64,000 nt of DNA, taken from assembly GCF_000150275.1 (NCBI RefSeq), contig NW_002060946.1, forward strand, positions 5,804,597 to 5,868,596, given 5' to 3'. The translations under genes and the position numbers were made by a program. Under the pieces are notes generated by a model. It searched no databases and had not been told where the DNA came from. It was given only the letters and a program-made list of their open reading frames with translations. Shown in pieces: positions 1 to 64,000 of this stretch. This DNA is from Trichoplax adhaerens (lineage: Eukaryota > Animalia > Placozoa). Positions within the stretch are counted from its first letter, which is position 1, and every line of letters begins with the position of its first letter.

Positions 1-3000
1 ACATTAACTTATATTGTACATTTGGAATAACTGTGATAACGTACATAACTTGAACATTTTGAATTATGATTTTCATCATCTAGATCTCTAAAGCAATATA
101 TTATTGTCACGGTACTTCGTACCGTGAAGAAATAGCTATCTAAATTTGGTTAATATAATATAGTGATAATATATTACAACTAGTTACGTATAATAGGAAT
201 TACTCTAATTATAAATGTGTTACAGTAAATTTAATGCTGTGCTGCAATGTGCTCTGAAATGATTCTGTGAATGGACATATTGTAGCCCGACTGCGAAAAA
301 TTAGTTAGTAGATGTTCTCACCAAGTATTTTTATAAGATGACTCGTGAATGTTAGCTGCAGTAGTAGGGTATATAAGCCGTCAGACTGTTGAATAAAATG
401 GTTCTCAATTGTCTAGTTGAGTTTAACGTAGAATCAAAGGCGTCTAAATTCTTGTGAGGTAGTTAAGGGATACTGAATCCCGGAGACTATAGTAATTTGG
501 AGATTTGTTTTACGTTATCCTTGTCACGAAGCTGGTTTGTGACAATTATATGTTCTTTAAACCTTCCTGCCCTTCAAAACTCTGGTTCAATACTTTTAAG
601 TTCCTTGCAGTATCAATGTATAGTATATGCGAGGCAAATTACAGTGGCAGTAAGAAGTCACAGTAGTCATATTTATTACAGTATATTGTGCCAGCTTAGT
701 GTATTAAATTTGCTCTCTTGATGTCAATAATTTTATAAGCGTTGCATTATCGGATTGCCAGTCATTTTTATCTTATTCAGGGCCAATGGTTATATTTTTA
801 ATTTTAAATTGCATTTATAAGTGTATAGCGATAGCTGGATCTTGTCTTTATTGCACTACATATTTGATAAAGTAAAAAATTTATGTGCTTGATTTGCAAA
901 ATTAAATTTGTTTGTCATAGCTTACGATATGAGTAAATAAATACCAATGTATCGCGGACACGTATGAAATACGCACAAATCAATTCTTAAAACTTTTTTA
1001 ATAACAATCCGTTCTAATTAGACGTCATACCCTAAAAATTGAAGATGAACGATATATAATAACGTCGACTAGTTCTTTGATAGTATTTATGGAGGCCTTG
1101 ATGTAGGTGTAAATCCAAAATGATTAGATTTTAATTGCTGTAAGTCACATCATGTTATTCACCAAATATTCATGATAATAAAATTTGTCGCCGAATTGTG
1201 TCAACTATGTATTAGAAGTAATTATTAATAGAGATAGAGTGATATTAGCTGGCTGTTGACTTCAAAAATACCGAAATTATAACTAGACAGTACTGATAGA
1301 ATTAATTTAGTTACTTTAAAATTAAAATGATACGTTAATTAATTTATTATTGTTGAAGATATTGCATTGAAGTGCGTGATTTCATGTTAATTTGATCAAG
1401 CTATGACTTAGTATTATTTTTATAGGAAATATATAGCAGTAATACTGTATAACACGTGCTTTTGCAAGAAATTCTTGCATTGATTAGTGAGCATTAGATT
1501 CGTATACTACTAGATAAACAAGTTAATGCTGTTGATCTTTATCGGATCATGACGATGACAAAACAAGGGTTTTGAGATCAGAGTGAGAACAATCGAAGTA
1601 GGAAACATAAACGGATTGCATATTGATATCTAGACTAACGATAATATTAATACAACGAAAAATAATTTACTTAGGATCCGGCGATTATGTCAATGTTCAA
1701 TTATTTAGATAAAAGATGACGCTGCTAATCATTCTTGATTATCGCATAAATAATGAAATTGCTTAATGTTAACTCCTTATCGCCTTTACATCTTGTTACT
1801 ACATCAAACTGAAATGTTGCCGTTATAATTTTATTTAATAGTAGAACAGTAATGTCTTACATGTAATCGTTACGAATGCTTGCAAACTAATTATAGCTAT
1901 AGTATCATCTTCAGGGTAGGTACACCCAGTTTGATGGCGTTGGAGGCAGCCTATTCTGTGTGTGTGTGTGTGAATATAGTAGAAATAGCTCGCTATTAGC
2001 TGATATTTAGCTTGCATTTGGATATAATTCTGTATAACATCGGCCTATAACAATTCTTTTTTCTTATGATATAAAATGAAACTAAGTTATCGTTTAATAC
2101 GTTTGCATTTATAGCTTTTATTTAAAGCCGATAATATAATTTAATGTCAACTTTTAGAAATAACTTCACCTAAATTCATTGTAAAACTATATGAAGTAAG
2201 GAGCACGGTATTATAATAAAGGCGCCATCTAAATATGACAAGTAGAGAACTTGGTATAAATAGCATCCGCCTTATAGCATGGAATTTGTTCTCTAACAGA
2301 TCCCACATGGCTGAATGCATCGATAGTAATAATGATATAATTTTTGTGTACACGTACTGTAATATATATTAATTGGCATAGCAAATACGCGTATAGTATA
2401 GTCCCCTAAAATACTGTATGTAGAATACCACTAATTTTACTATATTTTATATTGTACTTTACATCGACGTTGTATAATTCGTAACTAGAAAAAAGGCTTT
2501 TTTTATATTCCAACATCTCTTTTATCTGCTCCAATGTACCCGCTACCCCTGGTGAAATTATGATTCGTCTCTATCAAGCCATGATAATATAATGAATCAA
2601 GGAAAATAATGAATTTTAAAGAGGTTTACTTGAAAGTAGTAAAGTATGCAAATATATATCAGCTAGTTGTTGCTTGGCTATTAACCTATTGAATACAATT
2701 TCTAAACACCATGCAATTTTTTGATTGCTTCCCGTCATCCATAGCACAAATAACTTTATCGACTAATGAATTAGATGCAGGTTATTACCATCTATCAATC
2801 ACTTATGTAGATGAGAATAAATTAGGTAAATTCAATTACATAAGCAACAGATGGCAAGACAATACCTGATTTTCGCGTTAACAAGGCACCCACGGGAGTA
2901 GCTGCTTGATTTCATAATGTAGATGAATAGAGTAGAGTTTGGATTGATGAATAATTTATCTACATGGTTCTAGTTCTTCTTTAACTTTATTGATAATGGA

Positions 3001-5029
3001 TTAGAGATGAATTAGGACATAAAAATAGAAGGATTGAGCCTTTAACTGGCATGATTTCTATAAGCGAGTATTTTGCCCTGTCCAGGCTTCCCAAGATCAT
3101 CAATAAGTGACACGTTTTCTTCTAATCAAACATTTACTAGCCTCACTTTATATCGGTCCATGGCATTACTAGATTACTTTAGGAGTCAAATTTTCTCAGT
3201 TCGATTAATAATATGAGGATCATAGATAGAGAAAAGTGGCATTCATTTCTCTTTTAATGGCTTTGGCTGTTCAGTATATGTATTGCAACTGCCGATATTG
3301 TAGAGTTCATCATTCTTACAGAAATAGTTCAATCTTTTTCGCTTTGATAGGTGCTAAGAATTATATCGACTTGATTAGCAAAGTAGTTAGAAATTTTTTA
3401 TTTATTGTAGAGTTGATTCTACTGGTGCAATCGTTCGCTACTTTTATAGTACTTGTATAAGTACGAAGACGCATAATAAAATGAGTTTAAAGTTTATGTT
3501 AACTAGCAATCATGCAAACGATCACAGCTATGACTAAGATTTATTGCGTGTGACTACTAAAATGCCAAAATCTTCCCCTTTTTCTCATTCCTTGTGCAAT
3601 TAACTTACTATTGTAGCTAGTAATCAATCTATTGTCTAAGGAATAAAAATGCAATTAACGTGACATTGATATAAAATAAAATAGGTGGATATTATGATCA
3701 TACTTATTTACTTATCGCTAGTTGAAAGTATAATAAAAATTCTTCTTTCCTCCCTTTTTCATATTGACTTTCATCGTCATCTTCATAACAATACTATAAC
3801 TACCACACTGTATATTAATGACTAAGTAATGATATCATCTCTGGCTGAAGTTATTTACTTTTAAGGTTAATAGTAAATTTTGTTAGGTAATGATGGATAG
3901 AACCTGCTAGACAACTACTAGATTGTTCTATTTTCAGAGCTACAAGTTGTCGATATCAAAGTAATAACATGAATGGCTACATATCGTCATCGTATTGATA
4001 GTTGGGATAGTATCACCTCTACTGTTTTAATTTATAATGCAAGATATCAACTAAAATAGATACAAGGGCAAGCATGATGATTCGATATTAAAATCATACC
4101 GTAATAACTAGTTTTCCTGAATATTATCTGATGTAATGTTATTGAAGCTTTTCTAATGCTTGCTGTTGTCGCCTAGATGGCAAATACAATCATTGCTAAG
4201 ATCATTCAGTACGACAGCTTTAGTTCCATTCGGTAATTAACATTTAGATAGAAGTCTATTCTTACAAAATATACGATATCGGGCTAGTTTATCCTAATAT
4301 CATGGATTTGGGGTCATTAAAGCTAACTGCTATAGCAAGGATATCGTAGTAGTTCTAGGCTATCACCGGCAGATAATATAGTTTAATTTTGTCATTTAAT
4401 TATACCCCCCTCATAAACAATAGCATTAACAGCTGAATCTCTGCTGTTTTAGATGACTAAATTGCATTATATTTCCTTTTATGACATAAATAGTGAAGGA
4501 GTAGAATACCAAATGGGCATACAACATTAACTTGATAGCCTTGAAAGTGATCATTTTGATAGTGGTTATTCTAACTTTACCGTCAATTTCAGGATAGGAC
4601 ACAGGGGATGATTATTTCGGTGTACAAATAGACATTATTTTGTTGCCTATTAGATGATGTGGATCCACATCGGGTTGATAATAATTTAGACAAGTTCTAC
4701 GCAAGTGATACCCTTACCCAATCTGTTATTAACTTGCAGTTATCTAACACTAATGTATTATAATCAAAGTGAAATAAGGCTTTACTCCTGAATGACTTGA
4801 AAAAAACAAAAGTGGTAATCCTATTTCTAGTTTTGACATGATTATGCGGCCTATTAAGAAGGGAAGGTATTGGAGTTTTATTTAGATAGAACAAGAATGA
4901 TGGCTGTCTTCCAATTTCAATGAAAAGTATAGACGCTACCTGTTTGTAATTGTCATCATTGGCATATATTGCACATATTCAATATTTTCGATTTTTTTCT
5001 TCCTATAGCGCCGTTTTGATTCATTGTAA

Positions 5030-5134
5030 CAGCTGACTTGATTGCGCAAATAATGGCCATATGTTTAACGCGGCAAGACAGCTCCATTGATTGGTCTGGC
5101 TTTTGATTTCATTACTCACTGTGGTTATAAAAAA
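5030..5134 (+). promoter_or_regulatory. Putative promoter of the bHLH gene
   Basis: Motif cluster: E-box CAGCTG (5030-5035), TTGCGCAA palindrome (5042-5049), E-box CATATG (5058-5063), reverse CCAAT (ATTGG 5090-5094) and TATAAAA (5126-5132), about 480 bp upstream of the ATG. Motif evidence only. Confidence 0.5.
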
Positions 5135-5608
5135 TTCAACTAATTTCTTCTGTCTTCGACTTGATTATTATGTAGACACCCTTTTTCTCAGTTTTTGCTT
5201 AGAATAGCGCTTTCTTACAAGTACAGACGAACAAAGAATAAGCATACTCTATCTTTCATAGCCACAGGAATTTTGTGCGCCAAATCAAACCGGTAGCAAA
5301 TCAAATTTTTTTGACGTTGGTAAAGGTTGAAATAATTATTAATCGACGGTTTTATTCCTCCAACAGAAATTTTAATCTTCTTTATTTCAAATCTTACTTT
5401 AATTTTTTTTCTACTCTGAAAATTAAACCACTTCTTTCGCCAATATATTAAATTCCTACTTTACCGTTTCTGTCTTTTTCCTGATATCGTATCCTATGCA
5501 ATTCATGTTAATAAACTGTACAGATAGTATTGACGACTAGGGAGAAAGAGAGAGAGAAAGCGAGTGAGGAAAAAAATTATTTAAGAAAGAGAAAACAAAT
5601 TAATCGGT

Positions 5609-6605
5609 ATGAGTCAGGAAAATTCATTAATAAACGGAGAAAATTTTACTGAAGTGGATTATTTAAATGGTGAGGATAACGATGACGATAAACAAAATAA
5701 CTACAAATTGAGATCGCGCGGCCATGAAGGTAAAAGAAAAACTGATTTACAAGAAGACAGATTAAGTGATATTAGTGATAAAGAAATGGAAGAAGGATTG
5801 CCAACAACAACTTCAACGGCAACAGCCAATAATGGTAGTAACGATGGCGGTAGTAATGGTAAAAGTAGAGGGAAGAAAAAAGCAGCATCGTCGCGCTCGC
5901 GTGCTCGTCGACTATTAATTAATGAACGGGAACGACAGAGAATGCATAGTTTAAACGCTGCTTTGGATCGTCTAAGATCTGTTGTACCACACTATCCTAG
6001 TGATCGCAAGTTATCCAAAATTGAAACGTTATTATTAGCTCAAAATTATATTGTAGCGCTAACAGAAGCGCTTAATTCTGTTCGTGGTCCTCAACTTGAT
6101 CAACAACAACATCAACAACAAGCGCAACAAGCACAGCAGCAGCCACATCCGTCGCAAGCACAACATCACTATTCCCAACAACATCCAAATCAGAGTGATC
6201 ATATCGCTTTATCGTCAGGTTTAATGATGCAAGGGAATCCACCGCATTCTATGGCTGTTGTCGCTCCAACCTCGACTTTATCCTCATCATCATCATCAGC
6301 AACAACAACAACAATCGATTGCTCATGGCCTCAATTTAGCCGATAACTATAATCAAAGTCCAATTATACATACAAGCACTAGCATGCATAACGCCGTCGC
6401 CAAAGGCAATAATCAAGTTGTGCAAGGATCAGCTGGACTACAGCCGATGTCTAATCAATTAATAAGCCATTCTACAAATGAATTAGTCACAACCGCATCC
6501 AACAATAATGATATCACCTCGGCGCAATGCCATTTACAATCCAATACTGTGGAAAATGAACTATGCTTTAATAACGATGATTTATCACAGTTGCTTAATG
6601 TCTAA
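5609..6605 (+). CDS. Atonal-superfamily bHLH transcription factor (neurogenin/NeuroD/Mist1-dimmed-like)
   Basis: bHLH domain [56 protein letters not shown] followed by a Q/H-rich region. The unspliced ORF ends at 6346 (245 aa). A GT-AG intron 6219-6339 would join it to the frame ending at 6605 (291 aa). The domain call is firm; the 3' end is less certain. Confidence 0.9.
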
Positions 6606-8537
6606 ATTTGATTGGTACTCATGTTGTCATCTTCAATTTTATACGACGCTATAGTATGGTAATTATGGGAGTGGACAGTGTACTTTGTAATCGTAAAAAT
6701 GTTGTGGCAATGCAATCCAGGTTCTTGATACCTCTATGAATATTTTAATTTTACCAATACTCTATCGACCTTAGTGTTTAGCTTAATACAATTATTCATA
6801 ATTATAATATCATGGCCAGGCTATGGTATGTTCTATAGTACATGTTAGTATTTTATGGTAATATTTTCCTGATGCGGAAATAGATATACTATAGTAGTTC
6901 AATAGAAGCTCTTCGACATTGCCATATCTTACAAATAATATCGACAGTCGAGCTCGTAGTATTATACATGTGTTTCATACCTTTGTCGCTTGGAAACGAT
7001 ATGAAGGGAAAGTATTATCTATTCTCATGGAAATAGACAGCTGATTGTATTTTGCATGATTATTTATTTCCTTCTATGCAAGTACAATTTTTTTAACGAT
7101 TCTTACTTCAGTTATACTTCATCGTTCTGTCAACTATGCTTCAATTCATTTTTTTGTATTCAAATCTCGTCGACCACAAGTACGTCGAAGTAATCGTTTT
7201 ATAAAATGGCGGCATTCTACCAAATTTTCTTCTTTTTGGCTAGAATAAGTGCAGTAATGTTGCTGTGTGTTGTATCGCCATTTTTTTGTTTTTAGCCTAT
7301 CAAATCTAGGAATTGATTTCTTCTCTTCCATGGTTGACGTCATAATTATATTATTGGAATGGTCTGTATCGTTTTGTAGCGGAGCTATTAATTTGTACAC
7401 AATTTTGGCTGATCCAATTTCAGCAACTTTCTCTGTTATAAAATACTGGTATGTCAGTTAACATACTACGTATACTACGTTTTCATATTATTGTAAATGT
7501 TTAGCTTGACCTAGCTCGGTGCTACGAATGTAGAGATCACTGTCTACGCGTTTTATTGGAACTTAATTAAGCTTAGTGTTTGTCCTTATCATTCAGTTGT
7601 GATTTCTTAATGGTTTAGTATATCATCACAATTAAGTGTTGGATCTTCTCATTTTTTGTTGATTATACTTGTATAACCTCGCTTTTACTGTAATATTTGA
7701 TAGTATCTGTGCACCGTGCTAGAGTTTTTATACAGTAGCAAATCAATTTCAACATAGTTCAGTAAAGGTTCTTATGAATCAGACAGGCTTTGTGCTTGAA
7801 TACTTGTATTTGGATATGCTTTTACTTGAATAAACAGTCCAAATTTATGGTGTTGCTAAATGAGTAATTTGCAGGCTAACAATTTTGAAATTCAATGACG
7901 GAAGGTACTACGTATGCAATTGATGATATATTGCTGTATCCATTATACAATATCATTTACCTAATTACTCTGACGACCATATTAGTTCTATAGTGACGGC
8001 ACGCTATCTAAGATACTGCAGGATTACATCTACTACCAATTGTCTACAAACATTGAGTATTAACATAACGGATTAGTGCTAAGTAACTAGCATGTAGTCA
8101 GCAATGATTTGATACGTTTACTAACAACGACAAGAACGTTCTTTAAACCATGCAAAAGGAAAATTGTCCTTCAACGAACATTTCAATACATTCGATACAT
8201 AAAAGTATCTATCTACCCGTGTAACTATTCATTCGCATGGCACACTGTATAAGATAATATTAAGGTGAATAAAAGATTAATCTTCTGATAGTAAATTACA
8301 ATTATTGGTATTTGGAATAGTATCTAAAGCTCAGTAAAAACAATTATTGTTCCTCGAAAAATATTGGTAAGAGTCATTCATGTATGTCCTGGTAACGATA
8401 TGATATAATTTACTATTTAAATATATGACCTTTATATCAAATGACTCCCAATTTCTTGTAAGAATCTTACATACAAGGGAACTGTGCATAAAGGTTAGTA
8501 ATGGTGGTCTTTCACTCAGTAGGCTGCAGAAATTAAT

Positions 8538-9760
<1,223 letters not shown>

Positions 9761-11624
9761 GTTTGCTGTAAAGTTTTATTTTCATAGAATAGAATGTAAG
9801 TCAGTTGAAATGATTTTAACATACTGTAGCAATGGAAGGATTAAGGGCATTTAATTTATCGTTATCTCTGTCATGCAAGTCTCCACGTGGGAACGTCGAT
9901 CGATTAAAGTTACTCTAATTGAACCTACTATACAGATAGTCTCGAACTGGGTGTTATTGCAATGGAATTTCAAAATAATTGACACAATTTACAACATATT
10001 ACCTTTTTAACTACGAAATATTGAAAGAGTCAGACGCTTGATACTGCACTAACTAACGTTTGATTGTCTGACTAGGCTTCAAATAAAAATGGATCAACAT
10101 ACGAAGCAGCACGGCACTGCAAACTCGCAACCGTTCCGGTCCGATTGGGAAAATATCTTCAATGCGTAAAGGTATGCAGAAGTAGGACTCGCCAAAGTAA
10201 CCTTCCAGTCAAAATGGATAACCAATCAATAACTAATTATAAGGCAATCACAGTACGACCTAACCTAACTAAGTCCATTCAATTATAACGATTCTACGTA
10301 ATCTGTTTACAAAAAAGTAGAAAGCAACTACTGTCGTTGGTTGTTGTTCAAAGAGTCGAATAGAAGCATGTTCAGCATTGAAATGGTCAACGTCATGCTT
10401 AGTAAGAATTTTAGACTACCTAAGAATACATAATTTGTATTTACGAAGTGATTTTCATAGCTCAACATTGAGTATGATTACCACTCCATTTTGAAATCAT
10501 GGCAAAAATGCAGGATCCATTTGATGAGATTCCATCAAATATAGAGATGGAATAGACTAAGTTATTACAAGTGATGCCAATGTTATTTATTGTGGGAAGA
10601 TTCCAATCATGCATTCCATGGCTGTAAACAATGTTCAGCGGTGAATTGAAACTACTGTATTTGATGGATTCAAATAGAAGATTCCTAGTGAGTGATATCA
10701 ATGCATTGCCGTGTTCACTAGTTTATGGCGAATATAATTACATTAACAATTTGTTATCATTCTCCACTACCGTCCGACTTTCAATAAAGTCAAAGATTGC
10801 CAATCGCCCATGAAATTGAACAGTTCTGACAAGAAAAGGGCAAGTTGATGACTGATTGAGGGCGCTATTGTCAAGTTCCAATTCCACTCTAAACAGTCAA
10901 CCCGTCCATGACAACATTGGATATCAATCCATTGAGAGTGGATGCGCCATGGGTACTCCTGTTGTCAAGATATGAAATGGGACTTGTATAACATGCAGTC
11001 GTTGCAAATTATAGCCTAATAAACGGGCGTTGAAGGAGTAAAGTCTGGACGTGTCAAACGGTAGCAACTAGCTGATTTGCTGAAACAAACTAAGGCATAA
11101 AAATAGTACACTGCGTCTAGCCATCATTTCTATTTGAAAGAGAATCTAGCGTCGTCGAGTAGAATAGTTTTGAAAGGTAGTTCAGTATGTTGTTTATGAA
11201 AAGCTTTGGCCTAATGGTGGTCGATCTATTCCTACCGTAGGCGAGTGGTATCTCTATTCTATCGGTAGAAGCATGAATATCGCATTTGCTATTCCTGCCC
11301 GTGCAACATGATGATCGTTCAAGTATCCAAGTCCGTCAAAAATCGATCGTCTATCTCAGCCATTGACGACGATTGAGATGGACAAAATTAGGCTACAAAC
11401 ACACCAATTTGCTACATCTTGACCATTATCATGACTAGTTAGAGTCCATCTTATAAAATAGATTGTATTTGTGTGGAGAAAAGACTATCCTAGCCAGCTT
11501 ACCTTGTAAAATTGAGGACAAAACTCTACCAACCTCGACAAGATTTCCGTTGGCTTTCGGCAGTTTGGTTTTGTTTTCTAAGCAAGTTTTTCATCTCCAG
11601 GTGTAAGGATTTAATTAATCGACC

Positions 11625-11880
11625 GTACTACAGTACTTTGCTGGGCGCGTCAATAGTACTGTAACCTAGTGTAGCACAGTATGATACTGCGCTTGTGTTT
11701 GAGGTACTATGCTGTACTGTAGACTGGAGTAGAGTACAGGATGGTACAGTACAGAGTCTGCAAAAAGGATTGCTAGTACTGTACACTGTACAGTACAGTA
11801 CTACATACATTAGGACTAGGACTGGACCAGATCGGACTGGGCCAGACCGAACTGGACGGTGCCGAGTCTACTGGTACCGT
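11625..11880. repeat. TACAG/CTGTA-type low-complexity array with GGACT/GGACC pentamers
   Basis: For example gtactgtacactgtacagtacagtact and ggactaggactggaccagatcggactgggccagaccgaactggac. Lies between SKP1 and PGGT1B. Confidence 0.8.
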
Positions 11881-12224
11881 AGCAAAATTTGAAAATATCT
11901 CGACAGTTTTTATTCATATACTGTAGGTCAATTGGATTTCTTTTACTTCTAGCATGGTTTTACCATGAAATCTTGAATGACTTCCTCAATAGACGGTCAT
12001 GTTTATACTATGGATGTTGTATGGCTATGCCATAGCAGTTAGAAATAAAATAGAGGGGTATCTCATCCCAGTTGAAACTTGGAAGAGAAAGGACTTTTCC
12101 CTCCTTAGACTCTTCCTTCCATCTCAATGTCTTCTTAGCATAGTCTAGTCAAGGTTTAGACTAGTCCAGATGTCCACACCGTCCAGACCTTGACAACGAT
12201 GAAGATCTCCCTCCAACCGCAGCC

Positions 12225-12565
12225 TACAGTATATACTGTACAGTACGTACTGTCGACAAAAAGTACTGTACACTGTAAAGCAAAGCACTATTCAGTACTA
12301 ATCCTGTGCACTCATACTGTACAGTACAGTACAGTACAGTACAGTACAGTACTGTACTGTACAGTACTGTACTGTACAGTACACAGGATTAGTACTGGAT
12401 ACTGTACAGCAGTACTTTACAGTGTACAGTGTACAGTGTACAGTACTTTACATCGCCTTGTGATGTTAACAGCCTCTTTCTCTTCAGTCCTTTCATGGAG
12501 TTCAGTATAGTATGACTAGTGTTGTCTACAGTATGAGTAGTAGACTACCGCACAGTACTGTACTG
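12225..12565. repeat. (TACAG)n/(CTGTA)n and (TGTACAG)n palindromic microsatellite array
   Basis: tactgtacagtacagtacagtacagtacagtacagtactgtactgtacagtactgtactgtacagt, immediately upstream of the PGGT1B ATG. Confidence 0.92.
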
Positions 12566-12629
12566 AAAATACATTTGGAGCAAAAGCGCAGCTGCAAGCA
12601 GTCCTGGAAACGTCGCAAATTTCAAGCCC

Positions 12630-15331
<2,702 letters not shown>

Positions 15332-15762
15332 AGATTGCAAATTTCATGGCCAGATTTTAAAATGAGACATTCAAGATTGTACATAACACTGGCGCACGTT
15401 ACTGATAATTTATGTATTCTTTTATTGTTCGGATTAACTGTTGGTTTGTTTTCAGAAAAAAGAACTTATCTTACAGGAAGATTTCACAGTAGTAGCAGTA
15501 ACTATGACAGCCAACACAAATTAGAATGTACGCTATGTTAAAATAATCTGTAGCAATAGACAATTTCAATTAAGTTACTGTACGTATGTAATATGCAATC
15601 CCTATAAATACAGTAGATGAATTTAATTATTTACAAGCACCTCGTCTTACTACTTAATTAAGTGAGAGTTAGTACAATGACCAATTGTTATTCACTACAA
15701 CTACCTGAAAGGCAAAGTTGTAACGCTACTAAGATATAAAACTAGTGTATAAGAATTTGATT

Positions 15763-18700
15763 TTAATTAAAGTGTCCGTCGGTAAAACTCGTTTCTTCAA
15801 GGCCTCCAGAGTGATTCCTCATTGTCTAGAAAATTTTTACGTTTGCACATCAAATTTCCATGAAAATGTGATAATAGGGCAATAGCCATTCTAAAACATG
15901 CTGTACATGTAGACATATATGCTCTTACCTTTCGAATAAATGATTTATCGACAGCTAAAGAATGATTCATAAGCTGCATTCTTTCATCAAGATTGATACA
16001 TTTTGCCATATTGTCTTCTAAATCTTTCAACATTGATACACTTGTTCCCAAGTCTTGAGGAGTATCATGGAAGGAGATCATACCATCTTGCTGATTAATC
16101 GTCGCAAAAATATCTTTTTCCTCTATCTATGAAAATGAGTTTATGATGTAGTTATTAACCAGCACAAATAAAACATAAAAATTTAGCAATTTACCATTCG
16201 TAGTAGACGAAGTTCAGCCTCATTTGCGTTTACCAAATGAACCCGATCGGCCATATCCGCCGGAGATAAGGTCAGGAATGTCTATTAGAAAATGAATACT
16301 GTATATCAGATAGCATTCGATTGAAACCTGCATTTTTAAACAGGCTACAGCTACCTTTGTTAGTCGTAAAATATTTCTTCTAGTCAAAGATTGAATACAT
16401 TGCTTTGCAAGACCATAATTGGAATCCTAATGAGAAATAATTAATGGCTATAATACTGCAACTGGTATCAAAGTGTTTGAATAAGAATTAACCCTCATTG
16501 CCAGTGTTTTCGATTAAACTTACCTCTATCATGGTTTCTCTGTTTTTATTGAGCGACTCTAACACCTTTGGTGCATCGTTCTTTGCATATGCATTGGCAA
16601 AATCATGGTAAGATTTAAACATTGCCTAAGATAGCACATATACCGTAGCAGATCTCAGTAAGCCAATTCAAAAATTATCAGTAACCGAAATGGTGATCTT
16701 CTCATAACAACCATGACTCCTACCTTAAAATTATTGTTAACTAAATGTGAAGTATAAGAAGGCAATGGCACATACTTTCCACGGACGAGCAAACTTATTA
16801 AAATATATTTTTTATACGCTTCAATCATGATACGGCTTAATACATGACAAGGGGTGGTAGTTACCTATTTGTTCGAGTAAAAGTTGATAAAGTTTGACAA
16901 ATAACTTAATGTTGACTAATTAAATGACATTTTCCATTAGTACTAACCACTTCAAAATAGAATAGGGCGAGTTCCCACTTTTTGATAGCCGCATATACCA
17001 TGCCCCCGTAATAAAAGTACAGTAAAAATCGTTCTGTATCTACAAAAGGGTCCTAAGATAGGACAACAGAATTAATTATTAGACGTTGATACGTTTGTTC
17101 GACAGGAAATTTAAGATTCAAGGAATGTTCAACTTTACCAAGCTGGACAGCAAACTTGTAATATCAACGTCTAGAAATGGCACAACAGGCTTTAAACACT
17201 TCGCCGCAAGGCACAACTGCAAGATGAATAAAATTGGCATCGGTGATTTAATTTAATGTCATTTTTGTCGTCGCATCGTTGTAATTTAATTTGATAAAAT
17301 CTTACGTGAAGCTTTACGCTGTTAATTATAATGAGAAGCTCGGCTTCAGTTACCTTTGCTAGATTACAATGAATTGGTGTCAGTTCATCAGGGGAATTCT
17401 GTATTTTGCGAATGAATGCTATTAAGGGTAAAATACCTCGAATGGCCTATATAGATCGATATAACAAGATAGGCGACTATTATAAAACTGGCTGATTAAT
17501 AGCAGTCTCCAATGCTAAGGTTCATGATCAATAACTGTAACATACTTGTCCCCTTTCGATCAGCTTATCCACCATTCGTCCTATAAATTGAGTAACTATT
17601 CAACAAATACAGGCAAGGTAAATAAAAAGTCCATTTTAAGAGTAATACATATTACGTAGCAGCTAGCGTGTAATCATTATTTAATCTTATTATAATAAGA
17701 TATACACACATATCATTCAAAGTGAAAGAGATACGACTAAATATTGATCATTATTTCGTACACTATACAATTACATCTTTCTATATATCGAGAGAGGGAA
17801 AGATCGTCTTCAAGAGGTTTATAACAGTTTGAATAAAAATGTCAATATTACTCTAATTACCTAGCAATATGTCACAATAAGGAAGTTGTTCTTTACAACA
17901 GTGCGTTAAGAAATTCTTCCCTTGAACAAATAAAGAGTCCCAATTCATGGAGGCAGTATTTTTCATTAATTTGATATGCCTGTAACACATGTGTAATCAG
18001 TATCTTGTAGTTTGATAATATCCATCAAATGAAGCTAGCATGTACTAGGCAATCAATATTATTGCTATCATTTAAAATGGAGATACTATTGCAAGTACTG
18101 TATAGGTATTGAATTAAATTAAGGATGCTTTTCCAATCTTATCAAGGATGATATTACTGTTTCAAGACAAAAATAGACACAACATAAGCAGTAGATTATC
18201 TGACTGATGAAGGATAAGTCAATCTTGTACAGAGAAGATAGCCGTTGTGGTTTTGAAGGTACAACAAATAGACGATTAATTAGCCTCCAGTGATATTCTG
18301 AAGTTGTTTAATACTGTAATTATGCTATCATCAAGGGTGAGGATGGATTGGCTACGTCTCATACGAGTCCTTCGGGATCGTCATGTTTTAGTATATCCAT
18401 CCAGTACAGTAGAATATCGCAATAGAGTCGATAATGGCGTTATTAGTCATCATGGTCATCCGTTCCATGCTGCTCTTTCAATCCACTAGAGCTTGTTAAT
18501 TTCCATTTTTTACAATGCAATTTGCAGTCCATTGGCAAGGTGCTTACGGCTCTATGATGGGGCGAAATTGTGCATAGCAGGGAAAATTTTCTATATTGAA
18601 TGGCTTCAGCATCATCCTTTTACTTTCTATGCAGCTCTTTCGATCCACTAGAGGTTGTTCATTGATATTTATTTTTTAACAATCCAATCTGCAGTCTATT

Positions 18701-19285
18701 GGCAAGGTGGTTACGACTCTATGATAGGCGAAATGGTGTATAGCAGGGAGAATAGAAGCTGAGTAGAAAGGGAAAATTTTCAATATTGAATGGCTTCAGC
18801 ATCCTTTTCCTTTCCATGTAGCTGTTTCAATCCACTCGAGGGTGTTTATTGATATTTATTTTTTTACATTCCAATCTGCAGTCTATTGGCAAGGTGGTTA
18901 CGACTCTATCATGGGCGAAATGGTGTATAGCAGGGGAAAATAGAAGCTGAGTAGAAAGGAAAATTTCCAATATTGAATGGCTTCAGTATCATCCTTTTCC
19001 TTTCTACTAGTCAACGCGAACATGTTGGATAGAATAGCTCAAGGCACCGCTATGACAGTGTACTGTAAAGTTGCGAGTTGTCTATATCTATACGTACAAA
19101 AGGTAAAAGTATCCATAACTGTGGCGTGAAACGTCCAAGTCTGCAAGGAGAGCATCCAAGTTGAAGTGGTCTTCTGTTAAAGTTGGCTTAGCAATTTGTA
19201 ATTTCTCTTTCAGAGCGCCGAAATTGCCACTTTCTGATAGCTCTCGAATATCGCTGGAAATGTTGGACAAGTTGTTGGTGGCCAT
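15763..19285 (-). CDS. COPS3: COP9 signalosome subunit 3 (PCI domain)
   Basis: MATNNLS...LDVSRHSYGYFYLL, AIRGILPL..ELTPIH, FLLYFYYGGMVYAAIKKWELALFYFE, IMIEAYKKYILISLLVRG, DSNYGLAKQCIQSLTRRNILRLTKTFLTLS, IFATINQQDGMISFHD. The last exon TMRNHSGG...GHFN* is inferred. Confidence 0.94.
18463..19007. repeat. Intronic tandem repeat, 3 copies of about 160-195 bp
   Basis: Units start at 18463, 18625 and 18812 (ttccatg..gct.tttcaatccactagag ... tgcagtctattggcaaggtggttacgactctat ... atattgaatggcttcagcatc). Located in COPS3 intron 1. Confidence 0.93.
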
Positions 19286-19344
19286 TTTCACCTTTGAATG
19301 TTGATAGCCGCCAGTCAATTTCCACTAGTATCCACAGTATCAAC

Positions 19345-20970
19345 AGTATCACTGTACAGTGTACAGTACTGTAGGAGAAAGGAGATGGAATGAATGTCCA
19401 ATGCGGGGATTTCTCACACTCTACCTACTCAATCAGTAGGCTACAGCCATACTGTACAGTGTTGAGTACGGGTAGGATCCAACACTGACTGGGTATTGCT
19501 TCGTCGACTTGAGATTGTAACCAACGACGGCACTGCACCAGTATCACATTGGTACAATACGCTACAGTGTACAGTGTACAGTATATGAGATTGTACTGTG
19601 GCGTAGTACTGTAGTTCTGGCTGGCTGCCTTGCCGTCTTCCTCTGGAGGTTTTGATTGAAGGCTGACAGGACTAAAAATCCCCAATTTTAAAAGTACTAT
19701 TTATACAACGGTATGCAATCGTGTGTAAGAACCATAAGGCCAGCGAGTATGTGTGTTGCCGTCTTAACACAGTACAGAGGTCTTGACCGGTCTTCCTATG
19801 TACAGTGTACAGTCCCACTCTTTGCATTGTACTGTACAGTGTACAGTACTGCACAGTGACTGCTGACCGGTAAAAACCACAGAGTTGAGAAAAAAACTCT
19901 ACAGTATGGTACTGGACTGGACGATTTGTTTAGTTTCTTTTTCAGATTCAGAATAAGGTAAAACATAGGACTGAAGCCAACATAAAATTACTATACTTTA
20001 TTCCATTATGTAGCGACTATCCATGCAAGAACAGTCGAAACACATAGTAATCATTACTATGGACTTTGCCATCCAAAAGTTGGAAACGAAAATAAACACA
20101 TTCAGTCAAATGACACCGACACTATACTGTACACTGTACGGTACTGTACTGTTCAGGTTCGGTGGTAGTCCTTGACAGTACCAGTACTGTACTCAGTGTT
20201 TTACTCTTGGACGGACAGACATTATGGACCAAGCACCTGGTTATGATAGTACTGTACTTTTAGGAGGGAGACGATCGATTTTCAGTGGACTGATTTTTCT
20301 GAATAAAGTAATACTGTATTACGTTGAATCTTGTTATTTATGACTAAGTTCTGCTTGGAAACAGTTGTATAAGATCGTCGATGTTAATGAAATGAGTAAT
20401 AGTGATTTCGAAAATACTGTAGATACGGAAGATCCATACTAAGTAAGCATTCTTCAAATATTGACGACCTCATTTGGTAAGAATAGTCCGTCTGTCTGAG
20501 GTGGTGATGGCATGTACTGGACTTTCTGAATGGACCTTTACTACAGTAAGGGTTAATACAGAACACGACAATTGGATACAGACAAGACTTCTGCAAGCTG
20601 TAGCTCAGCTTAGTCTAGCCTAGGCCTAGCAGGGTTGGACTAGACATAGTACACTGTACAGTTTGTAGTGGCATAGACTACTAGAAGAAAACGAAGGCTT
20701 TCGCCACAGTAGTCCATGACAGTAGACGCTTTCAGATATCTAGACTCAAAATCGTTAGCCGCGGGTGACATTGATTCTGCTAGCATATGGGTCCCACGAT
20801 CAAGTACCGGATCGTGCATGCCCAATCAGTGTCGCAATCATGACTAAAAATTCTTACTGTGCACTCGTGTACACTGGACAGTATGTGTCCAGTATGGGTA
20901 GCATCCGGCGGCAGTACCGTCCATCCACGTTCTCCTACTGTACAGTGTACAGTGTACAGTGCACAGTACG
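19345..20970. repeat. Dispersed TACAG/TGTACAG arrays across the COPS3-OGDH divergent region
   Basis: Clusters at about 19345-19375, 19440-19615, 19770-19920, 20120-20260, 20645-20665 and 20855-20970 (ctactgtacagtgtacagtgtacagtgcacagtac). Confidence 0.85.
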
Positions 20971-21497
20971 TTACGCATCGCTAGGATGAAACACATCCCC
21001 TATCCGCGACACACACATCTTACTTGGCAATTGCTCTTCGCTTATGGCCACCGTTTACTGCAGCTGTCCAAATTGAAAATCAATTTTGAAACGCAAATTG
21101 ATGCTCTTTATTGCTTAATATCATTCTATTACCTTGCAGTAAGTTGACAAGCTTGTCTCGATATCACTTACTAGTATAAAATCGATAGTTTAGTACGCTT
21201 GAATGCTGTCGGCCGACGCGTGGCGTTCCCTTTTGAACGATGATACACTTCCATACCAACAAGTGATTGATTAGTCAACATGTCTAGTTGGATTATTTTT
21301 ACATTCTAGTAGGCATAAGCAATCGGTAGATTCTTCTACATTAATACTGAATTATTTTTTTTGGGACTAACCATGTGTTGTATTAACTATTGATGAAATA
21401 CTTTCAGCTTGTCAAGAATTCGAATTTCCTGTCTGGGGATAGTGTTTGTTTAGTAATTGATTGAGTTTCATTGATCAACGATACACTGTCGAATATT

Positions 21498-24400
21498 ATG
21501 TATCGTGCCAGTCAAGTTCTGAATCGGCTCCGTCTACTCTCGGTTGCCAGCCTTAATGGCAGATTGAAAAGTACTATACCTCCACCTGGTGCAAAATCCC
21601 TATCGTCTCCTCTTGCTAAAGATTCATTCTTAAATGGCAGCAACGCCGTATTTATCGATAGCTTGTACGATCAATGGAGGGCTGACGAAGAATCGGTTGA
21701 TCCGGTGAGTCAATACAATGTGCTAACATGCCGTAGAGTACTTCATTTCCTACGATAATGCCATTCAAAACAGATACATTATAATGAAGGGTTGATTATC
21801 CTAATACACCTCTTCTATTTTGCGATCAATGCTATATATAGTATGGATTGATCACTAAAACTGCAGTTGTCGTCATAGATTAGCAATACGCTATTACGAT
21901 TTTCAGTCCTTCAACGCAATAATGGATTTGTTCGGCCCAGACACAATCACAATCTTTTCTTCCTAGATGCTGTATTGTCAATTACTCATCATGATTTGGA
22001 CTAGACTATAATTATCCATATACCACACAATCATAATCCTTCTTCCTAGATGCTTTATTGTCAATTACTCATCATGATTTAGAGTAGGCTACAATTATCC
22101 ATATACCGCACAGTCATTTATTATTAAAATTTACGAGAAGACCCATATCGCAGACGCTGCCATGACAGAAATTCCATACAATAGAGCTGGATTGCAACTG
22201 CAGCATTTCAGCTTTTTCATGTCCTAAGGATAGATTATAGATGGCCGGCACAAGCTCGCTTTAGCTGTACAATGCGCCCATCACAATATTTGTAATGAAG
22301 CCTGCCATTATTTCAACGTATCACACTGTAATCGTTGAAAAAATACAACTTACGCTGCTTTAACGGATTCTAATATAGTTCATTTTTAGACCTAGAACTT
22401 GTTTACCAGACTAAATTTGCTATCAAGGTCGCAATGAAAGATTAGATCAGTAATGATTGCGTCATCTCGACAACTTAATGCTACAGTATAGCACAATTTC
22501 CTTCTATAATGCTACAGAGAAAGTCAGATACAAAGTTCAAATGGCCCCCAAGAGGTTTTAGTCTTAATAAGATATCTTTCCAATATTTCAACTCGACATT
22601 AACCTGTAATACGTGGAAATATTCAAAATAGCTCCTAAAATTGCAACTTTTCCAATCAACTACGACAGTTGATCCAGTACTGTTTGATTCAACTATAAAA
22701 ATTATCGATACTACCTACATAGGATGTTATTGAATTAGCACGCGTATTTTATAAAAAAAATTGATTTTCTGGATATTCTAATTCATGTTTCTAGTCATGG
22801 CGAAAATATTTCTCAGAATCCTCGTACGGAATCGATAGCACTGTAACCGGAACCGCTGAACAGTTAAGCGTCAACGAAACCGTTACTGACCATTTAAAAG
22901 TTCAAAGTTTAATCCGCTGCTATCAGGTAAGACCTAAATTGCTAGGGTAAAAGATATTTCTGTCAGAATGCCTACTATACCATCAAATTGAATTTAAAAC
23001 CTTAAGAGTAAGAGTTATAATACACTTTAGCCCAGTGGCCATTTCGATAGTGGTCTAGCTGACATTCTAACGCGTACTTTTACCCTCTTAGCATTTAGGC
23101 CATCATATTGCTGCCTTGGATCCTTTGAATCTTTACAATGCCGATCTTGATCCATCTATTCCATTAGAGCTAAAGCTGCCTACCTATATTAGTAGTATGT
23201 ATTGAATACCTGGTCTATAGGAAATTTCTACAATTATTAATTTATTGCTAGTTGTAAAACAACTTTTAATTAGCTTGCCTTAAAAATAATTTAATAAGTT
23301 ACCCTAATAACCATACATAGCTTAATTAATGGTACTGTAACAGTAATGAAATACGTAGAAACTATTTACTCAACAATTAATGAATTATTGTCATGACTTA
23401 TTTGAAGGTGAGGAAGACCTGCAGCGCTACTTTACATTACCGAAAACGACACAGATAGGTGGCGATGTAAAAACACTCAAGTTGCAGGAAATATATGATC
23501 GTCTAAGGGTAACCTTTTTGCTGTTTGGCTTGTCAGTACTATCTTAATGTTGATTTGACCTTGGAATTGAACGTTAAATAATTAATTATATGACAATATA
23601 GAGAATTTATTGTGGTAGTATTGGCGTTGAATATATGCACATTACCGATCCTAAAACTTTCGAATGGATTCGTGATAAATTTGAAACACCTGGAATTACC
23701 GATTTATCACAAGAAGATAAACTTAAAGTTCTCAGGAGATTATTAAAATCAGTCGGGTTGGTATCATACCAATTAAGTTATAAATTATTTTTGTGCGCAA
23801 AGCAAATCAATGTCTTTGCAATTTTTTTACGAACTTAATAATTGTCATAATTTTATGTATATTAGGTTTGAGAATTTCCTAAATCAAAAATGGTCAACGG
23901 AGAAACGATTTGGTTCGGAAGGTTGTGAGGTACTGTTACAACTATATTTAAGATTATTATCAAAGTGTTAGACTGTACAATATCGGAGTCTGCTGTTAAC
24001 TTGATAGAAATAAATTGTTGGAGGTGTTGACTTAGATTTTACGCTATCGTTGATTTGTATGACCCAATATCTTAAACGACGTCATTGATAAGAATATCGT
24101 AATTATTGTGCTTATACGGCATTAAAACTATAGGTAATAGCTCCTGCCTTGCAAGAAATTGTTGATCGATCAGCCCAGCTAGGTGTTGATAATTTTATTG
24201 TAGGGATGTCTCATAGGTAAGTTTGTTCAATATTTATAATCGAATGAAATGCTAGCTTGTTATCAGATACTTAAATACATGTGATGTAACAAAGCTATTG
24301 CTGTTAGATTGTATTAATGAAACTGAAAGATACACTAACTGTAGTAAATAGTTATTATGGCAATTGCGATAAAAAGTGACCTAAGTCTCGGTTAATGTTA

Positions 24401-27400
24401 CAGAGGACGATTAAACGTCATTGCAAACGTTGCAAAACAACCTTTAGCAAAGATCTTTAGTAGATTTAAGAAAAATCTATCCTTTCATAACGTAGAAGAT
24501 CAGGTATTCAATGAATTGTTCAAGTAGATTTCCGTCATTCATTGTAGGTGACACTTTAGGCAATTTTTATATTGATTTATTTCTACTGTTCAGTTTGCGC
24601 TAAATATCGACGAATGAATGTTCATCGATTTTAAATTAGTGCTGTCAAATAATTAACATTCTTTATTTATTGCCTAGGGTACCGGTGATGTAAAATATCA
24701 TCTAGGAATGTTTACCAATACATATAATGAGGCAGCTGGTAAGGATGTTACCTTTACAATGGCTGCCAATCCATCTCATTTGGAAGGTAATTTAAGCATC
24801 ATCAACAGTTATCAAGTTCCATGCTAACTTAAGATATGCGAACGGTATAACCAATTTTTTTTTACTCATGATTAGCCGTAAATCCAATCGTACAAGGCAG
24901 AACTCATGCAGAACAATTCTTCCATACTGGAGATAATCCTGAAAAAAAGGTAACGTGCGTAGTAGTGCTCTTATATAGATTTAATAATATTATTCGTCCA
25001 AATTTGTTATTTATACCTTTTTTACTTTTTTGAACGTTGTAACCTCTCGATACGATAAAAGTAATATAAGTTTTCGTATTAAATTTAAATCCTAAGGTCA
25101 TGGGTATTCTTGTACATGGTGATGCAGCATTCGCTGGCCAAGGTGTTGTATATGAAACTGTCCAGCTCAGTAACGTAGATAATTATTCAACTGGTGGTAC
25201 TGTCCACATTGTTGTGAACAATCAGGTATCCTTTTTCGTTCGAATACATAATATAGATTGATACCCAACTACTCGGTTTATTTATATATATTAATTAACA
25301 CTGTATAGAGCTTACTGGTGTAACATTTTCAATTTGCTTAAAATGTTATAGATCGGTTTTACAACTGACCCAAGAAATGGTCGATCATCTTCGTATTGCA
25401 CAGATGTTGCTAAGGTATCAAGTATGAACCTAATTTATTGTAGTAAAATCCTTTCACTATTACTAGTACTAAATTGTAAGTTCGATCGGGAGATCTGTAA
25501 CAGGTACTAACTGATATCAAACTGATGCAATAGGTAGTTAATGCTCCGATATTTCACGTTAATGCTGATGATCCTGAGGCCGTGGTCTATGCTAGTCGAG
25601 TAGCTGCTGAGTACAGAGATACTTTTCAAAAAGATATATTCATTGATTTGGTGAGTATTCCATCGAGCTCAATTATTCTGAAATCCTTGCTTTATGTCAC
25701 TTTTCTAGCTAAATTGTACTCATGATATTAAAAATGTGTTCGTTCTTGCGTGCAATTAGGTTTGCTATAGGCGTTATGGTCACAATGAAATGGATAATCC
25801 AGAATTTACTCATCCAGCCATGTATCGTGCAATTAAAACTAAACCAGGTGTACTATCACTTTATGTTAACAAATTGGTCAAGGAAGGAGTATGTACTAGA
25901 GAAGAGTACAAAGTAAGTAATTTTTGTTGAATATCTTATGTACATATAAACTTGTTATATTATTATATGTGTGCATGAAATATTGTAGTCTAGTATTAAG
26001 GTTATGAATAATAATACTTTATTTAATTAATAGCAAGAAGCAAAGCGTTTCAACAACGCATGTAAGGAAGCGGCTGAGATTGCTGAAAATCAAACCAGTA
26101 ATGACGTACATGATTGGATATCTGCTGATTGGAAATGTGAGATTCAAACGAAGAGATAAAATTATTTCTGATAATTAAAATCTTATGTAGCAAAAGTATG
26201 TTTTAACTAAAGTCTTGCATCTTGATTGAAAATGCAGCTTTCCTGAAATCGAGTAATTACAACGAAACTATGGAAACTGGTGTTCGGAGAGACGTTTTGA
26301 ACCACGTCGGAGATGCGTTTTGTTCAGTTCCGAAACATATTACTGTTCACAACAGTGAGTACCCACAGAAGTACAGTGCTTACAAAGGTGCTATTATGTT
26401 GTAATGTATTATACGATTATGTGACAAGTTTATGCCTTTCTCTTTAACTAGCATTGAAGGGTGTTTTAATGAAACGTAAACAACTTTTGGACGATGGTAA
26501 AGCTGACTGGGCGATGGGAGAAGCAATGGCATTTGGATCTCTACTAAAAGAGAATGTTCATGTTAGACTCAGTGGGCAAGATGTAGAAAGAGGAACATTC
26601 AGGTACTCTAGAATGGCTAGTCAATTGTGATTTATTGTTCAAATATTGTTAACCGTTCGTAAATTTACTGATATTCTTAAATTTGTTTTCATTAGTCACC
26701 GTCACCACATTCTACATCATCAATCATATACTGACATTGATGGCAAAATTAAGTGGAACATTCTTGACAATTTGTTCGATGACCAAGGGAGATACACCAT
26801 TAGCAATAGCATATTATCCGAATACGGAGTATTAGGTATGTAACTAATGATATGATATCTTGCTTATTTTCATATTAAATTTATTCGGCTACATTATTTT
26901 ATTATTGCTCATCTGTATACTAGCGTAGTACCGTTTAAACATATAAGAGTTATGTTTTCATATAAAGTTTCAATTTGTGAAGTGATCTAACACAATCCGA
27001 TTAATAGGATTCGAGACTGGATATAGCATTGCCAGGCCGAACATGTTGGTTTGCTGGGAAGCACAGTTCGGAGATTTTCATAATTGTGCTCAGGTATTCT
27101 AACTACCATGTTGTTAAAAAAGTCCGTTAATAAAAAATTGACATTCAATGGTAAAATCTTTTTGCAGCCAATAATCGACCAGTTCATTTGTAGTGGTCAA
27201 GAGAAGTGGGGCTATCAAACTGGTATAGTTTTATTATTGCCTCACGGATACGAAGGCATGGTAGGTTTTGGAGCTATTGAAAGAATATTTGAAGTTTTGT
27301 TTGCATATTATCTTATACTTTTTTATTAACTAAAACTAGGGACCAGAACATTCCAGTGCTCGCTTAGAGAGATTTCTGCAGCTTTGCAATGACGATATGG

Positions 27401-28705
27401 ACGTTATTCCAGTAATTGAGTGTTGTAAATTGAGTATATCAATGTGCTAGGTTTTAAATTGCATTCTCCGCTTTCCCATAAACTTAATAGGAATTAGCAA
27501 GTGAAAGCGACGTAATCAAACAACTGCATGATCATAATATGCAGGTAAATATCACCATTAAATAGACATAGCGACAGAAATATTGTAACATGTTTTTAAT
27601 TGTGTACATTTAAAATTTCTAATTTTAAAATGTTTACTGCCCTCAATTTATTGTAAGTGTAAACCGTCAGTATATTAATAATCGATACCGATATTGTCTA
27701 GGTCGTTAATTGTTCCACACCTGCAAATTATTTTCATGTTCTAAGACGGCAGGTTTCATTTAACTTCCGAAAACCAGTAAGTAGACGCACCAATGATAGG
27801 CGAACGGCTGCTGTAGTTAAACTAATTTTAAATCATTCCAATTCTCTTTAGTTAGTAATAATGACGCCTAAAAGTCTGCTACGACTTCCGGCTGCAGTGT
27901 CTTCCTTAGATGAAATGGGACCTGGTAAATAATCTTCTGATGCTTTCTGTTAATATGATACATTTTTAACTACGATATATCTTCAACATTTTAACATAGG
28001 TACGAGTTTCCAACGTGTTATACCAGAAACAGGTGAAGCATCGGAAGATAGTAACTGTAGTAGTGTAAAGAGGGTTATTTTATGCTCAGGAAAAATGTAT
28101 TACGATTTGCACAGTGTAAGTACTGTAGAAGTATTTATGAAGGTTTTAAATTTTGCGTAGTACTATAATAAAAACATAAAATAATCATTTTTTTGGATTG
28201 TGCAATGAAAATATTTAGACTCGTAAATCGAAGGGCTTAGAAAAAGAAATAGCTATAGCAAGAATTGAACAGGTGAACTGTAATTGGATTGCACTTCTAT
28301 CTAACAATGCTGTAGATTAGACTTTAATCTAAATAACATTTACTATTTATTTACAGTTGTTCCCATTTCCCTATGATATGGTACAAAAAGAGATTGAAAA
28401 GTTTCCAAATGCAGATATTGTATGGTGCCAAGAAGAACCTAAAAACATGGGTGCTTGGGCCTTCGTTCAACCAAGGGTATATAATATCACTGGTCACCTG
28501 AAACTGCCAAGGTTAGTCAATATTGCTATGATCCAAGTTCGTATGAGTATGAACCGTATTGGATACAATAGGAAATAACTCTTCAATTAACTAATATTGC
28601 AGATACGTCGGAAGAAAACCGTCAGGTTCTGTAGCTGCAGGCACTAAAAAAGATCATGATATTCAGCAGGCGGAACTATTAGCAGAGGCCTTAGATGTTG
28701 ATTAA
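21498..28705 (+). CDS. OGDH: 2-oxoglutarate dehydrogenase E1 component, mitochondrial
   Basis: Arg-rich presequence [71 protein letters not shown], ThDP motif [14 protein letters not shown]...[70 protein letters not shown]. More than 20 introns. Confidence 0.97.
21942..22113. repeat. Intronic tandem duplication, 2 x 84 bp
   Basis: cacaatca.aatc.ttcttcctagatgct.tattgtcaattactcatcatgattt...aattatccatatacc occurs at 21942 and 22026. Confidence 0.9.
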
Positions 28706-29400
28706 TTTGGGCAATAGAAAGACTGTCATTGTGACTATGCTTTGACTTTGACATAATTACAGCGAACATGGCAGTATGCCCAGTTAGTAAAATCATTGGA
28801 CTACTGTCTAGTATTCTAGTAATACTTTGTAGATGATATATATTATTTATGCTTACGCTCATAGTTAGTGAAGACCTTTCTCTGTATTACTGAAATAGCT
28901 CTCGAGGCTATTGATGTTCTGATTTGGTGACTTAAGAAGCCAAGTCAATTACCGATGGTTTAAATAATTCATAGAAATTAAATTTTATTTTTATTGAGTC
29001 TCAGCAGTTGATATTTTACTCAAATGGCATTATATTATTATTAATTGTCTTACAGTTGATATGCAGTTACAACGTTGCTAATACCATATCATAAAGCATT
29101 CTGTTATTAATAAAATCCAGCGTATTAAACACGACACAATCTGATATTCCTATGAAGATGCTGCTGCCTTTTTGCGATACTAACATTCGGTGTTATTGAT
29201 ATTGAAGAAATTATACTAAAAATTACAATTTTACATACGTCGCATCTGATGTATTACTACCTATTCAACGAATTAAATAGATTGCATTATTTACATTAAG
29301 GCTAAATCTATAGTATAACAAAAGATTTAAATTGTTATCTTTTCAATAGATTAGTAATCATAAATTGTTAGTTGTTACCAAATATGCATTGCTTCTATTT

Positions 29401-30435
29401 CTAGTAAGCAGCAGTAACTGCGGTTAATGCATCCTTACATTTCCTGTCCAGTAGACCATCTCCACCTGCAGTGATAATAATTATAGTAAAAGCATTTGAT
29501 AAATTTAGTAAAGTGGCATTATTGTTTTATAGTTGGCAAGCAAGATATTGGGTATAATTGGTAAGCTCTTTTAAATCTTAATGTGGAAATTAATATGCAT
29601 ATGCAGAATTTACACTCACCATATTGTAACTCTTGAATTTCGCATCGATAGATTAATTCACCATGAACTATTAATTGTACTTCGTTCCAGTCTGCTATTT
29701 CTTCATAGACAATTGTATGTCCAGCAGTTTTTAATACGTCTGGTTATAGAATAGAAATATTGATACCAATGTAATATATATATTATATTTTATATAACAG
29801 TTTTAGACAAAGAATATGTTAATCTAGCCATGTGCAAGAGTATAATATTGTTTCTAGCACGCTGATGTCCTGTAGAACATTAAAATAGTTATTCGGTAAT
29901 ATTTATTTTCTATCCTAGTAGCAAGTCAAGGGGCATCTTAATACTGTAGTTGTGTAGTAGTACGCTCTACAGTATTTGATCAATGTCTCACGATATATGA
30001 TCATTCGTAACAAAATTATCGTTGTAATGGTATTGCATAATAACGTTAACAATACTTCTAGCATGCTTTCTGCATTAGTGTAGTAGAGTATTTTAAACGG
30101 ATGAAACTTTATTTGAATATTGGAGGAATGTTCGAGCATACATTAAACATAGAGACTTTTTGAATTAATAGATTATTTCAACGATATTATTGCAATATCT
30201 GGCTTAATTTATAGAAGCATTTTGAATTTATTACGTGCATAAATACTATAATAAGTGCAAAGGTATCGATTACCGTCATATAGTACCGTAATAATTTGTA
30301 CCAAAATAAATATTAAAGTCTATGACAATATTTGGTATAATATTATTTACTGGTTAATCCTTGCAGCCTTTGTATTCGATATTTTACGCCATCAAAAGAT
30401 GAGTATGGACCATATCGGATCAATACTGTTACCAT
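29401..30435 (-). CDS. C10orf53: UPF0728 family protein (C10orf53 homologue), 3 coding exons
   Basis: Not in the ORF track. Spliced translation: MVTVLIRYGPYSSFDGVKYRIQRLQGLT|NVLKTAGHTIVYEEIADWNEVQLIVHGELIYRCEIQELQYG|GDGLLDRKCKDALTAVTAAY*. It matches the family pattern RYGPY...RLQGL...DWN...GGDG.LD..C...AY. Further upstream exon-like pieces (about 30899-30943 and 31262-31270) may be UTR or an N-terminal extension. Confidence 0.92.
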
Positions 30436-32119
30436 ATTTGAGGAATAATGCCTGGAAAGAATAGCAAAAGTATAAGCCCTTCTCTTAAAGTTAACAAATA
30501 CTCATATAAAAGCTATCTATTGTATTCAAGCAAATTTTACTTTATTTTGAACTGGGCATCGCCTATCAAAGATTTATTTTTAATGTTTCTTGAATAGCAA
30601 TCGATTAATTTATCCGGGTTTTAGAAGAATTATTAGATGATAATAATCGACTACGACTAGCAGTTAAAGAATCGAACTACAGGTTCTCAAGGTGCCGAAT
30701 GGCGATTAAAAGAGATACTTTGATAGTAGGTACCAATCGTCTTTACCCTCAAGTAATCAAACGGTTACAGTTTCAAATCCCCCCCCAAAATAATTCTATT
30801 TGTAGGCATTAATCGAATGATTAAAGATCACTATGTTATATAAAGATTTATCAATAAGTTTATAGAAAAAAAGTAGAAGGTTAGTAAATAATACTCACTT
30901 CTGTCGGCAATAACTTAATGTTTATTCGCAAATTTATTGTGGCCTAGAGTGTCCTCGTCTAAATGGGTATGTCTAACTGTGAGTTTTATGCGACACTATC
31001 GTGTAGTCTAGTGTATAGATCTAGATTGTAATTTACAGTCATATACTGCCCGTGCCAAGATCCTTATTGTCCAGTACGTAGTAGATATTATTAATTTTAT
31101 TAGTTACTGTTTATGATTGCAATGGGTAAACTACGCGTCGATCGATACTCATTACTTTAACTTAATATGTCGCAAGTGTATCAATTTTATCTGCTGATTT
31201 GTAGCTTGATACTTCTACACATAGTCTACAATACCCATATAGTATCTAAAACAACACTTACCATTGCCATGTTTCTGTGCTAGTTTTGTTGTGTACTGAT
31301 GTTGTATATTAGCTTTCTCATATTATGATATTGTAAACGATCCACGGCTGATCTGTTGCCATAGTGACAGCGATGCTTGAACACCTTAGCTGTGCTAATA
31401 CCGTACTGCGGAGTCCGCGACTAAGCTTGTTCATGGTTTGAGCAATGGCACCTGTAGCCATTGAACTCGTCATCAAACTTTCATTAGATTGCTATAATGA
31501 AGTTTTTAACGTCATTGATAGTTTGTAAAAGTAGTAAAATTGACGTTATCGCCGTGGACTACTCCATACTCTAAATATTTCGTAGTCCATATTCGTTGGC
31601 AAGTACTGCAGTTATTTTTTATTTTCAACATGTGTCCGTTGTGTGATCATTGAATCACGAACGGCCACTTCCTACTTTTCCGCTGTATTAGTCATGACTT
31701 ATAGCGTACTCCCTACTCAGTGACTTAATAGTACAGTATTATGGCTGTACCAGGGACTACTCAGAATCTTTGGCTTAGGAGTCCCTGACCAAAAATATTT
31801 AGTAATGCCTGACTGTAGTCTACGTCCATACAGTATTGAGCATTTACTACTACGTGAAGAATCACGACCATCGATGCGGGATACAGTCATCGACTAGCCC
31901 ATTTACTAAATATACAGTGTCCAGTATACTGTAAGCCGTTTCAGCGATGTGTCCATAATATCACTAAGGAATGCTAGAATGCCTTACTGTACAGTGCATC
32001 TAGAAGTCTATAGCTCGCACGCTTCTCAACTACTTTCCATTTCAGAAAGCATCATCAATATTGTGATAGAGGTAAAAACTTCTTTTCTACCTTTTACATG
32101 TTTTTTTTTTACCTCTACT

Positions 32120-32447
32120 CTACAGTACTGTACTGTACAGTACAGTATGCTTTAGCCTACGATGAGTGAGTACAGTACTGTATTGTACAGTATAGTACTG
32201 TGCTCTACGCACGCGCAAGGGAGTCGATGAGTACAGTACTAAAGTCTACAGTACATACTATCGTCGTCTACAGTACTGTACTGTACTGTACAGTACTGTA
32301 CACTATGCTTTAGCCTACGATGAGTGAGTACTGTACAGTGTACAGTACAGTACTGTGCGCTACGCACGCGCAAGGCAGTCGATGAGTACAGTACTAAAGT
32401 CTACAGTACATACTATCGTCGTCTACTGTACTGTACAGTACTGTACC
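32120..32447. repeat. TACAG/CTGTA array organised as a 2 x 158 bp direct repeat
   Basis: tatgctttagcctacgatgagtgagtac...ctacgcacgcgcaagg.agtcgatgagtacagtactaaagtctacagtacatactatcgtcgtcta occurs at 32146 and 32304. Confidence 0.93.
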
Positions 32448-32566
32448 AGCACATCCAGGAAGCATGCGCTATGAAGAGTCGGAAAATCAACGGAAGGCTG
32501 CACTTGCGCAGTGGAAATTTTTTTACCGACCAACACTGACGATACAAGGTGTAGCGGCTAGCTTGG

Positions 32567-32606
32567 TCTTCTCTTTTTCACCACATCGGCTTTAAGGCAA
32601 TAAGGT
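32567..32606 (+). promoter_or_regulatory. TCT initiator / 5'TOP tract and short non-coding first exon of RACK1
   Basis: Polypyrimidine TCTTCTCTTTTTC (32567-32579) followed by donor AAG|GTAAAT at 32605. This layout is typical of ribosomal-protein genes. Confidence 0.65.
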
Positions 32607-33602
32607 AAATGCTGAGATAATCGTTGTTCAATCTTCTATCATCTCTACTTTAATGTGTTGTAAAAGTGATTCCTTGTTGAAAATAGCAAGTAGACTTGAT
32701 GTTGTTATCGTTTTTGATTGGATGGATGCTAAAATTGCAATGTAGGAGGACATTTTATTTTACACGTTGCGCTTACCATTGTTACACCATGATTGGTGCC
32801 TAAGTAAGCAGGCCAAATCAACTATAATGTACTACAAGTAGTTATGACTGCAGTGGTTACTGAACAAGTAGCAAGGACGGCCAGTTTTTTTTTTTCACTT
32901 GCCCTGAAAGGATCATGGCTAGACTATCCTTTCCTCTTTGCATGCTTAGTAATAGACTTATTGAAGGCTACGATCGTTAAAGAGTAGGAAAAAAAACAAT
33001 CGGTATTGCTTTTTTTCTACACATGGCACACAGTTGCATTGCATCGCAGAAGGAGTGATTGAATTTGTTCATAACTGTAGTCAACTTGATCCTCCGTTAG
33101 TCAATCCTTGGCCTAGATGAAAGCGATCGCGATAACTGGTTGGGATAGCACACTGGACTACGATTCCATTTTTCATAGTTTATTGACTGATGATCCATGA
33201 TCGACTTGTTTTAAAACTGAAACCATCAACATCGTGGCCACATGATGCTTTCTCTTGATCGTCCGCAAACATTTGTAATATCACAATGTCATTATTGCTC
33301 ATCAGTCGACGACGATAGTCGTCATGCTATGATGATCAGTAGATTTGCAGTTTTTAGGTTGATAGCTAGAGTAGACACCATGATAGGATAGTAACTCTTA
33401 TAACCATCATCTCAATAAGTCTCATGATAAATGATCATCACCCTTATCAAAGTAATACACTTAGGATAGATTATATAATTAGCACGTTAACTGAATTGAA
33501 CTACCTATTAACATCGATGGATGAAATGATTTGGAAAATGAATATATTGCAAATATTACGTTTCACTAGCAGGCCTTGAATTTGGATACAGTTGAGCATA
33601 TA

Positions 33603-35505
33603 ATGGCTTCTGAGGTGATTTCTTTGCGTGGTACCTTGAAAGGCCATAATGGCTGGGTAACTCAAATTGCAACAACTCCACAATATCCCGATATGATCTT
33701 ATCGGCCTCTAGAGGTAAGCGATTGTAGTGTAAGCAAAAAGTTATACCTACAGTATATTATATATGCTATAAAGTTGTAGTGACTGTGTTTAACTTAAAT
33801 AAAAACTTCATAGTGATGTTTTCATTTATCTATGTATTTTATCATTGCTTTTGAAGAGTTCAATTTATCTTGTTTAAAATATTTCTAAACTCTGTTTGAG
33901 CATAGAGTGATTGCAATTTTGTAGCTATTGCAATATGCTAGAAACGAAGGCTAACGGATATCGATGATCATCTTTGTCTTATCTACTACTTTTCCTTACA
34001 CGTATAGATAAGTCAATCATCAAGTGGAAGCTAACCCGAGAAGAGAATAATTTTGGTGTGCCCGATAAATCCTTACATGGTCATCATCATTTCATTTCTG
34101 ACCTTGTTCTGTCATCTGACGGTCAATTTGCTCTCACTAGCTCTTGGGATAGTAATCTCCGTTTGTGGGATTTAAATACGTAAGCCAGATAGAATTAATC
34201 CTTCTTTTCATGTCAGTCAGTATGTACGCTAGTGAATATTCTCATCTACTGCAACCACCTGCTAAATTTTGATATTTGCAAAAATTTTGCAATGACACAC
34301 CCCATTCTGTGCTATGTATCTATCGTCCAGTATGTGAAACTGGTTGCATGCATTTCGATGATAATACATGTCATAAAATATGACTAATCAATGATATCGA
34401 ACACGACGTAATGAACATTATAGCCTACCTTTACTTTGCTGTATCATACCTGACATTTTTATATACATTATAATGTTGCATTGCTACTTGGGATTTATTT
34501 CATATACTCATAAAGGCATTCCTTACTTGGTTTTATCTAGTGGTCGAACTACTCGACGCTTCGAAGGACATACTAAGGATGTCATGAGCGTTGCTTTCTC
34601 AGCTGATAATCGCCAGATCGTTTCTGGTTCTCGTGATAAAACTATCAAATTATGGAATACTTTGGCTGATTGCAAATTTACGATGGTTGAGGACTGTCAC
34701 AATGATTGGGTGTCTTGCGTTCGTTTCTCACCTAATCAGAGCGACCCTCTAATAGTTTCTTGTGGTTGGGACTCCTTGGTTAAGGTCTGGAATTTAACCA
34801 ATTGCAAATTGAAGGGTAACCGAGAAGGTCACACTGGTTACCTGAACACTGTCAGTGTCTCACCTGACGGCTCTCTATGCGCTTCTGGTGGTAAAGTAAG
34901 CAATACTCGTAAAATATTCAACTTTGTAGCATTAATTCTGCTTGTTACTGTGTTACTTCCTTAAAATGTTAACAGTAACCCGGTATGCAATAGAACTAAA
35001 AAATTTTTTTGACTTTGAATATATTTCATGTATAGGATGGTAAAGCAATGCTTTGGGACCTCAACGAGGATAGACATTTGTATACTTTAGAAGGTGGTGA
35101 TATTATTAATGCAATGTGCTTCAGTCCAACTCGATACTGGTTGTGTGCTGCTGTCGGTTCAAGCATCAAAATATGGGTTAGTTATTGCTTTATATCGCTA
35201 TAAATTGCGAAGTACTTAAGTAGTCATCTATACTTTGGATTAACGCTACTGTAGTTTAATATCTTGTAAATTGTTTATAATTATTGCATTTCATTAAAAA
35301 CATTGTCATTATATAGGATTTGGAGCAAAAGAGTCTTGTAGATGAATTGCGTCAAGAAGTTATTGGTGTAAATGGAAAATCAGTACCCGCTAGCTGTTTA
35401 TCTTTAGCTTGGTCTGCAGATGGACATACGTTGTTTGCCGGGTATAGCGATAATTTGATCAGAGTCTGGCAAGTGTCAAAATCTGGTACCTCGTACAACG
35501 GTTAA
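33603..35505 (+). CDS. RACK1: Receptor for activated C kinase 1 (WD40, 40S ribosomal protein)
   Basis: [141 protein letters not shown]. Confidence 0.98.
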
Positions 35506-36320
35506 GACATTTACTGTAAATTTAATTACTGCAAATGGAAATAAAAGGGAAAGCATTCGAAGTTTATCTGTATACTGTTTGTCATAAATGCTTGTTTGAC
35601 GAAGCGACAACGTACTGTATGTCGTAGACAGTGTACCAGTTAGCATACCTTTTAAGACACAATAGATATTTATTTTTTGAATGACATTCAATTGTTTCTT
35701 CTTTCGAATGCCGTCGTAGCAACGCAGCTTGAATAACGAAATATAGATTGTCGCTCATGAGAAATTTTCAATTAAAAGTAGCGCTTTGTTAGATAATGTG
35801 AACATTATAGTAGTCATATGAACTGCAATAACTTTTGAACAGATTAAAGGCTGGCATTACAGAAAACAGAGATTAGTAATACCACATAGACAAAAAAAAT
35901 TAAACGTGGATAAAGCGCAGACACGCTTCAATGCACAATTGAAATGATCATTTTTAGTAAGCACTACTATTGTAGTTCGGACCGCAGCCAGTCCTTGCTA
36001 AATGGGCATTATTTATAAAGCTATATACTAGGTATTACGGTATACCCAGTATAACGTTAATAAAACCGAGAGATATTTTACAGTTTATATTATATTAGTT
36101 CATACAGTATTAATGACACATTTCTAAATATTAGCACTTGGCAAAAAGTAAAGTAGATATGATACAAATTTAGTTCTTTGATTTTATTATGATTCATAAA
36201 ATAAAAAGGAAGAATATCAGCAGTGAAATATTAACGGATGCTGTAGTTGGCTAATCAGCCAGTAAAAGTCCATTTGCTGACAGTCATTGAAACTCGCCGT
36301 TGTCGTCGCTTATGGTTATG

Positions 36321-39300
36321 CTAGCAAGAAGCGTTTATTTCTCTGAGGGTGGAGACAATGCTCTCTATTGATTTCATACTATTAAGATATGAAGCATTCT
36401 GGAATGTGTAAAAACAGCAAGGTGACAATTAATCATCTATACGTCTACGATCACAGAAGTTGCTTATCAACTAAGGAGAAGAATAGAAAGAAATCGAGCC
36501 TACCACTAATTTTAGGAAGGATAAGAATTTTTCCAACATAGCAATCAATTTGTCATATTTACGGTTTGGAAGGTAATGTCTGGCTTCCATAATAGCATTC
36601 TACAAGTTGTACACAATTTGATTAAGAAAGAAGGTTAGATGATGGTCTATTGGCAGTTCATGTGTTATCGAATAATTCTTTACAGCTACAACTCGTATTA
36701 ACCGACAGTAGTGTAAAGCCTACTGCTAATCTCATGATCTTAATAGCAATTGGTGTAAAATTGCCCATACAACAAGAATAATAACTGTTAGCAATTAATG
36801 TAATCCAGTTGCATCAATGCATAGCAACGAAAATGAAATTTTTATAAAAGCGCCAACAAATATTTAACAACTAGCAACAAAGACTTACGTTGTCATCCAT
36901 GATTAGTAAACCAGTAAGGAGTGCTGCATATGATGCAACTACGCTATTCTCGAAATGTGATCCCGCTTGAGCGTGTAAAACTGACGTAATAATTATTCGT
37001 GTGAGTAACTATACGTATCAAATCTTCACCAATATTAATTTGCAAGCATAATTTTATGTATGCAGCTGTAATGGTATTTACCTTGAATTTCTGAATTCAA
37101 ACTAACGTCTAGATCTGAAAAGAACCAAGTAATATCCCATTATCAATCTACAGTACTGTACTCGTATATGCTTATTAGATTTACGATTTATCATTGTATC
37201 GCAATCATACCGTCGGTTTTATTCTCGCTGTCATCGATCGTGGAAGTAATTTTTTCAGAGGTTTCTTCCGCAGTTTTTTCCCGATGTAAGAATAATTCAA
37301 TAACAATTTGTATCAAGCCTCGGTCCTTTACCTTTAGCCTTAAAGCTGCAGCTCTGCTTTCTTTGTTGGATTCAACTAAATTAATAAGTAACCCTAGAGC
37401 CTGATATAACAAAAAATTTTTTTATCAATTGATTAGATTTTGTTTATCGCCATTAAATACATTAGAGATATGAACATGTAGACGTATAAATTTATTACCA
37501 AAATGACTAGATCAAAGCGGCGAACATCGTCAACTTTTTCATGGATCTGTACAATTGAGCATGAAATGAATAAGCAGAAATAACTTAGTTGTACTCTAAA
37601 GGTTGATAGAGTTTAGATTCTGAAGCATTTATTTTTTTAAAATAGCTCCATTACCTCATCAATACATTCCATAGCTGCTTTTATTGTTGATTTATCACGA
37701 CCTACTTGCTTACACCCGATTTCTATAATGAGACACAATAACATGGTAATTAGATCCGATTAATAAATAAATTAAAGTCACTTTATTTGCGGTGAGTAAT
37801 GATGTAATTTGTATACTATAGTGCAAAATCCTAACCATTCTCGTGAGTTATGTTGAGAAGTAAGCGTACGGACGCTAATAAGCAGGCTGAATCTTCATTA
37901 ATTGCAGTATTCTTATCTTGTGACATTATCTTCTCAACACACAAGGAAAATATCCTATTGTAAAAAGTGATATTACTATTAAATTTCAAATTTAGAAATG
38001 ATTGTAAAGAAGTTTTACCGTTTATAGTATGTGCAATCGATCTATACATTTCCGTTATTTATGTAACATTAAAATTAATGTTACTTAATAAGATGGACAT
38101 TCCTATGCTTTAAGAGCTAATTTCATTTCTATTCCTTTTCATACAATCACTAAACAAATTTGTAACATTTTAAGTAATGTAGACTTTATACCTTGATACA
38201 TTTCCCACTAACGTGTAACCCTTCCATCCGATAACATAATCTTGATTCTCTTTGTTTAAAAATGTCACCTAAAACAGGTTATAGACATCAGTACTGGGCG
38301 TACGTCTAGCCTTATATAAATTAAAATTGGATCAAATCAAGCATATACTGTATACAAACCGTCTCCAGTATACGACAGCATAATTCTACTTCTCGTAAAA
38401 CAATAATTCTATTTGCTTTGGGATTCATTTCAAGATTATATTTGTGATCGATAACTATAACGGACAGAAGATTAATAACTATATATTAACTTGTGCGATT
38501 CTATGATAAACATTAAAGGTAATTTACCGTACATACCGAGATCACATATAACATCTAATATTCCAATACTTCTGACTTTATCCTTTAGCCAAACAGCATT
38601 CCGACTGCATACCAAATTGAAGATACATGCCAGAGCCAAGGCTTTCCCCTACAATATGAAGGTAGAATTAAGGTTAAAGTATTATATAACATTATCAAAG
38701 AGAAGCATTTAATAATGAAAAAAAACTGTGAACAATACGTATGTGCTTACGTTTAAGGAGTCAACATGTGCTTTTAAGTAATCTTTGCATGACAAACTAG
38801 TTTGTAAACAAATATCACTAGGAGAACAAGAAATGACTTTATTACGTCCAATAAAAGCAGCAAAAAGTAAAAATTTTTCAAAAATCTTTTACCTAATATT
38901 TTGCAAAGAACTTTTCAAGATAGCGTCGTTAGTATCATTATGGTCCTGATTTGGACACTGTAGTAACTTTAGTAATACATCTATAAAGGCAAAATAACAA
39001 CGTAAGATATTTAACGAATTTCTGGTGAACGATCATCATGCTGTTTAACATACCAAGTAGATCATCAGTAAGGTCCATAATAAGACGATCTTCACTTAAG
39101 ACGAAAAATAAGGCTGCTGTATACGTTGCTAATTGCTAAATTGGTAATACAAAGTAGAGACAGGAATCAACGTTTACATCGATGTAACGGTTAATCAATG
39201 CATGTGTATCTATTATTCTTCAAATGATAGCTCTTACGTAATCACTTGGACTATCGACCAATAGATCTAGTATCTTGGGTATAATTTCGTGTGCTCTAAT

Positions 39301-41085
39301 ATACATACGAAAAGGAGACTCTGTGCATCTCTTGGCTAGTGCTGTAATACTAAAAGAACAATGCAATGTTTTAGATATTCGATAAATGCAGATTCAGATT
39401 ATTAATGCAAGAGAGAATTGTATTTTACCTCGAGCAACGGAGATTTTTAGGATACGATGGATTCAATCCATCCAGTAGATATTCAATATCATCAGCTAAC
39501 TATCATTAGAATACAATGATTTATCAATAGAAAGAACATGAGAAGAGATTAACTTCGTTAGGAAGAAAAAGTGACAATTTCTATTCTCTTTCATTGTAGA
39601 ATACAACAGCGTCTATGTGAAACTAAGATCAAGGAGAGAGTAGACTGACTACAATTGAATGAGGAATAGGATTGTTATTATTTTCTAGTTTCTTCAGTTT
39701 GATATCACAAGCATGCCCATGCAATAATATGATCAAGAAGACAATTGACTGAGTGTAATTCAATTCAAATAGGTAGCGATCATTTCCATTCTCTTGGGCT
39801 TGAAAAATGGCAACAGTGCTCATGCGATAGTATGATCAAGGAAAGAGGGTAGATATAAATACCACTAGATGCTCGTTATGATAATTGTTGCAATTGGAAT
39901 CATTTATACAAGTATCTTATTCTTTATATAAATAATCGACCACAGTGTAAGGAAAGCATGGGCGTAAATGGAATAAATTATTCGATCTCCTCTACCTGCT
40001 CATCTTCTCCTTGTTCTAGGCACTGATGACTTTCTCTGACATGTTTGATAATAGTATAATCCTGAATAGGGAAAATGAGAAATATTTAGTCAAGAGAAGA
40101 TAAAGATCCATGGCCAATATGGATAAGTTACCTCTTTACTGCCCTTTTTAACCTTGACTTTATTGCCTACTTTTTGGCTATGATTGCAACTGATTAAAGA
40201 ATCATTGCTTGTTCCTGATAGTGTACGTGTCATAGGCTGATAGATTAGAAGGAAAAATACAAGGTGTCAAGTGAGAATTAAGTAAGAATATGAGTTGAGA
40301 AGATGTGTAGCGTTAGCATGTTATCATCCAATTGAAAGCAAGTGATGCAAGCATGAGGTAACGTTGTCGGTAAGGGGAAAATACCTCTTTTTGAACTTGA
40401 ATTTATACAAGAAAATCATTCATTGCTATGGACAAGTTATCATGTTCAAATTGATACAGTATTATCCCGTAGAGCAATTGTGATTCTACTCGCTTGTGCT
40501 ATTGACATTATCAGTGTAGAATCCACTTACCTCCTTCAATAAATTATCGAAATCAGGTGTTGTATTATCGAGCCATTCTTGAGTACTATTCCACGTACTT
40601 TCCTCACTTTCACTTTTATCCGTTTCTCGACTATCATTTAAATCGTGTCGTTCTTCACTGCTTTCATTGCAATTTTTACTACTTACAAGTTGATCTTTGT
40701 CATTGATATCTCGACTCAATTGCTTCTTAATGGATACAAATTGCTTGCTGGACTTTCTAACTAACTTGGCTGGCGGTGGTTGTGGTTGTTGCTGCTGTTG
40801 TTGTGTCGTGATCAAATGGTGTTGATCAGGTACTTTGGCTTCGCTTTGTATACTGTCGACATGGAGATGATTTTGTTGAGGATGATGATCGAAATCGATC
40901 GCCGACCAGCAATGACGAATTTTATTTTTTTTAACAGGATACGATGGATCATCTACAGGATGTTGATGATGATTGGTTACAGTATGATTATAATGGAGAG
41001 CAATATCAAATTGATGATCGTCGATTTCCGGCTTTTCCACTACTTTCTTGCGTTTGCCGTAACCTTTACCCGTAAATTTAGGCAT
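36321..41085 (-). CDS. WAPL: Wings apart-like cohesin release factor
   Basis: Low-complexity N-terminus, then the WAPL domain LYTIIKHVRESHQCLEQGEDEQ LADDIEYLLDGLNPSYPKNLRCS..FRMYIRAHEII, LLLNITHEN, RFDLVILALGLLINLVE, HFENSVVASYAALLTGLL, ending SMKSIESIVSTLREINASC*. The start may instead be the ATG at 41100. Confidence 0.92.
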
Positions 41086-43491
41086 GACGGATGTTTTCAT
41101 CGACGCATCAACTCGATCCAATCGCGATATCAAATCAACTCAATCGCTTGCAGTAAAGTAATCATGCAATGGACAGCTATTCTCGATCAATATAGACAGT
41201 AAAATAGCTTGTGGATGTGATTTTTCCCCTCTGTCTATGCGATTTGGTCGACTAGTTGGACTCTTTTTGAAACAGGCACGAAGGAGGGAGAAAAGACTTT
41301 TTGACACGACTGTATCAAACGCTCATCGCTCGCCTATACTATACCCTATCGCCAAGTGCAATCCGCTCTCGCCTATCAACCCATTGGAACAACCATAACA
41401 AAAAAACGTTTTTGTATTGGATGACAGAGTTGACGGCTAGAGTATGGAAAATTTCAAATTGAGTTGGTGCATGCGCAGAAAACATCGACTTGGGATCTCC
41501 CTTTGGGTGGAGAAGAAAAGGGCATTCATGGACGACCTGGTAAGTTACTCGTCAGAAAACCTTGAATGGCGATGATTTCTAGCCGTCAAGATGGAGTATT
41601 AGAAAGCCTTTCACAAGGATGACTAAAAATGCAAAACATAAATGAATATGTGTTGTACATGACTGTATAGACAGTAGAACAATAGGGTTATGACTCATGA
41701 GGGGCAATGCGACTGCTTTTACTTGCATTCTTCCCATGGCGTAGCATAGCGAATAGTTTCCTATTATTGCAAAAACTAGTTGCAATAGACTGCCAACGTA
41801 AGCTTGTCTTTGGACTCTTGATCTTGATTATGTTGCTTCTCATTGCCAAGCAACCTTTGGTATGAAACTGCTGGACGAGCTTGTTTGATCTACTGCAAAA
41901 ATACAACCTAAATAGTAAGACAGTATGCGTCGACTCGTGTACAAATGTAGTGTTGTGGAGAATCAATGATTGAAATATGGCGGAGGTATTTCCTTGTCCT
42001 ACTGCACACTGCTAACAACATACACTGGCCTGGCGACATTTTATTATTTTTTAAAATTCCTGACTGAGCCATGAGTGAATAATATGCAATGCCAAGACTG
42101 CACGATACTGTACTATATCCTGTATACATATAAATCGGAAATAGCTTTCAAAATAAGGGTTGGTTATGAAAGGAATATCATATATCATGATGATGCACTA
42201 TCAAGTTCTAGCAAGATTGTTGTTGTACATGAATTCAAGCGCATGAACAAACGAGTTTTCTACTTTGGAAAGAAATGGCACGAAATTGTTTCGTAGAAGG
42301 CAGGCATAGTGCTGAATTTGTGATCTACCACTGTACGAAACTCTTATACTTGACCAATTTCGTAATATAGACCGTAACATAGACACATACAGAATGCAAT
42401 ACTAGGCACTGGAGATTACGCCAATTGACTGATCATCACGGTGACTATTTGAAGATATCCAATACTGTAATGTGCATCATTTTCTTATATGGAGAACTTG
42501 GACAAATGGATACAGCTAGCATAGCTGATGACTTGCACAGTTCGCAGTATCAGTGAAAGACGTATTTTATTCAATTGAAGCAAATGTAATAAAGTATCTC
42601 ACTATAACTATCTTGGTCAAATTGTATTTTCCATGATGCTTTTATGACAAGGTTTTAGGAATAGTAGAGTAATAATTAATTATTACAAGAATCTAGTCTA
42701 AAATACGCAATTCCGAGCTCAAAGTGAAGCGAAGTCTTTTCTCTCTCCATGAGCTCATCTTTGCATCTTTTATATATATCTGTATTTCGTTCAATCCATT
42801 TATGACAACTTGATTAATCTTCAATCAGACATTAAGTCATCAAACAAAAATAATATCCCCACTACTTTTCTCCAATAGTACATCGTTATCTTCTACAACC
42901 TAAATCATTCTACCGAAGATGTTATTACTCTTCTGTTAACGTCTAGCCTCTTTCCCTGAAGGGCATCTTAACAACTACAGCGTTTCTAGCCACATAAATC
43001 TTGTACCATAATTAGTCCATCGGCCAATATTAGTCATCCACAATTTCTAATATACTGTATTAGTTAGCAATCATCTATTAGCTTCACCAGAATATCGATT
43101 CAGAATCACTTAACCATATCAAATAGCGCTATCCTTATAACCCAATATGGGTGCATCACTGCAACAAAGTATCATGACCTAGAATCGTCTGCGCGAGTAA
43201 AAATCACTCACACCGCATAGCATGTGGGCTTCGCTAATGTCCATAATCGCTGATTGACTGTGACAATTGTGACTTAACAGCGGTAGCAGTGAATCAATAT
43301 GGGTTGAGTGATGAGTAGTCCCTGCTCATCGTTACTAAAGAAGAAATTGCGACTTGAATAGCCTAGCATAAAGGCTGAATAAATTGATTAAAATTTATTG
43401 ATGATAATTCCTTCAGTACTGTATCATAATTTGACATCATTGGTATTCCACAAGAGTGCCTAAAAGCCTTGTGACTTCAGCGCATTGACCA

Positions 43492-44273
43492 GCACTTGCA
43501 CGCTAATCTGCAAAATGGCTGAAATGAGTTGACTGACTGGAGTGCAATGTAAAATGTGTCTTAAGACAGTGATAGTGCTGTAATGTAGAAGCATAGGAGC
43601 AAACAATTTAATAGCAATACAGTAGAAAAAGTCAATCACTGACTTGCTAATCTGCAAAATGGCTGAAATGTGCTCACCGACTAGAGTGCAATGTAAAATG
43701 TGTCTTAAGACAGTGATAGTGCTGTAATGTAGAAGCATAGGAGCAAACAATTTAATAGCAATACAGTAGAAAAAGTCAATCACAGACTTGCACTTGCACG
43801 CTAATCTGCAAAATGGCTGAAATGAGCTCACTGACTAGAGTGCAATGTAAAATGTGTATTTGGACAGGGACAGTGGTCTAATGTTTCTCAAGAAGCATAG
43901 GAACAAACAATTTAATGGCAATATCGTTACACCTGTCGAAGGTTTGGTTTGCACTTGCACCCTAATCTGCAAAATGGCTGAAATGAGCTCACTGACTAGA
44001 GTGCAATGTAAAATGTGTATTTGGACAGGGACAGTGGTCTAATGTTTCTCAAGAAGCATAGGAACAAACAACTTAATGGCAATATAGTAGAAAAAGTCAA
44101 TCACTGGCTTGCACTTGCACCCTAATCTGCAAAATGGCTGAAATGTGCTCACCGACTAGAGTGCAATGTGAAATGTTCATTACGACAGTGATAGTGCTGT
44201 AATGTACTGTAGAAGCATAGGAGCAAACAATTTATTAATAGCAATACAGTAGAAGAAGTCAATCAATCACTGA
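43492..44273. repeat. Tandem repeat, 5 copies of about 145-160 bp
   Basis: Unit gcacttgcac.ctaatctgcaaaatggctgaaatg.gctcac.gactagagtgcaatgtaaaatgtgt...gaagcataggagcaaacaatttaatagcaatacagtagaaaaagtcaatcac at about 43492, 43645, 43790, 43951 and 44111. Confidence 0.95.
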
Positions 44274-44394
44274 CGTCATCAGAGCAGAGTCCACAAGTCG
44301 TACCGGGCGCTGTTGTTATCGGTCTTATTTTTACTCGATGATCTCATCGTTCGGTTTGAAGCGACGAGGGTTACACAAGGATTAAGCCGTGGTG

Positions 44395-44765
44395 CACGTA
44401 CATACTGTACGTATCATTTTACACGTACCACCAAAGGCATACTGATCATACTTTCTCTTCGATTGCATTGTTTGATCAGGCATGAAACAATCATCCTTAG
44501 CTTATTGTACAGTGTACAGTATTGTTACCAGGTACAATAGAGTACATTGTACAGTACAGCACACAGCTCAACCATCACCAACGGATAGCGTTCAATGTTC
44601 ATACTACACGTTACACTCGCTTCGTATCCATGGAGTTGAATCACAATGTCAACAACGGTTCAACTGGGTTCACCCATCTAATACACACGGTGTACTGTAC
44701 ACTGTACAGTACTGTACAGGATCAATGCTAAGTAGAGTACTGTACTGTACAGTATAAACATACTG
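44395..44765. repeat. TACAG/CTGTA array upstream of the beta-trefoil gene
   Basis: tgtactgtacactgtacagtactgtacagg...gtactgtactgtacagtata, ending directly at a TATA box. Confidence 0.85.
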
Positions 44766-44899
44766 TATAAATAGCGGAACGTTTCGGACCGGCATCTGCT
44801 ATTGCGGAACACGTTTGACTCGTGCACGTCACACACCCCCTGTGTCAACCCCTACCTCAATCTCACGTTTGATTTGCCTTTGCCATCATCAGTTCAGGT
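44766..44899 (+). promoter_or_regulatory. TATA box and non-coding first exon of the beta-trefoil gene
   Basis: TATAAATA at 44766-44773, strong donor CAG|GTAAGC at 44898, and acceptor tttcatag at 46413 just before the ATG at 46425. Confidence 0.6.
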
Positions 44900-45524
44900 A
44901 AGCAAAATGATGATAGTCGATCCAATATTGTCATGTATTACTTGATAAGTCATGATTGGGTCCATTTCCAGCGTCAGTCATTCAGCATGACCATCACGAT
45001 GGCCCAATGTCCAACGACTGTACGTATAGTCGCTGCAAAGGGTAAAAAAATGGTTTAAAAAGGGCATTGGAGTATCGAAAAAGGCATCCATCAATCTTTG
45101 AATTAAAAGCAATAGGGCATCTGCTAGTCATGATGATGTGCTGATTGTAGACCTGAGAAAGGTTAACACGCAAAACTCGACTAAATGGAAGTTGATCTAA
45201 CATTCATGATCTAATCTTCATGCAGATTAATGCAATTCAGTTGGATTAATCCTTTACTGCCGCCCTTCCAACCTTTTTCCGCTCATGATTACCTCGATCG
45301 AACTTTAATGCAAGTTATCATTACCAGTCATAGCGCGTCATAGTCTTATCTTCCTTTAGTACAGTAGATAGACTATCCATGTCAAGCAGGCTTACTCAAT
45401 CAACAAGATGGGAATGGCCAACGTGGCCTCTTTCTGTCGCCTTGTCAGAAATCTTGACCTTGACATGAGCCAAAACCCATTGGACTTTGTGAATTCAAAT
45501 CGGCTTTGGTATCATGTCGTATAG

Positions 45525-46246
45525 TACTGTAAACAGTTTCAGCAATCGCACTGCATCATGCGGATTATCATTCGTGATTAGAACAATCTACAATTTCGTA
45601 GCGTGTAGGCTACATTAGCAGTAGAGATAATTACGTTAATTAAATTCACAATGTTGACGAGTCAAATACGATCGCTATGGAATATCAATGCTCCTCCATA
45701 CTGTGCTACTTACATCATTGCTAGCTAGCAGTCCAATTAAATGGACTATTTCATAAAATGGCGTCATATCATTGGTTGTCGAGCGATTCAAGCATCCTTG
45801 TCTTGATCGAATTACATTATGGCAAATAGAAATCAGTGCTATTCAACCTGTCGATAGCTAAACGCTTGCTGTACTAAATTCATATCATTACTGTAAACTC
45901 TGTGAGCAATCACACTGCACTGTGCAGAAGGTGTAATCTACAGTTTCGTCGTGCACAAACTACATCAGCCATCAGACAATTACGGTAATTCAATTCGCTA
46001 GGTTGGCGAATCAAGTACTATCACTATAGAATATTGATCCTCCTCCATACTGTGCTGCATAGACTATTGCTAGACAGGAGAGTAAATTGTCATTGATTCA
46101 TGAATTCATTATCAAGTGTTGCAGACATACTCGTATGCTTATCTTTGCAAACGCATTATGGAAAAAAGAATTTAGTGTCGAACCTGTAGAGGTTAAAGGA
46201 CCACTTGTATGTAGTTAAACGGTAGTGATTGTTTGCTGTACTGAAT
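45525..46246. repeat. Old diverged tandem duplication, period about 364 bp
   Basis: Collinear shared blocks tactgtaaac..agcaatc.cactgca, atctaca.tttcgt, caattacg.taatt.aattc, ctcctccatactgtgct, cattatgg.aaa.agaa and ttgctgtact.aat, starting at 45525 and 45889. Confidence 0.8.
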
Positions 46247-46424
46247 ATCGTCTGACGATCCCGCTACACAAAGTAGAATAACGGCCATCACAACATTTTT
46301 GGGTGCTGGTGTTCGCCATCGTTCTATACCAGACATTGTAAAATCCTTCTTGTCAATGGTGATGGAATACACAACTTCGTAACTTATCTAATATCTTATT
46401 TTCTATTTCATAGATCCTCCGACA

Positions 46425-48815
46425 ATGAACTTCCAATTTGATGTTAATGGTGTTTACGCCTTCAGAGGCCATAATGGCCAATACGTTACGCGATACTGTC
46501 GTAATAATTTACAAAACTTGGAAGCGTGTAAACCCCAAGTGGATCAGTTTTGCCGGTATGTTGTACGCTACATTTACTGCTAGATAGGATCATAAAATAG
46601 AATTGAATACATATTTACCTACAATCGGTAGGAAATAAATAGAAAAACATTGCATTTAGGTCTTAAGTAAAAATGATCTTTTTGTTTGTCTCATTGTACT
46701 TACACCAGTTATATCATTAGTGTCTTGTATTCAGTATAAGAAATACAGTACTGGTGAATTTAATTGATATTGCTTACCGCTACTATCCATTTAGAATTCA
46801 TTGTGTGTACGCCTTATAACGGTCAATCATCACCGATGCATAAAACTAGCGGTAGCTTACGTCAACATATAAATAGCTCGTTAAATTAAAGTCTTTAGCT
46901 GTATTATCCTAATTGTGTCCTGTATAGTGCTTATTACCGAGCGTTAATAAGCTTTCATAAATCAGTGATTGCTTAACATTTAAACACACCGTAAATACAT
47001 ACTTAATAAACTTCATAAAACAGTGATTATTGCTTAACATTTAAATACGCCGTAAATACATGATTAATAAGCTTAATAAATCAGTGATTATTGCTTAACA
47101 AATACACCGTAAATACATTACTAATAAACATAAAATAAATTAGTGATTATTACTTAACAAATACACCGTAAACACACTAAGATGTATAAATTCAATTCAA
47201 TTGCAGTAAAGCATACCTGTATTACTACTAGGTTTCAATACGATATTTTTACCTTAAAATTAAAATTAGAATAATGCGAATTTGTGATCATAGATTCGTA
47301 GTGTTTGAATAATCAATTATGTATGTATACGCCTTTGCTTTCATAGTATTCATTCCTATAAAAATGCTAATTTTATTTGTGATAGTAGATATTTTTGTAC
47401 GATAATCATATCATTCGAATCCAAATTTGGCTTTTCATACGATGACAGCGAATTTAACCTTCAATAAGAAAAGATTTTTAAACGGCCAAAACACCTACAT
47501 TACCCAACAGGTCATCTTATACCATTGACAGCTAATCTTGTTATTGTTAGGTTCAAACCATCCGCTAGAGTTTTGCCAGGAGGTCAAGTTGTGTACGGTT
47601 TCATGGCTGACAATAACCGTCACTGGTGTGCCGTTAACCGCAATGGCGTCGTTAAGGTGGAATGCGACCAAGGAGAAATTACCCCTTACTGCTTCTTTGG
47701 TATCCAAGTTGGACAGGTTAGCTTACAATCAATACACACAACATTCTGATTGCAGAAGATGCAGAATGTTAAACAGTTCTATTATGGAATACTTTGTAAT
47801 GAGATTAAGAATAAGTTTATTTTCCTATTTTTCTGTGATGGCTTGATTTGGGAAATAAATAGAACTTTGGTAGCTATGTACAGGTGGCTTTAACTAGTGG
47901 TGGAAGATACGTCAGCTTATTCACGCGCAACGAATATCAGTATGCATTGGAAGTCGCCAAAGATGTCCCAGATGAATGGTGTTGGTTGCAAGTATTTCGC
48001 GTTGGTAAGGAGATACTAAAATCTGATAATACCGTCACTTTTTCTATCCTCATACTAGGAATAATGTATTAACGATGACTGAAAGCCATACATCATAATT
48101 TTATTTAATATCATAACTCAATCCGACACGAAAGTTGCACATTTTACCTAAATATATCTTACATGTGTATGTACTATATACTGTATAGATCGCGCCATCA
48201 GTATGCCACCTCAGTTGCATCAGCAATATGACTTTACCTTTGATCCAAATCGCACATACACATTGAAAGGCAATAACGGCCAATTTTTGACAAGATTTCA
48301 CAGAAACGGTATGGACAACGTAGAAGCCTGTAAATCGAATCCAGATCAATTCTGCTGCTTCCGCTTCAGCACATTTCATACATCAGATGGACGCAAAAAA
48401 GTAGCAATGCTAGCAGACAATCAGAAATACCTAACCGTATATAATAGAAATGGCGTCCGCAAAATCGAATGCTGCAAGGGTGAATTGGATCATTTCTGCT
48501 TATTTGATGTCCAGGTTTGCCAATACTTTGTTGCTAAAATTTTCTTTACATTGGTACACTTTTTACTTGAACAAATTAGTTATTTGGCATATTATGCTTA
48601 ATTCAGTCGTGCAAGAGAAAGCGTAATATTTAAAACGAGAAATTTTTAATTAAAATTGCTAGGCCCAATCGACGTGGGGAAATACTGCACGGATAGCTTT
48701 CGTTCACGACGGTCAGTACTTGACATTGTACACTCGTGAAGGTGTTCAATACCAATGGGAATCTTGCAAGCCTATGGCTGATGAATGGTGCTGGTATACT
48801 TTGCAATGGAATTAA
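46425..48815 (+). CDS. Tandem double beta-trefoil (fascin-like / lectin-like) protein, 305 aa
   Basis: Exons 46425-46555, 47551-47716, 47863-48004, 48189-48514 and 48663-48815 join in frame (918 nt). Six repeats of about 45-50 aa, e.g. YAFRGHNGQYVTRYCRNNLQNLEACKPQVDQFCRF, YTLKGNNGQFLTRFHRNGMDNVEACKSNPDQFCCF and VAMLADNQKYLTVYNRNGVRKIECCKGELDHFCLF. No signal peptide. Confidence 0.88.
46945..47176. repeat. Intronic minisatellite, 4 copies of about 57 bp
   Basis: Repeated unit taataa.cttcataaatcagtgattattgcttaaca(ttt)aaatacaccgtaaatacat. Confidence 0.92.
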
Positions 48816-50330
48816 CTATTGCATAATGCTTAGCAACTGCTTATTTGTAGCTTCTATAGGTATAACTGTACATCTTTCATTTTTAACCAATATAAAAGGT
48901 TGTAATCCAGTAACTATATCGACTTTGATTTCGGGAATAGTGTTAGCCTTAGAAAGACCTTACTCAAATTAGACTTGAAGTCAATTATAGAATTGAATTT
49001 TCTAAATAAATCATTAGATCTTTCGAAAAATTCAGAAGTCAATACTTAGAAGTCACTGTCTGTATATTGATAGTGATTATGTCGAAAATATCGGCGTTAG
49101 CATAGTAAAGTTTACTATCCGGCCGAATTTTCCCTCTATCTAAATTAAACTAACTTCTAGCAAGTGCTATACTAAATCGATATGGTAGTTATGCCTTAAA
49201 GCAGTGTAGCATTTTTCGTGATGTCTTACACAAAATTCTACGTAGAAATAAACTATCAACAATCCTCGTTGCAACTACTATTGTCGTATTATGTTTATCT
49301 GATGTCTATTCTAACAACGATTCCTATTGATGGTTATTATTGTAATACCAGTTAATCTGTCTTTACGTGGCTTATCTAGCAATAATTAAGTGGCCGACTA
49401 TCAGTAATGGTACGCTGCACCGACAGAGACGTTTTAATTTCGTTGATGCAATCAAATTATGGCTGACAAGCTCTTCTAATACTTTTATTTATTGCATGCA
49501 TGATTAAAATCGGCAGCTGTTTCTAATTCCCGTACAATCAGAGCAACGAGTTACAAAAAGTAACTCAGATAAAGCATTTATGGGCTATTTCCATTCTAAT
49601 TAGGTATCAAATTCGACAATACGTCGAATCAGAATAATTTATCTCTTTAGCTTGAAATGTCGTGATAAGTAAACATACACATGTATAAAATCAGTGAATT
49701 TATTGTTTATTTCCACGAATTTTCAAGGCATGATATTAGCTAAAATTGTCGTCGAGATGTGTTTCAATAGCTGTAAGTCATCTTTCTTATGCTTGCTATT
49801 TAGAAAATTAGAAATACAGCATACATAATTTATTTTTACAAGTTACAGATCGCCAGCTATGATTGGATTCATAGTCAAACTGAGTTACCTATATTAATAG
49901 TAACAGGAAGTAGAATAATGCAAATTTTAAATAATATTATTTTTATGACATATTACTACGAAATTATTTGCTAGTTTAGTCTACTATAGTAATATTCTCA
50001 GGATTAGAGTGCGAAAAAATTTTACAAGTTATTGGTTTGTCACTGACATTATGATAAAACTATAATTTGATACATGGCCTATAAAATTTTTCAGTAGCAA
50101 CAAATTTACACTATAGTTCCGTAGGAATAACATTAGCTTATTCACCGTGGAAAAAATTAGTACCATCGATTGGATTAGCTAACAAAGATTATTCATTCAT
50201 ACAAGAGATCTTTGAATATGAGTCTGTCGTTTATGGATCCTGAGTTGATGAATGATTTCTTGTCATACGTACAATCAATAAATTTAAGCACATTATTGAT
50301 GAGATAGTAACCACAAGTTAGGGGATAGTT

Positions 50331-58959
<8,629 letters not shown>

Positions 58960-59720
58960 CCTTTACCAGATCATAATTGACTCTAGTAATAATATCCAAT
59001 AATCATGCATTAAAATCTGCCCTAACTTATATAATACTTACTATATATTTATCCTACATGTTTGCAATTCATTACCGTTAACAGCTGGCTACAGGTTTTG
59101 CAACTGCACTTAATAAGCAATGCGATCGTACATATTGAAATTTAGCAAATAAATTGTATTGCTACCTCTTTGACTGAAGCAATTTAATATTCATAAATCA
59201 CACTTGCTACTAAAATAACGCAATTATAAACAGCTATGCAAAGGAAATATTTTAAAATTTACTATTAGCAAATCACACTTCGTCCTTAAATGACGCAATT
59301 AGAATAAAATCAACGGACAAAGTATAGCAAATGCTTGAGCGATAATATTTGATTGAAGGTCAGATTATGATCTTAAGTTGCATATTTATCTATAGATGTG
59401 GCATAGAAGATGAGATAGAGTCGTACATAGTATCATGGAGATAGGTTATAATTTTGCTGGTCAGCTTGATCAATAAATTATTTTCGGTCTAGCCATAATA
59501 TTGGAACAGCGCGCCAATTTTGGTTGCAATGGTTACGTCTATATTGGGATTGCATTAGTACTGTAGGGTTGTATCGTATACAGTATATTAAATCCGTAGA
59601 CGTTGTATAGACGAAAGGATTTCTTCAATGTATTTGTAGATAATGGACCAAAGTTCTATACTAATCCTCTAGTTAGTGCTCCAAACATGCATATTTTAAC
59701 CAACTGTACTTGATTTGGTA

Positions 59721-60328
59721 GTGTGCAAAATAGATTGTCATGCCTAGGCGTCTCTTGTAGTATTACAGACATAATATTAACAGGAGGAAAGGGGTGACAG
59801 TTCCTTCTACACAAGCCTATTGTACCATGTAATACTTAGTAATGCATTACTTTCAGTGACATTTTATCGCAGAGTAGGGACAATATCAGCTTCGATCTTT
59901 TTGAACCAACTGTGTGCAAAATAAGCGTCGCACTTAAATCTTCTTTTCTTTTAGTTGTCGACAGAAAATCACCACAATATAGATCTACATGAGCGGAAGG
60001 GGTGACAGTTCATTTTACGCAATATTGCTTAACTTGTTCCATACCGAGTGCAGTCCTACACTGTTGTAGTCCTTTTCCTCTCCGTTGCACTTCAATATGT
60101 CGTAAGTATGCTTAGGATATGTATGCTTTCAACACATGTAGGAGGAAGATTGAAACTACAGTAAGTATCGATATTTCTGCACTTGAAATATACCTCCTTT
60201 CTAGCGTCCATTTTGTAGTGTGCAAAATAAATTTCGCACTCAGATCTTATGTCCTATAACAGTAGATAATGATATACTGCCCATCTATCTACTGTATGAG
60301 GAACAGCAGCGACAGCTTATTTTACACA
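59721..60328. repeat. Three diverged hairpin-forming repeats of about 95-110 bp
   Basis: Copies at 59721-59813, 59912-60021 and 60218-60328 begin GTGTGCAAAATA and end G(T/C)GACAG...(T/C)TAC(A/G)CA, giving imperfect terminal inverted repeats. Confidence 0.75.
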
Positions 60329-60712
60329 AATGCAAGTAAATTGCCCCATATGGAGTGATATAGCCCACTCGAAGTGAATTCTACTGTACTATGGCTTCAT
60401 CGGACTATTCTAGGTCTGGTTCTACGCTACTAGCTCATACAAAGTCTATATAGTGGATTAGTAATGGCGATCGCGTAGGCGTCTAATGATGAATGAAAAA
60501 GCTTCAGACGGACGGGAATGCTGACAGCTGCCAAAGAGCTCAGCTCAAGACTTTGTTGCATTAGAAGGGCTGAAGTTGTTGCAAAGTTTGAGCTGTCGCT
60601 ACTCCAGGATGGAATAAGGAGGTTTGCAAAAGTATCTTTATAAAGGTGTCCTCGATGATGCTTTTAAATTTACACTATTGATGACCTCAGCTAGTATTTG
60701 GAATCAAATAGG

Positions 60713-63700
60713 ATGATGATAACCTCAGCATTTTTATTTCGTCATTTGCGAGTACAAAAAATCCACATTGGGAGTCGATCCATCCGTTATTATTGCAATC
60801 TCGTAATCGATCGCACTGAAGATTACAAGCATGGAAGAGAAAGTATTATCAAGTCGATAAGACCGTACCAGCAAGACTGTATTCAAACGTGCTTGGAGCT
60901 ATTTGCAAATGGTTCGAGATCACAAGTTGTTTCCTTACCTGTCGGTAGTGGAAAAACGGTATGCATATTGGATACCTACTGTATATACAGTACACTGTAT
61001 AGTGGACAGTATCTGTGCCATACGTATCCTTAACTCTAGCAATGAAAATCAACAATTGAACATGATATCCTCTATAATAATAAGTAAAATGAAATAGCAG
61101 TCTTCTTAATTGAAGTTAAGGTTATATTAAATAGGAGCTGTTACGATCTATTCACTAAGCCAATTTTTTTAATTTTTGTGAAGCTAATGTTATAAGCAGT
61201 TCTCGTCTTGGACTACTGTATACGATGATCATGATCATTTTTTGGTAAACATTTACAGGTCATTTTTTCTCATTTAATCGGTCAAGTACCGTCTCCAAAT
61301 GCAACAACTAATAAAGTATTAGTTCTAGCGCACCGAGAAGAGCTCATTGATCAAGCCTATCGCCATTTATGCTCTTCTCTACCTCAAAAGGTTAGTAGAG
61401 TATGATTGCTTTGGTATCTCTCTGCAGTCCAGTGCTTCCAAATACGATCATGATAATGGCTTATTCACGGTGAATACTAGAGCGTAGATATTGAACAAGG
61501 TAAAAGACAGGCATCGCCAGACGCTGATGTGGTAGTGGCTAGTGTTCCTACCCTTGGACGCAAATATAGCTCCAGGATCGAACGATTTGACCCAAATCAG
61601 TTTAAATTAATTGTTATTGACGAGGTGTGCTATATCCTTTAGCCAGAGTTGTCTCTGGAACAGCAATAATGTTACTTTATTACCTATAGTTACGATACAA
61701 GATATATATTCTTTTTGATATATAGGCTCACCATTCTAGCGCGACATCGTATTTGCGAGTGCTGGGTCACTTTAATGCTTTACTCAATGATGAAACGCTC
61801 CCAATCAAGAACAAAGATGGAACGAGATCAGATATCTTGGTTTGGGGATGTACTGGTACACTTCAAAGAAGTGATGGTGTCGGTTTTGGCAATGTCTATG
61901 AACAAGTTTCTTATTCTAGGACTTTGTTTCAAATGTGGGAAGAAAAATGGTGAGGAGTTTTTTCTATATGATGCTACTTTATCCTTTAATTTTGCAATAA
62001 TATCTATAAATTTATTGATTAATTAATATCCATGGTTCTTCACTCCACGGGATTAAAAAAACTCGGAACATAATAATCATTACAGCAGTTGTACAGCCAA
62101 TCCGAATATTTTTAGAATTTTTTCTGCTAAACTATTTTTTAGGCTCGCTCCTATTAACGCTTACTCAATCCACACTGATGCAGATCTATCCAAAGTCGCT
62201 AAAAATCAGTTTGATTTTGTCGTATCTCAACTTGTTAAGCAAATAAATACCCCCGAACGGAATAATACCATTGTTAAAGCATGGTTGAATCATAAAGGTG
62301 CCTAAATTTTTTTGTCTTGGCTGAGATTAGCCGAGATTTAAACGTATGTAGAGTTTACAATTGAACTTTAAACACTTACTGTTTGCCTTATGGTATCTCT
62401 TGTACATTAGATAACTTCAAATCGACATTGGTATTTTCTGCTAATCGGCAGCATGCAAAAGATCTTACTGAGGTAGAAGGAATGATTTTAACTTGCTTCA
62501 CTAATGAAATTTTATACGAGTTTAATGGATCATAGTGGATGTTAATGCTTAGTGCTTATCTTCGCTGCTATTTATATAACATACGTACGACTCTTATATG
62601 TAGGCGTTTCGGTTATCGGGAAAAGAGGCTCATCTAGTGGACGGCCAGACACCTTCAGATGATAGAGCTGAATTAGTAAGCAATTTTAAGGAACAAAAAT
62701 TTCCAGTCATGATAAACTGTGGTAAGAATCGTATCAGCTAAGAAAAGATAATTTAGAATCCGTAATGTATTTTTGATATTATTGCTATATTTATATTAAT
62801 AAAGACATTCATTGTATATTTGATATTTCAGGAGTGTTTACAGAAGGAACTGATATACCTTGCATTGATTGCATAATTCTAGCACGTCCTACGCGAAGTT
62901 CAACACTCTTTCAGCAGGTAGAATGATTTATGTGATGCAGATTTGTTGCTAAGAACCCGTTGAATACCTATTGAAACACTATCGTTGTTACAGATGGTTG
63001 GCCGTGGCCTTCGAACATTTCCTGACAAGGAATACTGCACAGTCTTTGACTGTTTTGATAACTTTTCGGGTTGCGATATAGTAACACTACCTTCTCTAGT
63101 AGGATTGCCGCCAAATTTTAACTGCGAAGGTTTGTCTATAATATCACTGAGGTACATGATTTTGCAACGTAATCATGTCGATCAGGTACCTCAATGTTGG
63201 GATCCCTTAAAGCTTGGTTATTTATTTTTGGAAATTTTTAATGAGCTCTGAGTTTTTCTGATAGGGCAAGATCTCGTAAAAGTTCACCATGAAATGCAGA
63301 GTCTGAGTGAAAATAATACTGATTGCTACCATGCCTCATCCTTAAGTGAAGCTCGCGAAATGTCCAAAGAAAGCGTAATGGGTGAGTGCGTTTAATCGGA
63401 AACATATGCATCCGTAAGTTGTATTGTGTGATGAAAGGTTCTCAGTATCTAATTCAATAATAACTTCAATTAGGTCATTCGATTGACTATCCGACTAACA
63501 GTGAAATTGACCCAGCCATGTGGAATCACACCAATTCTTCTGAACCTAAAATATCACCGATATTATTTGATAATAAAGAGATTAATAAAGTTCATTATAC
63601 GATGTGGCGGAAATTCTACATGCAAATTAGAAAAGATTCTGTTTGGGGTCTATCCCTCAACAAAAACAGCATTTATGTTCTAAAGAATGGGGCAGGTGAC

Positions 63701-63899
63701 ACTAATTCTTTAAAATAGTACTTCTAGTATACAACGATGTAATCTTAAAAAAATTAATTGCGAAATGTATTGCTTAGGAAACTTTGATGTTTTTGTACAT
63801 ATCGTGGACCGGAGCTCGTGTAAATTTTCCGTATTAGCAAATCATGAATCTAGTAGATCTGTGGAAAACTATTATCATGTCATGACAAGTGCCTCTGCG
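60713..63899 (+). CDS. IRC3: Irc3-like mitochondrial SF2 (DExH) helicase, 3' partial
   Basis: 12 exons in the window: [17 protein letters not shown]|[52 protein letters not shown]|AHH, TLVFS, VMINC|[29 protein letters not shown]|[19 protein letters not shown]. The N-terminus is basic and lacks acidic residues. No stop codon before the window ends. Confidence 0.88.
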
Positions 63900-64000
63900 G
63901 TAATACTGTACAACATATATGATTCTGCGGAAGCATTTTAAACAATATTGTGAATTACTGAAATTTGGATTCCACATTCTTAGTCCACCGCATTAAAGTG

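What the first reader, a model, noticed from the sequence alone, without database searches (positions are those of the whole stretch)
60713..63899. Intron-rich Irc3-type mitochondrial branched-DNA helicase in an animal genome
Seen: a complete set of SF2 motifs with Irc3-like signatures ([65 protein letters not shown]). It has a presequence-like N-terminus ([27 protein letters not shown]) and at least 11 host-style introns, and sits among metazoan genes, so it is not contamination or a recent transfer. Known: yeast Irc3 is a mitochondrial helicase that remodels forks and Holliday junctions, is needed for mtDNA stability, and is described mainly from fungi. I know no bilaterian orthologue. Inference: this lineage retains an ancestral opisthokont mtDNA recombination/repair component lost in most animals, which would fit the unusually large, intron-containing placozoan mitochondrial genomes.
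Basis: partly seen in the sequence, partly recalled or inferred. Interest (0 to 1): 0.8.

Follow-up and report, generated by a model that had tools for sequence, protein, structure and literature searches.

The report
Irc3-type mitochondrial helicase gene in Trichoplax
Trichoplax carries an expressed, 16-exon gene for the Irc3 helicase that yeasts use to keep their mitochondrial DNA intact; among animals I found it only in placozoans and homoscleromorph sponges.

Summary
Window 60713-63899 holds the first 12 exons of a 16-exon, 695-codon SF2 helicase gene. The gene ends 603 bases past the window. The genome is Trichoplax adhaerens by assembly size and the locus's database name. All 15 GT-AG introns appear as exact joints in assembled contigs from four sequencing studies, one on record as RNA.

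The gene is single-copy and already in databases as the unnamed TRIADDRAFT_55867. That model lacks exon 1 and misreads the 3' end.

In three trees the protein groups with homoscleromorph sponge proteins (Oscarella, Corticium). This animal group lies inside a well-supported eukaryote clade of choanoflagellates, Capsaspora, ichthyosporeans, Thecamonas and fungi, including ascomycete proteins named 'mitochondrial helicase irc3'.

It has an acid-free basic N-terminus, all core motifs and the family's roughly 300-residue C-terminal domain. E. coli RadD matches only the motor.

No cnidarian, ctenophore or bilaterian relative surfaced, but those searches were not exhaustive. Two caveats remain: I could not compare directly with S. 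cerevisiae Irc3, and the link to large placozoan mtDNA is untested.

Unexpectedly, the closest non-eukaryotic relatives are phage and bacterial helicases. This is a new member of a known family, of moderate interest.

The parts
60565..60712 (+). 5' untranslated region (minimum extent)
   Evidence: Contigs of the runs laid reach upstream to L003:65 and L003:127, which are window 60565 and 60627. An in-frame stop lies just before 60698, so ATG 60713 is the first in-frame ATG.
60713..60958 (+). Exon 1 (82 codons): presequence-like N-terminus, Q motif (RPYQ at residue 50), Walker A GSGKT
   Evidence: ResIII hit on residues 48-82. No acidic residue before position 33 and 5 K/R in the first 30. Joint 60958|61259 seen in three runs. 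This exon is missing from the database model P0207.
61259..61390 (+). Exon 2: VIFSHLI and motif Ia region ([13 protein letters not shown])
61481..61624 (+). Exon 3: ends in the first half of motif II (LIVIDE)
61726..61949 (+). Exon 4: AHH of motif II and motif III (GCTGTL, where the family has GCSATL)
   Evidence: This exon was the query of the exhaustive protein search. Family consensus.
62143..62297 (+). Exon 5: linker between the two RecA-like domains
62411..62472 (+). Exon 6: motif IV region (STLVFSA)
62604..62721 (+). Exon 7: Helicase_C, first part
62832..62917 (+). Exon 8: motif V (VFTEGTDIP) to the Q of motif VI
   Evidence: 72-83% identical to relatives.
62994..63129 (+). Exon 9: motif VI (MVGRGLR) and the first C-terminal block (DK.YC.VFDCFD ... 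[12 protein letters not shown])
63265..63381 (+). Exon 10: C-terminal domain, helical part
63474..63695 (+). Exon 11: C-terminal domain; a poorly conserved loop, then the beta-sheet module
63778..63899 (+).
63984..64000 (+). Start of exon 13, cut by the window end. The rest of the gene lies beyond the window at window-equivalent positions: exon 13 to 64054, exon 14 64175-64257 (WRSQPATYAQVKLIKRL block), exon 15 64332-64428 (LTKGKAAAIM block), exon 16 64531-64603 with the stop. On the genome this is G000:C1411:5868580-5869199.
   Evidence: Joints confirmed. Conserved blocks.

Best explanation
This is the Trichoplax adhaerens orthologue of the Irc3 family. Irc3 is a nuclear-encoded SF2 (DEAH-type) DNA motor that in yeasts is imported into the mitochondrial matrix, translocates on double-stranded DNA, and remodels branched DNA by reversing forks and migrating Holliday junctions. 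This keeps recombination-dependent mtDNA replication and repair in order. Shown here: the gene is real, single-copy, transcribed and spliced as 16 exons. It encodes an intact motor with motifs Q, I, Ia, II DEAHH, III, V and VI, followed by a roughly 300-residue C-terminal domain whose conserved blocks are shared with the rest of the family. It was inherited vertically within opisthokonts. Inferred: the first 30-45 residues serve as a cleavable presequence; the motor hydrolyses ATP on dsDNA; the C-terminal domain holds the branch point, as proposed for yeast Irc3. Together with Mgm101, which Trichoplax also keeps, it would support recombination-linked maintenance of the placozoan mitochondrial genome.
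For: Gene model and expression. Single copy. Host-like base composition: exons 41% GC, introns 30%, window 31-38%. Family: Pfam ResIII plus Helicase_C. Best named relatives are fungal 'putative ATP-dependent helicase IRC3' and 'mitochondrial ATP-dependent helicase irc3', at E about 1e-82 to 1e-92; IMG names the sponge-like relatives IRC3. Trees: Trichoplax plus Oscarella plus Corticium at 96-97 support, inside a eukaryote clade at 99 that contains the Dikarya irc3 proteins. C-terminal domain: blocks after motif VI, an S..aW block, and 'WR..PAT..Q...L' with 'LTKGQA..LI' align across animals, protists, ascomycetes and bacteria. The fold is confident outside one loop. N-terminus: a 49-residue extension before the Q motif, basic and hydroxylated, with no acidic residue until position 33. 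Bacterial relatives start at the Q motif with acidic N-termini. This matches the published family description (bioRxiv 10.1101/2022.03.21.485104). Yeast function: PMC4245962, PMC4872236. Co-retained Mgm101: and PMC3572067.
Against: I made no direct comparison with S. cerevisiae Irc3 because no reference sequence was available. Targeting is judged from composition only, with no predictor and no experiment. Motif III reads TGT instead of the family's SAT. The C-terminal domain has no Pfam family and no convincing structural match (best Z 5.5), so how it binds DNA is not established. A yeast preprint argues that IRC3 acts in mitochondrial translation instead (bioRxiv 10.1101/2021.04.01.438031).
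Confidence: 0.78

Rival explanations
1. It belongs to the family but acts on mitochondrial RNA or translation rather than on branched DNA.
For: A preprint reports that yeast IRC3 regulates mitochondrial translation (bioRxiv 10.1101/2021.04.01.438031, listed). A review notes that mtDNA loss can be secondary to gene-expression defects (PMC11122041).
Against: Purified Irc3 from two yeasts is a dsDNA-dependent ATPase that unwinds only branched DNA, and E. coli RecG partly rescues the deletion (PMC4245962, PMC4872236, bioRxiv 10.1101/2022.03.21.485104). The nearest solved relative is the DNA repair helicase RadD. A phage-like sister gene sits in a DNA replication and recombination module.
Confidence: 0.08
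2. It is a helicase of the same family that is not mitochondrial in Trichoplax, for example a nuclear repair enzyme.
For: Import was not tested. Some eukaryote relatives, such as Thecamonas and P0015, have almost no N-terminal extension in their database models.
Against: The N-terminus has presequence-like composition and a 49-residue extension that bacterial relatives lack. Most eukaryote relatives have similar extensions. The characterised members are mitochondrial matrix proteins (PMC4245962).
Confidence: 0.08
3. It is an orthologue of bacterial RadD, or another ResIII helicase, rather than of Irc3.
For: RadD is the best solved-structure match to the family profile (6jde, E 6.6e-59) and the best NCBIfam model for several exons.
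Against: The RadD match covers only the motor (profile positions 28-382). The RadD equivalog model finds nothing in this genome at E 0.001, against a cut-off of 720 bits. The C-terminal domain aligns with the Irc3 clade and its phage and bacterial sisters instead.
Confidence: 0.03
4. It is a recent horizontal transfer or a contaminant from a fungus, protist or bacterium.
For: Close relatives exist in bacteria and phages.
Against: It has 15 spliceosomal introns, all removed in transcripts. Composition is host-like. It lies on an 8.16-Mb scaffold. Its sister group is sponges and the tree roughly follows the species tree.
Confidence: 0.01

Closest known systems
Irc3 of Saccharomyces cerevisiae and Ogataea polymorpha (mitochondrial SF2 branch-migration helicase)
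   Same: Same order of parts: a basic, acid-free N-terminal leader, an SF2 motor with a DEAH-type motif II, and a C-terminal domain of about 30 kDa carrying short conserved blocks. The Trichoplax protein is in the same clade as fungal proteins named IRC3/irc3.
   Different: It comes from an animal and has 15 introns. Motif III is TGT, not SAT. The C-terminal domain is only about 20-25% identical to fungal ones. I made no direct sequence comparison with the yeast protein and have no biochemistry.
E. coli RadD (YejH), PDB 6jde
   Same: It is the closest solved structure for the motor, with the same ResIII plus Helicase_C arrangement and a DNA-repair role.
   Different: The match ends at motif VI, so the C-terminal domains are unrelated by sequence. 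The RadD equivalog model does not reach its cut-off here.
Phage and bacterial helicases of PHROG 16 type (viral contigs L089-L096, phage-like P0222/P0227, bacterial MAG proteins L004-L014)
   Same: They are 35-45% identical to eukaryote family members over the motor. Several, such as L004, L007, L008 and L011-L014, share the 'WR..PAT..Q ... LTKGQA' C-terminal blocks. They are the nearest outgroups in the trees.
   Different: They have no N-terminal leader and a shorter C-terminal domain of about 210-240 residues. They sit in phage or prophage gene contexts.
Mgm101 in non-bilaterian animals
   Same: This is a precedent for a yeast-type mtDNA recombination protein kept in Trichoplax, sponges and corals but not in bilaterians (PMC3572067). 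I found the Trichoplax gene again.
   Different: It is an unrelated, Rad52-like annealing protein. Published reports give it a wider animal range (Amphimedon, Acropora) than I found for Irc3.

Membership tests
Irc3 family (mitochondrial SF2 helicase) | SF2 motor with motifs Q, I, Ia, II DE(H/A)H, III SAT, IV, V, VI (bioRxiv 10.1101/2022.03.21.485104) | tested here: met
   RPYQ, GSGKT, DEAHH, TEGTDIP and QMVGRGLR are all present and in order. Motif III is TGT rather than SAT, a conservative variant.
Irc3 family (mitochondrial SF2 helicase) | N-terminal targeting peptide rich in basic and hydroxylated residues and lacking acidic ones | tested here: met
   Exon 1 has 5 K/R, 4 S/T and no D/E in the first 30 residues; the first acidic residue is at 33 and the Q motif at 50. 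This is composition only; import itself was not tested.
Irc3 family (mitochondrial SF2 helicase) | Large C-terminal domain (28-36 kDa) with short conserved elements CI-CV | tested here: inconclusive
   The domain is 299 residues (397-695), about 34 kDa by my estimate. Several blocks align with ascomycete family members (P0257, P0268, P0256) and all other members. The paper's CI-CV logos are not held, so I could not match blocks one to one.
Irc3 family (mitochondrial SF2 helicase) | Falls in one clade with proteins accepted as Irc3 orthologues | tested here: met
   The eukaryote clade has support 99 and includes Erysiphe 'mitochondrial ATP-dependent helicase irc3', Aspergillus, Mixia, and Mucor and Batrachochytrium 'IRC3'.
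Irc3 family (mitochondrial SF2 helicase) | Reciprocal best match with S. cerevisiae YDR332W | not tested
Irc3 family (mitochondrial SF2 helicase) | dsDNA-dependent ATPase that unwinds only branched DNA; matrix localisation | not testable with these tools
   This needs protein biochemistry and cell biology.
RadD (NF053632 equivalog) | Whole-protein score above the 720-bit cut-off, with RadD's own C-terminal region | tested here: not met
   No match at E 0.001 in the genome. Single exons score 13-20 bits. The PDB RadD alignment stops at the end of the motor.

The most novel reading that the evidence does not exclude
The Irc3 lineage began as a phage replication and recombination helicase. Its nearest sister sits on a phage-like contig close to a gp4/Twinkle-like primase-helicase and a RusA-like resolvase. 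It would have joined the mitochondrial DNA machinery before opisthokonts and apusomonads split. Placozoans and homoscleromorph sponges would then be the only animals found so far that keep this yeast-type helper, with Trichoplax also keeping Mgm101. That would imply recombination-dependent mtDNA maintenance in these animals.
Probability: 0.25. Interest if true: 0.7.

Novelty: new member of a known kind. Interest (0 to 1): 0.5.

Why it matters
The papers on Irc3 describe it as a yeast protein with no homologue in human cells, and even as a possible antifungal target. This gene shows the family is older and wider. It spans opisthokonts plus an apusomonad and reaches into animals, where it appears to survive only in placozoans and homoscleromorph sponges. 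That gives a dated, testable case of loss of a mitochondrial recombination helper during animal evolution. It sits alongside Mgm101, and MSH1 as I recall it. It also offers an animal system for asking whether branched-DNA remodelling is still used to maintain mtDNA. In addition, the work corrects a database gene model that lacks the ATP-binding loop and the targeting leader.

Tried and rejected
1. Self-hit in the exhaustive search. Searching the 1.84-billion representative library with exon 4 gave relatives but no self-hit. The full-length database protein came only later, through an Oscarella query.

2. Searches that found nothing useful.
- Exon-level search of PDB sequences with exon 4: nothing.
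- Earlier notes of this scan: none near this place.
- Ydc2/Cce1 family in the genome: no match, and the controls rang nowhere, so this says nothing.

3. C-terminal domain.
- Pfam on the domain: only sub-threshold chance hits, such as PPV_E2_N.
- Foldseek against PDB: no match at E 0.001.
- VIA-align wide search: best Z 5.5, to small beta-sheet-plus-helix DNA-binding folds (ASFV ligase N-domain, AP2/GCC-box, integrase arm, WGR). A Z 4.0 match linked the last helices to the Red-beta C-terminal domain.
- All of these are below the tool's stated noise level, so I make no fold claim.

4. Intron-position comparison with the sponge gene. I dropped this because the Oscarella gene has almost no introns.

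5. S. cerevisiae Irc3. I found no way to obtain a reference for it; three protein searches list only their best 120 hits.

6. Viral contigs L089 and L096. I looked for a replication module but found a subtilase and unknown proteins beside the helicase.

7. Joined exon model. I joined the exons only inside two scripts, to count codons and check for stops. I did not search, fold or print the joined sequence. Searches used single exons by reference or the database protein P0207.

Full report
**What is there**

On the + strand from 60713 an ATG opens a reading frame that runs through short exons separated by AT-rich introns.

- A thirteenth exon starts at 63984 and is cut by the window end.
- The window is G000:C1411:5804597-5868596. 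Fetching DNA beyond it shows three more exons and a TAG stop at window-equivalent 64603.
- The full model has 16 exons, 15 GT-AG introns of 74-300 bases, and 695 codons with no internal stop.
- Exons are 41% GC and introns 30%; the window as a whole is 31-38%.
- The assembly has 105.6 Mb in 1414 contigs. The database protein at this locus is named TRIADDRAFT_55867 of Trichoplax adhaerens.

I joined the exons only inside scripts, to count codons and check for stops. Searches used single exons by reference or the database protein.

**Is it expressed and spliced as modelled?**

I laid contigs of four public runs from four studies on the locus. One run is on record as RNA-Seq; the others are guessed to be RNA.

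- They show 15 joints that skip 300, 90, 101, 193, 113, 131, 110, 76, 135, 92, 82, 84, 120, 74 and 102 bases. These are exactly the modelled introns, all GT..AG.
- Contigs start 86-148 bases upstream of the ATG, so exon 1 is part of the message.
- An in-frame stop lies just upstream of 60698, so 60713 is the first in-frame ATG.
- The database model (P0207, 607 aa) starts inside exon 2 with three invented residues. It therefore lacks the leader, the Q motif and the Walker A loop. It also reads through the donor after exon 15, missing exon 16.
- The gene is single-copy in the genome.

**What family**

Exon by exon, Pfam gives ResIII on exons 1-3 and Helicase_C on exons 7-8. NCBIfam's best bacterial model is RadD, far below its cut-off.

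- An exhaustive HMMER search with exon 4 found 79 representatives at E up to 0.001.
- Name look-ups and best-match labelling against named sequences show that 72 of the 79 are most like fungi, aphelids, rozellids, choanoflagellates, Capsaspora or apusomonad-like sequences.
- Three are most like bacterial proteins and four had no match to the labelled set.
- Only two animal-type representatives appeared: Oscarella lobularis, and a sponge-like metagenome protein that IMG names 'ATP-dependent helicase IRC3'.
- Word-index searches with a family profile, with the Oscarella protein and with the Trichoplax protein listed hundreds of relatives. Many are named 'putative ATP-dependent helicase IRC3'. 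One, from Erysiphe, is named 'putative mitochondrial ATP-dependent helicase irc3'.
- These lists also held Monosiga, Creolimax, Amoebidium, Thecamonas and Corticium candelabrum.

**Trees**

I built three trees: FastTree on 96 rows, and IQ-TREE LG+C20 quick on 46 and 55 rows.

- Trichoplax groups with Oscarella and Corticium at support 96-97.
- This group lies inside a eukaryote clade with support 99.
- That clade also contains choanoflagellates, ichthyosporeans, Capsaspora, Thecamonas and fungi, with the ascomycete and basidiomycete irc3 proteins nested among the fungi.
- The topology roughly follows the species tree. Vertical inheritance from an ancestor of opisthokonts and apusomonads is the simplest reading.

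**Family-defining parts**

The published description of Irc3 proteins (bioRxiv 10.1101/2022.03.21.485104) lists three features: a basic, hydroxylated, acid-free N-terminal targeting peptide; an SF2 motor with motif II DE(H/A)H and motif III SAT; and a 28-36 kDa C-terminal domain with five short conserved elements.

- N-terminus: Trichoplax has a 49-residue extension before the Q motif, with no acidic residue until position 33. Bacterial relatives begin at the Q motif with acidic N-termini.
- Motor: all motifs are present, with TGT in place of SAT.
- C-terminal domain: it is 299 residues long. In an alignment of 41 C-terminal domains it shares several blocks with the rest of the family, ascomycetes included. 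These are the block right after motif VI, an S..aW block, a helix, and the strongest signature, 'WR..PAT..Q...L' followed by 'LTKGQA..LI' (in Trichoplax WRSQPATYAQVKLIKRL ... LTKGKAAAIM).
- Exon 16 ends in a short hydrophobic-V-x-P-G-L stretch that resembles the 'V.VGP' tail of many fungal members. That resemblance is weak.

The domain has no Pfam family. A model built from the alignment is confident outside one loop (mean pLDDT 77). It shows a helical part, a five-stranded sheet with a helix, and a helical C-terminus. Neither Foldseek nor a wide structural search gave a match above noise.

The closest solved structure to the family profile is E. coli RadD, but only over the motor. The RadD equivalog model finds nothing in the genome. 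The protein is therefore not a RadD orthologue.

**How it probably works**

By homology with the yeast enzymes (PMC4245962, PMC4872236, and the Ogataea preprint), the protein would be imported into the matrix through its leader. It would hydrolyse ATP while moving on double-stranded DNA. It would use the C-terminal domain to hold a branch point, so that it reverses stalled forks and migrates Holliday junctions. This limits breaks and irregular branched molecules in mtDNA.

The intact gene, its expression and its family membership are shown. Import, substrate and role are inferred. Trichoplax also keeps Mgm101, the Rad52-like mitochondrial annealing protein, as four exons on the same scaffold. 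This was reported before (PMC3572067) and fits a retained recombination toolkit. The Cce1/Ydc2 search was uninformative.

**Range in animals**

I found the gene only in Placozoa and in two homoscleromorph sponges, plus a Corticium-like metagenome copy with animal-type neighbours (TIR, PARP, ICln).

- No cnidarian, ctenophore, other sponge or bilaterian protein appeared in the exhaustive exon search or in three top-120 lists.
- Papers state that mammals and C. elegans lack Irc3.
- These searches are not exhaustive, so 'lost in most animals' is likely but not proven.
- I found no paper in the held library that links Irc3 with Trichoplax, choanoflagellates or animals.
Sponges keep the gene too, so it cannot be a placozoan-only correlate.

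**An unexpected outgroup**

The family profile finds full-length relatives in bacterial metagenome-assembled genomes (Desulfobacterota-like, Acidobacteriota, Armatimonadota, Spirochaetota). They are 33-45% identical and share the same C-terminal signature. It also finds relatives in more than 550 viral contigs.

- In the trees the sister of the eukaryote clade is a pair of proteins, P0222 and P0227 (support 98-99).
- P0227 lies on a 100-kb contig of small same-strand genes.
- It is two genes from a Toprim-DnaB_C primase/helicase and close to a RusA-like resolvase.
- The next branch out is a group of viral contigs.

This hints at a phage origin for the lineage, as is accepted for other mitochondrial replication proteins. 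The root and the direction of transfer are not settled, and other viral copies sit in non-replicative contexts.

**Verdict**

The gene is a new, animal member of a known family. It is already present but unnamed and mis-modelled in databases. Interest is moderate.

Noticed in passing
window 60713-60958 and G000:C1411:5869025-5869199: The public gene model TRIADDRAFT_55867 (607 aa) omits exon 1, which carries the leader, Q motif and Walker A. It also reads into the intron after exon 15 instead of splicing to exon 16. Contigs of the sequencing runs support the 695-codon model.
   Followed up: yes
L087:6001-13022 (ENA contig k141_1413946, 99.7 kb): The nearest sister of the eukaryote Irc3 clade (P0227) lies on a phage-like contig. 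It is two genes upstream of a Toprim-DnaB_C primase/helicase (phrog_239) and near a RusA-like Holliday junction resolvase. This hints at a phage origin for the family.
   Followed up: partly
L004, L007, L008, L011-L014 (bacterial MAG contigs): These bacterial proteins of about 550-580 residues share both the motor and the C-terminal 'WR..PAT..Q ... LTKGQA' signature with eukaryote Irc3 proteins. They lack any N-terminal leader. I did not check whether they are prophage genes.
   Followed up: partly
G000:C1411:4288664-4290786 (L169, L170): Trichoplax has an Mgm101 gene: four exons covering Pfam PF06420 positions 3-170, on the same scaffold 1.5 Mb upstream. It is a second yeast-type mtDNA recombination factor and was already reported in PMC3572067.
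   Followed up: partly
L089:18-7361 and L096:313-7954 (IMG/VR contigs): In the viral contigs closest by identity, the helicase sits between a protein of about 850-880 residues with no Pfam match and a subtilase (Peptidase_S8). This arrangement does not look like a replication module.
   Followed up: no
L085 and L086:3142-4935 (JGI metagenome 3300046527): An intronless Corticium-like copy of the gene lies among animal-type genes (TIR, SAM/PARP, ICln, serine carboxypeptidase). It is probably a homoscleromorph sponge genome within a metagenome.
   Followed up: partly
window 61840-61857 (exon 4): Motif III reads GCTGTL where all 24 aligned relatives have an alanine in G-C-S-A-T-L. Both S to T and A to G are changed in Trichoplax.
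   Followed up: no
window 63142-63174 (intron 9) and G000:C1414:11271717-11271749: A 33-base stretch of intron 9 matches another contig at 97% identity on the opposite strand. It is probably a small dispersed repeat.
   Followed up: no
window 63476-63694 (exon 11): There is a sub-threshold Pfam hit to papillomavirus E2 N-terminal domain (E 1.9e-4, 21 bits against a cut-off of 27). [quoted passage not shown]
   Followed up: partly
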